A stretch of DNA of 62,598 nt, the filler included. It is 7 parts of 7 records of this genome, joined end to end, with 100 filler letters (N's around TTAATTAATTAA, not from the genome) between each part and the next. Parts side by side here need not be neighbours in the genome. Positions count along the whole stretch, not along the records: positions 56,518 to 62,598 come from DRR723986_9690; 6 more parts are not named here. One strand, written 5' to 3'. Within the stretch, counting starts at the first letter, position 1; every line of letters begins with the position of its first letter. The translations under genes were made by a program, and so were the position numbers. Below are positions 1 through 62,598 of the stretch, one piece after another. A model generated the notes under the pieces. The model was not told the origin of the DNA, made no database searches, and saw nothing but the letters and a program-made list of their open reading frames with translations.

Positions 1-25
1 CCCCTGCAAAAACGGGGGGATTACA
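1..25 (-). mobile_element. Probable IS terminal inverted repeat (IS3-family-like) interrupting the integrase
   Basis: Minus strand reads TGTAATCCCCCCGTTTTTGCAGGGG. A 5'-TG start followed by a C-run and T-run resembles IS3-family ends. It begins where integrase-like sequence stops, and the sequence ends here. Confidence 0.5.
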
Positions 26-1939
26 AGGGCACTTCTTCCGCTTGAGTTCCACGTTGAAATGGGTGCGAAGCGAGTGGAAGTCCCGGCGCGGATCGTAGAA
101 GCCTTCCTTTATGCGATAGTGGCCGAAGGTCTTCGTGAAGGTTCCCGAAAGGCGTCCTTTGGCGGCGCACCTTTCGATCTCGGGGAACAGCCACTCCTGG
201 CCCTTGCGACGGCATTCCTCGACATACCTGAGGAGGCCGAGTTCGATCAGGTTCTTGTGTATCGGCACGATGCGGTGACGTGTGCCGCTCTTGATATGCT
301 GACCTTCTCCGCATTGGATACGGAAGATCGGGATCCCTGCGATGGTATCGAAGTCATCGGTCTTCAGCTGCAGGGCTTCCTCTTCACGCATTCCGGAATG
401 AACGGAGATCAGCGTCGGCCAGAACACGTCATGCATCTGTGCTCCGGACGGGACGGGCGCGGTGAAGGCCGTGGTATTTAGGAGATCGGCAAGCTTGTCT
501 CCCCAGGGCAGGCGCTTCATGTCCTTTTCCTCGGCTTTCAGCCGGTCCAGCTGCTTCGTTGTCCAGATGACCCCCTTCATGGCGTTCACGGGCGCTGCGC
601 CGTCATCGGCCGCCAGGCGGAAGACGAATTGGATCGCCTGCATGTGGCGGTAGACGGTCGCGACGCGAACCCGCTCGACCCTTGCCCGTGCGAGCCGCTG
701 CTCGGCATCGCCGCGATTGAGGCCAAGTTCCGCGATCTCGTTCTCGGCGATGATCAGGTTGCGCGCTTCCTCGGCCTCGGCCTCGTCGATGATCGTGTAG
801 AGGCCGGGCGAGTCGCTGCTCTTATGGTGGTTCTTCGGCATGGCGCAGAGGAGGGCGCGGAACTCGAGCAGCTTGTCCTTGGTATAGAAGGACATCGGTC
901 GATCCCCATGGGCTTCGATGAAGAGCTTCTTCGTCGAGCTCCAGTTGCCGAGGTTGTTGACGTGCCAGCCGGGGAGCTCTTCCTGCTTCAGGGCTATGGC
1001 GTCCTCGAACCACTCGCTGAACTTCTTCTCCGCGGTCAGCAGCTCATCAGGTGCCACCGGTGACTCCGCTTGCTGCTGTGGCGCAACGCGGGACGGAACG
1101 GGAGCCCGATCCGGAACATCGCGCGCGCGGGGAGCTTCCTCCGGCGCGGGTGCGGCTTGCGTCGTCGACACGACCGCTTGCATCACCGGTTCGGCGACGG
1201 TCCCGTCGAGGGGTCCGTTTCCGGACGAGCGATGACTGGGATGGGCGATCGTTCCGGAGGCCGAGCCGGACGTCCGCACGGCAGAGGACGCGGTGGGCGG
1301 GGCGGGCGGCAAATCATACTGCGCGGCCGACGACAGCGGGTGGCCTGCGTGACCCGGTGCGCAGCCGATGGAGGATGCGAGGCGCGAGTCCGTGCGGTAG
1401 ATTCCCTGTTCACGGTGAATGTTCTCGTCGGCGACCTGGATCAGGGCGCGGGCCGCCCGCCGCGCCGCACGCGACCAGTCCTCGCCGCCGGGTTCGACAG
1501 GCAGCCCGAGACGATCGAGCGTCCGAGACAGGGGCGCCGAGACGGCCGCATAGTCATTGTAGACGAGGGCGGCCCGCATGGTTTCGCGGGTGGCTTCATG
1601 CAGCCGGACGGCAGCGGCGACGGCCTCGGGGCCGCGCGGCCCGCAGGTCTCCCGGAGCGCTTCGGTGGCGGCCACCTCGAAGCGCATCAGGTCGTCGACC
1701 ATGCAATCCAGCTGTCTTTCGTCGAGCATGTCCGCTCCGCACATCTCTATCAGTCCGATGAGATCGTCGGTGAAGCGGGCTGCTACCGCAGCCCGTCGCC
1801 GCGCCTCGGAGATGAAGTGCGTTCGAAGCGAAAAACAAAAAAACGGTTTCGAGTAGAAATCTTGAGCGATGGCCGGGACGCGGCGGCGGAACACGAGAGT
1901 CGCGCCCCTGCGAATGATGTAGGTTGGGTGTGCGGCCAT
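2..1939 (-). CDS. Tyrosine recombinase/integrase with N-terminal DUF6538-like domain, 3'-truncated
   Basis: Hand translation; it is absent from the ORF track because the frame runs off the edge. N-terminus MAAHPTYIIRRGATLVFRRRVP...FSLRT, then a long P/A/S-rich linker. Catalytic motifs HSGMREEEALQL (R), IKS (K), IVPIH and DFHSLRTHF (HxxR) are present. The final H/W and catalytic Y are not seen. Confidence 0.9.
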   Translation of the reverse strand, partial: MAAHPTYIIRRGATLVFRRRVPAIAQDFYSKPFFCFSLRTHFISEARRRAAVAARFTDDLIGLIEMCGADMLDERQLDCMVDDLMRFEVAATEALRETCGPRGPEAVAAAVRLHEATRETMRAALVYNDYAAVSAPLSRTLDRLGLPVEPGGEDWSRAARRAARALIQVADENIHREQGIYRTDSRLASSIGCAPGHAGHPLSSAAQYDLPPAPPTASSAVRTSGSASGTIAHPSHRSSGNGPLDGTVAEPVMQAVVSTTQAAPAPEEAPRARDVPDRAPVPSRVAPQQQAESPVAPDELLTAEKKFSEWFEDAIALKQEELPGWHVNNLGNWSSTKKLFIEAHGDRPMSFYTKDKLLEFRALLCAMPKNHHKSSDSPGLYTIIDEAEAEEARNLIIAENEIAELGLNRGDAEQRLARARVERVRVATVYRHMQAIQFVFRLAADDGAAPVNAMKGVIWTTKQLDRLKAEEKDMKRLPWGDKLADLLNTTAFTAPVPSGAQMHDVFWPTLISVHSGMREEEALQLKTDDFDTIAGIPIFRIQCGEGQHIKSGTRHRIVPIHKNLIELGLLRYVEECRRKGQEWLFPEIERCAAKGRLSGTFTKTFGHYRIKEGFYDPRRDFHSLRTHFNVELKRKKCPCNPPVFAG

Positions 1940-2043
1940 GTGTGCGACCCTTTCGCGACTCTTGTGTCGCAGGATGTGTCGCACAACGACTCCTGACCTA
2001 TTTCTCGATCAAGATCGTTGATTTCGCTTAATTTTTTGCGAAT

Positions 2044-2060
2044 TGGCTCCGGCGGTAGGG
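2044..2060 (-). other. att-site remnant: duplicated 3' end of a tRNA (probably tRNA-Asn)
   Basis: Minus strand CCCTACCGCCGGAGCCA is a T-arm 3' side plus acceptor stem plus CCA, matching Rhodobacteraceae tRNA-Asn as I recall it. No 5' tRNA half is adjacent. It lies about 100 nt upstream of an integrase. Confidence 0.7.
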
Positions 2061-2634
2061 GCCGGAGCGTCAATCGTAACGCACTGAAATTTCGACACTT
2101 TCTTGGAGCGACTCCTGTCCGACTCCGCAGTGAGACAGCGAATGTGCCGTAACCTGTGCCAGCTGGCAAGGCCCGGAATCGCCACCTCGCCAATATCCGA
2201 CGCAGTCGTGTATCGATGGCAGCTCACCAATAGGTAAGCTGAGCTCGCGGCGGTCAGACCGGCTCACTTGTGACAGGAAGCCCGCCTCCTTGCTCGAGGA
2301 AGCCGCGACGGCGATTTCCAAGCCGGGAACAGGCGTGATAAAGGCGGAGATCTCCGGAGCGCTGGGGCCAGTTCCAAGAAGCGAACATCGTGCGGCAAGG
2401 CAGCTGGAAAGCCCGTCATTTGCCCTTCACGCACCCGTTCTACACATGAAACCAAGTTCAACGCCCCCCCAAGTTAAGCAAATTGAAACCACCTTCCCAC
2501 CAAGCTGACCCCAAGCGCAGCCGCGGGTTGCGGTCAGCGATCCTCACCGCTTAACGAGGCCGACTGGGCGATCGGACCGGTGCCGCCAGGGAAACCGTGA
2601 GCTTTCGGTCTCGACCGGCGAGGTCAAGCGATAT

Positions 2635-3705
2635 ATGGTGGAAACACAAGAGGACGAGCACATGACCCAGGGTTTTACCTTCATTGATCTATTCGCCGGA
2701 ATCGGCGGTCTCCGTCGTGCCATGGAAGGGATCGGCGGTCACTGTGTATTCACTTCCGAGTGGGACAAGTTTGCCAGGCAAACCTATGAGGCAAACTATC
2801 GCGACAATCGTCCGATCGCGGGAGATATCCGCGAGGTCGATGCTACAGAAGTTCCGGAACACAATGTTCTGTGCGCAGGATTTCCCTGCCAGCCGTTCAG
2901 TCTTGCAGGCGTAAGCAAAAAGAATTCCCTCGGTCGGGCGCATGGATTTCTCGACGAAACACAAGGCACCTTGTTCTTCGACGTGATCAGGATTCTTCGC
3001 CATCACCGTCCGGAAGCGTTCATGCTGGAGAACGTCAAGAACCTGCGCAGCCACGACAAGGGGAAGACCTTTGCCGTCATAATCGGGGCACTCGAAGAAC
3101 TCGGCTATGAGGTCAAAGCAGAGGTTATTGATGCTCAGCACTTCGTGCCGCAACACCGTCAGAGGATCGTTCTGGTAGGGTTTCTTGGCGAGTCAGGCTT
3201 CAGCTTTGAGGACCTGAAACTCCCGGAGAAAGGGACCTCACGACTGAAGACCATTCTCCACCCTGAAGACGGGACGGAAGCCCCGGAGGGGCACTTTACT
3301 TTAGGTCCCGACGCAAAAGTGAACCCGAAGTATACCCTGACTGACCATCTCTGGAAATATCTTCAGGATTACAAAGCAAAGCACACGAAGGCAGGCAATG
3401 GTTTCGGATGCTCTGTCTTCGGCCCCAATGATATTGCGCGGACTCTTTCTGCCAGATATCACAAAGACGGTTCTGAAATTCTGATCGAGCAGGACGGGCG
3501 AAATCCGCGTAGGCTTACCCCGAGAGAATGCGCGCGCTTGATGGGGTATGATGACGACTTCAAGATCCCAGTCAGTGACACCCAAGCATATCGCCAGTTC
3601 GGCAATTCAGTTGCGGTTCCGGTGTTTGAGGAAGTTGCACGCGTAATGGCACCGCATATTACAGCTGCCTTGGATGCCCGCCCAGAGGAGGCTGGCGCTG
3701 CCTGA
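2635..3705 (+). CDS. dcm: DNA (cytosine-5)-methyltransferase, Dcm/M.EcoRII-like
   Basis: Motifs FAGIGG (I), GFPCQPFS (IV), ENVKNL (VI), QHRQR (VIII), [13 protein letters not shown] and [14 protein letters not shown] (IX/X). The start may be the ATG at 2662. Confidence 0.95.
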
Positions 3706-4165
3706 CGTCCACGACAAACAAACACGCAGTCGCAATATGGCTGCTATCCGCAGCAAGAATACCAAACCGGAAATGCTGATACGCCGCGGGCTACACGCTC
3801 GCGGCTTTCGATTCCGTCTTCACCAAAAATCGATACCAGGGACGCCCGACATAGTGCTTCGTCGATTTAGCGCGCTTATCGACATTCGAAGCTGTTTTTT
3901 CCACGGTCACAACTGCAACCTGTTTCGGATGCCCACCCAGCGGAGGGAATTCTGGGAAAGGAAGATCGAAGGAAACCGGCAGCGCGACCAGAGAAATCTC
4001 AATGCTCAGAAGGCCGCTCAGTGGCGCGTGGCAGTCGTCTGGGAGTGCAGCCTGAAAGGCCCGGACCGGATTGGACCAGAGTCGGTGGTTGACATCCTTT
4101 CAGAATGGCTCTCAACCTCAGGGACATTTCTGGAAGTCCGGGGGAGTCAGTGTTCACCTCTTTGA
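3674..4165 (+). CDS. vsr: Very short patch repair endonuclease
   Basis: [48 protein letters not shown] and VVWEC. Overlaps the end of dcm. Confidence 0.95.
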
Positions 4166-5490
4166 AGCGGATGCTGTCCGCAATGAAAGATACAGGGGCG
4201 ACGCGTATCTTTGCCAAGCCGCTCGCACCAAATGATAACTCGAAGAACCAAGTATATCTCGGTGGTGGATTTGAAGCCCTGAACATTATCCCCCATGGGG
4301 AGATCGAAACTGACTATTCGACGCGCGCGGGTTCCGTTCGTCGTAGAGACAAGGCAAAGGTCAATTTCTACTGGATTGACAGCCAAGGCGTCGGTGCTGC
4401 ACCTGAAGCTCAACTGATCCTTTATCCGAAATACCCGGAAGTAAGGATGTCCGGATTCCTGAAGCGGTCGCCGAATGCACCACGAGAGCTGATGGTCAGC
4501 CGAGAGCCCGGGCGTATCATGTTCATCGGAATTTGCCCGGACGGCAGGGTGCTCGGGCACGTCGCAGCCGCCGACTCAGATCTCGCAAGAGCTCTGTCCG
4601 CGGAGACGAACCTTCCCTTTGAAGGCGTGTTCCTCAATCTTACGAGGCTCATATCTGAGACAGGCAAGGACCCGCGCGCTCAGCTTCTGGCGGAGATCTG
4701 CAGGATCAGCCGCGCAGGATGGATTCGAGGGCAGCGGATGTATCCCGACCGTAATATCAGGCCATACGCCGCTCAGAACGCAGGGGGATACACACTGGAA
4801 GCCGAGCTTGGTATCGTTCCAAATGGCAGGTCTGAACCCGACTTTCTTGGATGGGAAGTAAAGCAATACGGCGTCAAAGACTTCGTTAACTTTCGCGCAA
4901 AAAGCGCTGTGACGCTTATGACGCCCGAACCGCAAACGGGTCTCTACCGAGACGATATTGCGGAATTCATGCGGCGGCACGGCTATGATGATAAGAGCGG
5001 GAAACCGGGGCGCAGAAACTTTGGCGGAATCTACAAGAACGGCAGGACTTATACTGATGGAGATCCTTTCCACCATGACACAGGCCTTCGGTTAAATATT
5101 GAAGGCTTCGATATCGCGACAGGAAAAGTGACCGACATGGATGGAGGAATAGAACTGGTCGACAGGAACGATGCCGTTGCCTCATCGTGGTCGTTCAAAG
5201 GGTTGCTCGACCACTGGAACAGGAAGCACAATCAGGCCTGCTACGTGCCTTCGCTCGCCCAAGGCAGCCCAAAAGAATACAGCTTCGGGCATCTCGTTCA
5301 ACTCGGATCGGGGACAGATTTCCTGATGTTCATGAAGCTTGTTGGGGCCAGAATCCTCTACCTTGATCCGTCGTTCAATATGCAGAATGGTCGAATACAG
5401 CGCCCGCGACATCAGTTTCGCGTCAACCACAGAGATCTGCCGCGCCTGTATCGTAGTTTCGATACGGTGGATGTTTCAAGCGTTTGCTGA
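4150..5490 (+). CDS. MvaI/BcnI-family restriction endonuclease with an extra N-terminal domain
   Basis: C-terminal half has GYTLEAELGI-PNGRSEPDFLGWEVK (PD-(D/E)xK, MvaI/BcnI pattern) and VTLMTPEP. GTG at 4150 follows a GGGAG RBS. Adjacent to dcm-vsr. Confidence 0.85.
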   Translation: MFTSLKRMLSAMKDTGATRIFAKPLAPNDNSKNQVYLGGGFEALNIIPHGEIETDYSTRAGSVRRRDKAKVNFYWIDSQGVGAAPEAQLILYPKYPEVRMSGFLKRSPNAPRELMVSREPGRIMFIGICPDGRVLGHVAAADSDLARALSAETNLPFEGVFLNLTRLISETGKDPRAQLLAEICRISRAGWIRGQRMYPDRNIRPYAAQNAGGYTLEAELGIVPNGRSEPDFLGWEVKQYGVKDFVNFRAKSAVTLMTPEPQTGLYRDDIAEFMRRHGYDDKSGKPGRRNFGGIYKNGRTYTDGDPFHHDTGLRLNIEGFDIATGKVTDMDGGIELVDRNDAVASSWSFKGLLDHWNRKHNQACYVPSLAQGSPKEYSFGHLVQLGSGTDFLMFMKLVGARILYLDPSFNMQNGRIQRPRHQFRVNHRDLPRLYRSFDTVDVSSVC

Positions 5491-5742
5491 TTTTCACTCG
5501 TCGAACTCAATTTGTTCGGCAAGATCGTGAGCTGCGTCCGGTAGGTCGTAGCTGAAGTTCTTCTCAAATTGTCGACGGCCGACCGTCCGCAATGGCCAAG
5601 TTGTGTGCCGCCACCGACACGCGCCAGTTGTGTGTATGCTTACGCGTTACTAAGCCCCACGATGCCGCGCAAGGTCCGAATACAATGTTGATTTTTCGCT
5701 CAGAAGAGAGAATGCTACTTTCAACTTTAACGGGAGGGTGCT

Positions 5743-7515
5743 TTGCATCATATTTCAGAAGTTAGAATTCAGAACTATAAATCTATATCGAACGGGACGT
5801 TTCCATTATCTCATTACACGCCTCTGGTTGGCTATAACAATGCCGGGAAAACAAATATCATACGCGCCGTCGCATGGGTTATCAGGAAATACAGCCTACC
5901 AGTCGAAGACTTCCATCGAAACGATCAACCGGTCATAGTTGAGGCTGAGATTGCGGGGATTACAGAGGAGGTCCTTGTTGCGATTGGGGGCGCACACAGA
6001 GGACGTATAGAGCCACTGGTAGTAAACGGTGGTATACGCATCCGACGCACTCAACCAACCCCCGGACAGAGTGTGTCTGCGATAAGGCTGGAAGTGCTTC
6101 AGCGCGACGAGGAATCTGAGGAGTGGGTGCCAAACCCAGCAGGCATTGATGCTGCAATAGGGGCGCTGTTCCCAGACCCAATCTTCATTGGGGCCATGGA
6201 GAACGCCACCGAGGATGTAGGGAAGTTTGGGAGTAACACCACGATCGGAAAGCTTCTGAAAGAGATTATGGCACCGGTTATTGAGAGGCATACTCCCACC
6301 GTGGCCGACGCACTTCAGAATATCGGGCAACAGCTTTCAGCTAATGCAGAAGATAAAGATGAAACGCTCGTTGAACTCGATGGACGTATCCAAGGAGAAC
6401 TTTCCAAGCTTTTTCCTGGTGTCTCCGCCAAGACTCACATTCCCCTGCCGCAGTTCGCCGATTTCATGAAAGCTGCGACGATCCGCATATTCGAGGATGG
6501 CTATGAGGACCCAGTAGGGCGTGATGCGTCATCTTTCGGTCACGGTGCTCAAAGGGCTATTCAGATCGCACTGGTCAAATGTTTGGCCGAGGTCAAGAGG
6601 GCGGCAGGCGGCGATGCTGGTAGGACAACGCTCCTCCTAATCGACGAACCTGAGCTCTACCTTCATCCGCAAGCCGTAGAAGTTGTTCGATCCGCCCTGA
6701 AACGCTTGTCGAGCGACGGTTACCAAGTTCTCATTACAACGCATTCTGCGAACATAATTTCGAGCTCAGACGCCCCAAATGCATTATTGGTCAGAAGGGC
6801 GGTAGCTGATGGCACGCAGTGCTACCCTCGAATCAAGGATGTTGTCAGAGAAGCTATTGAGAATGCCGAGCATCAGTCAGAGACGCTCTTCGCTCTGTCG
6901 AACTCGAGCAAGATTCTATTCTCAGAACGCGTTGGTATTATAGAAGGCAAGACCGAGCGCACAATTCTACCTACGATCTTTTCTGAAGAAACCGGAATTA
7001 CACCCGACGAAGACAAGATTGGTTTGGTGGATATTGGCGGCACCCCCAACATTCCGGACGCGTTGACAGTTCTTAACGCTATGGGAGTTCCAACCAAAGC
7101 GATCGTCGATCTCGACTTCGCGTTCAGAATTGCACCGACAAAGAATCTGATCGACCCAGCCCATGCGGATATCGCCTCATGTAAAGAGGTTCTCGCTCGG
7201 CTTCGTGACGCCGGCGAAATTTCTCTCGATGCAGCGGGCCTTCCTATGCATCACAACGGCGTTCCGGCCGCCGCTGCTTTTGAGCGACTTGCAGATGATC
7301 CGGTCGCAAGCGCAAGTATAGCGCGGCTGCATGATGAGCTGAGAGACCGTGGTATCTGGATGTGGCCGCGGGGAGCGATAGAGGCCCACCTTGGCATAGG
7401 CAAGACGCCTGGCGCTCGACGGTCGTTTTTGGCAAACCTCTCCACGCCCGGTTTCAAAGACACTTTGCCTGAGTATGAAACGGTGCGGCTTGCGATTGCT
7501 TGGCTACGCGAATGA
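5743..7515 (+). CDS. OLD-family ATP-dependent nuclease (ABC ATPase + TOPRIM)
   Basis: IQNYKSI, Walker A GYNNAGKT, signature-like GHGAQR, Walker B LLLIDEPE, H-loop ITTHS, TOPRIM IIEGKTE and DxD (DLD). Confidence 0.9.
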   Translation: MHHISEVRIQNYKSISNGTFPLSHYTPLVGYNNAGKTNIIRAVAWVIRKYSLPVEDFHRNDQPVIVEAEIAGITEEVLVAIGGAHRGRIEPLVVNGGIRIRRTQPTPGQSVSAIRLEVLQRDEESEEWVPNPAGIDAAIGALFPDPIFIGAMENATEDVGKFGSNTTIGKLLKEIMAPVIERHTPTVADALQNIGQQLSANAEDKDETLVELDGRIQGELSKLFPGVSAKTHIPLPQFADFMKAATIRIFEDGYEDPVGRDASSFGHGAQRAIQIALVKCLAEVKRAAGGDAGRTTLLLIDEPELYLHPQAVEVVRSALKRLSSDGYQVLITTHSANIISSSDAPNALLVRRAVADGTQCYPRIKDVVREAIENAEHQSETLFALSNSSKILFSERVGIIEGKTERTILPTIFSEETGITPDEDKIGLVDIGGTPNIPDALTVLNAMGVPTKAIVDLDFAFRIAPTKNLIDPAHADIASCKEVLARLRDAGEISLDAAGLPMHHNGVPAAAAFERLADDPVASASIARLHDELRDRGIWMWPRGAIEAHLGIGKTPGARRSFLANLSTPGFKDTLPEYETVRLAIAWLRE

Positions 7516-7638
7516 TCCGAACCGCACGAATGGAAATTTATCTATGTCCTACGTTTCGGAGTGGTTCGAGACACAAGCCACGCCGCCTTAATACAGAAGG
7601 ACACGAACGCAGTCACAACAACAAACGTCGCCGCCTGT

Positions 7639-8328
7639 TCACCCATAGTTTGCGTCGACAGCGAGATAACGACACTTTGGTGGAGGGGAAAAACGCTGCC
7701 CTTTGAGCGGCCCCTCCACAGCTATCAGTGAATACTTGCGAGCACGTGGTGCTCGATGAATCCGATAGGTCGTGTTAATCGCTTCGGGGACGAGATTGCT
7801 ATGCTGTTCTGGGCAGAGGCGCAGCAGGCGACCGTCCTGCAAGTCACATGGGAGGAGAATCCCAACTGCGCGGGCCGAATCTCGTGCTTTCCGGCGTGCG
7901 GTGGAAGCCAGCTTCCGCTCCCTCAAGGCGTTCTTCAGATTATCGAGATAAGCAGATGTCATATTCAAGCGCTCATGAGCGGAGCAACCGGTGTGGCTCG
8001 CAACGCGATGGAAATGCTGTCTTAGAAATTCAGCTATGTGCATTCCCAGCAAGAGAGGATCAGCCACAAGGTGATCGAGAAAGGCAACATTGTTTTCGGG
8101 TGTTCTCAGATCGTCACCTGCAAGCGATGTCAACTCGAGCGGACCGGTAGGGATATCTTTCCTGACCAAATGATGCCGAACAAGCAAGCGCGTTTTCTTC
8201 TCTTCATCCTCAAAGCAGCTCAAACCGAGAACATGGCGTCGACCGCCGCGGTCGAAGATATAGATCGAGTGAATATACCACTTTTTCGGGTCCTTCTCGA
8301 TTGCGTGAAATTCAATGTTTTTTGGCAT
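7639..8328 (-). CDS. Hypothetical protein (about 229 aa, orphan)
   Basis: Open frame directly downstream of the helicase and co-oriented with it. The start MPKNIEFH at 8328 avoids overlap. No motif recognised. Confidence 0.6.
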   Translation of the reverse strand: MPKNIEFHAIEKDPKKWYIHSIYIFDRGGRRHVLGLSCFEDEEKKTRLLVRHHLVRKDIPTGPLELTSLAGDDLRTPENNVAFLDHLVADPLLLGMHIAEFLRQHFHRVASHTGCSAHERLNMTSAYLDNLKNALRERKLASTARRKARDSARAVGILLPCDLQDGRLLRLCPEQHSNLVPEAINTTYRIHRAPRARKYSLIAVEGPLKGQRFSPPPKCRYLAVDANYG

Positions 8329-8393
8329 GGGTGATGTTTCCGTTCTTACGTCGTGTTCGTTCGCAATGGTCTCAAGCGCAGTCCCAGGCAGAT

Positions 8394-9494
8394 TTACAGT
8401 TTTCGGAGAGAGCTGGGGCCGCTTTGGCTTGTAAGCCGCCAATCCTGGCCGGCCTTCTCGATTATGGGCGATTTCTGTCCGGACAGACGGGTGAGCACGC
8501 GGCGGATTGTTGCCATACGATTGTCCTCCGACATCGGTCCGAAAATCTCCGGTGGAACGCTCATAAGAATATCGCGCGCCTTGAACGGGTCGGTGCCGCG
8601 GGCGCCCATCAGGCGGCGGATATGGAGAGCGGTCAGGACCGCGGTGTCATACTTTGACGTAGCGCTCCGGTTGTTTGTGCTATCTTGCTCCAACGGTTTG
8701 CTGCTCTCGATGGCCACAACGGTGGTGCGGTTTTCGCCATCCTCATCCTGGCCCAGGATGAAAGGTTTGGTTTCGAAGTAGTGCGCTTCGCCTTTCTGCA
8801 TGGACCTTTGCTTTTCGTGGTTAACCCTGACGATCGCCCCCTTTTGGGGGTAAAGCGAAATCTCGGTATCCACGGCTCCTCGCAGCGCTGAGCTCCCGCG
8901 ACCACCCCGTTCGGCGTCCTTGCCTGTGTGATGAACAAGCATCACATGGGCATTGAGTTCGCGAGCGATGTAACCTGCGCTATCGGCGATGCCAGTCATC
9001 GCGCCGGCACAATTTTCATCGGCTGCTCCGATGGAACGCGCCAACGTGTCGAACACGATCAGGACGATCGGCTGGCTGCAATCGCGGCGCAGCTGCTCAA
9101 GCTCGGCGACGAAGTTGTCGACTTGGTTCCGCATGGATAGGTCAACAGGCTTCATGCGCACGATATAAGGAAGTGCTCCGGTAGCACCGCGCAAATCGAA
9201 AGCATGCATGCGATCCAGCACCGATTCCGGAGCTTCGGCTCCGACATGGAGAACGATGCCTTGGCGCACCCTGGCCCCGAAGAAGGGTTGGTGGGTGACG
9301 ATACAGTTCCCGAGGTGACAAACCAGCGCCGACTTCCCCGAGTTGGACGGGCCGAAGAGCACGGAAGTCTCACCCCGCCGCAGCCACCCCTTCGCGGCGT
9401 AATTCCAGTTGAGGTTCGGGGTGTGGGCCCTGGCGTCCCGGTAGAGGTCATCGAAATCGAGAGGGGCTGCGGGGATCGGATGGATGTTCTGCAT
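8394..9494 (-). CDS. RepA-like SF4 replicative helicase (AAA_25)
   Basis: Walker A GPSNSGKS, Walker B LIVFDTLAR, and VHHTGKD..RGGRGSSALRGAVD typical of RSF1010 RepA-type helicases. Confidence 0.88.
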   Translation of the reverse strand: MQNIHPIPAAPLDFDDLYRDARAHTPNLNWNYAAKGWLRRGETSVLFGPSNSGKSALVCHLGNCIVTHQPFFGARVRQGIVLHVGAEAPESVLDRMHAFDLRGATGALPYIVRMKPVDLSMRNQVDNFVAELEQLRRDCSQPIVLIVFDTLARSIGAADENCAGAMTGIADSAGYIARELNAHVMLVHHTGKDAERGGRGSSALRGAVDTEISLYPQKGAIVRVNHEKQRSMQKGEAHYFETKPFILGQDEDGENRTTVVAIESSKPLEQDSTNNRSATSKYDTAVLTALHIRRLMGARGTDPFKARDILMSVPPEIFGPMSEDNRMATIRRVLTRLSGQKSPIIEKAGQDWRLTSQSGPSSLRKL

Positions 9495-9616
9495 TTTTGC
9501 CGTCCTTCATGGCTGATTGTGAGATTGTCCGTCTCGCGGACAGTCCGGAAATAGGTCCGGCCGGTGGACGTCGGAAAACCGAAACAAGAAAAAGATTAGT
9601 CGGTCAGGCATCTCGC

Positions 9617-9668
9617 CCGGCGGACATACAGACACCCCCTGAAGGGGGAGTGTCTGTATGTCCGCCGG
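9617..9668. repeat. Perfect 19-bp inverted repeat, candidate replication origin hairpin
   Basis: CCGGCGGACATACAGACAC (9617-9635) and GTGTCTGTATGTCCGCCGG (9650-9668) flank CCCCTGAAGGGGGA. Lies between the divergent helicase and HTH genes. Confidence 0.85.
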
Positions 9669-9759
9669 ACAGAGTGCTGCACTTTATCGCCGCGTATTTT
9701 GGGGGGCGGTCCGTTTTTCCCTAAGTCTGACTTGAGGCAACCAAACCAAGGGAAAAACT

Positions 9760-10116
9760 ATGAAAAACAATTCCATACGCCCGCTTGCGCTCAGCGAGGT
9801 CGCGCGGCTGCTGGCGGTTTCGACGAGGACGGTCAGTCGGCTGATCGACAAGGGCGACCTCAGTGCTGTCCGCATCGGTTCTGCGCTGGCAGTTCCGTTC
9901 GATGGGATGCCCGTCGACCTGCAACGGTGTTTCGATATCTCGCGGCCCCAAGCACTTATGACCCTGCACGAGGTTGCCGCGGAGCTTGGCTGTTCGCCCG
10001 ATGACGTCCGAGCAAAGACGGCAACAGGGAAGCTGACATCCGTCCGTGTTGGGCGTTCGCTCCGCTGGTCGCCGATCGAGATAGAGCGAAATGCCAGAGG
10101 CGAGAAATCGGCATGA
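9760..10116 (+). CDS. Tandem excisionase-like (HTH_17/MerR-like) DNA-binding protein
   Basis: Two HTH units: LSEVARLLAVSTRTVSRLIDKGDLSAVRIG and MTLHEVAAELGCSPDDVRAKTATGKLTSVRVGRSLRW. Confidence 0.85.
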   Translation: MKNNSIRPLALSEVARLLAVSTRTVSRLIDKGDLSAVRIGSALAVPFDGMPVDLQRCFDISRPQALMTLHEVAAELGCSPDDVRAKTATGKLTSVRVGRSLRWSPIEIERNARGEKSA

Positions 10117-10379
10117 TCATCGCACCTGATGAAACCTTCACCGTGGCCGAAGCCGCGGCGGTTTTGGCGCGCTCTGAACGGCAAGTGCTCCGCTACCTCG
10201 AATCCGGGCGTCTCCGCGGTTCGAAGGCCTCCGGCCGATGGATGCTGACCGCTTTCCACATCTGGGAGTTTCAGAGCATTGCCGATGCGATGATGGAGAA
10301 CTGGCGTATTTATTGCCACCTCGCACAAACGGAAGAAAATAAACCGTTGAATCAAATGGTTAACTCACCGGGGGATTAA
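10113..10379 (+). CDS. Excisionase-like HTH protein
   Basis: FTVAEAAAVLARSERQVLRYLESGRLRGSKASGRW. ATGA overlap with the upstream gene. Confidence 0.85.
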   Translation: MIIAPDETFTVAEAAAVLARSERQVLRYLESGRLRGSKASGRWMLTAFHIWEFQSIADAMMENWRIYCHLAQTEENKPLNQMVNSPGD

Positions 10380-10503
10380 GGGCGGTCTCCACGGCGTCGG
10401 CGTGCAGACCACCCTTAGTCCCCCGGCGGCGGCGGATGTCGGCCTACGTCGCAGGATGTCCAACCACGGCGGGTGATGACCACCCCTGTCGCCGGTTTCG
10501 AGG

Positions 10504-10603
10504 NNNNNNNNNNNNNNNNNNNNNNNNNNNNNNNNNNNNNNNNNNNNTTAATTAATTAANNNNNNNNNNNNNNNNNNNNNNNNNNNNNNNNNNNNNNNNN
10601 NNN
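10504..10603. other. Artificial contig linker (first of six; others at 20701, 27360, 37884, 47305, 56418)
   Basis: 44 N + TTAATTAATTAA (stops in all frames) + 44 N. Gene content and base composition change at each linker. Confidence 0.99.
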
Positions 10604-11742
10604 TTGCCACCGGTGGCAACGACGATGCTGCGGGCGGTGAGGCGCTCGGTACGGCCATCGTTGTGCCTTACTTCCAGTTCCCAGGGCGACACAAAGCTGG
10701 CTTCACCGGCAATGCAGTCAACACCCAGTTTTCGATAACGCTCGGGAGAATCGTGGGGCTCAACTTTCGCAATCACCTCCCTGACGCGGTTCATGATGTT
10801 GTTGAACGAGCCTTTGACCGGCACCGATTCCAGCCCGTACCGATTGGCATGGCGCAGCGTATCCGCCGCCCTGGCGCTGCGAATCAGGGCTTTGGAGGGC
10901 ACGCAGCCGGTATTGAGGCAATCGCCGCCCATCTTGTGTTTTTCAATCAGCGCCACTTTAGCTTTCACTGCAGCGGCAATGTAAGCGGAGACGAGACCAG
11001 CAGAGCCTCCGCCAATGACCAGCAGGTTGTAGTCGAAATGCGCGGGTTTCTGCCAGCCGGCATACACTTTGCGGCGGCGGATAAAGCCCACCACAAACTT
11101 GGCAATCAAGGGAAAGAGACCCAACAATGCAAAGGACAGCAGCAGGTCAGCCGAGACAATGTCACCGGTGGACTCGATCTGACCCAATTGAGTGCCTGCG
11201 TTTACGTACACAAACGTGCCAGGCAGCATGGCAACCCAGCTCACCACGGCATAGGTGAGCAGCTTCATGGCGGTCAGGCCCATGGCCAGGTTGATCAGGA
11301 AAAAAGGGAACACCGGTACAAGCCGCAGGGTGGCCAAGTAGAAGGCACCATCTTTTTCGATGCCACGGTCCATTTTCGCCACTGTGTCTCCGTAACGTTT
11401 GCGCAACGAATCCCGCACCAGGAAACGAGCAGCCAGGAACGCCAAAGAGGCTCCAACGGTCGAGGCTAAAGACACCGCAGCAAATCCGTACAGGTTTCCG
11501 AAGAAAGCCCCTCCTGCCAGAGTCATGACCGTTGCCCCCGGCAAAGACAATGCGGTAACCAGTACATAAACCACCACAAAAGCGGAAAGCGCAATCAGTA
11601 GATTCGAATCAATCCAGTCGCCAAGACTCTGCTGATGCCTCTTCAGGTTTTCCAGTGTCAGAAGTTCATTTCCGCCAGCTGCGATAAAGCCGATCACAAC
11701 AATCGCAATGGCGAAAACAAGAATCCACTTTTTCAATGTCAT
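10604..11742 (-). CDS. TVP38/DedA (SNARE-associated) domain fused to a pyridine nucleotide-disulfide oxidoreductase, 3'-truncated
   Basis: Membrane N-terminus with LRLVPVFPFFLINL, then IGGGSAG and the redox-active GGDCLNTGCVPSK. Confidence 0.92.
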
Positions 11743-11991
11743 GAAAGAAACCCTTTAAACACTTGTCGTTTACCTTTGAGACACATCAACTCTACACCTG
11801 TTACACCTCGCCCACCTTTTAAACATGCCTCTTGGGTTTTACGTCATCGTGCCCTGCCAGATGTCATCAAATACACACGATTGTTTAACAATTCAGTCAC
11901 AAGTTGTTAGTGCATACAGTCAGGGAAACTTCTCGACACATCGGGCGCCTTGCCGCTATTCTTGAACAACCGCTCACGAAAGAGAATAACC

Positions 11992-12609
11992 ATGACTCAC
12001 ACAGCCCCTCCACACGAGCAGGCGCTAGTATGCGGGCTGCGTGACGGAGACAACCTCGCCTTTCAGGAAGCTGTGCGCAGCTTCACGCCCGGTATGCTCG
12101 CGGTCGCCAGGTTTTACCTTGATGAGGCGGCCGCCGAAGACGTCGTGCAGGACTGCTGGGTCGCCGTAATCGATGCCATTCAGAAATTTGAGGGCCGTTC
12201 GGGGCTAAAAACCTGGTTGCACCGCATTGTCGCCAACCGTTGCAAGAATCGGCTGCGGGCAAGCAAACGGGAAGTCCCTCTCGACGACTCAGACAGCCTG
12301 GAGCCTGATCTGGCGGAACGCTTCAACGCCAGAGGCCACTGGCAATTACCCCCCAGGCTGAAGTTTCATGAATCTGCCGATACGCTGATGGAAAATGGCG
12401 CTCTTAACCAGTGCCTGGACAAACATCTCTCTGCGTTGCCGGAAACCCAACGATCCGCCCTGATTCTCTACGAGGCGCACCAACACAAATCAGACGACCT
12501 CTGTAACATTCTCGGGGTCAGCGCGTCCAATCTTCGGGTGTTGTTACATCGTGCCAGGCAGAAGATCTTTCTGATGGTAGAAACCTTCCAGGAGACCGGC
12601 GAATGCTGA
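11992..12609 (+). CDS. ECF sigma-70 factor
   Basis: AEDVVQDCW, FEGRSGLKTWLHRIVANR (region 2), and ILGVSASNLRVLLHRAR (region 4). Confidence 0.93.
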   Translation: MTHTAPPHEQALVCGLRDGDNLAFQEAVRSFTPGMLAVARFYLDEAAAEDVVQDCWVAVIDAIQKFEGRSGLKTWLHRIVANRCKNRLRASKREVPLDDSDSLEPDLAERFNARGHWQLPPRLKFHESADTLMENGALNQCLDKHLSALPETQRSALILYEAHQHKSDDLCNILGVSASNLRVLLHRARQKIFLMVETFQETGEC

Positions 12610-12863
12610 AATGCAGCGAGCTGGCCAGGATCGCCAGTGACTACATCGACGGCGAACTGGATACCCGGCGGAATCTGTCGGTGAAAACACATTTGATGAT
12701 GTGCAAACACTGCCGAACCTTTATCGGTAACCTGCGCGCCAGCAATGAGTTGCTGGGTGCCCACGCCTCGGCACGAACCGAGGAGGCGTTTCTCCGCAAG
12801 ATTGATGAGCGGGTGGCCGAAGCCCTTAGCGTCCGCAGAAGCAAAAAAACAGATGCCGACTGA
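12603..12863 (+). CDS. zf-HC2 zinc-binding anti-sigma factor
   Basis: MLKC...HLMMCKHC (HxxxCxxC). Overlaps the sigma gene. Confidence 0.9.
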   Translation: MLKCSELARIASDYIDGELDTRRNLSVKTHLMMCKHCRTFIGNLRASNELLGAHASARTEEAFLRKIDERVAEALSVRRSKKTDAD

Positions 12864-12875
12864 CGAGGAGCCAGT

Positions 12876-13577
12876 ATGTGCAAACGTAAACCAGTGCTTG
12901 TCTTTGACGTCATTGAAACGATTTTCTCGCTGAACGCGCTGACACGGGCCCTAAGCGCTGAGGGACTGCCGACGCACACCAAAGATCTGTTTTTTGCTCA
13001 ACTGCTCCGAGATGCCTTTGCCAGCTCGGCAACGGATTGTTACGTCCCGTTCGTCGATATGGCCCGGGGCACCTTGGAGGTTTTGCTGCACACGGTCGGT
13101 GGCGTCAACGAAACGAAACACGCCGACACCATCATCGATCGCATCTTGCCGGTTTTTGGGCAGCTGGACGCTCATCCGGACGTTGAGGACGCGTTGGGAC
13201 TGGCAAAAGAACGCGGCGTGGATGTGCTGTTCTTTACCAACGGCTCAGAACAGAATACCCGATCACTGATTGCCAGAAATGGCCTGATTAACCTGGTGGA
13301 TCACGTGGTTTCAATCGACACCTTCAGACGATGGAAACCTGCAAGATCTGCCTATGAAAGTGCAATAAGCCAAGTGGACGGCGCCCCGGAACAATCCGCC
13401 ATGATTGCAGCCCATGCCTGGGATACGTCCGGGGCCCGGAATGCGGGGCTGCTGACTGGCTGGATTCAGCGCCAGGACGCCTTGTTCCATCCCGCCATGC
13501 CAGCCCCCTGCATTCAATCCAACAGCCTTGTCACGCTCGTGGATCAGCTATCAGGTCACCTGCTGGCCGCCAAGTAA
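12876..13577 (+). CDS. Haloacid dehalogenase type II-like HAD hydrolase
   Basis: VFDVIET, FTNG, RWKP and AAHAWD motifs. Confidence 0.85.
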   Translation: MCKRKPVLVFDVIETIFSLNALTRALSAEGLPTHTKDLFFAQLLRDAFASSATDCYVPFVDMARGTLEVLLHTVGGVNETKHADTIIDRILPVFGQLDAHPDVEDALGLAKERGVDVLFFTNGSEQNTRSLIARNGLINLVDHVVSIDTFRRWKPARSAYESAISQVDGAPEQSAMIAAHAWDTSGARNAGLLTGWIQRQDALFHPAMPAPCIQSNSLVTLVDQLSGHLLAAK

Positions 13578-13589
13578 CATCCACGCCGG

Positions 13590-14144
13590 TCAGGCTTTTT
13601 TGCTCCAGGCATACTTTCTGAAGGGCTCATCAACCGGGGTTTCCGCGATGTGATTGACATAGTTGCTGATGACTTTTTGAGACAGAACCATGATGACTTC
13701 AAGGACATGGCGCTGTTCGTAACCTGCAGCGAAGAACGCACTCAGGTCATCCTCGGTCACGTACCCACGCTCGCGCATGACGGCCAGGGTAAAGGTCCGC
13801 AGCGCCTCCAGCCTGTGGTTTGGCAACGGTGTTTCATCCCGCAAGGCGTCAATAATTTCATCGGAAACCTTCATCGCCTTAGCAATACCCGTATGGGCGG
13901 GTACGCAGTAGTGACAGGCATTCTCCACATTGATGGTCTGCCACACCACGGTTTTTTCCTCATTATCAAAACTGCTGGCCAACACCAACTCGTGCAGCTT
14001 CTGGTATGCCTCAAGCACACCTGGTGCTTCCGCCATAACCGCATGCAGGCCTGGAATACGGCCAAAGCTTTTGCGGGAAACTTCCAGCAGAGGTTTTGCG
14101 GACTCCGGAGCAGTATCAGGGGTGTGTATGGTGAAATCGGTCAT
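13590..14144 (-). CDS. AhpD/carboxymuconolactone decarboxylase-family protein
   Basis: ENACHYCVPAH (CxxC). Start MTDFTIHT follows GGAGA. Confidence 0.9.
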   Translation of the reverse strand: MTDFTIHTPDTAPESAKPLLEVSRKSFGRIPGLHAVMAEAPGVLEAYQKLHELVLASSFDNEEKTVVWQTINVENACHYCVPAHTGIAKAMKVSDEIIDALRDETPLPNHRLEALRTFTLAVMRERGYVTEDDLSAFFAAGYEQRHVLEVIMVLSQKVISNYVNHIAETPVDEPFRKYAWSKKA

Positions 14145-14165
14145 TTCCACGTCTCCAACTATAAA

Positions 14166-14215
14166 TGAATGATCGCTCAAAAATAGAACCGTAACTATTT
14201 CTGAGCAATTGCTCA
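14166..14215. promoter_or_regulatory. Two candidate TetR operators
   Basis: Perfect palindrome TGAGCAATTGCTCA (14202-14215) and the related TGAATGATCGCTCA (14166-14179), between the divergent ahpD-like and tetR genes. Confidence 0.7.
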
Positions 14216-14262
14216 AGTTATAATTCAGAAACTATTCAACGATCGATCCAGTGGTGAAAACA

Positions 14263-14868
14263 ATGCCCAGACCTCCAAGCTATGATCGGGAAACCGCGCT
14301 CACTCAAGCTGTCGGGCTGTTTTGGCATAAGGGCTATCATGGCAGCTCCATGAAGCAGATTGAGCAAGCGCTCGATATGCGTCCTGGCAGCATCTACGCC
14401 ACGTTCGGCAGCAAGGACGGGCTGTTCTCAGAAGTTCTGGCACGGTATGCAGAGCAGAGTGGCGAAGACTTGGCCGGGCATATGGCAGGCTACGACAACG
14501 TGCTGGATGGCCTGCAGGCTTTTCTGGTCAAGATTGCCAGAAACTGCTCTGATCCAGGCTGCGCGCCCGCGAGGGCCTGTCTGATTGTGAAAACATTGCT
14601 TGAATCCAGCAACACCAACACCGCGCTCCATCAGGAGGCAAAAACCGTGCTGGCTGCCATTGAAGATGCATTCACGGAGCTACTGAAAACCGCGAGGAAG
14701 CAGGGCGAGCTGGCACCTGCAACCAACTGCCGCCGACTGGCGCGACTGATTCAAGGGCAGATCATGGGGCTGCGTTCCATGGCCGAGCGAGACCTGTCAG
14801 CCATAGAATTGGAACACTTGGGCCAAGATATGGCTGCCATTCTGGACGCGTATCGGGTCAGAAATTAG
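14263..14868 (+). CDS. TetR/AcrR-family regulator
   Basis: MPRPPSYDRE...LFWHKGYHGSSM...GSIYATFGSKDGLF. Confidence 0.93.
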   Translation: MPRPPSYDRETALTQAVGLFWHKGYHGSSMKQIEQALDMRPGSIYATFGSKDGLFSEVLARYAEQSGEDLAGHMAGYDNVLDGLQAFLVKIARNCSDPGCAPARACLIVKTLLESSNTNTALHQEAKTVLAAIEDAFTELLKTARKQGELAPATNCRRLARLIQGQIMGLRSMAERDLSAIELEHLGQDMAAILDAYRVRN

Positions 14869-14871
14869 ACA

Positions 14872-15321
14872 CTAGCGCTCAATAACCTGCTCGATCATGC
14901 CCGCCAGGGCATCCAGCAGGTTATTCACTACCACACAATCGGGCACACCGTGTCTCTCCGCCAAGTATTGCGGATCGTTGTAACCCAGCCACACCTTGCC
15001 ATCTTCATCTTCCCAGACCAATGCCTTCAGCGGCAGATCGATCCCGGCGGTCTGGGCGCACTGCATCAGGGGAGTACCGCCTTTGGGATTACCGAAAATC
15101 AGGAGTTCGGTTGGCCTAAGGGACTCGCCAACACCCTCTGCCCCTTGCGCGTGATCAATGCGTGCAAACACCTTCAGACCCTTCTCCTTAACAATGGCTT
15201 CAAGCTTGTCCATGGTCTGCTTTGGGGAATGGGGACTTTCCAGCCAGATCAAACCATCGGCAGCCTTGGCCAATACACTGGTGGCAATCAGGCAAAGAAA
15301 AGCAATTATTCGGAAGAACAT
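14872..15321 (-). CDS. DUF302 protein with signal peptide
   Basis: FARIDH, LLIFGNPKGGTPLMQ and IDLPLKALVWED. Confidence 0.88.
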   Translation of the reverse strand: MFFRIIAFLCLIATSVLAKAADGLIWLESPHSPKQTMDKLEAIVKEKGLKVFARIDHAQGAEGVGESLRPTELLIFGNPKGGTPLMQCAQTAGIDLPLKALVWEDEDGKVWLGYNDPQYLAERHGVPDCVVVNNLLDALAGMIEQVIER

Positions 15322-15399
15322 ATCGTGCTCCTGCTCTGGCTAAGATACTACCAGCAGGTTAGTTCACCGGGCTCGTGTTCTCCAACTGTGGCCGACAGG

Positions 15400-16251
15400 C
15401 TACTGGGCGGGACCGTTGATTTGCTCCAGAAACGCCGCCGGTAACGCATCAATCACGGGCCGGGCGTCGCCGGCCAGCTCCGGGTTCGGCGTCTCCGGTT
15501 CCTGACTCAGGGTCACTGGCGATTCGGACCAGTGCAGCAGTTCCAGCCGACCGTTTTCCCGCTCCACCAGCGCGGTGCAGTGTTCCACCCAGTCGCCATC
15601 ATTACAATAGAGCCCCTCTTCGCTGCGCAGGAAGCCCGCCGAGTGGATATGGCCGCAGATAAAACCGTGATAGTGGCCTTTTTCCGCCGCGGTCAGCGCC
15701 GCCAACTCGAAACGGCGGATAAAGGTTCTCGCCTTGCCAATCCGGCTTTTGATCCAGGCCGCCAACGACCAGTAGGGCTTGCCCTGTAATCGCCGCAGGG
15801 CGTTGAACCAGCGGTTCAGACGCAGCAACAACCCATGGGCGCGGTCTCCGACCAGCAGCATCAAAGGGCTGCAGCGCACCACCTGGTCAAACTGGTCGCC
15901 ATGGCAGACCAGAAACTGACGGTCGTCGGCGGTGGTATGCACGGCCTTGTACTGCAATTCGATGCCGGAAAACGTCTGGCCACAGAAACGCCGGAAAAAT
16001 TCATCGTGATTGCCCGGGATGTACACCACCCGGGTTCCCGTTGCGGCCAGCTCCAGCAGCTTGTGGATAACCTGCCGGTGGCTGTCGGGGAAATGAGCCC
16101 GTCGCTGCATGGCAATCAGGTCGACGATGTCGCCCACCAGGTAAAGGGTCTGGCACTGAATGTTATTCAGGAAATCCAGCAGATAGTCCGCCTGGCAATC
16201 GGCGGTACCCAGATGGACGTCGGATATGAATACGCTTCGATACTGTCGCAT
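15400..16251 (-). CDS. plcP: PlcP-like metallophosphoesterase (phospholipase C; LpxH superfamily)
   Basis: FISDVHLG, LVGDIVD, PGNHD (His, versus GNRD in LpxH), HGD, CGHIH and NDGDWVE. Pho boxes lie upstream. Confidence 0.75.
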   Translation of the reverse strand: MRQYRSVFISDVHLGTADCQADYLLDFLNNIQCQTLYLVGDIVDLIAMQRRAHFPDSHRQVIHKLLELAATGTRVVYIPGNHDEFFRRFCGQTFSGIELQYKAVHTTADDRQFLVCHGDQFDQVVRCSPLMLLVGDRAHGLLLRLNRWFNALRRLQGKPYWSLAAWIKSRIGKARTFIRRFELAALTAAEKGHYHGFICGHIHSAGFLRSEEGLYCNDGDWVEHCTALVERENGRLELLHWSESPVTLSQEPETPNPELAGDARPVIDALPAAFLEQINGPAQ

Positions 16252-16311
16252 GGTGCCTCCGGTGAGAACAGGCCTGCTTTCAGGATCCTGATATCACCTT
16301 GGCAACACCCG

Positions 16312-16351
16312 GTGACACTGGGGTGACAGCACCAAGACAATTTGATGAAAG
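16312..16351 (-). promoter_or_regulatory. Pho box array (four half-sites, 11-bp period)
   Basis: Minus strand CTTTCAT-N4-TTGTCTT-N4-CTGTCAC-N4-GTGTCAC versus the PhoB consensus CTGTCAT-N4-CTGTCAY, about 60 nt upstream of plcP. Confidence 0.75.
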
Positions 16352-16375
16352 CGGAGCCGATGTGGCCGGCTCCGC
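16351..16375 (-). terminator. Hairpin after the ybhB-like gene
   Basis: GCGGAGCCG...CGGCTCCGC stem, followed on the minus strand by TTT. Confidence 0.55.
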
Positions 16376-16384
16376 TGGCTGCAA

Positions 16385-17011
16385 CTACTGGCGAAGGGCC
16401 GGATTAAGCGTGTAGGTGCCGGTTACCCGGGCACTGGCCAGCACATGACCGGCCATGGCCTGACGCACGTCGTTACCGTCAAATTCACCCTCCAGGCCCA
16501 GGGTGTCTACATCCAGAGCATGCACTTCAAAGTGGTAGTGATGGATGATTTCATCGTTCCAGGGCGGGCAGGGGCCGTCATAACCGGCATAGGTACCGGC
16601 CATGTCCGGATTGCCGGCCAGAAACTGGGTGTAATTGTTCACACCACGGACACCAATCGGGCCAGGTCCATAATCCTTGCCCTTGGGACTGACACCATCG
16701 CTGTCTTCACCTTCCGGGATCCGCTTTGTGCCAGCGGGAATATCCACCAGCAACCAATGGAAGAAATCGACGCGTGGCAGGTCGGCCGGTACGGTCTTGC
16801 CTTCCTGATTGACGTCGTCGGCGACGCTGGGCACATCCGGGTCAAACATCATCACCACAAAGCTTTTGGTGCCCTCCGGTGCACCGTCCCAGACCAGCTC
16901 TGGATTCCGGTTGGGACCAAAACTCATGTGGTCCTGCTCACTGAACACACCGAAGGCAAACTTTTCCGGTACCGGCTGGCCTTCCTCAACACCTCGAACC
17001 TGCAGTTTCAC
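16385..17011 (-). CDS. YbhB/YbcL (PEBP/Raf kinase inhibitor-like) protein
   Basis: DPDVP, FFHW, GYDGPCPP and HHYHF. GTG start follows GGAGA. Confidence 0.9.
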   Translation of the reverse strand: MKLQVRGVEEGQPVPEKFAFGVFSEQDHMSFGPNRNPELVWDGAPEGTKSFVVMMFDPDVPSVADDVNQEGKTVPADLPRVDFFHWLLVDIPAGTKRIPEGEDSDGVSPKGKDYGPGPIGVRGVNNYTQFLAGNPDMAGTYAGYDGPCPPWNDEIIHHYHFEVHALDVDTLGLEGEFDGNDVRQAMAGHVLASARVTGTYTLNPALRQ

Positions 17012-17259
17012 GTCGCTTTCTCCTGTCTGTTCTTCAAGTGGATGAAAAGTTTGTAGCAGTGCCAACGGCTCTGTGTCCAGCCCGACAATACTAACGATGG
17101 AGCCAATAGGTACTTGGGCTCAATTGTCTCGCTCCAACATCGGCGGTAGTATACGCCCCTGTATTAGCTCCCTAATCATAGACATTCAGGCCAGTGACGA
17201 CAGCCAAGCGCTTTCATCCGAGAGCGTTTGGCTCTCATCACTTAAAGGTCTGAAACGTT

Positions 17260-18570
17260 ATGGAAAACCTTCATCACATAGTCGTGGTCGGCGGCGGAGC
17301 CGGCGGCCTGGAACTGGTCACCAGTCTGGGTAACAAGCTTGGCAAAAAAGGCAAAGCCCGTATTTCCCTGGTCGACGCCGGTCTTACCCATGTGTGGAAA
17401 CCCCTGCTGCATGAAGTGGCCTCCGGCTCGCTGGATGCCAGCGCCAACGAAATCAATTATCGCGCCCATGCCCGCAAGCACCATTACGAGTTTCAGCTCG
17501 GCCGCATGAGCGGTCTGGACCGGGCCAATCAAGCGATCGTGATTGCCCCGTTCCGGGATGAAGAAGGCCAAGAAGTAGTGCCGGAACGGCGCCTTCATTA
17601 CGACACCCTGGTGATTGCCGTTGGCAGCACCGCGAACGACTTCGGCACCCCCGGCGCACAGGACCACTGCCTGTTCCTGGACAGTCTGAAGCAGGCCCGC
17701 CGCTTTCATAACCTGATGCTCAACGCCTTCCTGCGCAAAAACCACGAAGCCCTTCAGGGCCAGCCCCATGCCCTGAACATCAGCATCATTGGTGCCGGAG
17801 CCACGGGCGTGGAACTGGCCGCTGAACTGAGGCTGGCATCCCGCGAATTGCCCATCTACGGCATGAACCACCTCAAATCTTCCGATGTTTCCATCAGCGT
17901 GATCGAGGCGGCCGACCGCATATTGCCTGCGCTGCCCGGGCGCCTTTCCGCCGCAGCCACCCGGGAACTGGAACGCCAGAAGGTCAAGGTATTGACCGGA
18001 CAACCTGTAAGCGAGGTGCGCGAGAACAGTCTGATCATGAAGGACGGCACTGAACTGCCCTCGGAAATGACCATCTGGGCCGCTGGCATCAAAGCACCGC
18101 CGTTCCTGGCGGAACTGGACGGCCTGGAGACCAATCGCGGCAATCAGCTGCTGGTGGAACAGACCCTGAAAACCACCAAAGATGCGGATATCTTCGCGTT
18201 TGGTGACTGCGCCGCCTGCCCGCAGCCGGAATCCGACCGGCCGGTGCCACCACGTGCCCAGGCCGCACACCAGCAAGCCGATGCCCTGTTCAAAACCCTC
18301 TGCAACCGGCTGGAAGGCAAAGAAGCCGTTCCCTTCGTGTACAACGACCATGGCTCACTGATCAACTTCAGCAAATACACCACCGTCGGCAACCTGATGG
18401 GTAACCTGTCCGGCCGCAGTATGTATATCGAAGGGAAAGTGGCCAGGCTGTTCTACGTGTCGCTGTACCGAATGCACCAGGTAGCCTTGCACGGTTTCCT
18501 GCGAACCGGCGTGATCTGGCTGATGGACAAGATCAGTCGGGCCATGCAGCCACGGTTGAAGCTGCACTGA
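17260..18570 (+). CDS. ndh: Type II NADH dehydrogenase
   Basis: VVGGGAGG, HVWKPLLHEVA, IGAGATGVELAAE and VPPRAQAAHQQ. Confidence 0.95.
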   Translation: MENLHHIVVVGGGAGGLELVTSLGNKLGKKGKARISLVDAGLTHVWKPLLHEVASGSLDASANEINYRAHARKHHYEFQLGRMSGLDRANQAIVIAPFRDEEGQEVVPERRLHYDTLVIAVGSTANDFGTPGAQDHCLFLDSLKQARRFHNLMLNAFLRKNHEALQGQPHALNISIIGAGATGVELAAELRLASRELPIYGMNHLKSSDVSISVIEAADRILPALPGRLSAAATRELERQKVKVLTGQPVSEVRENSLIMKDGTELPSEMTIWAAGIKAPPFLAELDGLETNRGNQLLVEQTLKTTKDADIFAFGDCAACPQPESDRPVPPRAQAAHQQADALFKTLCNRLEGKEAVPFVYNDHGSLINFSKYTTVGNLMGNLSGRSMYIEGKVARLFYVSLYRMHQVALHGFLRTGVIWLMDKISRAMQPRLKLH

Positions 18571-18571
18571 T

Positions 18572-19372
18572 TCAGCCCCAGTAAAACATCCCCGACTGTT
18601 TCCCGAGGATGGTTGCGGCAATGTGCCGGTCGCAGGCTTTGTTGGCGAGGCCATAGCACACGTGCAAGGGCAGGAGGTGCTCTTCCCGGGGGTGACAGAA
18701 CCGGGCATGGGGCGCTTGCTCCCAATCTGCCAGGCGCTTCGCCCGCTCCGGCTCCGACAGGGAGCTGTCGCCGCAGGTCTGTTCCAGCCAGTCCTCAAAG
18801 GCCAGATTACGGGCCTGGATTTCCGGTGTCTGTGCAGCAAAGAAGGCCCGCATGTTGTGGAACGAGAAGCCGGAGCCAAGCACCAGCAGGTGATCGTAAT
18901 CCAGTGCCTGCAATGCCCGGCCAATCGCAAGGTGCGTACTGGCGTCCAGAGTGTTGACCAGTGAGAGCTGAATGCAGGGAATATTTGCCTCCGGATACAT
19001 CAGTTTAAGCGGCACAAACGCGCCGTGATCCAGGCCCCGCTGGTCATCCAGGCGGGCCTGGATGCCAGCCTGATCCAGCGCCTGGGCGACCTGCTGCGCC
19101 AGCACCGGCTCACCCGGGCAGGGGTATTCGATCTTGTAGGCTTCCGAAGGAAAACCGTAATAATCGTAAATCAGCGACGGCGTAGTACCTGAGGTAATGG
19201 TCGGGATCGCCTCCTCCCAGTGGGCACTGATCACCAGTATCGCAGAGGGTTTGCGCAGGTCAGCCGCTAGCTCTGTTAACCGGTCCACCATGTCCTGGTG
19301 CCCGGGATCTCCCAGCAGCGGCATGGGGCCGCCACCGTGGGAAACAAACAGTACATCGGTCGCTTTGCTCAT
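18572..19372 (-). CDS. DODA/LigB-type (YgiD-like) extradiol dioxygenase
   Basis: SHGGGP, ISAHW, YDYYGFP, RGLDHG, GSGFSFHN and HPREEHLLPL. Confidence 0.9.
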   Translation of the reverse strand: MSKATDVLFVSHGGGPMPLLGDPGHQDMVDRLTELAADLRKPSAILVISAHWEEAIPTITSGTTPSLIYDYYGFPSEAYKIEYPCPGEPVLAQQVAQALDQAGIQARLDDQRGLDHGAFVPLKLMYPEANIPCIQLSLVNTLDASTHLAIGRALQALDYDHLLVLGSGFSFHNMRAFFAAQTPEIQARNLAFEDWLEQTCGDSSLSEPERAKRLADWEQAPHARFCHPREEHLLPLHVCYGLANKACDRHIAATILGKQSGMFYWG

Positions 19373-19387
19373 GGCGTTCTCCCCGGT

Positions 19388-19840
19388 TCAGCTTTCTTTC
19401 TGCAACAGGTTATCGACAGCGAACCGGCCTGCGCCCTGAATCGCCAGAGCGACGGTGGCGGCAAACAGCGTGAGTGCATACTCGTAACCATTATTGGCCA
19501 TAAACAAGCCATTACCGATATGCACCGCGAAAATGGCCACCAACATGGTGAAAGCCGCAACCACCGCCGCCGGACGTGTCAGTAGCCCGAGCACCAGTGC
19601 CAGACCGCCAAAGAATTCGGCACTACCTGCCAACAAGGCCATCAGGTAGCCTGGCTCCAGGCCAATACTGGCCAGCCATTGTCCGGTACCTTCCAGCCCG
19701 TATCCGCCAAACCAGCCGAACAGTTTCTGGGCACCATGCGCGGCCAGGATCAGACCCACCGGAACCCTCAGTGCCAGTGCGGCAAAGCCACCATTGGATT
19801 GGAGTAATGCCTTTGTGAATTGAGCGTTCATAATCATCAC
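19388..19840 (-). CDS. DoxX-family membrane protein
   Basis: HGAQKLFGWFGGYG, AEFFGG and NGYEY. Confidence 0.92.
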   Translation of the reverse strand: MMIMNAQFTKALLQSNGGFAALALRVPVGLILAAHGAQKLFGWFGGYGLEGTGQWLASIGLEPGYLMALLAGSAEFFGGLALVLGLLTRPAAVVAAFTMLVAIFAVHIGNGLFMANNGYEYALTLFAATVALAIQGAGRFAVDNLLQKES

Positions 19841-19996
19841 CTTAAGTCTTTCTCTGATTGGTTTATCCCGAAGCCCCGGCTTCAGGCCATGGGCTCACTT
19901 TACTATCACCAATCTCAAAGACTAAGATGACTCTTGTTGCCATATTATCGTCATTTTATTGATAATCATCCGCATAACTCCGATCAGGACACCGCC

Positions 19997-20700
19997 ATGG
20001 ACCGTATTGAAGCCATGCGCACCTTCGTGATGGTGGTCAACGAAGGCAGCTTCACACGAGCCGCTGACCGCCTGGACACCTCGCCGCAACTGGTCAGCAA
20101 ATACGTGTCTCAACTGGAGACATACCTGGGCGTCCGGTTGCTGAACCGCACCACGCGGAGGCTCCACCTGACCGAAGCAGGCAGGCAATATTACCCGCGG
20201 GCCCAGCAGGTGCTCAGCGATATTGATGATCTGGAAAATCAGCTCGGCGACCTGCAAACCGAGGCCCAGGGCTTGCTGCGCATCAGTGCCCCGGTTTCTT
20301 TCGCCATTCGCCACATGCCGGCCCTGCTGACCGAGTTCCAGCGAATGCACCCCGCCGTGGGTATTGATCTGCAACTCAATGACCGGAAAGTCGACATAGT
20401 CGAGGAAGGCTTCGACATCGCGCTGCGCATCGGCCGCCTGCAAAGCTCTTCCCTGATCGCCAAGCGGGTGGCGCCGGTGCGGCTGGTGCTGTGTGCCTCT
20501 CCAGCTTATCTGGCACGATACGGCACCCCCGGCAAACCGGAAGACCTCCGGGACCATCAGTACCTGCGCTACAGCTACATGGACCCGGATTCCAGCCATT
20601 CCCCGCAGAAGTGGCTGCAGGACAACCGCAGTGACAACCTGCAGGGAATGGTCAGCAACAACGGCGACGTGCTTGTCGAGGCAGCCATTGCCGGTGCCGG
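19997..20700 (+). CDS. LysR-family regulator, 3'-truncated
   Basis: MDRIEAMRTFVMVVNEGSFTRAA...LLNRTTRRLHLTEAG. Confidence 0.93.
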
Positions 20701-20800
20701 NNNNNNNNNNNNNNNNNNNNNNNNNNNNNNNNNNNNNNNNNNNNTTAATTAATTAANNNNNNNNNNNNNNNNNNNNNNNNNNNNNNNNNNNNNNNNNNNN

Positions 20801-21535
20801 GCCGAGGCCAGCCATGGCGATCTGGGCATGATGGCGCAGGGCGACGTGGCGCTGGTGCTGTCCAATTCCGGCGAAACGCCCGAATTGGCGGATATGGTCG
20901 CCTATACCCGCCGCTTTAACATCCCGCTGATCGGGGTCGCCAGCCGCCCCGACTCGACCTTGTTGAAACAATCCGACGTGGCGCTTGTCCTGCCCCGCGC
21001 CGAGGAGGCCTGTGGCTCCGGCATCGTGCCGACCACCTCGACCACGATGACACTGGCGCTTGGCGATGCGCTGGCCGTGGCCCTGATGGAACACCGCGCC
21101 TTTACGCCTGAAAACTTCCGCGACTTCCACCCCGGTGGCAAGCTGGGCGCGCGCCTGTCCAAAGTGCGCGACCTGATGCACGCAGGCACCGCCCTGCCCA
21201 CCATCGCAACCACCGCCCCGATGAGCGACACGCTGATCGAAATCAGCCAAAAAGGGTTCGGCGTCGCCGGTGTAACCCGCCCCGATGGCACCCTTGCGGG
21301 CATCATCACCGATGGGGATTTGCGTCGGAACATGGACGGACTGCTGGACCTGACCGCCGAACAGGTCATGACCGCGGACCCCACCACCATCGGCCCCGAT
21401 GCATTGGCCGAAGAAGCCGTCGCCATCATGAACGCACGCAAAATCACCTGCCTGTTTGTGGTTGATCCCGATGGCCCGGCCACCGCACAGGGTCTGCTGC
21501 ACATCCACGACTGCCTGCGCGTTGGTCTGGGTTAA
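20801..21535 (+). CDS. kdsD: Arabinose-5-phosphate isomerase (SIS + CBS), 5'-truncated
   Basis: EASHGDLG, SNSGET, PTTSTT, FHPGGKLG and ITDGDLRR. Upstream of lptC. Confidence 0.95.
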   Translation, partial: AEASHGDLGMMAQGDVALVLSNSGETPELADMVAYTRRFNIPLIGVASRPDSTLLKQSDVALVLPRAEEACGSGIVPTTSTTMTLALGDALAVALMEHRAFTPENFRDFHPGGKLGARLSKVRDLMHAGTALPTIATTAPMSDTLIEISQKGFGVAGVTRPDGTLAGIITDGDLRRNMDGLLDLTAEQVMTADPTTIGPDALAEEAVAIMNARKITCLFVVDPDGPATAQGLLHIHDCLRVGLG

Positions 21536-21552
21536 TTAGGGGGCCCGGTCGC

Positions 21553-22152
21553 TTGGATTTCTATTCCCGCATGGTGCGATTGCTCAAGGTTCTGCTGCCT
21601 CTGGCGGCCCTTGTCCTGCTGTCGACCCTGTTTTTGATTTCCCGCAGCATTGGCCCCACCGCAGATATTCCCTTTGCCGAAGACGAAATTGCCGACCGGA
21701 TGCGCGATCAGCAAGTCACCAAACCCTATTTCTCTAGCACCACGCCCGCGGGCGAAGAAATCACCGTGACCGCCAGCCGCGCCAGCCCCGGCGGCACGAA
21801 CGCCCCAGCCGTGGTGACTGACCTGAATGGCTGGCTCAAACTGACGGACGGCAAAGTCATTACTCTGACCTCAGACACTGGCGAGGTTCGCATGAACAAG
21901 AACCAAGCCAAGTTTCTGGGAAATGTGCTGATCACCTCGACGGATGGCCTGCGCATAACTACCGATGAATTGCACTCAGCCCTCCGAGGGATCGCCGCCC
22001 AAACCCCGCGAGAGGTCGCCGCAAGCGGGATAATCGGGGATTTTACGGCGGGTAATATGGATATCACTACAAAAAATGGTGACGGACCTGTCCATATGCT
22101 TTTCAAAAATGGGGTTAAGCTGGTATACCAGCCGCAAAATTCAGAAAGATAA
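21553..22152 (+). CDS. lptC: LPS export protein LptC
   Basis: Single N-terminal TM helix and beta-rich body; sits between kdsD and lptA. Confidence 0.85.
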   Translation: MDFYSRMVRLLKVLLPLAALVLLSTLFLISRSIGPTADIPFAEDEIADRMRDQQVTKPYFSSTTPAGEEITVTASRASPGGTNAPAVVTDLNGWLKLTDGKVITLTSDTGEVRMNKNQAKFLGNVLITSTDGLRITTDELHSALRGIAAQTPREVAASGIIGDFTAGNMDITTKNGDGPVHMLFKNGVKLVYQPQNSER

Positions 22153-22155
22153 CCA

Positions 22156-22647
22156 GTGCCGAACATCCGCGTTTTGATTGTCAGTCTCCTGTTTGCCCTC
22201 GGCGCAGCCCCTGTTTTGGCCCAATCCGCCAACGTTGCGTTTGGCGCAATCAAGGCTGATCCCTCCCTTCCGGTCGAAGTCACCGCCGACACCTTAGATG
22301 TAAATCAGGAAAACGGTTCGGCTGAATTTCTGGGGAATGTCGTTGTGGGACAGGGCGAAATGCGCCTGTCGGCCAAACGCGTGCTGGTGATCTACAACCA
22401 AGAAGCCAGCGGTATCGAACGGATGGAGGCCACCGGCGACGTTGTTTTGGTCAGCGGCCCCGACGCGGCTCAAGCCGAACGCGCAGATTACACCATCGAC
22501 AGCGGTGTGATCGTGATGACCGGAAACGTGCTGCTGACGCAGGGCCAAAACGCGCTGACCTCGAACAAAATGACGGTGAATCTGATCACCGGAACCGCGC
22601 AGATGAATGGTCGTGTGAAAACAATCCTGAATTCGGACAAGAATTGA
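22156..22647 (+). CDS. lptA: LPS transport periplasmic protein LptA
   Basis: Signal peptide and OstA-like motifs [15 protein letters not shown] and GRVKTIL. Confidence 0.92.
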
Positions 22648-23405
22648 TGAGCAGCCCGAAACTAACAGTGACCGAGGGCGCCTCGGGCCTGAAAATTGAT
22701 AAACTGCGCAAATCCTACAGCAAAAAGACCGTCATCCGCGACGTGTCGATGACGCTTGGCCGCTCCGAAGTGGTCGCCCTGCTGGGTCCAAACGGGTCGG
22801 GCAAAACCACCACATTCTATTCCGTGGCGGGGCTGGTCTTTCCCGAGGCGGGCACCGTCACCATTGATGGCCAGAACGTCACCACCCTGCCGATGTACCG
22901 CCGCGCGCGCCTTGGCATCGGCTACCTGCCCCAAGAGATGTCGATCTTTCGCGGTCTCAGCGTCGAAGAGAATATTTCCGCCGTTTTGGACGTGACCATC
23001 AAACACGGCCACAAACGCAAAGAACGACTCGAGGAACTGCTGTCAGATTTCTCCATCGAACACTTGCGCCGCGCCCCCGCGCTGGCGCTGTCAGGGGGCG
23101 AACGTCGCCGCGTGGAAATCGCCCGCTGCCTGGCCGCCGATCCCAAATATCTGCTGTTGGATGAACCCTTTGCGGGCGTTGATCCGATCAGCGTTGGCGA
23201 TATCCGCCACCTTGTTGCCGACCTCAAAAAACGGGGCATCGGGGTTCTGATCACCGACCACAATGTGCGCGAAACCCTCGAGATCGTCGATCGCGCCTAT
23301 ATCCTGCACGATGGCAAGATGTTGATGTCCGGCACCCCCGAAGAGGTGGTCGACAACGAAAATGTCCGCCGCGTGTATCTCGGCGAAAACTTCCGCATTT
23401 CCTGA
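22647..23405 (+). CDS. lptB: LPS export ABC ATPase LptB
   Basis: [34 protein letters not shown] and [10 protein letters not shown]. Confidence 0.97.
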
Positions 23406-23660
23406 TACTTAGGCCAAATTCCGCTGATCCCCGCGCGAATTTTTCGAACTTTCTGCACCACTTACGATTGACTCTTTGCCCGTCTCTTGCGTCAATTGCA
23501 CTATGGCAAACCTGCGGTCTGAAGCTGTCCTCGGTCGTCCCTTCGTTGAAGGGTTCGAACGCATACAGCCGCGGCACCTGCCTAATCCCATCATCCGACA
23601 ATAACAGGTGCGCCCAAATTATTGGGCGTGAAAACGGATGAGAATAGCGAAGGAGAACAC

Positions 23661-24224
23661 ATGCGTTACCAAATCAGCGGAAAACAGATTGATATCGGTG
23701 AAGCCCTGCAAACTCACGTGCAGACCGAATTGGGCGAGGTCGTCAAAAAATATGCGGAACGCCCGACCGATGCCAACATCGTCTTTTCCCGTTCGGCGCA
23801 TGAATATGTATGCGAAACCACCGTCCATCTGTCGACTGGCCTGACGGCGCAAGCCAAGGCACACGCGACTGAAATCTATGCAGCTTTCCAAGGTTGCAGT
23901 GATAAAATGGAAAAACAGCTGCGCAGATATAAGCGCAGGCTCAAGGACCACCACAAGGACCGCGCTGAGCCGGTTGAACTCTTTGGCGCATCCTCGTATA
24001 TCCTCGCGTCTGACGAGTCCCACACAGAGGCCGAGCCTGATACGCTCCAGCCTGTGATCGTGGCAGAAATGGAAACCAAGATTCCCTCGCTCTCGGTCGG
24101 AGAGGCAGTGATGCAGATGGAATTGGCCGGCGCACCGGTCCTGGTTTTCCGAAAAGAAGGCAAAGACGGATTGAATGTCGTGTATCGTCGAGAAGACGGA
24201 AACATCGGCTGGATCGATCCGTAA
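23661..24224 (+). CDS. hpf: Long ribosome hibernation promoting factor
   Basis: MRYQISGKQIDIGEAL, EKQLRRYKRRLKDH and NVVYRREDGNIGWIDP. AGGAG RBS. Confidence 0.95.
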   Translation: MRYQISGKQIDIGEALQTHVQTELGEVVKKYAERPTDANIVFSRSAHEYVCETTVHLSTGLTAQAKAHATEIYAAFQGCSDKMEKQLRRYKRRLKDHHKDRAEPVELFGASSYILASDESHTEAEPDTLQPVIVAEMETKIPSLSVGEAVMQMELAGAPVLVFRKEGKDGLNVVYRREDGNIGWIDP

Positions 24225-24289
24225 AGGCAAGAATTTAGATATGTGTGTCCTCGCATCTTGCGGGGACATCATTTTGGAGCAAGCACGGT

Positions 24290-24754
24290 ATGGAGCTTTC
24301 AAGCATCCTTAAACCCGAAGCGGTCCGGGTCTTCTCGGCTGCGTCGAGCAAAAAGCGTCTTTTTCAAGAGATCGGCGATCTCGCGGCCAGCGCTCTGGGC
24401 ATGAATGCCCAAGCCACCGTCGAGGCCCTGATGGAACGCGAAAGCCTTGGCCCAACCGGCGTCGGCAGCGGCGTCGCCCTGCCGCATGCGCGCATGCCGG
24501 GTCTGGAACAGGTCAGCGCCGTGTTTGTGATGCTGGAAAAACCGATCGATTTCGGCTCGGTCGACCGCCAGCCTATTGATATCGCCTTTGCCCTGTTCGC
24601 CCCAGAAGAGGCCGGTGTGGAACATCTCAAGGCACTGGCGCTTGTCTCGCGCACCCTGCGGGTGCCAGCGGTCTGCGCCAAATTGCGGGCCAACCTGAAT
24701 CCCGGAACGCTCTATGCGATTCTGACGGAACCACAGGCGGTTCAAGCCGCCTAA
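24290..24754 (+). CDS. ptsN: PTS EIIA(Ntr)
   Basis: ERESLGPTGVGSGVALPHAR (phospho-His) and HLKALA. Confidence 0.95.
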   Translation: MELSSILKPEAVRVFSAASSKKRLFQEIGDLAASALGMNAQATVEALMERESLGPTGVGSGVALPHARMPGLEQVSAVFVMLEKPIDFGSVDRQPIDIAFALFAPEEAGVEHLKALALVSRTLRVPAVCAKLRANLNPGTLYAILTEPQAVQAA

Positions 24755-24795
24755 ACGGTGCCGCCTACACGGGCGGACCAGCACCCCAGACACAC

Positions 24796-24820
24796 AAAAG
24801 GCCCCAGCGGGGCCTTTTTT
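24796..24820. terminator. Bidirectional intrinsic terminator
   Basis: AAAAGGCCCC-AGC-GGGGCCTTTTTT between convergent genes. Confidence 0.85.
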
Positions 24821-24846
24821 ATTGGGTCGATGTGATCAGACAGGTG

Positions 24847-25359
24847 TTAGCCACCCATCTCCAATGTCCACCACAACTTGCCGCTTTTTTCCTGATGCCA
24901 AGCAAAGCCCATGTTGATGGCATTTTTATCCATCAGAACAGACCGCGTTCCATCCTCTTCCATCCAGGCCGCCAATGTTTCCAGCTCGGTTTCATAGGTT
25001 TCCGAAATCGCTTCGCCGATCAGCGGGCCGGGATATCCCGCGCGGGCCGCCCGATCCAACGGGGATGACCCGTCCGACCCAAAATGCCACGGGCGGTTCT
25101 GCGCCGACATATCCCGCGCATGGGTGGCCGCGGCCGCATTCAACTGCGCATTCAACTCAACCGGGGCCAACCCCGAGGCCGAGCGCAGCGCATTCACCGA
25201 ATCAAGCATCCGGAATTGCAACTTGGATGAATCCCCCCGAACCCGGTACACTTTCGGCAAAGGTTTGCCGTCTGCGCCCAAACTCTGCGAATTATTCGAC
25301 GGGGTACACGCCGCCACTACGACAAAACATGCCAACAAAAGGGAAAAAATGCGCGTCAT
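24847..25359 (-). CDS. CAP (SCP)-domain lipoprotein
   Basis: Lipobox VAAC, VNALR, AAAATHARDM and HFGSDGSSP. Confidence 0.9.
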   Translation of the reverse strand: MTRIFSLLLACFVVVAACTPSNNSQSLGADGKPLPKVYRVRGDSSKLQFRMLDSVNALRSASGLAPVELNAQLNAAAATHARDMSAQNRPWHFGSDGSSPLDRAARAGYPGPLIGEAISETYETELETLAAWMEEDGTRSVLMDKNAINMGFAWHQEKSGKLWWTLEMGG

Positions 25360-25526
25360 GGGCCACCTGAATAGATCCGTTACAGAGCCAAATACCCTGA
25401 CTGGCCCCTCGGCGCAAATGCGCAAACGCAACAGAGCCCAACCAAAGCATGGTTTGATTTGCGACTGAGGCTTTCTAGCCATATCATAGCCTAAATTTCG
25501 ATATTAACGCGTAAAGGTCTGCCCAA

Positions 25527-26126
25527 ATGGTTAAAAAGCTTTCTTTGCCCCCGTCGCGGCGCACATTTCTGGTCGGCGCCGCCAGCACACTGGCAACCCC
25601 CGCTCTGGCGCAATTCGTGCCTGATGACCCATTGCGCCCCGCCCCCGAACCCGAAGCTCCGGTGCGCCGCAATACCTCCAGTTTCCGCGCCATGAGCTGG
25701 AAACCCTATTTCTCGAACACCCGAAACGGGGCCATTCTGGTCGATACAACATCGCGGGCGCTGCATTATTGGTCTGACGATCAATCGGTCTACAAACTCT
25801 ATCCCTCATCTGTCCCGCTGACAGATGAATTGACACGCCGTGGTCGCACCAGCGTCATCCGCAAGGTCGAAGGCCCCGGTTGGTCCCCAACGCCCTCTAT
25901 GAAAAAGCGCAATCCGGAATGGCCAGACCACATTCCGCCCGGTCCGGACAATCCGCTGGGCACCCATGCTTTGTATCTCAGCTGGAAATATTACCGCATC
26001 CACGGCACCCACGATACGCGCAAAATCGGCCGCAGATCTTCAAACGGCTGCATTGGTTTATACAATCAGCATATTGCTGAATTGTTCTCAATGACCAAGG
26101 TAGGCACCCAAGTGTTGCTAATTTGA
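25527..26126 (+). CDS. L,D-transpeptidase (YkuD) with Tat signal
   Basis: SRRTFL, NPLG and YRIHGT...SSNGCI. Confidence 0.93.
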   Translation: MVKKLSLPPSRRTFLVGAASTLATPALAQFVPDDPLRPAPEPEAPVRRNTSSFRAMSWKPYFSNTRNGAILVDTTSRALHYWSDDQSVYKLYPSSVPLTDELTRRGRTSVIRKVEGPGWSPTPSMKKRNPEWPDHIPPGPDNPLGTHALYLSWKYYRIHGTHDTRKIGRRSSNGCIGLYNQHIAELFSMTKVGTQVLLI

Positions 26127-26266
26127 CCACATTTCACTGCTCCGAGTCCGAAATTGGACAACTAGCATTTGCATTCCAGCCTAGTAGCTGGTTAGAAAAA
26201 ACCACGAGGTAAGTCTTGGGTGCACGACTCATATGTTGAATGTCGTGCGAATTCTGGAGGTTAATT

Positions 26267-26449
26267 ATGAAGAAACTTGTACTGGCCGCAGCTCTGACTG
26301 CAGCAGCATCAACCGTATCCGCTGGCAACATTGCTGAGCCTATCGTTGAAGCACCTGTAATCGTCGAAGAAACACGCAGCTCTTCAAGCGGCATCCTGCT
26401 GCCCCTGATCCTGCTGGTTCTGGTTGGCGCAGCTGTAGCAAGCTCTTAA
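26267..26449 (+). CDS. Small (60 aa) exported/membrane protein
   Basis: GGAGG RBS, signal peptide MKKLVLAAALTAAASTVSA, acidic/proline-rich spacer, hydrophobic C-terminus and its own terminator. Confidence 0.85.
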   Translation: MKKLVLAAALTAAASTVSAGNIAEPIVEAPVIVEETRSSSSGILLPLILLVLVGAAVASS

Positions 26450-26470
26450 GCTTTTTACAGACGAAATTGG

Positions 26471-26506
26471 AAAAGGCAGCGAAGCAATTCGCTGCCTTTT
26501 TCTTTT
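26471..26506. terminator. Intrinsic terminator
   Basis: AAAAGGCAGCGAA-GCAA-TTCGCTGCCTTTTT. Confidence 0.9.
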
Positions 26507-26599
26507 GCGCTCATGATGCGTAAATTTCAAAGATGTAATCGTTCAAGTTGCCGACGTCAGCGAAACCGACGCCAGCCCCTCAGAACGGTCAAACGGACC

Positions 26600-27358
26600 T
26601 CAGTCCAACCACCCCTTCAGATTGCTCTCAACCACCGCGCCCAACGCCGCAATATGCGCGTCGTCGTCGTTCAGGCAAGGAATATAGGTAAACACCTCTC
26701 CGCCCGCGTGCTCAAAGCTCTCTTTGATCTCTTCGTTGATCTCTTCCAACGTCTCGATGCAGTCCGCCGAAAACGCAGGCGCACAGATCGCAATGTTCTT
26801 TTTGCCCTGCTTCGCCAACTCGGCCACATGCTCAACCGTATAGGGTTTCAGCCACTCTTCGGGACCGAATTTGGATTGGAACGTCGACATGATCTCGGTC
26901 TCGTCCCAGCCGAGCCGTTCCCGCAGCAGACGCGTGGTCTTGGCACATTGGCAATGATACGGGTCGCCCTGCATCAGATACCGCTCGGGCATCCCGTGAT
27001 AGGAACACACCAGAATATCGGGGCGCGTCTCTAGATCGCCGTAAGCGCGCTCGATCGATTGGGCCAGCGCATCGATGTATTCAGGGCGATCAAAATAGGG
27101 CGCCACAGTGCGACTCGCTGGTTGCCAGGCCTCGTCCATCAACGCCCGAAAGAACTGATCATTGGCCGTGGCCGAGGTCGCCCCCGCGTATTGTGGATAA
27201 AGGGGAAAAAACAGAATTTTTTCGCACCCGGCTGCCACCATTTCGCGCACTTTGGATTTGGTCGACGGATTCCCGTATCGCATACAGTAATCCACCATCA
27301 CCTGATCACCGTACCGATCCTGCATCGCTGCGGCCATTTTGGCGGTCTGATCCTTGGT
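26600..27358 (-). CDS. hemH: Ferrochelatase, 5'-truncated
   Basis: MRYGNPS, PLYPQYA, SYHGMP, GDPY, FQSKFG, WLKPYT and DCIETLEEI. Confidence 0.96.
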   Translation of the reverse strand, partial: TKDQTAKMAAAMQDRYGDQVMVDYCMRYGNPSTKSKVREMVAAGCEKILFFPLYPQYAGATSATANDQFFRALMDEAWQPASRTVAPYFDRPEYIDALAQSIERAYGDLETRPDILVCSYHGMPERYLMQGDPYHCQCAKTTRLLRERLGWDETEIMSTFQSKFGPEEWLKPYTVEHVAELAKQGKKNIAICAPAFSADCIETLEEINEEIKESFEHAGGEVFTYIPCLNDDDAHIAALGAVVESNLKGWLD

Positions 27359-27462
27359 GNNNNNNNNNNNNNNNNNNNNNNNNNNNNNNNNNNNNNNNNN
27401 NNNTTAATTAATTAANNNNNNNNNNNNNNNNNNNNNNNNNNNNNNNNNNNNNNNNNNNNACA

Positions 27463-27487
27463 GGGTCGAGCCCTTAGGGCTCGACCC
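27463..27487. repeat. REP-like palindrome
   Basis: GGGTCGAGCCCT-T-AGGGCTCGACCC at the contig start. Confidence 0.65.
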
Positions 27488-27639
27488 CGATTTTTCGCGG
27501 CAAAATAATCCAGAATCCAGCCAGACTTGTTACCCAATTCCAATCCTCCACTGACTCCCCATCCCACAACCAACGCATTCGCCTCAACACATTGTCGCTA
27601 GTCTCGGGCTCTACACCTTTGACTCAGCGTTTTTGGGTA

Positions 27640-27681
27640 GGCTCAAGAGTTTGAGACTTGTCACTCAGCGACTAACAAAAA
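27640..27681 (+). repeat. Dispersed intergenic repeat, copy C (inverted relative to A/B)
   Basis: Reverse complement TTTTTGTTAGTCGCTGAGTGACAAGTCTCAAACTCTTGAGCC aligns with 37534-37575. Confidence 0.75.
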
Positions 27682-27810
27682 TGGACTTGGTAGAAAAGTA
27701 AGCCGGAAGTGATTGAACGCACGGCGCGCAGCCACACACTGAATGCCGGTGCTGATTCGTTCGGATAAACTCAGCCGACTGCCTCTAATTTGAATTATGT
27801 AGATTTGCAC

Positions 27811-28527
27811 ATGCCTACGATCATCAAGAAAGTTGCGATTGCACTCGTGACGGTGTTTTACAGTTTTTTGGCGCTGGCCGCCATGCCCTTTGACAGGCGT
27901 GGACGCAGTTATATCGTGCTCGCCAGAAGTTGGTCGCGACAGCTGCTGCGCGTAGCCGGAGTGCGCCTTAAGGTTGTGGGGCAGGTGCCCAGGGAAGCGG
28001 GACAGAACTACGTCTATGCCGCCAACCACACCAGCTATTTTGATATTCCGGTAATTCTCGCTGCGCTTGATGATGACGTGCGCATTATCTACAAACAGGA
28101 ACTTGAAAAAGTCCCCCTGTTTGGATTCCAGCTGCGTAAGTCGCCGTTTATATCGATAGATCGCTCGGATCCGCGCCGTGGAATGCAGAGTATGCAACAA
28201 GCCATTGAAGTGATTCGCGAAGGCGCTTCCGTACTTGTCTTTCCCGAAGGACGCCGCTCGGAAGACGGAATGCCCGCCGAGTTCAAACGCGGTGCTTTTA
28301 TGCTCGCCTCGCGCGCCGGAAAAGCCATCGTGCCCGTTGCCGTCGTGGGTAACCACAAAGTCATGCCGCGCGGGGGCAAAGAGATTGTCGGTGGCGAAGT
28401 CACAGTCTATATCGGCGACGCACTGCCGGCCCTTGCTGCACCCAACAAAGTTGCCGAACAGGAAATGATGCAGACAATTCACAGCTTTATTGACGAGCGC
28501 GTGCGCAACGCCCCGGCAGCCGAATAA
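27811..28527 (+). CDS. plsC: 1-acyl-sn-glycerol-3-phosphate acyltransferase
   Basis: NHTSYFD (HX4D), FPEGRRS and FKRGAF. Confidence 0.92.
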   Translation: MPTIIKKVAIALVTVFYSFLALAAMPFDRRGRSYIVLARSWSRQLLRVAGVRLKVVGQVPREAGQNYVYAANHTSYFDIPVILAALDDDVRIIYKQELEKVPLFGFQLRKSPFISIDRSDPRRGMQSMQQAIEVIREGASVLVFPEGRRSEDGMPAEFKRGAFMLASRAGKAIVPVAVVGNHKVMPRGGKEIVGGEVTVYIGDALPALAAPNKVAEQEMMQTIHSFIDERVRNAPAAE

Positions 28528-28565
28528 ACTCAAGCTTAACAGACATCTTTGCCCGGAAAAGTTTT

Positions 28566-29354
28566 ATGCAGACACAGCCGCATTCAGAGTCACCCGCAAA
28601 GGTGCGCCCTCAGGCATTGGCCATTATTCCTGCGCGCTACAGTTCTTCGCGTTTTCCCGGCAAGCCGCTCGCGCTGATTAATGGCAGACCGATGATCGAA
28701 TATGTTTGGCGCGCCGCCAAGCAGGCCAACTCACTTTCGGAAGTCTACATTGCGACCGACGACGCGCGCATTCGAACCTATGCTGAAAGTTTTGGCGCTC
28801 AAGTCCTTGAACCCGCAGGCGAATATCCATCGGGGACAGACCGCATCCTCGCAGCACTTGCGCTGCGGCCCGCAAGCGATGGCCCGGCCGACATTATTGT
28901 TAACATCCAGGGTGACGAACCGCTTTTACAAGCCCAGCTTGTTGACAGACTGGTGCAGGCCCTGCACGATGTCCCGGCTGCGGATGTCAGCACACCGGTG
29001 CGGCGCATTGTTAACAGCGCCGAGATTAACAATCCGGCCGTTGTTAAAGTTGCACGTGCCGCTTCCGGACGGGCTCTTTACTTTTCGCGCAGCTCAATTC
29101 CCTATGACCGCGACGGCGCAACTCCCGTTAACTATTTCCAGCATATTGGACTGTATGCCTACCGGCGTGCAGCGCTGGAACGTTTTGGCCGTTTAAGCCC
29201 TTCCCCACTCGAAATCAGCGAACAGCTCGAGCAGCTGCGTTTACTGGAAGACGGCGCACATTACCACACGATAGAATCGCAGGACGAACTGGTTGCCGTC
29301 GATTTGCCAGGCGATGTTAAACGCGTGCAAGACATCCTCAACCGTCGCGCCTAA
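28566..29354 (+). CDS. kdsB: 3-deoxy-manno-octulosonate cytidylyltransferase
   Basis: IIPARYSSSRFPGKPL, SGTDRI, NIQGDEP, ALYFSRS, HIGLYAYR and EQLEQLR. Confidence 0.96.
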   Translation: MQTQPHSESPAKVRPQALAIIPARYSSSRFPGKPLALINGRPMIEYVWRAAKQANSLSEVYIATDDARIRTYAESFGAQVLEPAGEYPSGTDRILAALALRPASDGPADIIVNIQGDEPLLQAQLVDRLVQALHDVPAADVSTPVRRIVNSAEINNPAVVKVARAASGRALYFSRSSIPYDRDGATPVNYFQHIGLYAYRRAALERFGRLSPSPLEISEQLEQLRLLEDGAHYHTIESQDELVAVDLPGDVKRVQDILNRRA

Positions 29355-31045
29355 CGCAAATTATACCGTTCAATCGTCCAGCCGCCCTTGCGCCACTTAC
29401 AGAGCATCGAGACTTCGCGACCAGTCTGATATGCAAAGGGACGCGCCATTGCCAATTCGTCATCTCCAGAGTTAATATAGACTTCAGACTCGGTGAGTGC
29501 CCGCCCGGTTCCAGCGATAACTTGTAGTGTAAAACGCCCTGCTGCCAAGTCTGGTTTAGTCGCAGTTACGATCAGCATCGAAACCTCGTCGGCTGTCACC
29601 GCATAGTAATTCTGCTTAATCTCCTCTAAGGATTGCGTGTCGAACATTGCCTGCAAGGTTTTGCCGGGTGTAACACGCTTGGCGTTTTTCAGCCCCAGAA
29701 TGCTGCCACGCTCATCCAGCGTAAAACGCAAGAGCTGTTTGTTAAGCGGACAGAAATAGAGCATGTGCTCACCAAAGACCTCAAGCCAGGAGTCTGCATT
29801 GGTGAGTTCGCTATCGTATTCATATCCCACCAGCCGCCGGCGCGGGAGTACGGCTTCAGCACTTGTGAAATCCGCGGACAACTGCAGGAAAGTCATTAGC
29901 GAATCCATGACAGTTCCCGGCGCTGCCGGATCGATGTCGGTGTGATAGGAGTTGGCGATAAAACCATGTGCCGTGGCAGCAATATCCGAATCAATGTGGT
30001 AGTTTTTGTGTGGCCATTCGCTGAAATGTACAAGTCCGCGCGCTACATCCAGCTCAGCGATTCCCCAGGTTTTATTGACTGAAATATTCATATCCGGGTC
30101 CTGCGGATCGCCTTCCAACGTAACATCAAAGCCTTGAATCAGATGAATTAAACAGAAGAGATTCTGTGAGTCCGGCTTGTTAAACAAGTGGATAAATTTT
30201 GCACCGTGCAGACCAACAGATTCGACGTCATCAAACTCGCCGCGGTTGGTGGCATCCCGGTAGTAAAAGCTAATTGAATCGGGCATTTCAATGGTCTGCA
30301 CAAGCGCGCCGGTTTTAACATTAAAACCGGCAACCATAGTTTTTGGGAACATTGTCAACCACAGCGTCTCTCCACGCAAAACAGGCGGGTAGGCGAACAT
30401 AAAGATCAAAGAATCTGAGAGTGCTACCGAGGAAATATGCTCAAGTCCCCGCTCCGGTGTGTTGCGCCGCTTGTTTAACCGTTCATGTCCCGCATCACTC
30501 AACGGTTCGTTAGGAAGTGTGGCGGGCGCACCGGCACCGTAGTGTTTTTCACAATCCAGTTCGATCGTCGCAATCTTCTCCAGCCCGATCGGCGCAGCGC
30601 CCGCGCCAACCTCAAAGTAATTCAGGATGGATGGAAAGTGAAAACTGCTGTCGATCAACAGAATGTCATTTGGCTGCAGGTACGACAAGTAATACTTGGC
30701 GTCGTAGGCCGAACGCGTTGAGACTACAAAGACCAAGCGAGCTTGGTCTGGGGCTTGCGGCCTGGAGTTCGCACGTGAATCAGAATCAGGCTTTTTAGTC
30801 TGCCGTTTCGTATGGTGATCAAGCAGGTCAAAACTACAGCTGCCAATCACGTGCGTATTCAGGTACACCACACGTGTTTCCGCGGCTCCCAGCCCCTTAG
30901 CGCACAAGAATTCAACAAATTCCGCGGAATCGGCAATAGTGTGCGGTAGGTAGTCTTGGGCTGTAGAGTAATTGAACGCAGTCTGTCCTTGTACCACTTC
31001 GGTACAAGTTATAAGCAGCAGCGCTGCCAGAAGGAGGTTTTTCAT
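29351..31045 (-). CDS. Secreted hypothetical protein (about 564 aa)
   Basis: Long ORF with signal peptide MKNLLLAALLLITCTEVVQG. Beta-rich C-terminal two-thirds; no family recognised. Confidence 0.75.
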   Translation of the reverse strand: MKNLLLAALLLITCTEVVQGQTAFNYSTAQDYLPHTIADSAEFVEFLCAKGLGAAETRVVYLNTHVIGSCSFDLLDHHTKRQTKKPDSDSRANSRPQAPDQARLVFVVSTRSAYDAKYYLSYLQPNDILLIDSSFHFPSILNYFEVGAGAAPIGLEKIATIELDCEKHYGAGAPATLPNEPLSDAGHERLNKRRNTPERGLEHISSVALSDSLIFMFAYPPVLRGETLWLTMFPKTMVAGFNVKTGALVQTIEMPDSISFYYRDATNRGEFDDVESVGLHGAKFIHLFNKPDSQNLFCLIHLIQGFDVTLEGDPQDPDMNISVNKTWGIAELDVARGLVHFSEWPHKNYHIDSDIAATAHGFIANSYHTDIDPAAPGTVMDSLMTFLQLSADFTSAEAVLPRRRLVGYEYDSELTNADSWLEVFGEHMLYFCPLNKQLLRFTLDERGSILGLKNAKRVTPGKTLQAMFDTQSLEEIKQNYYAVTADEVSMLIVTATKPDLAAGRFTLQVIAGTGRALTESEVYINSGDDELAMARPFAYQTGREVSMLCKWRKGGWTIERYNLR

Positions 31046-31158
31046 GCGGCCAGTGATCTTGAGGATACGCAAGCCTACGTAATGGGCTTCAGGAATACCG
31101 GGTATAGAAATATACAGCTTTTAGTTCTGGCAGCCGCAGAAAAGGTCAGGTAAAAATA

Positions 31159-31192
31159 ACTGACCGGACGCGCGTTAGGGCGTCCGGTCAGT
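31159..31192 (-). terminator. Intrinsic terminator
   Basis: ACTGACCGGACGC...GCGTCCGGTCAGT stem, followed on the minus strand by TATTTTT. Confidence 0.8.
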
Positions 31193-31224
31193 CGTAGACA
31201 TAAATTGCTGGAGCGAACTCGCAG

Positions 31225-33990
31225 TTAACGTTCGATCACAAACTGCACTGAATGCGAAGTCTCCGCGCCCAGGATCTGCATGTGATATATCCCCGACGTC
31301 AGAGCCTCAAGCGCCAGGTCTATATTTTGATCACCAACCGAATACAGTCTGGCAGGCTGCCGCCAGACTTCGATCCCACGTGTATCAAATATGCGCAGAC
31401 TTAAATACTGAGGGGATTGCAGCTTAAAACTCAACTGTGCGGACTTAACAACTGGATTTGGCAGGATCGCCGGCTGCTGGATCTCACGTGCGGCTCTGGA
31501 CTCGACACTTGAGACTGTCGGTCTGGCCGAGCCTGAAATTACAAAAGCGCGACGCTCTGCATCTTCGCCCTCGTAATAAAAATCGACCTGATAGGCAAGC
31601 TGATACTGTCCGGCCAATTCCGGCGCAAAGGTCAGGGTGTAGTCTGTTTTAATTCCAGGCTGCAAACGCAGCGGCAATGATTCCAGCAGGCTACCCGTAT
31701 AATCGCTTATAAATGTCCCAGAACTCTCAGTTACAGCTGTAATCCAAACATCGCGATTGCCCTGATTCTCGAACTCGATGTTCTGCGAGACCTGTGTTCC
31801 CAGTTCAATCTCACCAAAGTCAAATTCCTGGGGTGAAATTACCAGCGCACCATCGATAACTTCGGCGCGCAGTTCAGCAATCGCTACGCGGTCCAGCTCA
31901 TCAGTCGAGACCAGAAGGTTGCCTGTCAGCGGTCCAGGTTCTGATCCGGCTGTCCAGCGAATGTCAAGTGTTAACTCAGCACCCGCCGCCAGAGAAAATG
32001 GCAGCGCCGGCTCATTGATCAGATTAAAACCGCCGGCGGTATTGTCAACCTCCAGCGCCGTCAGCTGAATAGCCTCAGTTGAGTAGTTAACAATTGCCAA
32101 CTGTTCAATTTTCTCTTTCAGTGGAGCAGAAACTCCAAACTCCAATGGATTTGGTGTCGCAAACAGGCCGGGAGTATCAGTGTTAAACTCAAAACTATAT
32201 GTGCTAGTGTTGCCCGCGCGGTCCGTTGAAATCATTCTTGCCACTGCCTCGGCACGTGGATCTATAGCTCGTAAAACAAAATTAACTCTTTTGGTCCGGT
32301 CCGCCAGGAATTCATCGACTTCGAGCGTCATATTCCTGGAGCAGACCGGGTCGAGCCACACGGATGCTATTCTTGCGAGTACTTCAGAATCAGAGACGTC
32401 AGTAACTGTGCCTGTGTATGTATGCTCTTCCCTGTTAATTTCAGCGTCTACCTCCGGAGGAAGTTGGTCCTCTGCAAGGCTCAGGTCTTTAGCCTGCATG
32501 CCCGCGCGCATCGCAAACATGCGGCCGTCAATGTGTCCGCTGATATATGCACAGAATGGATAACCCTGGCTGCGCAGCATAAATGCTTCAGTATCACCGC
32601 CTTGATTCGTCAGGATCAGCAGCCGTTCGGCCCAGGTCAGACCATCGCGACTATGCGAAAAGATGCGCCCAGGGTCTGAGCCGCTTACATCGCGCAGTTT
32701 AACCCATTCAAACTCACCGTTGACAACTCTGGCAATCTCTATATCTTCTGAAATCTGATTATTTGCGTCCACAACGTGGATCAGACTAAGATAAGTTGTG
32801 TTTAATGTTTCAGGATCACTACCGAGCGCAGGCGGATTAAACAACATGTAGTTAACATATTGATCCGTGGGCACAAGTTCCAGCGCAAAAGGCTGCATCG
32901 TTGCCTCGCCGTCCTGTACGCTACCGGCACCAAACAAACTCACACTGATTGGATCTTCCGACCATACCGTAAAATTGTCCTGTGCCCCATCAAACGGTCT
33001 GCGCGAGACGAAACCAAGACCTTCCGAGCCGCCTTTGCCGCTCTCGATAATGCCGAACTGTCTGTCGTCACTGAAAATTACGGTATTCGGGTTCTTGGAA
33101 AACACGCGCACAATATTGTTGGTCGGCCGTGGCAGCAGCGCCGGAACATGGTAGGTGGAAGAATATGAAGTCACCGGCAAATGGCCTTTAACAATATAGT
33201 TGCACTCCCCCAGATTAACCGGAACGTTGGCACAACGGTTTCCGGCATACACAGCCGCAGATTTGGTAGTGCGCACGTACGTTCCCGAGACATCACCTTC
33301 CGGAGATGTTGTAGCCACGGCAATCACATCACCCTGCTGCAGAGTGAACGAGCGTGTTTGCCCCTCTCTGAGTCCAGTATTGGTTCGTGTCAGGCTATTG
33401 CCACCAAGCGTCACAAAGACTTTGGTATCGTTTTCGGCCGCACAGACTGTGAGTGTTGAAGGCTGGAACAGGCCTGGGTAAAAGTTGCCCGGATCGGTGT
33501 AAGCGCCAACGATGTATTCGTTGTTAAGCGCGCGGGTGGGAGTTAACAGGGTACTTTCGCCGCCATTGCCAAAACGCAGTGAAACCGAAGCCACAATTGG
33601 CGCATCCGCCTGAATGTTAACTCCGGCGCCGACCCAGACATCCTGTGCAGGCGGCGGCAATGTAGCAGAGTAATTAAATGGCTGTGCATCGGCCGGGCTA
33701 AGACTGATCTGCGATCTCTGGTAGGGCGTCGTTTCCAGCGTTTTTTCCAGGCCCCGGCCCGCAACGGTCAACCGGACAGTTGTTGCAAAGGGCGATAATA
33801 CTTCTACGTAAATTGCATCCTCAGCACCACCTTCGGGGCCCGGCGGCAAACTAAACCAAAAGTCGGTTCCGGCATTTGTAAGGCCATGTAATATAGAGTT
33901 ATGGCTTGTTTCTTCGGCCAAGAGCGGCGTGGCTGCGGCGCAGAAACAGGTACATGCAATCATCAAAACAAGTAATCGCACTTTGAGCAT
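31225..33990 (-). CDS. IgGFc-binding N-terminal domain + Ig-like (choice-of-anchor D/ASH-like) repeats + T9SS C-terminal domain protein
   Basis: Signal peptide; GTDFWFS, GDVSGTYV and VYAGNRCANVP (IgGFc-binding-like); LEFG and FDFGEIELG Ig-like units; C-terminal LPNP...IFDTRG...LTSGIYHM (T9SS CTD). Confidence 0.82.
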   Translation of the reverse strand: MLKVRLLVLMIACTCFCAAATPLLAEETSHNSILHGLTNAGTDFWFSLPPGPEGGAEDAIYVEVLSPFATTVRLTVAGRGLEKTLETTPYQRSQISLSPADAQPFNYSATLPPPAQDVWVGAGVNIQADAPIVASVSLRFGNGGESTLLTPTRALNNEYIVGAYTDPGNFYPGLFQPSTLTVCAAENDTKVFVTLGGNSLTRTNTGLREGQTRSFTLQQGDVIAVATTSPEGDVSGTYVRTTKSAAVYAGNRCANVPVNLGECNYIVKGHLPVTSYSSTYHVPALLPRPTNNIVRVFSKNPNTVIFSDDRQFGIIESGKGGSEGLGFVSRRPFDGAQDNFTVWSEDPISVSLFGAGSVQDGEATMQPFALELVPTDQYVNYMLFNPPALGSDPETLNTTYLSLIHVVDANNQISEDIEIARVVNGEFEWVKLRDVSGSDPGRIFSHSRDGLTWAERLLILTNQGGDTEAFMLRSQGYPFCAYISGHIDGRMFAMRAGMQAKDLSLAEDQLPPEVDAEINREEHTYTGTVTDVSDSEVLARIASVWLDPVCSRNMTLEVDEFLADRTKRVNFVLRAIDPRAEAVARMISTDRAGNTSTYSFEFNTDTPGLFATPNPLEFGVSAPLKEKIEQLAIVNYSTEAIQLTALEVDNTAGGFNLINEPALPFSLAAGAELTLDIRWTAGSEPGPLTGNLLVSTDELDRVAIAELRAEVIDGALVISPQEFDFGEIELGTQVSQNIEFENQGNRDVWITAVTESSGTFISDYTGSLLESLPLRLQPGIKTDYTLTFAPELAGQYQLAYQVDFYYEGEDAERRAFVISGSARPTVSSVESRAAREIQQPAILPNPVVKSAQLSFKLQSPQYLSLRIFDTRGIEVWRQPARLYSVGDQNIDLALEALTSGIYHMQILGAETSHSVQFVIER

Positions 33991-34245
33991 AATTATCTCC
34001 GTAGCAAGGTCAAACGTGGCAAAACACGAAACAGGCACGATAGGGTTGAGTGTTGGATGCACACCGGGGGCACACGGCACAACATCACTTGCTCAGTATT
34101 GGGCTAAAAAGGAGCATTGCCGGGGGAAGACGCTCCGCGGGTATAAATCGAGGACAGAACGAGCGTTTGGTCCTGGCATGCAAGACACTTTTTCTGCGGG
34201 ACTGTCACAATACGGCAGCGCGCGCGGGGTTACGGGACGCTCTCC

Positions 34246-34330
34246 TGAGGCTTCGCCCCCATAAAATCGGTGGCTTGCTTTTTGACTCTTTTGTTTGTCG
34301 TTGAGTCTTGAGGCTCAAATTCTTGAGACT
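34246..34330 (-). repeat. Dispersed intergenic repeat, copy A
   Basis: TGAGGCTTCGCCCC...GGCTTGCTTTTTGACTCTTTTGTTTGTCGTTGAGTCTTGAGGCTCAAATTCTTGAGACT is nearly collinear with 37492-37576. Confidence 0.85.
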
Positions 34331-34541
34331 TGGATGCTTTTTTGTCTTAAAACCTCCAAACCCCAATCCCAAAGACTAACAAAAAAATCATAGAGCCTGA
34401 GATGCAAATGCAATGCGCAGCTCAAAGCGATCAGCCGACCAGTCCAAAAACCTGCAGAGGCGTGCCAAGTATATCAGCACGCCTTCACCCAGATTACACT
34501 CCCGCCTGAAACAGTTCAGGCAAACTCTTAAACAAATGCAC

Positions 34542-37283
34542 TCAACGGTGCACAACTATCGGGATAACAGACGCCGCGTCACCAGCCACATCACCAGCCA
34601 CCAGCCGACAGAAATACCTGCCAACCGCCAATGTCGAGACGTCAAGCTTAACACGCTGATCACCAGCCGCAAACCACTGCGATGGCAGGCTAAGAGCCAC
34701 GTTGCCACGCACGTCAAAGAGTTCAAGAGCAACAAGAGCCGGACTTAACATTTGAAACTTAACAGTCAGCGCGCCGGAAGCCGGGTTTGGATGCGCTACA
34801 ATAGTAGTGTTTAAGTTTAACGCAATGCTTTCATCTACGCTCGTTAAAATATCCAATCCCTCGCCGAGTACAATTCCATTCACAGTGAGTTCCTGACGGT
34901 CTTCAAAGCGGTAGACTATACCATACCTGGCAATGGCTTCTCCGATTTCAGTGGGCTCAAACTCAAACCGAACGCTCTTGTGGGCTCCGGCAGGAATAAT
35001 CATGGGCTCACCACCAAGATCTTCAACAAAGTCAACAAATCTGAAGGCGGGGTTGTCCATGTCGATCAATTCAACAATTTCTGCTGAAACGGGGTGATTA
35101 TTGCTGATTATGATTGTCGACTCGCCTTTGCTTCCTTCAAAGACGCCGTCAAACTTTTCGTAGCGCAAGCGTAGAGTCTCTTCCCAGATATCTCCAATCA
35201 CATCGGCCACTTCAACTTCGGGCTCGCCCTTAACCTGCACCAGTAGTTTTGCAAGATGATCCCCACCAATAAAGCCGGAAAGTTCAACCCCAACCTTAAT
35301 GCTGTTGGCCTCATTTGTTGGTCCCTGGGGTGTTAGAACAACTGGCCAGTCGGGTACACCGAACAAGGCCAAACTCTCACTTTCGCTTTCCAAACGAATT
35401 GAGCTAATCTCAAGCTCACGCGTAAAACTTGTATTAAAGATTTCAACAGAAACGCTATCGGCACCACCGCGCCCCCTGAGGCGCAACGTTATTTCATCCG
35501 GGTCGGAACGCAGCGCAGGGCCTTCAGGTTCATAGTTAAGTGTAAACCGCCCACGATTGCCGCGTAAATCTTGCATTTCGATTACGGCACGAGCGCCAAG
35601 GTTGGCGTTGATTGGGCTAGCATTCCAGTCCAGAATGGCGGTGCTGCCCGGTCCAAAGTTGGGAATGTTAAACGACATATTGTCACTCAGATTCGGCAAT
35701 ACTTTAACAGAAATCAGGCCGGATGGTGTTAATCCGTCTTGCGCCACTTCTCTGACCCAACCTTTAAAGCGCGTACCGTCATCTAGCGTTATCGCGTGCT
35801 CCGGAGCCAGGTCATCGCCATTTGTTGGTCCGCGCTTGACTCCGCTGGTACGCATACCAAAGGTCGCGTTCTGAACCGTTCCATAGGTATAGGCCACAAA
35901 GGGTTTGGAACTGCTGCGAATAGCATATGATGTCCCAGACTTTGGTAAAACTATTCGCTTTTGCGCCCATATATTTCCGTCACCAACAGATGCAAAGCGT
36001 TCGCCCGGAGCGGCGCCGTAGCGTATGCGCAAGGGCACCCAATCCATTTCACCGTCAGTTTCGATTCCAAAGTCAATGTTTTCGTCGACTTCGCCATTTG
36101 CATCCACGGCATGGATAATCGTCACGAAGTTTAACAAGGCTTCAGGAGGCAGATAAAAACGCGCGTAATTAACATATTGTGCCACGGGCACAAGTTGAAT
36201 TGCAAAAGGATTAAAGGGTGTACTGTCGTCCATATTCGCGCGGTTAAAGAACTTAACGGCGAAGGGTTTTTCTGCAGTCAGGCTAACACCACGCGCGGCA
36301 GCTTCACCCGCCGGACCGGCATAATAACCACTGTTAACAAGACCACCCCTGCCGGACTCAATTGTTGTAAACTCAGCACCGTCACGCAGAATTGTGGTAT
36401 TGTCTTCAGCAGTAACAATTTTGATCATTGGAGAGTTTTCGCGCTCCAGTAAGGTCGGCACATGGTAACTCGAATTCCAGGAACTAAGCGGTATTTCGGC
36501 TGAAAGAATATGTTCACAAGCTCCGGTATTTGTGGGCACGGTGGCACAATAATTTCCGGAGTAGACAGCGACCGGCTGGTCGGCACGGATATAACTGCCG
36601 CTCAGGTCGCTGCCGTCACTATTTGTCTGAAAGGAAAGCACATCTCCACGGTGCAGGGTATACTCACGCGTCTCGCCAGAGACCATTCCATTGTTAACTG
36701 TGCTTGTGCTGTTTCCCCCCACCGTAAACCAGACTTTTGTGTAATCACTCCTGGCGGAAATCACTGTCTGGCTCGGTTTTGCTGACCTGGTGGGAGTCCT
36801 GGAGTCGGCCATGTCAGCAACAACGTATTCGTACCCAAGTGAAGCTGTCGGCATTAAAAGAACTGACTCACTCTCACCAAAATCATCTACCAGCAGCGAA
36901 ACAGAGACGGGGGCATCGGCTGTCAGAATCAAAGCCCGGTTTTCATAGTAATCCTGCTTATTATTCCCGTTGTGTATGCGATGCAGCTGCAAAAAGCTGC
37001 GGCTGATGGGTACCCTTAGGACATCATTCGCACGGGTTCGGACTATCTGATTATTGGCATGGACATAATTATTCAAATGCACGTTGGTTTCATAAGGCGC
37101 ACTTATATACAAGTATACATAGTCGAGTTGCCCTTTAAAGTTCGTCTCATTTCCACTGGCGGGCAGGGAAATCACAAATTCGGTTCCATAGCTGGCCAGG
37201 TCGTTGACTGGTGTTTCGTCCTGGGCGGCAAGTGTGCCGACGGCAAACAGCATCAGGAGTAGGCGTAGTTGTATGTTTTGCAT
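34542..37283 (-). CDS. Second IgGFc-binding/Ig-like/T9SS-CTD protein (paralogue)
   Basis: Signal peptide; GTEFVIS, SDLSGSYI and VYSGNYCATVP; C-terminal AHPNPAS...LFDVRG...LAVGRYFCRL. Confidence 0.82.
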   Translation of the reverse strand: MQNIQLRLLLMLFAVGTLAAQDETPVNDLASYGTEFVISLPASGNETNFKGQLDYVYLYISAPYETNVHLNNYVHANNQIVRTRANDVLRVPISRSFLQLHRIHNGNNKQDYYENRALILTADAPVSVSLLVDDFGESESVLLMPTASLGYEYVVADMADSRTPTRSAKPSQTVISARSDYTKVWFTVGGNSTSTVNNGMVSGETREYTLHRGDVLSFQTNSDGSDLSGSYIRADQPVAVYSGNYCATVPTNTGACEHILSAEIPLSSWNSSYHVPTLLERENSPMIKIVTAEDNTTILRDGAEFTTIESGRGGLVNSGYYAGPAGEAAARGVSLTAEKPFAVKFFNRANMDDSTPFNPFAIQLVPVAQYVNYARFYLPPEALLNFVTIIHAVDANGEVDENIDFGIETDGEMDWVPLRIRYGAAPGERFASVGDGNIWAQKRIVLPKSGTSYAIRSSSKPFVAYTYGTVQNATFGMRTSGVKRGPTNGDDLAPEHAITLDDGTRFKGWVREVAQDGLTPSGLISVKVLPNLSDNMSFNIPNFGPGSTAILDWNASPINANLGARAVIEMQDLRGNRGRFTLNYEPEGPALRSDPDEITLRLRGRGGADSVSVEIFNTSFTRELEISSIRLESESESLALFGVPDWPVVLTPQGPTNEANSIKVGVELSGFIGGDHLAKLLVQVKGEPEVEVADVIGDIWEETLRLRYEKFDGVFEGSKGESTIIISNNHPVSAEIVELIDMDNPAFRFVDFVEDLGGEPMIIPAGAHKSVRFEFEPTEIGEAIARYGIVYRFEDRQELTVNGIVLGEGLDILTSVDESIALNLNTTIVAHPNPASGALTVKFQMLSPALVALELFDVRGNVALSLPSQWFAAGDQRVKLDVSTLAVGRYFCRLVAGDVAGDAASVIPIVVHR

Positions 37284-37491
37284 TATTCAGATTCCATTTC
37301 TGCTTTGGGGGGCGCAGTACGTGCCGCAGCATTCAGGGCGCTTTTTTTTCTGCATTGCCAATTGGCGCATTCACCCCACTGCTACACTGACACAAAAATA
37401 CATACATCTCACTTGTGGTGCAATTTCTTTGATTGGAGGATGCCTTCCGGCCTTGGTATGGGGTATTTGGGAATGAGCATTCGCGCGCGCT

Positions 37492-37576
37492 TGAGGCTTC
37501 GCCCCGCTCAGAATTGGGGCTTGCTTTTTGACCTTTTTGTTTGTCGCTGAGTCTTCAGTCTCAAGTTCTTGGGACT
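37492..37576 (-). repeat. Dispersed intergenic repeat, copy B
   Basis: TGAGGCTTCGCCCC...GGCTTGCTTTTTGACCTTTTTGTTTGTCGCTGAGTCTTCAGTCTCAAGTTCTTGGGACT. Confidence 0.85.
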
Positions 37577-37735
37577 GAAAGTCTTTTGGATTCAGAAGCT
37601 CTTGACCTTTCAATCAACAAACCGCTGCCGGCAGAATTGTAACGCGGAGTCTCGAGACTCACAAGCTGTTAGCTTCAATCGCTAAAGGTGTTGGCAGAGA
37701 GGCTTGGGAGTCCAGCCGTTCAGTTGAAAGGCCAG

Positions 37736-37781
37736 AGTCTGGATTAAGGCCAAAGTCTGGATTAAGGCCAAAGTCTGGATT
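37736..37781 (+). repeat. 18-bp tandem repeat, about 2.5 copies
   Basis: AGTCTGGATTAAGGCCAA x2 followed by AGTCTGGATT. Confidence 0.9.
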
Positions 37782-37983
37782 GCGGAATCAGAATTTCAAC
37801 TGGAAGGATCTGGTCTGGAAGATTTGTGATTCTTGGAGTGGATGTTAGCTAAGAATCTCTGGGTTTGAGGCTTCAAGACAACCNNNNNNNNNNNNNNNNN
37901 NNNNNNNNNNNNNNNNNNNNNNNNNNNTTAATTAATTAANNNNNNNNNNNNNNNNNNNNNNNNNNNNNNNNNNNNNNNNNNNN

Positions 37984-40597
37984 CCCAAGCCACACGCGGA
38001 CGGGTGGCGATGGCGTCGCCGTTGGTGACCGTCTGGGGAGTGGTTTCCTGCGGGTGCATAACCATGACCACATCGCCGACGCGGTAAATTGGAACTCGGC
38101 CATCTGCCGGAAGTCGCACTGGATCGATCCCCACAATATCCGCGTTCAGCGGTATATAGCTGAAGGCCACGGCGTTATATCGCAGCGTGCTTGTGATCAT
38201 CGGGCGGGGCTTGTAGATGTTACCGTCGCCATCGACCTTGGCCGGGTCATACCACCACTCGTCCTTTTCTTCAGGGGTCAGGCTGGCGTCTGGCACCAGC
38301 TTTCCAAACCTCACGGCGGCGGTACCGAAATTGTAATCCGCAGTTCCCTGCAGCCACTCGTGGATGAACTCGCCATCCTGGTTGGCGGTAGCGATGATCT
38401 GTTCGCCGTCCTCGGCGGTGCCGATGATCTGCAGACTCTCCGGTTTGAGCGGGGCGCTGGGGGTCCTGAAAAATCCTTCTGTGGCTGTCCACTCGCCGTA
38501 GACGGTCAGCAGGCTGGTGACGGTAAAGCCCGCAAGCTGGCCGCCCTCCCAGAACACAATTTCGGCGGAGCCTTCCCCGTAGTTGATGGTGCCAGCGGCC
38601 AGGCCGCTGCCAGTCTCTGGGTCTATATCGGTGACGAGCGAGCCTCCCCGGTCTTCGTAAGTCTTGCCCCCCAGATCGAAGCACACGGAATCCTGAACCA
38701 CGGCATCGGTAATACCTGGAAGCAGTTCAGCGTGTAGCGTTGTGATTTCGTGGATCTCTGAGGCACTATCTGCCGTGGTTGTGACGCTTGCGGCGGTGTA
38801 GTCGGCATGCCCGGGCTTGCTGCTATCGATGGGCATAGCCTCAGCCTGCCCGGTCCATCCAGCCTGGCGATAGCGGTTGCGACTCAAGGTAACGGATGGC
38901 TGCGTGATGGTAATGGTGTTGCCGCTGATCGAGCCGATGGTTTGCTCAGTCGTTACGACGAATACGCCGGTGTTTTCAGCATTTTGCTCCTTCACCACCA
39001 AATTCGTTCCTTCGGCGATGGCGGTGATCTTGGCGTCAATACCGCCCGCCTGGTCTACCACCCAAAAGGCCAACCGAAGGCTGCCTGTGTTGGGCGCGCT
39101 AGAGAGCGTTATAGTGGTGCCCATGGTGACCGACTCACTGGGCTGCAGGGTTTCTCCAGCGTTCACGGCCTTGTTGTAATCGTAGGCAAGGCTGATATTC
39201 GCACCCCGATCCGGCAGGGTCGAAAACTCCAGATATCCCGCGCCGGTGATGGGGTCAATACTGCCTTCGGCATCGCCGCTAAACTCGCCACTGGCGCTGC
39301 AGGTGGCGGTTTGCGTTACGCCGCCGGCGGGCCATGTGGCTGTGATCGACTGGGCATCTACCGGGGTGTTTTCCAGCTTAATCGGTATCCGGACGCTGGA
39401 GGGGTTTAGCGCCTGGCTCCCGCTCCGAACTTCGTAGTGTACCCGGGAGCCATAGGTGTAAATGATCTGGCTGCCCACGTCCGGCAGGGCGCCGGTGGTC
39501 AGCGTCACGTTGCCGGTAACGTAGTCCATCGTACCGGTACCAAATCCCGGATCACTCCCGGAGACTGTGCCATTGCCGTCGTCTGTCAGGGTGTACCAGT
39601 TTCCCTGGGCCATATAAGACACTGAAAAGGCACCGGGGGCGGGGACCGGCGCCAGGGTTTCGATCCAGTTCAGGCGGCGGTTTTCGGCGGTGACCTCTCG
39701 GGCCAGGGTGTGCGCCTGCTGGGCCACGTCAACATCGCGGGCACCCGCATTGATAGTCTGCACCAGCTCCGGGTTCAGAGTACGGTTTGCCAGCGGCTCT
39801 TCGCTTTGTGCAGCAGGCACCAGCTGGGTAAACATCGAGGCGGCCTTCAGATTCTGGTCACCGATACTTGCCCCTGCAGTAAGCGGTTGCGCCCCAAAAT
39901 AACGGGTGGCATCTGCAACGGTAGTATCCCGAAGCCGGGCAGCAGAACCATAGAAGTACTTGTCCTCGGGGTTAACCTGATGCCCGGTGAAGTCGTGCCG
40001 AAGGGCATCTGAAAGATCCATCGACACGATCATCCTCGTGTACTCGCGATCCTTTGCCCCGTCATAAAACGCCTGGATCGTTGAGCTGACATCAATCACA
40101 CGAACGTACTGCTCGATTTCGCTCGGCTCGCCTTCGTTCTGTACCAGGCAGAGTGTTTTGCCTTTTACCGGCAGGTCTGTGCCCTCGCGCTGGATTACAC
40201 GGATTTGCCTCATGCCGGCGATATGGTTCTCGTAGAGCGCGCCGGGCCACATGGGGCCTTTGAACAGATAGGCTTCAACGCGGTTCGCTGCCTGCTCTCG
40301 GGTATCGAACGGGTCGTTGGTGGTGAACAGGGTGTAGCCGATGGCCGGATCTTCCGGCAGGGCCGTCACCACGGTTTTCGCGCCGCCGAACAGGTCGGTG
40401 CTTAGGGTCCGCACGGCCAGAAAGAGCTTCCGCAAATTGAACCGGCCCATGGCCCGGTCCAGGTCGCTGATATCCTCGAAGACGTTGTTCATCACGCCGT
40501 CTGGGATTTCATTACCGGTTGCGGCCCCGCCGCCCTCGGGCACGTCGTCCATAACTTGGGACGCGAGGATCTTGATGTTCTGTTCTTGAATCGGCAT
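37984..40597 (-). CDS. Large phage tail-tip/hub protein, 3'-truncated
   Basis: Second gene after the tape measure gene. Beta-rich, with recurring GTxDYxTG-like units and GIDPVRLPADGRVP. Confidence 0.75.
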
Positions 40598-40600
40598 GAA

Positions 40601-40999
40601 TTACGGCTCCACGGTGATGAATCGGAATGTGGGGATGACCTGGTGATCCGGCCCCGGGTTGATCAGGAAGCGCAGCGGGGCACTTTCGTAGCCCTGACCA
40701 TCGTGATGGCGGAACTGAACCGTGTGGATCTCGCCATGGAAATTCAGCGTTAGCTTTTGCCCCGGAGTGTTATGCCAGGTGATGATCTGGGGTTCCTTGG
40801 TTGCCAGCATCCAGCCGCCCCGGTCCGGCGCCTGCAACGTGATCGGGCGTCCGTACTGGCTGGCGTCTACCATGATGATGGGCTTGCCGGTCACGCTACG
40901 GGTAAAGCTTTGCTCCACGGGCGACCAGTTCCGGTCAGACCATCTGAGGTCTTCGGGCAGCTCTATGGTCGTGGTGTCATCCGAAAGAGTGATGCTCAC
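40601..40999 (-). CDS. Putative distal tail protein
   Basis: Immediately after the tape measure gene; IELPEDLRWSD and GRPITL. Confidence 0.65.
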   Translation of the reverse strand: MSITLSDDTTTIELPEDLRWSDRNWSPVEQSFTRSVTGKPIIMVDASQYGRPITLQAPDRGGWMLATKEPQIITWHNTPGQKLTLNFHGEIHTVQFRHHDGQGYESAPLRFLINPGPDHQVIPTFRFITVEP

Positions 41000-43900
41000 A
41001 GGGCGGTACTCCGTGCTTTCTCCAGTGCCCGCACAAAGGCGTTTTCATCCTCCGCCAATACCCGGAAGCTCTCGCCACCGAGATTGATTTCCAGCGTTTT
41101 GACGGTTTCGACTCGTGCCTGGGTTGTGGTTTGGGTTGGCCTGTTTAGTTCGCGCTCTGCCCGCTGGCGCTCAATCTCTGCCAGCTGCTGGTCACGCGCC
41201 CGATCGGCGGCCTCTTTCTCGCGGGCGTTCTGCTCTTCCCGGCGGTTCTTCTGTTCGATCTGGTAGATCTTTTCGAGGGTGTCCAGGGATTGCTGGTAGT
41301 CGGCAGCGGCCTCATCGGCGCCGGCCTGCCGGGCCTGTTCCAGCTGTTCCTGCAGGCGTTTTCGTTCGGCCTCATATTGGATTCGCTGGGCTTCTTCGGT
41401 GTCGCCCCGGATATCAGCCAGCCGCTGGCGCAGGCTGTTCAGGGTGTTGTCTGCGGTGTCGGTGAGTGACTGCAGTTTCTGCTTGGCGGAGTCGATGGCG
41501 CTTTGCAGGCCGCTGAGGCGTTGCTTGTCCAAAACATCAAAACGGGTGGCGGCGGTTTCGCTCAGGCCGTTGAGCTGGCCAAAGCTGAAGCTGCCGGATT
41601 CAATCTTCTCCTGCAGGTTCTCCATGGCCACGGCCTGGGACCAGAACTTTTCCTCTACCTCGGCGGCGGCCAGGGCGGTATCGGCGAACCATGCCGCGAG
41701 GCTGCTGGACATTAATCGACGGCGGGCGGATGCCAGTTCATCCGTGCGCTGGCGAGCCCGCTCGAGGGCATCAGCGGCTGATTCGCTCTCTGTAACGAAG
41801 GCGTTTCCGCCGATCTTCATCTCGAACAAGTTTCGGGCCGAGGTTGATAGCGCGGTCACTTGTTCGCGGGCGTTGGAGATTGCCTTTGCAAAGGCAGCAC
41901 CCCAGACATCTCGAAATTTGTTTCGTGCTTCCTCGGCGGCTGCAGCTGCGTCCTCGGTCTTGTCCTTGACTTTATCAATCCCAGCTCCAGCATTGTCGGC
42001 GTCATCCGGCACCTCTTCGAGGCCAAAATCAATATCAAGCCCCATCACCTGAAGCAATTTCTGACGAATTGTTTCCAGCGCCGCATTGGCGCCTTCAGCG
42101 CCAATTTCACCAGCTTCCTTTAGGCCTTTGATTTTTTCCTGAAGAGCGGTGAGCCCTTCTTTGCTGTTAACGGCAGCAATGGCCTCAGCGAACCCAGTCT
42201 CGAATGCTTTGGCAGACTCTTCGCTTGCAAGCCCAGCCTCTTTGATCTTGGCTGCCAACCGGCCAACGTCATCAATGGCTTCTTGCGCTTCCGTGGTGAT
42301 GCCCGTCATCACCTCTTTGATGTCGACGCCATAGTCAGCCAGGCCGCGGCGGGCGTCTTCGGTGGCACGTTGCTGCTTTCGCATTGAGGCTTCTGCTGCG
42401 TCGCCAGCAGTTTTCATGTTTTCAGCGAGGGTTGTTAGGGTGCCAATACCCCCTTCAGCTTCCTCTTTGAGCTTCTTGCTTGACGCTGCAGCATTATCAA
42501 ACGCACCAACAACACCTTTCCCAGCTTCCACCGCCTGGCGGCCGTATTCGGCGGTTTGCTTGCCAAGCTCTACCACGGTTTCGCGCGCTGCGTCGGCCTT
42601 GGCGCTGATGCTGTTCATGGTCTCGTCGCTGACGAGGCCCACCTTATTCATAGCAACAGCCAGGCCCTCCGCTATGCTAAGAACAGTCGCAAAGCTACCA
42701 GCCACCAATGTGGCCCAGCCAGACACAATGGTTTGCAGGCCACGAAATACAGCTATAGCGCCACTGGCGCCGGCCTGGATGGTGTCCCAAAGGGTGCCGA
42801 ACCCAGCAGAGATACTCTCGGAGTTCTCCACCAGTTTGACCGCCATATCGGCGCCCCAGGTAGTGATGCGCCTGAATATGTCGATCAGCTTTTCACCGGT
42901 TTCGTTCTGATCGAATAGCTTGACGACTTTATCCGTTGCATCTGCAACGGCCGGTGCCAGCTCCGCGCCAATTCGGCGCGTCATACCCTGGATCTTGATG
43001 GTGATGGAGTTGTAAATGTCATTCGCACGAAGGAGCTTGTCGAGCTCCTCCTCGGAATAGATTGCTCCTGCTTGTGCTGCTTCCTCGGCAATGGCTCGCA
43101 GCCCTGCAGCGTTATCCTCGAGGAGCGGCTGCAGTTGACTGGCATCGCTTCCGAGTTTTTCCAGGAGGGCAACCTGTTCAGCCTTGGGCAGGCTTTCGAT
43201 GGCGGCTGCAAACTTGAGCATTTGCTCATCCGGGGCTAGACCTTCAAAGTCCTCGATTTGTAGGTTAAGGCGCTCCATCACCTGGGCCGCCTCGCCACCT
43301 CCGTTGGCGGCGAACTCGCCCAGCCGCTCCGTCACGCTGCGCAGAATATCGGTGACCTTTTCACCTGTGAGACCAACACGTTCACCTGCAACCTGCCAGA
43401 CCTGCAGGGCTTCACGGTTTACGCCAATGGCGTTGCTGGTGTTGGTGATCTCGTCGGCAAGGGATGCCTGGCTACGGGAGAAAACGGTGAGCGTGGCAGC
43501 TGATGCACCGATACTGGCGACCAGCGCAGTGGCACCAGCGGCCACGGCTTTGAGCCCTGTGCCGAGCTTACTCAGGAGGCCGCTGGATTTATCAGCTTTC
43601 TCACCGAGGTCTTCGGCACTTTCTGCGGCCTCCCCCGTTCCAGCAGCGGCCCTTTGGGCACTATCCCGCATCTGGGACAATTCACTGGTGAGCTCGGCGG
43701 CTTCCGTGTTTACCCCGTCCAGTTCTTTCTTGATGCGGACCTGCTCGCCGGCAAGGTCTCTGGTACTGATTCCAGCGCCTTCGAGCTTACCCCTGAGTTC
43801 ATTCAGCTGCTGGTTGTTTGAGATCCAGGCTTCGTCTGCACCCCTGGCCGCTTTCTTAGCGCGCTCAAATTCCTGGGCTTGTGCTCGGGTAGGGCTTTCC

Positions 43901-44229
43901 GTTTGGGCGAGAGCTTTGCCCAGTTCGGTTGCTCGGGCTTTTGCCGCCTGTTGCTGTTCCGCCAGCTCTTTGGTTTCCCGCTTGAGCTCGGCAAACTGAG
44001 TGATGAGTCCCTGCTGTTCCCGGAGTTCAGTCAGGCGGCCCGCCAGCGCTTGCATTTCTTCTGAGGTTTTCCCCAGTCCTTCGCGCAAGGTGGCGGAATT
44101 GTCGGGCAGTTCCACACGGCCAGATTTTTCCAACTCTTGCAGGTCGCCGATTAAGCCCTGAACGTTCTTAAGCCCATCGACGGCTGCAGAAATCAGTAGG
44201 TTGACGCGCTCGTCATTTCCTCCGGCCAT
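40996..44229 (-). CDS. Tail tape measure protein (1077 aa)
   Basis: Long A/E/G/K-rich helical coiled-coil protein between the tail tube and tail tip genes. Confidence 0.92.
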   Translation of the reverse strand: MAGGNDERVNLLISAAVDGLKNVQGLIGDLQELEKSGRVELPDNSATLREGLGKTSEEMQALAGRLTELREQQGLITQFAELKRETKELAEQQQAAKARATELGKALAQTESPTRAQAQEFERAKKAARGADEAWISNNQQLNELRGKLEGAGISTRDLAGEQVRIKKELDGVNTEAAELTSELSQMRDSAQRAAAGTGEAAESAEDLGEKADKSSGLLSKLGTGLKAVAAGATALVASIGASAATLTVFSRSQASLADEITNTSNAIGVNREALQVWQVAGERVGLTGEKVTDILRSVTERLGEFAANGGGEAAQVMERLNLQIEDFEGLAPDEQMLKFAAAIESLPKAEQVALLEKLGSDASQLQPLLEDNAAGLRAIAEEAAQAGAIYSEEELDKLLRANDIYNSITIKIQGMTRRIGAELAPAVADATDKVVKLFDQNETGEKLIDIFRRITTWGADMAVKLVENSESISAGFGTLWDTIQAGASGAIAVFRGLQTIVSGWATLVAGSFATVLSIAEGLAVAMNKVGLVSDETMNSISAKADAARETVVELGKQTAEYGRQAVEAGKGVVGAFDNAAASSKKLKEEAEGGIGTLTTLAENMKTAGDAAEASMRKQQRATEDARRGLADYGVDIKEVMTGITTEAQEAIDDVGRLAAKIKEAGLASEESAKAFETGFAEAIAAVNSKEGLTALQEKIKGLKEAGEIGAEGANAALETIRQKLLQVMGLDIDFGLEEVPDDADNAGAGIDKVKDKTEDAAAAAEEARNKFRDVWGAAFAKAISNAREQVTALSTSARNLFEMKIGGNAFVTESESAADALERARQRTDELASARRRLMSSSLAAWFADTALAAAEVEEKFWSQAVAMENLQEKIESGSFSFGQLNGLSETAATRFDVLDKQRLSGLQSAIDSAKQKLQSLTDTADNTLNSLRQRLADIRGDTEEAQRIQYEAERKRLQEQLEQARQAGADEAAADYQQSLDTLEKIYQIEQKNRREEQNAREKEAADRARDQQLAEIERQRAERELNRPTQTTTQARVETVKTLEINLGGESFRVLAEDENAFVRALEKARSTAL

Positions 44230-44250
44230 GTGGTTTCATTGCCTCCCCGC

Positions 44251-45183
44251 TTAGATCATCGCCATTTCGACAAACTTGCTTAGGCCAGCGCCGGTGCGGG
44301 TGTCGTCAGACAGCACGGTTCCGGAAAGCGTAAGCTCGGCGAAGTCATCACCGCCGTGGCGCTGGAAACCGGACGTCGGCGACAGCTTCACACGGAAGTA
44401 AGTGGCGTGCAGCGGGTTACCGCTATCTACGGAGTTCAGGCCTTCCCAGCGCAATTCGAACACCTGCTGAGATGCTGCCAGCGCCTGGATCAGGTACTGC
44501 GGGTTACGCTCGTAGGTGGCCTTGAGCGGCACCATGGTTTCATCGTCTGGGTAGGCGATATTCACTGGGGTGTCTTTAACACGGATGCCGTGCGGGGTGC
44601 GGTCGTAGTCATCACCAGCAACGAGAGCGGCTTTGCCGATGTGCTGCCAAACAACGGTGCCATCGGTGACCGTGCCGTTTGCGGTCGGCCATGTTGGTTC
44701 GGTTGCACCCGTTTCGCCGCCAGTTGTGGCCAGATAGGCCTCAGTGGCGTCAACCAGCACAGCGCCTGCTGCAACCGCGGTTGTAGCTGTCCATGTGGTG
44801 TCGTCGGCCACGGCGATGCTGACAGCCTGATCCGGATCGGGCAGGTAGCGAAAGCCGACTCGGGTGCCAGACCAGGACTCAACCACTTCATCGGTCACAG
44901 ACTGAGCGCCGATCTTTTCGAGGTTGGCCAGGAAGCCCGCCGCGATGTTCTTTGGCGTGATGTCGTTACAGGTGGCCTCGAAGGTGAAGCTGGAGACGTT
45001 CTCGTCTACGTCGAGTTCACCGCCAGCGGCTGTGGTGAAGTCCTGCCGGGACTGGCGATCTACTTCTATCGATTCGGTAAAGTTGGTGACGTTCCCCAGC
45101 TCAAACGGACGGCCCCCGCCAATCGGCTTGAGGATGAAACGGCCGCGGCCTTTGTAACCGCGTGTGGTTGATTGCAAGGACAT
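44251..45183 (-). CDS. Major tail (tube) protein with internal insertion
   Basis: YKGRGRF...LGNV, EGLNSVDSG and DDFAELTLSGTVLSD. Follows the tail terminator gene. Confidence 0.82.
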   Translation of the reverse strand: MSLQSTTRGYKGRGRFILKPIGGGRPFELGNVTNFTESIEVDRQSRQDFTTAAGGELDVDENVSSFTFEATCNDITPKNIAAGFLANLEKIGAQSVTDEVVESWSGTRVGFRYLPDPDQAVSIAVADDTTWTATTAVAAGAVLVDATEAYLATTGGETGATEPTWPTANGTVTDGTVVWQHIGKAALVAGDDYDRTPHGIRVKDTPVNIAYPDDETMVPLKATYERNPQYLIQALAASQQVFELRWEGLNSVDSGNPLHATYFRVKLSPTSGFQRHGGDDFAELTLSGTVLSDDTRTGAGLSKFVEMAMI

Positions 45184-45187
45184 GGCA

Positions 45188-45643
45188 TTACCCCTCGGTT
45201 TTGTTCAGCGGGTAGCTGATGGTGATGGTGTGCGTGACACCAGCGGTGTTTGATCCAGATTCCGGGTGGACATAATCGCCACCGGATATTGTGACTTCGG
45301 TTGTGCCTGGTAGCTCATCGATGCCCAGCAGTGTCGCCAGGGCCAGAGTGATGTCTTCATCCAGGCTGTCGAGCTCTGGCTCGTAGTCGCGGGCATCTGC
45401 GTCTACCAGGCCGGTTACCAGCACCTCCCGGGACTTGATCACTGTGCGTGGCTTGGCCCGGGTTGGCGTGTTGGACGACGTGCTCACGGAGATCATGGGC
45501 AAGTCGGATTTCTCAATCTTCAACGACTCTGGGCGGCCCCGGGTGACGCTGGCGCCCGCGTTGGTTTGGTAGCCGCCAGCGGTTTTGATTGTTTGGAGCT
45601 CGCTGATGATGCGATCCACCAGCTCTGTGCCGCGCGCTGTCAT
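45188..45643 (-). CDS. Tail terminator/completion protein
   Basis: LQTIKTAGGYQTNAG; acidic 151-aa protein just before the tail tube gene. Confidence 0.7.
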   Translation of the reverse strand: MTARGTELVDRIISELQTIKTAGGYQTNAGASVTRGRPESLKIEKSDLPMISVSTSSNTPTRAKPRTVIKSREVLVTGLVDADARDYEPELDSLDEDITLALATLLGIDELPGTTEVTISGGDYVHPESGSNTAGVTHTITISYPLNKTEG

Positions 45644-46251
45644 TAGCGGGACTCCTTGCTCATGGCGTAATTGAGTTGCCGGCGAAACTCTGCAGCCAGA
45701 TCACGGCGGATCTGTGGGCGAATCTCCTCGCGAACATCTCTGAATACTTGGTCAACAGATGGGCCGTACATGTGCTTGATGTCATCTTTGCCGGGGCCGA
45801 AACGGATGAACATTCCCATCCAGCCATTAGTCTTCAGTGGCAACAGAAACGCCTTGCGATGCTTGCGCCGGCTCTCGCTTCGCCTGACATGAACAGAGAC
45901 ACCTGCCTGCTTCTTACCCGAGGGAATCCCTCTTGATCTGTCGCCAGCCGCTTTGCGTGCTGTTTTCAGCATCTGCTTTGCTCCGTAACGAGCAAGGCGA
46001 GTTGGGCGCTTCCTACCGCTGATAACAGCTTCAGGGTTCTGGCGGGTCGCTTTCTTTGTAATCGTGAGGTTTTCGTTCACGTAGGCTGCGGGCAATCTGA
46101 TCTGCTGACGGATGTTTTTGCTGGCAGCCGTGCGGTTTTTGGACGCTACGCGGTTAACCGTACGGAACTGAGCTGTTTCAACCGCTTTGATAATTGCGGC
46201 AACTTTCTTTCGTGCCTGTGCGATTTCGCTGGCGTTTATTCGCAACGTCAT
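45643..46251 (-). CDS. Minor tail protein Z-like (lambda gpZ)
   Basis: Very basic 202-aa protein with RTVNR, KAFL and YGPSVDQVF. Confidence 0.78.
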   Translation of the reverse strand: MTLRINASEIAQARKKVAAIIKAVETAQFRTVNRVASKNRTAASKNIRQQIRLPAAYVNENLTITKKATRQNPEAVISGRKRPTRLARYGAKQMLKTARKAAGDRSRGIPSGKKQAGVSVHVRRSESRRKHRKAFLLPLKTNGWMGMFIRFGPGKDDIKHMYGPSVDQVFRDVREEIRPQIRRDLAAEFRRQLNYAMSKESR

Positions 46252-46532
46252 CTCAGCACCACCTTGGTCATCGCGTCGTCTTTGGCAGCCATAAGCTGAT
46301 CGACTTTGTAAGTCTTATTCCGGATAACCACCGGCTGGCCTTGCTGGATTGCCGGGACCTCGTCAGGAAGCACTGATACGGTTGTGCGGCTCTCAAATAC
46401 TGGGTCATAGGCTCCGAGCTCTACCAGCTCATTTGCCACGATTCCCCGGGCCGGCTGTCCCGCGAATGTGATGTTCTCGCCAAACATATCGATACAGATT
46501 TCAGCGGTTTCTCGGGCCAGATCAATTGCCAT
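46248..46532 (-). CDS. Head-tail joining protein (gpFII-like)
   Basis: 94-aa beta-rich protein (MFGE...KTYKVD...TKVVL) upstream of the gpZ-like gene. Confidence 0.65.
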   Translation of the reverse strand: MAIDLARETAEICIDMFGENITFAGQPARGIVANELVELGAYDPVFESRTTVSVLPDEVPAIQQGQPVVIRNKTYKVDQLMAAKDDAMTKVVLR

Positions 46533-46791
46533 TGCTGCGGCCCTCGATCAGTCGGTCGAGTTTTGAGTTGATTAGCCGGAGGTCGGTTTTGAGTTCGTCG
46601 AACTTCTTCTCACTCCGCTGCTGGTCAGAGAGCCGGGACTGCTGCAGCACTTGCACAGAGCTCTCTACAAGGGCAATCCTCTCGTCTTGCTTTGCTTGAT
46701 CTCGAGAGATGCTTACCGCCAGCACGATCACCGTTATGATGACCGCGATAGGAATGCCCTTATCAACATGCCAGCCTCTGCGATCTGCCAT
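46522..46791 (-). CDS. Holin-like single-TM/coiled-coil protein
   Basis: MADRRGWHVDKGIPIAVIITVIVLAVSI followed by a coiled coil. Directly after the lysozyme; an alternative GTG at 46800 overlaps its stop. Confidence 0.55.
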   Translation of the reverse strand: MADRRGWHVDKGIPIAVIITVIVLAVSISRDQAKQDERIALVESSVQVLQQSRLSDQQRSEKKFDELKTDLRLINSKLDRLIEGRSNGN

Positions 46792-46796
46792 ATCCG

Positions 46797-47216
46797 TCAC
46801 CGCTGCACCTCGCCAGTCCGCATGATCTGGGCTAGCTCCTGGGCGCGTCTGCCCACTTGTCGGTGCCACTTCGAATCGAGCATTTGGCGGGCAGCTTCGT
46901 TGTAATCCTCCCGGGCAATGGCACTCCACATTTTTTTGAACTTCATCAGGCCATAGAACCCCAGGTTGAAGCCCATGTTGACCAGAACGGTCTGACGAAG
47001 CGGATCCAGCGCCTGGTATTCATCAACCGTCTTCAGTTGACCCTCAATCATGTCGATGTCGTTATCGAGCATGAAATCTGCCTCATCACGACTGACGCCA
47101 ATATCGTCAAGGTTGCGGCCGTACCCGACAGTCAACTTACCTACGGTGTCCCGGTAGGGTTTCAGACGCAGGCCTTCGTGCCTTTCGAGTTGTGATCTGA
47201 GTAGTTGCCGGTCCAT
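46797..47216 (-). CDS. Phage lysozyme (GH24) endolysin
   Basis: HEGLRLKPYRDTVGKLTVGYGRNL (E-x8-D-x5-T), NMGFNLG and SKWHRQVGRRA. Confidence 0.93.
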   Translation of the reverse strand: MDRQLLRSQLERHEGLRLKPYRDTVGKLTVGYGRNLDDIGVSRDEADFMLDNDIDMIEGQLKTVDEYQALDPLRQTVLVNMGFNLGFYGLMKFKKMWSAIAREDYNEAARQMLDSKWHRQVGRRAQELAQIMRTGEVQR

Positions 47217-47404
47217 ATTGGTCTCGTGTTTTAACCATGATCTTTATTCAGCACCCCGCCGTAGCAGGATGCTGTAAAAGCACATTGGTCAGGCGCTGAG
47301 GCGCNNNNNNNNNNNNNNNNNNNNNNNNNNNNNNNNNNNNNNNNNNNNTTAATTAATTAANNNNNNNNNNNNNNNNNNNNNNNNNNNNNNNNNNNNNNNN
47401 NNNN

Positions 47405-47915
47405 GATCGGCGAAGTCATGGGGCTGATCCGCGACATTGCCAACCAGACCAATCTGCTGGCGCTGAACGCGACCATCGAGGCTGCCCGCGCGGGCGAAGC
47501 AGGCAAGGGGTTTGCGGTGGTTGCTGCCGAAGTGAAGCAGCTTGCCGACCAGACCTCGAAAGCCACCGAGGATATCGCGACCCAGATCGAGGCCATCCAG
47601 GGGTCTTCCGGTCAGGCGGTCCAGGCGATCGAGGACGTCAACCGGATCATCTCCGACATGGAAGGCCTTGCCTCGGCTGTGGCGTCGGCCGTGCAGCAGC
47701 AGGACGAAGCCGTTCAGGCGATCTCGCACAACGTTTCCAGTGCCTCGGCGCGGTCCGAACAAGGGGTGTCGAGCATGGAGGCCGTCGGTTCGGCTGCCGA
47801 GCTTGCACGGTCCAACGGTTCCGAAGTGGAGCACCTCGCAGAATCGCTTGGCGAGCAGGGCGCGTTGATCCGGCAGGAAGTTGCCGAATTCCTGCAGGGC
47901 GTGCGCAGCGCCTGA
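47405..47915 (+). CDS. Methyl-accepting chemotaxis protein, C-terminal part
   Basis: [34 protein letters not shown]. Confidence 0.96.
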
Positions 47916-47952
47916 TCCCGAACCGGACAGCTTGAAACAAAGAAAATCGAAA

Positions 47953-47982
47953 AAACGCCGTGTCCGCACCGACGCGGCGTTT
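47953..47982 (+). terminator. Hairpin/terminator after the MCP gene
   Basis: AAACGCCGTGTC...GACGCGGCGTTT. Confidence 0.65.
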
Positions 47983-48085
47983 CGCCATTCTGGCGGCCTG
48001 CGTTTCTTCGTGCTAGCCATGCACTCAAACGATCGGCCGGCACACCATCCGCCGGACCGGCCAAGCGCAAAGAGGGCGAAGCGGA

Positions 48086-49270
48086 ATGCAGGAAGACATC
48101 GTCATCATCGGAGCAGGACAAGCCGGAGCCCAGGTCGCCCAATCCTTGCGGCAGGGCGGATTTGAAGGCCCACTGCGGCTGATCGGCGACGAACCGCATC
48201 CGCCTTATCAAAGACCGCCGCTTTCCAAGAAGTTCCTGGCCGGCGAGATCGGCGCCGAAGGCTTGTGGCTGCGCCCGCCGGCTTTCTTCACCACCAACAA
48301 TATCGACCACATTCCCAATACCAGAGTGGTTGCGATCGACCGTGGCGCGAAGCGCCTGACACTGGCAAACGGCGATACGCTGCCGTATGGCAAGCTGGTT
48401 CTGGCAACGGGCACCAATGCCCGGCTGCTGACGCTGGAGGGTGCCGACAAGAAGGGCGTGGTCACGCTGCGCTCGATTGCCGATGTCAACGTGATCAGGG
48501 ATATTCTGCAAAAGAGCAGCAGTGTCGCCATCATCGGGGCAGGGTATATCGGTCTTGAAGTCGCGGCCGTCGCCAAAAGCCTGGGCAAGGCGGTTACCGT
48601 CATCGAGGCGCAGGATCGCCCGATGAAGCGCGTGGTCAGCCAGGCGGTCTCCGACTATTTCTCCGGCCTGCACAAGGCCCGCGGCATCGAATTGCGCCTG
48701 AACACGGGCATCGAGGCAATTGAGGGTGGTGACAGTGTCACCGGTGTCCGGTTGTCGACAGGCGAGACGGTTCCGGCGGAGCTGGTTCTGGTTGCCGTCG
48801 GTGCAGAGCCCAATGATCACCTGGCCGCAGAGGCGGGCCTGGAGGTCGACAACGGGATCCTGGTGGATGGATGCGGCCAGACCAGCGATCCTGACATCTT
48901 CGCTGCGGGTGACTGTACGCGTTTCTATTCCAACCGCTACCAGCGGTCCGTGCGCATGGAAAGCGTCCAGAACGCCATCGACCAGGCAAAGGCGGTTGCC
49001 CAGGCGCTGCTGGGGCAGGAAGTCGATTACGACCCGTTGCCGTGGTTCTGGTCCGATCAGTACGACATCAAGCTGCAGATCGCCGGTCTGTCGGAAGGGT
49101 ATGACGACACAAAGTTCGTGGGTTCGACCGAGGACAACAAGTTCTATGTCGCCTACCTGCACGATGGCCGGCTAATCGCCGTCGACAGCATCAATTCACC
49201 GCGCTCGCACATGATGGCCCGCCGGGTGATCGGTGAGCCGTGGCGTGATGATCTGCTGCCGGAAGCCTGA
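48086..49270 (+). CDS. Ferredoxin reductase (putidaredoxin reductase-like)
   Basis: IGAGQAG, PYQRPPLSK, IGAGYIGLE, ESVQNA and PWFWSDQY. Confidence 0.93.
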   Translation: MQEDIVIIGAGQAGAQVAQSLRQGGFEGPLRLIGDEPHPPYQRPPLSKKFLAGEIGAEGLWLRPPAFFTTNNIDHIPNTRVVAIDRGAKRLTLANGDTLPYGKLVLATGTNARLLTLEGADKKGVVTLRSIADVNVIRDILQKSSSVAIIGAGYIGLEVAAVAKSLGKAVTVIEAQDRPMKRVVSQAVSDYFSGLHKARGIELRLNTGIEAIEGGDSVTGVRLSTGETVPAELVLVAVGAEPNDHLAAEAGLEVDNGILVDGCGQTSDPDIFAAGDCTRFYSNRYQRSVRMESVQNAIDQAKAVAQALLGQEVDYDPLPWFWSDQYDIKLQIAGLSEGYDDTKFVGSTEDNKFYVAYLHDGRLIAVDSINSPRSHMMARRVIGEPWRDDLLPEA

Positions 49271-49350
49271 ACAACAGGTTTCGATTGGATAGGTGCCGGC
49301 GGGCAACAGGAGGGCGAAGCGCTTCCATTGTCCGCGGTTAGCGCCTGCTG

Positions 49351-50334
49351 TTATTCGACCTTGCCGAATTTCTCCATGAAATAGGCGGTCATTTCCTTGT
49401 TGCGGTCGTACTGGTGCACGATGGCGTAGGGCTGCTTGTCGAAGGTTTTGACCAGCCCGTCCTCGAACACCGGCACGGTTTCCCGCGGCATGCAGAACCC
49501 CGGCGCGTCCGGACCGACATTCGCACTGACCGCGTGCAGCAGCCAGGGAACCTGCCAGTTCACCTTCTCGGCCTTTTCCTTCCAGCCGCAAAAGGTCAGC
49601 AGCTGGTTGAAGGCGGCCTGATCACCGCTCCGTTTGGTCTGGTCGAAGTAATAGACCGCCAGCATGAAATCCATCATCGCCTCGTAGCGGCCGGCGAAAT
49701 AGCCAGCACAGCACACGGGAACCCTGGCCACACGGTCATAGGCATGGCGGCCGTAGGTTTTCAGGACGTTCCGGCGGTTCCAGGGGTCTTCATGGGTGAT
49801 GCTTTCCTCACCGATGAGGAGATCCTTGCCCGGAGCAAGGTTCTCTTCCATCCAGGCGAACGGGTCAGACTGGAAGATGACGTCCCGGGCGTCCGAGAAC
49901 GCGACGAAGCGAACAGGCTCGCCAAGCGCATCGAGATGCTGTTTCACCAGGTGACTGGCATGGAAGAAGCGCCGGTCGTAGATCTTGTCCTTGAAGCGCA
50001 GGACGCGCTTGTTCCAGGTCCAGCGCCTGTCTGTGTAAAGCTTGCCGCCATCGGTATGGTCGGCGATTTCTTCCCGAAGCTGCGAGTAGGAGTAGCGCTT
50101 CTTGCCGGCGTCATGATCGAAGGTGATGACGAGCGAGCCCATGTGCTTCATGTAATCAACAAGGGCTTCGCTGACATTGTAAGCCACCGCGACTGTCCGG
50201 CCGCGATACCCCGTTGCCTTCAGGGAATTGTACCAGGCAGCCATGTGTTTCGGCTCATAGCCCGACACCGCCGTGACGATGACATCGTTGGCTGCTGACA
50301 TTTCGGCTGACATGCGCGCTCCGGCTCGGTTCAT
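49351..50334 (-). CDS. Hypothetical GT-A-like glycosyltransferase
   Basis: FSDARDVIFQSDPF (DxxD), CCAGYFAG, DQAAFN and C-terminal IVHQYDR. Confidence 0.55.
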   Translation of the reverse strand: MNRAGARMSAEMSAANDVIVTAVSGYEPKHMAAWYNSLKATGYRGRTVAVAYNVSEALVDYMKHMGSLVITFDHDAGKKRYSYSQLREEIADHTDGGKLYTDRRWTWNKRVLRFKDKIYDRRFFHASHLVKQHLDALGEPVRFVAFSDARDVIFQSDPFAWMEENLAPGKDLLIGEESITHEDPWNRRNVLKTYGRHAYDRVARVPVCCAGYFAGRYEAMMDFMLAVYYFDQTKRSGDQAAFNQLLTFCGWKEKAEKVNWQVPWLLHAVSANVGPDAPGFCMPRETVPVFEDGLVKTFDKQPYAIVHQYDRNKEMTAYFMEKFGKVE

Positions 50335-50443
50335 ACAGGCCCCGCCGTCCGACCGGCCGGGTTTCGGCCTGCTACCTATCCCAAACCGCGCCGGGGGGCC
50401 AGATCGCGGTGAAACTTTCTGGTATTCCAGATGTTGGTCCGCG

Positions 50444-51238
50444 TCAGCAGCCAGCGTTCTGAAGGATGAGCCGGGTCACTTCCTTGGGCAGTTCCAGATG
50501 CAGCATGTGGCCGGTTCGTTCGAATATGTGCGTGGCAACGACGCCCGGCAGCTTGTGGGCCTGGCGCGTCGGCAGGACACGATCCTGTGTGCCCCAGAGG
50601 ACCTTGATCGGCATGGGCAGGGCTGCCAGTTCGTCGCGCGGCAGGGTCTTTTGAACGCTGCCGTCGATGATCTCGTCCGCGATTGCCTCCAGTGTCGCGG
50701 CCGCGCCCGGGCGCGCGCGGCTTTCGGCAGCCGTTCTGGCGAGGAATTTCGGCAGTTTGAACTCCCAGCCGAAGAACTGCTCCAGCAGGGTTTCCATGGT
50801 GTCGGCATCCGTTGCAGCCGCATAGCGACGCAACAGACGGTGATTTATTTCGGAGCCGAAGCCGCCCGGTGCCAGCAAAGTGAGGCTGGCCACCAGATCA
50901 GGATTGCGCAGGGCAATCAGCGCGGCCACTGCGCCGCCCATGGAATGGCCGACCAGATGGACCCTCGTCAGCTCGAGCGCCTCCAGAGACTGCCCGACAG
51001 CTTTTGCGGAAACGCCCGCATTGCCGATCCGCGGCCAGTCCAGCGCCTCGCCGTGCCCCGGCAGGTCGAACGCGATGGAGCGTTTCTTCGAAGCCAGTGC
51101 CGTCTGTATGTTGAGCCAGGTTTGCCGGTCGCCGCCGAAGCCGTGCAGCAGCACGACCGGAGCACCGTTGTCAGGGCCGGTGGCTTCCTGGTCTCTGAAA
51201 GGCAGATGGGAAGGGGCGTCGGGACGTAGATCGGTCAT
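50444..51238 (-). CDS. Alpha/beta hydrolase (AcoC C-terminal domain-like)
   Basis: LHGFGG, DLPGHG, GHSMG, WGTQD and GHMLHLE. Confidence 0.92.
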   Translation of the reverse strand: MTDLRPDAPSHLPFRDQEATGPDNGAPVVLLHGFGGDRQTWLNIQTALASKKRSIAFDLPGHGEALDWPRIGNAGVSAKAVGQSLEALELTRVHLVGHSMGGAVAALIALRNPDLVASLTLLAPGGFGSEINHRLLRRYAAATDADTMETLLEQFFGWEFKLPKFLARTAAESRARPGAAATLEAIADEIIDGSVQKTLPRDELAALPMPIKVLWGTQDRVLPTRQAHKLPGVVATHIFERTGHMLHLELPKEVTRLILQNAGC

Positions 51239-51291
51239 GTCGGTCTTTGCTTGTCGGTGGGATGAGGAAATACCTGCCGGACGGGCGGCTT

Positions 51292-52491
51292 TCAGAAAAG
51301 CCGGTCCAGGGTAAACAGGGGTTGGGGGTCGGTGAAGCCGTTCAGTTCGAACGACCCGGCCGGTTTTGATCGTTCGCTGGCGAAGCGGGCGACGTCTTCG
51401 GTCATCAGAACGTCGGCGCCGACGGTCTTGGTGAGGCTTTCGATCCGTGCAGCCGCATGGACCGTCTGGCCGATCACCGAAAAGGTGAGCCGGTGCGGGA
51501 CGCCAATATTGCCGAACATGACGGAGCCGACGGACAGGGCGATGCCGGCCTTTAGAACGTGTGGCAGCGCCGGGTCGGCGTTGATCGTTTTCAGACGGTT
51601 CCGGCTTTCATCCGCGGCCGACAGTGCCTGTGCGACCGCCTTGTCCAGGCTTTGTGCGCCTATGGGAAAGACGCCCAGAACGGCATCGCCGATAAAATCG
51701 AGCACTTCGCCGCCTTTTGCTAGAATCGCTCCGGCTGTCGCGTCGAAATAGGTGTTCAGAAACGACAGGTAGGCATCGGGACCAAGCAGTTCCGCAATCG
51801 CGGTCGAATTGCGCATGTCGCTGAAATAGATCACCGCATCGACGGTCTGGCCGTCGCCATGGCGGATCTGGCCGCTGAGCACCTTGTTGCCGGCGATCTT
51901 GCCGAGATACGTCTCTGCGATCGTCTGGTTGATTTGCCCCTGAATGGTGGCGCGCGCCGCCAGGGCAAAGCGTTTTTGAATGTAGCGGATTGCGGTCAGG
52001 GCATCGTCGGAAAATCCGTCGCTTTCCCGCGTTGCCCAGCTGATCACGATGCCGGAGGTGGCAATCTGGTCCTTGATGGTCGGCAGGTCGAATTCGGTCG
52101 CGATGACGATGTAATCGGAGTACCCGCTTTCCTTCAGCCGAACGAGCAAGGGAAACTCGAGCGGGGCATTGGCATTCGTGAGGCGCCGTCGCAGGACGGA
52201 TTCCTGGTTGACCAGCACGGCACGGACGGGACTTTGCAGCCACTCGTCTGTTTCTTCGGCATTGTGGGCAATCTGCTCGCGCTGGATTTCGGTGCCGTTT
52301 TCCCAGATGGCGGCTTCCGCCTCGATCAAGGGATGAAGGGTCGACCAGCCGATCATGGCGCGGTCCACAGGAACCTCGCATGCGCGCAGGCGCTCGCACA
52401 TCTCTCCGAACATCGACCCCAGATCGGGCGAGCCAAGAGACTGGTCGATCAACCAGTCTTCCACGCCGTCGATTTCCGCCATACTGATCAT
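51292..52491 (-). CDS. Class III nucleotidyl cyclase with N-terminal GAF-like region
   Basis: YFSDMRNST, FIGDAVL, FGNIG and VIGQTVHAAARIE. Confidence 0.88.
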   Translation of the reverse strand: MISMAEIDGVEDWLIDQSLGSPDLGSMFGEMCERLRACEVPVDRAMIGWSTLHPLIEAEAAIWENGTEIQREQIAHNAEETDEWLQSPVRAVLVNQESVLRRRLTNANAPLEFPLLVRLKESGYSDYIVIATEFDLPTIKDQIATSGIVISWATRESDGFSDDALTAIRYIQKRFALAARATIQGQINQTIAETYLGKIAGNKVLSGQIRHGDGQTVDAVIYFSDMRNSTAIAELLGPDAYLSFLNTYFDATAGAILAKGGEVLDFIGDAVLGVFPIGAQSLDKAVAQALSAADESRNRLKTINADPALPHVLKAGIALSVGSVMFGNIGVPHRLTFSVIGQTVHAAARIESLTKTVGADVLMTEDVARFASERSKPAGSFELNGFTDPQPLFTLDRLF

Positions 52492-52550
52492 GGCGCCAAG
52501 TTAGTGTTGTTTTCGTCCGGTTTCCAGACGGCTTGTGCCAGCGTTTGCGA

Positions 52551-54071
52551 TTAATTCGCCGGTTCGAAAACCACCTTGCCAGGCGGGACGATGACCCAGT
52601 TGACCGTGACGTCGGGAATGCTGCCGGAGGTCAGGTAGGCGAACGTTCGCGACCCTTCGCGGACAGCATCCGGATAATAGCGACGGATTTCCTCAATCGG
52701 TGTTTCCCGGTCGCCTCGCCAGACGATCATCAGACCCTTTTCCTGGACATCCTTAGGGTCAATCCAGGGGCTGAGGGTCCGGTCATGCAGATAAAACATC
52801 GACGGGCGGCTGGCGGCCTGTGTGGTGACGTTGGCTGCCGACCACATATCGCCGGCCACATAGGCAAGATCGGTGCCCATGTGCTCCTTCCAGACGCGTG
52901 CCATGTCTTCAGCGATCGCCTTGCCGGGATAGTGGAGCCGGGTCTGCTTATGTTTCCAGTGCGGCTCCAGAACCGCCTGCCCGAACAGGATGCCCAGGAA
53001 AATCGCCTGGATCGCAACGGCGGCAACGAAGGCGCGGGCGGGAAAGGGCCAGAGTTGCGGTAGCGCCAGAAACCGCACCGCCAGGATGCCGGACAGCACG
53101 AACATGGGCGTGCCCCACATGTGTTCGAACTCGTTGCCGGTAACGGCTGATGCAATCAGAACAACTGCAAGCGGCAGAACGGCAAACCAGAGCAGAAAGC
53201 GGTCGGAAGATGTGGCCAGGGGCGTGGCGACTTCGCGCCTGCGCAGGCGAACCTGTTTCAGGCCGTGCGAGCCAAGACCGGCCAGAAGCACAAGGAACAG
53301 GCCGGCGTGATTGCCGATCTGAGCTGCCAGGAAGTTCAGCGGATTGAACAGGTGGTCGACAAAACTGTCTGCTGGATTGCTGCGGCTGGCGGCGTAGCGC
53401 AACGTCAGGAAATCCGTTTCCAGAAGCCATGCCGCGTGTGGCACCAGCAGGGCAAGGCAGACGGCTATCGTCACCCAGGGGCCCGGGCGCAGGATATGCC
53501 GCCGGGCATCGGCGAAGACCAGCGCGTAAAGTCCGATTGCACCGATCAGGAGCAGCACGAAATATTTCGTGTAAAGGCCAAAGGCGGCGAGGGTGCCAAG
53601 CAGGACCCAGTCGAGCAGGCGGCCTTTGTCCACTGCCCGGTGAAACAGCAGCATCATGCCTGCCCAGATGGGGATCTGCAGGATGTTCGGGTTGAATTCC
53701 GGCAGGGGCAGCGTGAAGTAGAAGGTTACGCTGGTCAGCACGAGAGACCAGAAGGACTGCTGGCCGGAAAGTCCGAGACGGCGAGCGAGCCGCCAGATGA
53801 ACAGATAGCCAAGGGCAACCGAAAGCGCGCTCAGCCAGTACCCGCCACTGAGGCCTCCCGTGAGACGATAGGTGAGCTCCAGAAGCCAGGCCTGCATCGG
53901 TGGATGTTTGGTATATCCGAGCTGAAGTTCCCGGCCCCAGGCAAAGCCTTCAACCACGTCAAGCGGTGGGTTGGGAAAAGTCAGGGCCGGTATCAGGGCA
54001 TAAAGCAGGCAGAGGCCGCCAGCGTAATAGAGGGCCGCCCTTGAAGGAGCGTTTTCGATCAGACGTATCAA
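52551..54071 (-). CDS. GT-C fold (ArnT/PMT_2-like) glycosyltransferase
   Basis: Multi-TM protein with DVVE..WG..LQLGYTKHPP and GLYTKY. Confidence 0.88.
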   Translation of the reverse strand: MIRLIENAPSRAALYYAGGLCLLYALIPALTFPNPPLDVVEGFAWGRELQLGYTKHPPMQAWLLELTYRLTGGLSGGYWLSALSVALGYLFIWRLARRLGLSGQQSFWSLVLTSVTFYFTLPLPEFNPNILQIPIWAGMMLLFHRAVDKGRLLDWVLLGTLAAFGLYTKYFVLLLIGAIGLYALVFADARRHILRPGPWVTIAVCLALLVPHAAWLLETDFLTLRYAASRSNPADSFVDHLFNPLNFLAAQIGNHAGLFLVLLAGLGSHGLKQVRLRRREVATPLATSSDRFLLWFAVLPLAVVLIASAVTGNEFEHMWGTPMFVLSGILAVRFLALPQLWPFPARAFVAAVAIQAIFLGILFGQAVLEPHWKHKQTRLHYPGKAIAEDMARVWKEHMGTDLAYVAGDMWSAANVTTQAASRPSMFYLHDRTLSPWIDPKDVQEKGLMIVWRGDRETPIEEIRRYYPDAVREGSRTFAYLTSGSIPDVTVNWVIVPPGKVVFEPAN

Positions 54072-54074
54072 GGG

Positions 54075-54506
54075 TCAGGTCTCGGCTGGATGGTGCGAGA
54101 AGGCCCAGAGCCGGGCTCCGGCAAAGGAAAGGGCTGGCACGATCGCGATGGAAAACAGGAGGCCGATGAGATCAGGCCAGGGGGTCAGGGTCAGCCACAG
54201 GGCCAGAACGGTGGTGTTCAGCAGGAAGCCGGAGACGGCAATCACCAGGAACCGCACCATGCTTCTGATTGCGGTGCCCTTCCGGCGCAGGTGCGAGAAG
54301 CTCCAGAAATAGTGACCGGTGAAAGAGACACAGAAGGCGACCAGGAAGCCGCAGATATTGGCCGGATAGGCCGGAAGCATTCCAGATTGCAGCAAGCTGC
54401 CCGCCACAATGGCATGGGTCAGCGTCGCCAGCACGCCGATCACGGCGAATTTGCCGGCGGCAGCGGTTTCTGTCTTCAGCTTGCCGTGGCGAATTTCAGG
54501 CGCCAT
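54075..54506 (-). CDS. GtrA-family flippase
   Basis: Four TM helices; KFAVIG, AN..GF, FWSF, RF and LWAF. Start MAPEIRHG overlaps the upstream stop. Confidence 0.88.
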   Translation of the reverse strand: MAPEIRHGKLKTETAAAGKFAVIGVLATLTHAIVAGSLLQSGMLPAYPANICGFLVAFCVSFTGHYFWSFSHLRRKGTAIRSMVRFLVIAVSGFLLNTTVLALWLTLTPWPDLIGLLFSIAIVPALSFAGARLWAFSHHPAET

Positions 54507-55539
54507 TGGCGGCGTCGTCCGTTTGCTTCGCGGATTGAGGTGTGTTGCCGCCTTCGATGACATCCTGAACGATGAAGACCGGCCGCTGTTTCGCTTCGTT
54601 GAAAAGCCGCGCCACATATTCGCCGATCATGCCGATCGACAGCAGTTGCACACCCGAGAAGAACAGAAGCGCGACCATCAGCGATGCGTAGCCCGGGAGA
54701 TCGATGCCTTCGATGAGGACGCGTAACGTCAGATAAAGCGCATAGGTGAAGGCGCCGACAGAGATCAGGGCGCCGCCATAGAACCAGACCCGTAGCGGGA
54801 GCGTTGTGAAGCCCGTGAGGCCGTCCAGCGCAAAGTTCCAGAGCTTCCAGTAATTGAACTTGCCCGCCCCCGCCAGGCGAGGAGGGCGCTCATAGGGCAG
54901 TGCCATGGCCGGAAACCCGACCCAGGCAAACAACCCCTTCATGAAGCGATTACGTTCCGGCAGGCGCAGCAATGCATCGATAACGCAGCGGTCGATCAGA
55001 CGGAAGTCACCGGCGTTCGCGGGCATGTCGATATTGGCCAGGCGGTTGAACAGGCTGTAGAACATGCCCGCCGTGGACCGCTTCATGAGCGTGTCGGAAG
55101 ACCGGTCGACCCTGAGGCCGTAGACGACATCATAGCCCGCGCGCCATCCGTCCAGCATCTGCAAAATGAGCTCCGGCGGGTCCTGCAGGTCAGCGTCGAT
55201 GATGACACCGATGTCTCCTTTCGCCGCCTCGAGCCCTGCAGAAAGTGCAGCTTCCTTGCCAAAATTGCGGGAAAGGCCCAGAAGCCGTCCCGGCAGGCCA
55301 TTTGCAAGCTCCTCCGACAGGATGTCCGCGGTCCTGTCACGGCTGCCGTCATCTATGAAAACATATTCGTAACGAAGGCCGCTTCGCTCGAGCACCGGCC
55401 GGGTCGCCCGCAGGAAGTGGAGGATGACCTCCTCTTCGTTAAAGACCGGTACGATGACGCTGAGCAGCGGTGCCTGCGGGCGGGCGTTTTCCCGCCGGGT
55501 GACATAGACAGTGTTAGCCGCTTTGGTGTGCATGAACAT
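54496..55539 (-). CDS. GtrB-like GT2 polyprenyl-phosphate glycosyltransferase
   Basis: VPVFNEE, IDDGSRD, LSRNFGKEAA, DADLQDPP, GDFRL and two C-terminal TM helices. Confidence 0.93.
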   Translation of the reverse strand: MFMHTKAANTVYVTRRENARPQAPLLSVIVPVFNEEEVILHFLRATRPVLERSGLRYEYVFIDDGSRDRTADILSEELANGLPGRLLGLSRNFGKEAALSAGLEAAKGDIGVIIDADLQDPPELILQMLDGWRAGYDVVYGLRVDRSSDTLMKRSTAGMFYSLFNRLANIDMPANAGDFRLIDRCVIDALLRLPERNRFMKGLFAWVGFPAMALPYERPPRLAGAGKFNYWKLWNFALDGLTGFTTLPLRVWFYGGALISVGAFTYALYLTLRVLIEGIDLPGYASLMVALLFFSGVQLLSIGMIGEYVARLFNEAKQRPVFIVQDVIEGGNTPQSAKQTDDAANGA

Positions 55540-55586
55540 TCGTTAGCCGGTTGAAGTCGGCGGCAACCTGCCGGAATTTCACGAAA

Positions 55587-55615
55587 AAGGCCAGCCCTTT
55601 GACGAGGCTGGCCTT
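55587..55615 (-). terminator. secA terminator
   Basis: AAGGCCAGCC...GGCTGGCCTT stem, followed by a T-run on the minus strand. Confidence 0.8.
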
Positions 55616-55642
55616 CTTGATGGTCAATTGTTCCGATTGCCG

Positions 55643-56417
55643 TCAGACAAGCACGCCGTGGCAGTGCTTGAACTTCTTGCCGGAGCCGCAAGGGCAGGCC
55701 TCGTTGCGGCCGACCTTGCCCCAGGTCGCAGGGTCTTCCGGGTCACGCTGCGCCGGAGGTACCGGAAGCTGGGCGTCTGCCATGGCCATCTCGTCTTCCC
55801 CGGTCAAGGGATTGATGTGATGAGCATGCATTTCCGGCTCGGCCGGCATCTGCGGTGCCTGTTCCGTTACCAGTTCGACCCGCATCAGCTGCGCGGTCGT
55901 CATCTGGCGCAGCTGGGTCAGCATGGATTCAAACAGCGTGAACGCTTCGGTCTTGTATTCCTGCAGCGGGTCGCGCTGGGCGTAACCACGGAACCCGACG
56001 ACAGACCTCAGGTGATCGAGATTGGCCAGGTGTTCGCGCCACAGGTTGTCGAGCGTCTGTAGCAGCACGGCCTTTTCGACCTGACGCATGATGTCCGGGC
56101 TGTATTTGGCAACCTTCTGCGCCATGCCGGCGTCGGCCGCCTTGCGCAGGCGGTCCTTGACCTCTTCGTCGGCAATACCTTCCTCGGCCGCCCAATCCTT
56201 GATCGGCAGATCCAGGTTCAGATACTTGCGGACTTCTTCCTGAAGGCCCTCGGTATCCCACTGCTCCGGATAGGCGCGCTCGGGAATGTGCGCGGATACA
56301 AGATCGTCGATCACGTCGTGACGCATGTCGGAAACCGCGTCCTGGATCGCTTCACTGTCCATCAGCTCGATACGCTGATCGAAGACCACCTTACGCTGGT
56401 CGTTCATCACGTCATCG
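55643..56417 (-). CDS. secA: Preprotein translocase SecA, C-terminal part
   Basis: [13 protein letters not shown] and the SEC-C motif [21 protein letters not shown]. Confidence 0.98.
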
Positions 56418-56517
56418 NNNNNNNNNNNNNNNNNNNNNNNNNNNNNNNNNNNNNNNNNNNNTTAATTAATTAANNNNNNNNNNNNNNNNNNNNNNNNNNN
56501 NNNNNNNNNNNNNNNNN

Positions 56518-56547
56518 TCGGGGGTTCGAATCCTCCTCGGTCCGCCA
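56518..56547 (+). tRNA. 3' portion of a tRNA (probably Ser), truncated by the contig start
   Basis: GGGGGTTCGAATCCTCC T-arm followed by TCGGTCCG-CCA, with a G discriminator. The anticodon is not visible. Confidence 0.75.
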
Positions 56548-56557
56548 GAATTTCCCG

Positions 56558-56587
56558 AAACCGCGCCGGTCACCCCGGCGCGGTTTT
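56558..56587 (+). terminator. Intrinsic terminator after the tRNA
   Basis: AAACCGCGCCGG-TCACC-CCGGCGCGGTTTT. Confidence 0.85.
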
Positions 56588-56717
56588 CGCTTGTTCGGGG
56601 GGCAGCGTCAGGGTCGTGCGGTCAGGGGCTTCCTCCGGTCGGGGCCGGAGGTCCTGACTGTCGCAAAACCGTCATGCCGGGGCGGCATGGTCACGGGATG
56701 ATTTCGGAGGGCGCCTC

Positions 56718-57179
56718 TTGCCTCGGGTCGGTGAACAGATCGCGGCCTTGCCGATCCGCCGGGATGGCAGGGACAGGGTCAAGGTCCTGATGGTCACCTC
56801 GCGCGATACCGGGCGCTGGGTGATGCCGAAGGGCTGGATGATGGACGGCACGAAGCCCTGGGACGCCGCCGCCATCGAGGCCGTCGAAGAGGCTGGCGCG
56901 CAGGGCCATGTCGGCACCGAGGCGATTGGCCTCTACCGCTATCCCAAGATCATGGACGACGGCAGCATCCTGCCCTGCGTGGTGCGGGTCTATCCTCTGG
57001 TCGTCGAGAGGCTGCTTCGGAACTGGAAGGAGCGCGGGCAACGCCGGCGCAAGTGGTTCTCTCCGAAGGCTGCGGCCAAGCGCGTGGCCGAAGAGGATCT
57101 TGCCGTGCTTCTGCTGACCCTGCAGGACCGCCCGCAGGAGCAGCCGGTGATCCGCGCCCTGCTGAAGGGCGGCCGTTAG
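56718..57179 (+). CDS. NUDIX hydrolase
   Basis: TSRDTGRWVMPKG...AAAIEAVEEAG (Nudix box). Confidence 0.9.
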   Translation: MPRVGEQIAALPIRRDGRDRVKVLMVTSRDTGRWVMPKGWMMDGTKPWDAAAIEAVEEAGAQGHVGTEAIGLYRYPKIMDDGSILPCVVRVYPLVVERLLRNWKERGQRRRKWFSPKAAAKRVAEEDLAVLLLTLQDRPQEQPVIRALLKGGR

Positions 57180-57341
57180 GGCTGCGGCATGCTTGCGGAT
57201 TGCGGCTCCGGGGAGAGGCCCGGGCTGCGGCTGCGATGTGCCCGGAAGGCGCCCTGTAAAGGCTCAGGCCGGGGAGAGGTGCCCGCAAGCGTCGCGCAGA
57301 GGTTCAGGAAAAGTGCCGGGTCCGCAAGCGCCGTAAGGTAC

Positions 57342-57845
57342 TCAGGCCGGGAGGAAGCGTCCGTAGTCGCCGGCGCTGAAGACCAGCGGCTCTCCGTCGC
57401 GGGTGGTGACGCGCGAGACCTGCCCGATCACGACGGAGTGGTCGCCCGCGTCGTGGACCGCCACGCGGCGGCATTCGAACCGCGACAGGCAGCCGTCCAG
57501 CATCGGCGCGCCGTCGTCGTTGTAGGTCCAGTCGTAGCGGCCGAAGGCGTCGCCCTCGCGGGCGAAGTCGAAGCACAGGTCGACCTGATCGGCGGCGAGG
57601 ATGTGGATCGCGAAATGTTCGGCCGCGATGTAATGCGGGTAGCGGGTGGACCGCTTGGCCGGCGACCACAGCACCAGCGGCGGGTCCAGCGAGACGCTGG
57701 AAAAGCTGTTGGCGGTGATCCCCAGCGGCCCGGAGGGCGTCGCGCAGGTGATGACGGTCACGCCGGTCGCAAACCGCCCGAGGGCATCGCGAAAGCTGCG
57801 GGGATCCGCTTGGGCCGGATCGAAGGAATGGGGCATTGCGGTCAT
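57342..57845 (-). CDS. smoA: Flavin reductase (SmoA-like)
   Basis: FRDALGRFATGVTVIT, SVSLDPPLVLWS and GDH. Last gene of the monooxygenase operon. Confidence 0.82.
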   Translation of the reverse strand: MTAMPHSFDPAQADPRSFRDALGRFATGVTVITCATPSGPLGITANSFSSVSLDPPLVLWSPAKRSTRYPHYIAAEHFAIHILAADQVDLCFDFAREGDAFGRYDWTYNDDGAPMLDGCLSRFECRRVAVHDAGDHSVVIGQVSRVTTRDGEPLVFSAGDYGRFLPA

Positions 57846-57854
57846 GTCCGGGCC

Positions 57855-58742
57855 TCAGGGCACCTCGTGTCCGAGGGCGTGGGTGTAGAGTTCAAACCAT
57901 GTCTCCCGGTCCATGGGCACGCGCAGGGCCTCGCCGATGCGCGCGATCCGGGCGGGATCGTTGGTTCCCACTACAGGTAGAATGCGACCAGGATGAGCCA
58001 AGAGCCAGGCAATCGCAACCGATGCGGCATCCGTGCCACAGGCGGCGCCGAGCGCGGCCAGTGTGTCGTGCAGGGCGGCGTGGCCGGGCGAGAAGAGCGC
58101 GCCGCCGCCCAGCGGGGACCATGCCATGACCGGCTGGCCGCGCTGCTGGTGGAAGGAGAGATCGCCGTTGGTCAGCGCGTCCGGGCACAGCAGGCTCAGT
58201 TCGATCTGGTTGGTGACGAGCGGCGCCGTCATCGCCGATTGCAGCAGGTCCACGTCCCATGGCCGGAAGTTCGAGACGCCGACCGCGCGGACCTTGCCCG
58301 AGGCCACCAGCCCGTCCAGCGCCGCGCCGGTGGCGCCCGCGTCCATGAAGGGATCGGGGCGGTGGATCAGCAGCAGGTCGATGCGGTCGGTCTTCATCAG
58401 CCGCAGAGAGGTCTCGACCGAGGTGGCGATATGCGCGGGCGTGGTGTCGTAATGCTTGACCCGGGCGCCCGCGTGGCGCCCGACGGGGGCGACGATGCCG
58501 CATTTCGTGACGATCTCGATCCGGTCGCGCAGGGCGGGCGTCAGGGCGGCGCCAAGGATCTCTTCGGCCTGATAGCCGCCGTAGATGTCGGCCTGATCCA
58601 TGGTGGTGATGCCTTGGTCCAGACAGGCCTGCACCTTGGCCGCGACATGCGCCGGGCTGGTGTCGGCATCGTCGCCCAGCCGCCACATGCCGTAGACGAT
58701 GCGGCTGAAGGTCAGGTCGGGGGCAAGGGTCACGCGGTCCAT
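57855..58742 (-). CDS. smoB: Aldo/keto reductase (SmoB-like 6-oxo-glucose reductase)
   Basis: True start MDRVTLAPDL at 58742 overlaps the monooxygenase stop. Motifs YGMWR, DQADIYG, IVTKCG, LLIHRPD, GVSNF and MAWSPL. Confidence 0.82.
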   Translation of the reverse strand: MDRVTLAPDLTFSRIVYGMWRLGDDADTSPAHVAAKVQACLDQGITTMDQADIYGGYQAEEILGAALTPALRDRIEIVTKCGIVAPVGRHAGARVKHYDTTPAHIATSVETSLRLMKTDRIDLLLIHRPDPFMDAGATGAALDGLVASGKVRAVGVSNFRPWDVDLLQSAMTAPLVTNQIELSLLCPDALTNGDLSFHQQRGQPVMAWSPLGGGALFSPGHAALHDTLAALGAACGTDAASVAIAWLLAHPGRILPVVGTNDPARIARIGEALRVPMDRETWFELYTHALGHEVP

Positions 58743-59896
58743 CAGCGTCGGTCTCCGGCGGCAAGGGGTGTTGCGGGCGGGCCGTCGGGCAGGCGCCCGT
58801 AGGCCTGCGGCAGGGAGCAGGTCTTCATCTGCGGCAGAACGCGGCTGCCGAAGTGGCGGCATTCGTCCAGATGCGGGTAGCCCGACAGGATGAAGGCGCG
58901 GATGCCCATGCGGCGGTACTCTTCGAGTTCCGACAGCACCTGATCGGTCGAGCCGACGATGGCCGCGCCGCAGCCCGACCGCGCCCGGCCGATGCCGGTC
59001 CAGAGGTGGCGTTCCACATAGCCGAACTGGTCCGCGAGATCCCGCGCCCGCGCCTGATGCGCCACCCCCAGAGAGCCGCTGTCCAGCGCGCGTTCGCGGA
59101 TCAGGCGGCCCATCTCGTCGTCGAGTTTCGAGGTGATGTGCTCGGCCCATTCGCGGGCCTCGGCTTCGGTGTCGCGGACGATGACATGCACGCGCAGCCC
59201 GTAGTCCAGCGTCCTGCCGTGACGTTCGGCCACCGCGTTCACGGCCTTCATGCGCTCGGCAATCTGGGCCTTGGGTTCGGGCCACATGAGGTAGACGTCG
59301 CAATGCTGGCCGCACAACTCTAGCGCGTCCGGGGAGTAGCCGCCGAAATACAGCAGCGGCCCGCCGGTCTGCCATGGCCGCGCCGGGTCGGTCGTGAGGC
59401 CGCTGAACTGGTAGACCTCGCCCGCGTAGTCGATGGTGTCGCGGGTCCAGGCTTGCTTGAGGATCTCCACCACCTCGCGCGAGCGGCGGTAGCGGAAGGC
59501 GCTTTCGGCCTTCTCTCCGGGGAAGTCGCTGCTGATGATGTTCACCGTCAGGCGCCCCTGCAGCATGTGGTCCAGCGTCGCCAGCGTGCGCGCCAGCATG
59601 ATCGGCTGCATCTCTCCGCAGCGCACGGCGGCGAGGAAGTTGATGTCGGAGGTGATCGGCGCGCAGCCCGCCACGAAGCTGAGCGTGTCCTGCCCGACCT
59701 GATAGGACGAGGGGCACAGGATGTTGCGAAAGCCCTGCCGTTCGGCCTCTTGCGTGATGGCGGAGCAATGGGCGAAGGACGACCGCAGCCGCCCCTCGGG
59801 CAGGCCGAGAAACTCGTAATCGTCCGAGCAGAGCGCCGCGAACCACGCGACCTCGACGGCGTCCAGATCGGCAGAGGTGATGGGCACGACGGTCAT
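58742..59896 (-). CDS. smoC: Luciferase-like flavin monooxygenase; sulfoquinovose monooxygenase SmoC
   Basis: MTVVPITSADLDAVEVAWFAALCSDDY, NILCPSSYQVGQD, RCGE, YFGGYS and LWTGIGRARSGCG closely match my recollection of Agrobacterium SmoC (Atu3279). The neighbourhood matches smoABCD. Confidence 0.85.
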   Translation of the reverse strand: MTVVPITSADLDAVEVAWFAALCSDDYEFLGLPEGRLRSSFAHCSAITQEAERQGFRNILCPSSYQVGQDTLSFVAGCAPITSDINFLAAVRCGEMQPIMLARTLATLDHMLQGRLTVNIISSDFPGEKAESAFRYRRSREVVEILKQAWTRDTIDYAGEVYQFSGLTTDPARPWQTGGPLLYFGGYSPDALELCGQHCDVYLMWPEPKAQIAERMKAVNAVAERHGRTLDYGLRVHVIVRDTEAEAREWAEHITSKLDDEMGRLIRERALDSGSLGVAHQARARDLADQFGYVERHLWTGIGRARSGCGAAIVGSTDQVLSELEEYRRMGIRAFILSGYPHLDECRHFGSRVLPQMKTCSLPQAYGRLPDGPPATPLAAGDRR

Positions 59897-59977
59897 GGCG
59901 CCTCCGGCGTTGGGATTTCTCTTGCGTAGCAGGCGGGATATTGTAGATCAATACTGTATCAATCCGCGAGGAGCCCG

Positions 59978-60679
59978 ATGCGGGACCGTCACGCCCTGCC
60001 GATCTACCTGCAGATCAGCGAAATGCTGATCCGCGAAATCAACGCCGGGCGGTTGCAGGACGGCGAGCGGCTGCCGCCCGAGCGGGTCTATGCGGCGCGG
60101 CTGGGCATTTCCGTGGGAACCCTGCGCAAGGCGCTGGACGACCTTGCGGAGAAGGGGCTTCTGGCGCGCATCCAGGGGTCCGGCAACTATGTTCGGGCGC
60201 GGGCGGACGTGCAGTCGGTCTATGCCTTCTTCCGGGTCGAGCTGCTGGAGGGCGGGGGCCTGCCCACCGCCGAGGTGCTGTCCATCGACCGGGTGGTGAA
60301 GCCCGAGGGCCTGCCGCCCTTCGGCAAGAGCGCCGAGGCGCATCGCATCCGCCGGCTGCGGCGGCTCAATGGCACGCCTGCGGTGCTCGAGGAGATCTGG
60401 CTGGACGCGTCCTATGCCGCGCGGATCGAGCGGCGCGACCTGTCGGAATCGCTCTACCGGTTCTACCGCGAGCGGCTGCATCTGTGGATCACCCGGGCCG
60501 AGGACCGCATGGGCGTGGAGCCGGTGCCCGACTGGGCGCCCGAGGCCTTTGGTCCGCGCCCCGGCGCCCCCTGCCTCTGCGCCACGCGGGTCAGCTTTGC
60601 ACGCGACGGGGCGCGGGCCGAGGTGTCGCGCGGGTGGATCGACACCACCGTGGCGACCTATGTGGCGCGGCTGACATGA
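59978..60679 (+). CDS. smoD: GntR/HutC-family regulator with UTRA domain (SmoD-like)
   Basis: PIYLQI, RLPPER, SVGTLRKAL and QGSGNYV. Divergent from smoC. Confidence 0.82.
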   Translation: MRDRHALPIYLQISEMLIREINAGRLQDGERLPPERVYAARLGISVGTLRKALDDLAEKGLLARIQGSGNYVRARADVQSVYAFFRVELLEGGGLPTAEVLSIDRVVKPEGLPPFGKSAEAHRIRRLRRLNGTPAVLEEIWLDASYAARIERRDLSESLYRFYRERLHLWITRAEDRMGVEPVPDWAPEAFGPRPGAPCLCATRVSFARDGARAEVSRGWIDTTVATYVARLT

Positions 60680-61761
60680 CCGCGCGACCGCTGAACTACG
60701 GGGTCATCGGCTGCGGCATGATGGGGCAGGAGCATCTGCGCAACATCGCGCTGGTTCCGGGCGCGCGGGTGGCGGCGATCTTCGAGCCCGACGCGGGCAT
60801 GGCCGGGATCGCGCAGGCCATCGCCCCGGAGGCGGTGCCTTGCCCGGACATCGACGCCCTGCTGGCGCTGGACGAGCTGGATTGCCTGCTGGTGGCCAGC
60901 CCCAACCATTGCCACGCCGCGCAGCTCGAAGAGATCGCGCGGCGCCGCCCGCTGCCGGTGATGGTGGAGAAGCCGCTCTATATCCGCGAGGACGAGGCCG
61001 CGCGCGTGGCGGCGCTGGATCTGCCGGTATGGGTGGCGATGGAATACCGCTACATGCCCGCCATTGCGCGCTTTCTCGACCGGATCGAGACGGCAACCGG
61101 CGGCGCCACCATGCTGACCATCCGCGAGCACCGCTTTCCCTTCCTGCCCAAGGTCGGCGACTGGAACCGCTTCAATCGCAACACCGGCGGCACGCTGGTC
61201 GAGAAATGCTGCCATTTCTTCGATCTGATGCGGCTGGCGCTGCGGTCCGACCCGGTGCGGATCATGGCCAGCGGCGGGCAGATGGTGAACCACCTCGACG
61301 AGCGCTACGGCGGCGCGGTGCCGGACATCTGGGACAGCGCCTATGTCATCGTCGATTTCGCCAGCGGCGCGCGCGCCATGCTGGAGCTGTGCATGTACGC
61401 CGAGGGCAGCCGCTTTCAGGAGGATCTGTCCGCCTGCGGGCCGCGAGGCCGGATCGAGGCGCGCGTGCCCGGCCCGGCGCGCTTCTGGTCGCCCGCGCTG
61501 GGGCCCCTGCCGCTGGCCGAGGTCGAGGAGAGCCCGCGCCACCCGCCCGGGCCGCAGGTGACGCGGCTGACGCTCGACCCGGCGCTGATGGCGGCGGGCG
61601 ATCACAACGGGGCGACCTACCACCAGCACCGGGCCTTTGCCGAGGCGGTGCGGGGGCAGGGGCCGTGGTCGGTGGGTCTGGCGGATGGCGCATGGGCGGT
61701 GCGGATGGGTCTGGCGGCGCAGCGCGCGGCCGAAACCGGGCAGGCGGTCCATTTCGAATAA
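60676..61761 (+). CDS. sqgA: Gfo/Idh/MocA-fold protein; probable NAD+-dependent sulfoquinovosidase (GH188)
   Basis: ATGA overlap with smoD. Motifs IGCGMMGQEH, ASPNHCH, VEKP, MEYRY and REHRFPFLPKVGDWNRF...LVEKCCHFFDLM, inside an smo cluster. Confidence 0.72.
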   Translation: MTARPLNYGVIGCGMMGQEHLRNIALVPGARVAAIFEPDAGMAGIAQAIAPEAVPCPDIDALLALDELDCLLVASPNHCHAAQLEEIARRRPLPVMVEKPLYIREDEAARVAALDLPVWVAMEYRYMPAIARFLDRIETATGGATMLTIREHRFPFLPKVGDWNRFNRNTGGTLVEKCCHFFDLMRLALRSDPVRIMASGGQMVNHLDERYGGAVPDIWDSAYVIVDFASGARAMLELCMYAEGSRFQEDLSACGPRGRIEARVPGPARFWSPALGPLPLAEVEESPRHPPGPQVTRLTLDPALMAAGDHNGATYHQHRAFAEAVRGQGPWSVGLADGAWAVRMGLAAQRAAETGQAVHFE

Positions 61762-61956
61762 GGCAGAAATGTGGCGAATGTGCCGCAATTATGCCACAAA
61801 CTCTCCGCCAATCCCCGTTTACGCAGGAATTCCGTGCGTCAATCCTTTTTTGCGACAAATACTGTCTAGCGAATATGTCCGAAGTGAGATAATCATTTCG
61901 AGTGAGGAAACGACCCGGCGCAAAAAGAACGGGCGTAGAGGCAGAGCGGTGTAAGC

Positions 61957-62598
61957 ATGAACGCGATCAATTTCGTGATCCGTACCCGTGCGGGTGCGGT
62001 GGAGCGTGGCTCCGTGGGCGGGGACGAGCAGGCATTCCTGCTCGACGCCGGGACCGGGAACGACATTTCCCTCAACATCGCTCAGGCGGATCTGCGCGGC
62101 TACGACCGTGCCGGAAGCGACCTGCTGATCACGCTGGCGGATGGCCGGGTGATCGTGCTCGAAGGCTACTTCGACGCGGCCGGAACGAGCGAGGCGAACA
62201 GGCTTTTCCTCAGCTCTGACGGGGTGCTGACAGAGGTCGGCTTCATCGAGGCCGAGGGCGGTGCGCTGTTCGCGCAATACGGGCCAAGCGAGACATGGGG
62301 CAAATGGAGCCCCTCGGATGACCTGATCTTCGTCGGCGAGCCGGTGGTGGTGGCGGATGCCCCCTATGTGGCCGAGGACGAGGAGGTCAGCATGCTGGCG
62401 CCCGGTCTCTTGGGCGCAGCGGGGCTTGGCGCTGGCGGCGCGGGCGCCGCGGCGGCGGCCGTGGGCGGCGCCCTCCTGCTGAACGGCGCAGGCGAAGACG
62501 ACGACCGCGACGGTGGCAACGGCAGCGCCGGGGCCGGCGGAGAGGACACCGTGGCTGGCGGGGACGACACCGTGGCCGATGGTGACGACACCGTGGCC
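61957..62598 (+). CDS. N-terminus of a large surface adhesin (BapA prefix-like), truncated
   Basis: Hand translation MNAINFVIRTRAG...ISLNI...YDRAGSDLLITLADGRVIVLEGYF, then an A/G-rich hydrophobic stretch and acidic repeats. Open to the window end. Confidence 0.8.
   Translation, partial: MNAINFVIRTRAGAVERGSVGGDEQAFLLDAGTGNDISLNIAQADLRGYDRAGSDLLITLADGRVIVLEGYFDAAGTSEANRLFLSSDGVLTEVGFIEAEGGALFAQYGPSETWGKWSPSDDLIFVGEPVVVADAPYVAEDEEVSMLAPGLLGAAGLGAGGAGAAAAAVGGALLLNGAGEDDDRDGGNGSAGAGGEDTVAGGDDTVADGDDTVA
62545..62598 (+). repeat. 21-bp (7-aa, DTVAxGD) coding tandem repeat
   Basis: GACACCGTGGC recurs at 62545, 62566 and 62587. Confidence 0.85.

Follow-up and report, generated by a model that had tools for sequence, protein, structure and literature searches.

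Gene organisation of the locus

The 62.6-kb window (the whole stretch of DNA analysed here) consists of seven contigs with N spacers between them, and the locus lies on the final one. Only positions 56518-62598 are usable as genomic context, because the spacers separate this contig from the DNA to its left. The GC content of the contig is 68.7%, compared with 51-61% in the others, and the adjoining contig, which carries secA and glycosyltransferase genes, was ruled out as context by both the spacer and its differing GC content. Five intact open reading frames, with GC3 values of 0.87-0.91, are arranged as a smoCBA operon divergent from gntR and sqgA (Table 1), in agreement with the layout given in a preliminary description of this DNA.

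Table 1. Genes and sequence elements of the sulfoquinovose monooxygenase (sulfo-SMO) locus, in window coordinates.
Feature	Position	Strand	Basis
smoA-NUDIX intergenic gap, 162 bases	57180..57341		Comparison with relatives in the same chromosomal slot
Flavin reductase at the smoA position, 167 aa	57342-57845	-	PF01613; same position in 66/80 related loci
smoB, aldo/keto reductase fold, 295 aa	57855-58742	-	Similarity to SmoB 7BBY
smoC, luciferase-like monooxygenase, 384 aa	58742-59896	-	Similarity to A. tumefaciens SmoC 7OLF
TGCTACGCAAG box, likely -10 region of smoC	59921..59931	-	Conserved columns 36-46; spacing
Candidate GntR operator, direct repeat	59942..59963	-	Matrix from 80 other loci
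GntR regulator (HutC-type, GntR + UTRA) at the SmoD position, 233 aa	59978-60679	+	PF00392 + PF07702
sqgA, Gfo/Idh/MocA, GH188, 361 aa	60676-61761	+	Similarity to RdSqgA 8ZN9

The order and orientation of sqgA, gntR, smoC and smoB are identical in all 80 related loci, 66 of which also have smoA, and since this layout recurs throughout, the arrangement is not a product of chance. The overlaps between smoC and smoB (one base, TGATG) and between gntR and sqgA (four bases, ATGA) are consistent with translational coupling. Such coupling had been proposed beforehand, and the gntR/sqgA overlap fits the proposal in this copy, but it is not a general trait: just 5/80 relatives share it and most have short gaps, according to automatic start calls. 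In a family sample of 251 genomes, sqgA accompanies smoC in 114 of the 116 genomes that carry the latter. The four-gene tree places the window as sister to Sagittula sp. S175 (FastTree support of 1.00), within a TRAP-bearing clade. The genes smoC, smoA, gntR and sqgA are under purifying selection, with rough dN/dS values of 0.11-0.18 against the closest relative, G072. In G072 most of smoB has been lost, and no orthologue of it occurs elsewhere in the genome; the cluster can therefore decay in this lineage.

Predicted enzymes of the pathway

The smoC product shares about 78% identity with A. tumefaciens SmoC 7OLF (300/384, hand count from the alignment), which exceeds the 60% cut-off for SmoC of Ma et al (2025; PMC12780224). 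It scores 706 bits to 7OLF and 704 to 7OH2, against 194 to SsuD and 192 to an MsuD-type enzyme, and the test set in the preliminary description, grouping with SmoC or with SsuD, is thus decided for SmoC. Residues Y136, S188, W205, R235, H237, Y340 and H342 correspond to Y136, S189, W206, R236, H238, Y341 and H343 of RoSmoC, and all seven are invariant in the 80 relatives. The sulfonate-binding site W206-R236-H238-Y341-H343 is also conserved in MsuD, so this five-residue site alone is not diagnostic. SmoC is described in the literature as acting specifically on free sulfoquinovose, with sulfite released from this sugar but not from HEPES or sulfoquinovosyl glycerol, and the product is very likely an FMNH2/O2-dependent sulfoquinovose monooxygenase, as predicted from these similarities.

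The smoB product gives 428 bits to SmoB 7BBY compared with 215 to YdhF, and its identity to SmoB is about 67% by hand count. With the numbering mapped by hand through the 7BBY alignment, D49, Y54, K80, K96, H127, R128, W208, F217, T260, N261 and R265 match 11 of 11 published residues; the AKR tetrad, the glucose-binding K/R and the T/N/R residues for the 2'-phosphate of NADPH, the reported cofactor of SmoB, are all present. A function as NADPH-dependent 6-oxo-glucose reductase is predicted and very likely. The third gene of the operon is a putative smoA, assigned as a flavin reductase by family and position.

The sqgA product is about 62% identical to RdSqgA 8ZN9 of Roseobacter denitrificans (222/355, hand count from the alignment), a value above both the >53% within network clusters of Kaur et al (2023; PMC10755693) and the 54% of Ma et al (2025). 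Its three best solved relatives are all GH188 sulfoquinovosidases (8ZN9, 491 bits; 8QC3, 352; 8QC2, 343), the next match scoring 55. The catalytic and hydroxyl-binding residues K99, Y124, E176, H180 and H310 (K107, Y136, E189, H193 and H321 in ArSqgA) are present together with the sulfonate-binding triad R153, L157 and K159 (R166, L170 through its backbone, and K172), and these eight residues are invariant in 80/80 relatives. The earlier assignment of this Gfo gene to the GH188 type is well supported by these data, and the product is very likely, as a prediction, an NAD+-dependent sulfoquinovosidase. In the chemistry described for SqgA, NAD+ transiently oxidises C3 and the aglycone is eliminated, followed by hydration and re-reduction.

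It could be argued that the monooxygenase is a general alkanesulfonate sulfur scavenger of the SsuD/MsuD type and that the Gfo protein is an unrelated sugar dehydrogenase, given that the sulfonate-binding residues are shared with MsuD and that generic profiles label the two proteins SsuD-like and IolG-like; Pfam and NCBIfam searches of the sqgA product return generic Gfo/Idh/MocA matches only. Both proteins, however, fall far below the SsuD and IolG profile cut-offs (236 bits for the smoC product with TIGR03565, cut-off 518; 234 with PRK00719, cut-off 510), and the distance between SmoC and SsuD scores is repeated for the Gfo protein, for which an identity as inositol dehydrogenase was rejected at 55 bits against 491 for SqgA. 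We therefore regard this explanation as extremely improbable. A predicted sulfoquinovose monooxygenase and a predicted sulfoquinovosidase stand in one cluster with a flavin reductase and a reductase. Functions in the sulfo-SMO pathway are predicted because of the close identity to characterised SmoC, SmoB and RdSqgA, with 7/7, 11/11 and 8/8 checked residues retained, and the pathway originally read from this DNA is upheld.

Proposed regulation of the divergent promoter

A GntR gene occupies the SmoD position in 80/80 related loci, and Atu3280 has been described as the sulfo-SMO regulator. Upstream of smoC, two ATTGAT motifs are spaced at an 11-base period, a direct repeat found in all 80 loci. 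With a matrix derived only from those 80 other loci, the window copy being excluded, the repeat scores 41.5 of 43.3 possible bits and is the sole match above 10 bits in the window. This candidate is likely the GntR operator and overlaps the likely -35 element of smoC. The TGCTACGCAAG box, in strongly conserved columns 36-46, is likely the -10 region of the same promoter, judging from its spacing; a generic sigma-70 scan found no site. Literature searches for the SmoD operator, outside subscription journals, returned nothing relevant.

Probable loss of the TRAP importer

The contig, from the tRNA-Arg/NUDIX end to a BapA-like gene, holds no transporter gene, neither the SmoE-H ABC type nor the DctQMP TRAP type; sulfo-SMO clusters are known to vary in transporter type. 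The usual cluster has three TRAP genes, and TRAP importer genes are present in 48 of 71 scorable related loci. Relatives in the same slot carry dctQ-dctM-dctP and a di-haem cytochrome c peroxidase-family gene where the window has the 162-base gap, and tblastn of the window for dctQ, dctM and dctP revealed no credible remnant. Since the cluster enzymes are intracellular, as reported for RdSqgA (Ma et al, 2025), and no importer lies at the locus, an importer must be encoded elsewhere. The preliminary description of a minimal five-gene unit was right as to five intact genes, but it overlooked uptake. Mere relocation of the TRAP genes was ruled out in 21 of 23 TRAP-less genomes, unlinked copies being found in G020 and G021. 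No DctP orthologue is encoded in the genome of either of the two closest relatives, S175 and G072, and both carry an alternative ABC binding protein. Across the 116 smoC genomes, 70 have TRAP only, 33 ABC only, 5 both and 8 neither, so that 33 of the 41 without DctP carry the ABC binding protein. We infer that the lineage of the window lost its TRAP importer and that import likely proceeds through an unlinked ABC system, as S175 and G072 appear to do.

Taken together, we consider it highly probable that the locus is an intact Roseobacter-type sulfo-SMO cluster that would convert imported sulfoquinovosyl glycerol into sulfite and glucose, likely repressed by GntR, with the TRAP importer lost and import likely through the unlinked ABC system. 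In this model, SqgA would hydrolyse the imported sulfoquinovosyl glycerol (SQGro), SmoC would use reduced FMN from the flavin reductase to cleave the C-S bond of sulfoquinovose, a sulfur sugar of algae, yielding sulfite and 6-oxo-glucose, and SmoB would reduce the latter to glucose. GntR, the likely repressor, would bind at the divergent promoter, on the direct repeat, and may be released on sensing a sugar of the pathway. Alternatively, TRAP loss might have left the cluster intact but orphaned, with little substrate and in early decay, or using only intracellular sulfoquinovose. The absence of the TRAP and peroxidase genes from the slot and the loss of smoB in G072 point in this direction, as do the eight smoC genomes with neither importer, although these eight, all of 2.1-3.5 Mb, could be incomplete. 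Nevertheless, none of the five frames is broken, the checked residues and the operator-like site are all intact, the dN/dS values are low, and most DctP-less smoC genomes possess the ABC binding protein; we consider an orphaned cluster unlikely.

A candidate alternative ABC importer

The ABC binding protein was sought in the window and nothing credible was found. Its identity with SmoF is unsupported: three members gave no match to SmoF at E <=1e-10, and SmoF is absent from the 19 matches of one member at E <=0.1. The ABC module is often accompanied by three other Gfo/Idh/MocA genes, whose products match only generic dehydrogenases and structural-genomics proteins, and sometimes by its own GntR/FCD regulator. 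Where the ABC operon is unlinked to smo, the smo-type repeat lies upstream in 7 of 17 cases and is absent in 10; the operons of S175 and G072 have no operator-like site. ABC and DctP are nearly exclusive of each other, and over 7 independent pairs about 6.5 go in opposite ways (sign test, median p 0.03). Literature searches for an importer of this type, again outside subscription journals, yielded nothing relevant.

We lean towards the view that about three in ten smoC genomes of the family sample, probably including the organism of the window, use a third type of importer for sulfoquinovose or its glycosides, an ABC system without a match to SmoF and often with three Gfo enzymes, which would have replaced TRAP several times independently and, when far from smo, would often be under a second GntR repeat. 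It is also conceivable, though rather doubtful in our judgement, that the module imports another sugar or sulfosugar glycoside, processed by its three Gfo enzymes, and is loosely tied to smo. The accompanying Gfo and regulator genes, the majority of unlinked copies lacking the repeat, the lack of resemblance to SmoF and the occurrence of the binding protein in 3 of the 112 genomes that lack both smoC and sqgA would suit such a role, but a purely unrelated substrate does not predict exclusion with the sulfoquinovose-binding DctP, which holds over the independent pairs as well. Should the third-importer reading hold, it would define a SmoD regulon and point to unknown steps by which other sulfosugar glycosides enter the monooxygenase pathway. 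How aquatic bacteria take up sulfoquinovose has been called largely unknown in a 2026 review (PMC13436972), and surveys requiring SmoE-H or TRAP genes would miss TRAP-less smoC genomes. The candidate ABC binding protein and candidate operator are specific and cheap targets in the cultured Sagittula sp. S175, Oceaniglobus trochenteri G4 and Nioella species. The results on the importer and the operator matter modestly.

Comparison with known systems

The cluster is one more copy of a published, widespread pathway. The preliminary description had GH188 in place of GH31, which is correct for this cluster but not new, GH188 being near-universal in the sulfo-SMO clusters of the Roseobacter clade (Kaur et al, 2023) and reported there also by Ma et al (2025). 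The GH188 sulfo-SMO arrangement is already known, and the sole addition is the absence of the usual importer from this copy. Supplementary Data 10 of Ma et al (2025) lists SqgA, SmoA-D and TRAP in many Roseobacteraceae; the names Sagittula, Nioella, Roseicyclus, Oceaniglobus, Marivivens, Gymnodinialimonas and Jannaschia do not occur in the supplementary workbook of that study. Compared with the GH188 enzymes ArSqgA and FlSqgA (PDB 8QC2/3/5/6/8; Kaur et al, 2023), the window SqgA shares the fold family (Rossmann and alpha/beta), the eight residues and the sulfo-SMO context, without substantive difference, and is a member of the Roseobacter branch. The smoA-I cluster of Agrobacterium tumefaciens C58 (Atu3277-Atu3285; Sharma et al, 2022; PMC8795539) resembles the locus in SmoC, SmoB, active-site residues, flavin reductase and regulator, but has GH31 SmoI where the window has GH188 SqgA, and has the SmoE-H ABC importer, which is absent here. 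The cluster of Roseobacter denitrificans OCh 114 (RdSqgA RD1_2308, PDB 8ZN9; TRAP RdDctP RD1_2315; Ma et al, 2025) likewise has GH188 SqgA adjoining smoA-D and no GH31, and the seven named residues of RdSqgA are kept in the window; unlike OCh 114, the window locus is without TRAP genes, and its two closest relatives lack a DctP orthologue genome-wide.

Enzyme identities and proposed pathway

The window consists of seven contigs separated by N spacers, and the five-gene cluster is placed on the last of them (Table). The genes for the flavin reductase (smoA), the aldo/keto reductase (smoB) and the luciferase-like monooxygenase (smoC) lie on the minus strand, and those for the GntR/UTRA regulator (gntR) and the Gfo/Idh/MocA protein (sqgA) on the plus strand, with overlaps of 1 base between smoC and smoB and 4 bases between gntR and sqgA; window ORFs and families thus bear out all five genes as first described. 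The best solved relatives of the monooxygenase are the SmoC proteins of A. tumefaciens (7OLF, 706 bits) and R. oryzae (7OH2, 704 bits) (Sharma 2022, PMC8795539), with SsuD next at 194 bits. It is ~78% identical to 7OLF (300/384, counted by hand) and keeps the seven named SmoC site residues, which are invariant in 80/80 relatives (the best 80 of at least 569 confirmed relatives, also used below as the locus comparison set). The reductase scores 428 bits against SmoB (7BBY) versus 215 against YdhF, is ~67% identical to SmoB and keeps 11/11 named residues. For the Gfo protein, the highest scores are with 8ZN9 (491 bits), 8QC3 (352) and 8QC2 (343), and the next falls to 55; 8ZN9 is RdSqgA, a demonstrated NAD+-dependent sulfoquinovosidase (Ma 2025, PMC12780224), and the two 8QC structures are those of ArSqgA and FlSqgA (Kaur 2023, PMC10755693). 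Its identity to RdSqgA is ~62% (222/355, by hand), and eight named SqgA residues are conserved. The flavin reductase and the GntR regulator are assigned by family and position. The preliminary description, which proposed a sulfoquinovose monooxygenase (sulfo-SMO) pathway with a GH188 sulfoquinovosidase, is supported by this close identity to SmoC, SmoB and RdSqgA and by the named residues kept.

Features of the window around the five-gene cluster
Feature	Position	Strand	Remark
Last contig	56518-62598		GC 68.7%
tRNA-Arg(ACG) 3' end at contig edge and NUDIX hydrolase gene	56518-57179		Slot common to Sagittula sp. S175
ATTGAT repeat upstream of smoC	59942-59963	-	Candidate GntR operator
BapA-prefix, Ig-repeat secreted adhesin gene, start only	61957-62598

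We propose that sulfoquinovose or sulfoquinovosyl glycerol would be taken into the cell, where SqgA would remove the aglycone via transient C3 oxidation by bound NAD+, SmoC would use O2 and FMNH2 from the flavin reductase to release sulfite and 6-oxo-glucose, and SmoB would reduce the latter to glucose with NADPH. This chemistry is published (PMC8795539, PMC12780224, PMC10755693), and its extension to the window copy is presumed from identity and residues. The closest relative, genome G072, shares 83.6% DNA identity over 3.9 kb, with a rough dN/dS of 0.11-0.18 for four cluster genes. G072 has the same flanks (NUDIX-smoA...smoC/gntR-sqgA-bapA, locus L147, G072:C1), and its smoB consists of broken fragments (~L147:10265-10640), most of the gene being lost; no smoB orthologue was found elsewhere in that genome. 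This loss counts against the reading of a functional pathway.

Absence of the TRAP importer at the locus

The smo cluster is flanked by tRNA-Arg and a NUDIX gene on the left and by a BapA-like gene on the right, and is therefore complete at this locus. In relatives, type I secretion genes come after the BapA-like gene. Among the best 80 loci, the TRAP importer genes dctQ-dctM-dctP follow smoA in 48 and are absent in 23, 9 being too short to score; seven of the 80 occupy the slot of the window with both flanks. Six of the seven (Marivita, Pelagibaca, Cognatishimia, Thalassococcus) carry TRAP and a peroxidase-family gene, that of Sagittula sp. S175 has the peroxidase-family gene only, and neither is present at the window slot. 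In a four-gene tree (FastTree, midpoint root), the window is sister to S175 within a TRAP-bearing clade. This nesting suggests that TRAP was lost in the window lineage, and the five-gene form is therefore likely derived. Of the 'minimal five-gene unit' first proposed, the completeness of the five genes at the locus stands, but the form is likely not a self-sufficient minimum.

In 27 of the best 80 loci, the cluster is followed by a gene of the di-haem cytochrome c peroxidase/MauG family (e.g. L014:12559-13866), which could be tied to peroxide arising when flavin turnover is uncoupled, or could simply be a neighbour. In a sample of 251 evenly drawn family genomes, sqgA occurs without smoC in 23, of which 22 carry the same DctP, the TRAP binding protein; it is suggested that the DctP-type TRAP also serves non-monooxygenase sulfoquinovose routes.

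A candidate operator upstream of smoC

The motif TGAT-N7-TGAT is found upstream of smoC in 80/80 of the best loci, matching exactly in 78 and with a single mismatch in 2; a conserved box resembling TGCTACGCAAG comes after it. The form TTGAT-N6-TTGAT occurs in 76/80 upstream windows, versus 6 times in the remaining 1,485,183 bases. A matrix built from the 80 loci finds a single site above 10 bits in the entire window (Table) and scores 29.7-43.3 bits in 10/10 gntR loci of another order, nine of them new. Of 10 TRAP-less genomes, 7 contain the pattern once, 2 contain it twice and 1 has 13 copies, whereas controls with the reversed pattern gave 0. We infer from this constant co-occurrence that the adjacent GntR probably binds the repeat; part of the conservation may be that of the -35 element itself. 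The 13 copies belong to Gymnodinialimonas mytili (G007, the genome of L020; loci L095, L100 and L102-L112), the other 9 genomes having one or two. Many lie at gene ends or by unrelated genes, and they may represent a dispersed repeat or the end of a mobile element.

A candidate replacement importer

Second repeat sites in two genomes (G004 and G006) stand before ABC operons. The two binding proteins encoded there share 48% identity, and a related one is found inside 7 smo loci. This ABC protein family is present in 20/23 genomes without adjacent TRAP and in 2/48 with TRAP; of the other three genomes without adjacent TRAP, two encode DctP at another place, and the third, an assembly of 2.6 Mb, has neither protein. 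Among the 116 smoC genomes of the 251-genome sample, which has a few genomes in common with this first set, 70 carry DctP alone and 33 the ABC protein alone, 5 carry both and 8 carry neither, leaving out 4/103 DctP matches at <=51% identity as non-orthologues. The ABC protein occurs in 3/112 genomes of the sample with neither smoC nor sqgA. Such co-occurrence counts are inflated by kinship; in independent tree pairs, DctP and the ABC protein are opposite in ~6.5 of 7 (sign test, median p 0.03, range 0.016-0.06).

Of the ABC copies in the first set, 8 are within or next to the smo locus, 7 of them observed there and one deduced from its coordinates. The repeat stands just upstream of the operon in 4/12 unlinked copies, and in 3/5 further unlinked, hand-picked cases the best secondary site lies 39-135 bases before the match, giving 7/17 in total. 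No ABC module is present within the window. The ABC operon is present in both of its closest relatives, with no repeat site before it, and on their evidence the window organism would also have the module. The ABC protein is often accompanied by three other Gfo genes. In genomes with a smo cluster without TRAP, the importer is followed by three tandem Gfo/Idh/MocA genes (L113:7971-16024; L137:7426-16146; L148:8240-16285).

Relation to known systems

The sulfo-SMO/GH188 system of the window is already known. Kaur 2023 (PMC10755693) describes GH188 as near-universal among the sulfo-SMO clusters of the Roseobacter clade. SqgA, SmoA-D and TRAP are tabulated across Roseobacteraceae (Ma 2025, PMC12780224), and our locus and genome samples agree with the published distribution: sqgA-gntR is divergent from smoC-smoB in 80/80 and smoA present in 66/80 of the best loci, and smoC occurs in 116/251 family genomes, with sqgA in 114 of those 116. 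Of the 14 loci without smoA, 5 end too early and 9 lack it. These nine (L003, L005, L007, L009, L016, L020, L029, L035 and L046) form one clade in the four-gene tree; in several of them, sqgA is followed by a gene for a BadF-type kinase, or smoB by genes for glucokinase and GH1.

In R. denitrificans, RdsqgA sits upstream of a cluster whose importer is TRAP (Ma 2025, PMC12780224); both clusters carry sqgA with smo genes, whereas the window locus is without TRAP. The ABC columns of that study follow the Agrobacterium system and are empty in the Roseobacteraceae rows examined. For the ABC protein proposed here, no sequence match was found with SmoF, the binding protein of the Agrobacterium system. 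Beyond the known system, the candidate operator and the candidate importer constitute testable leads.
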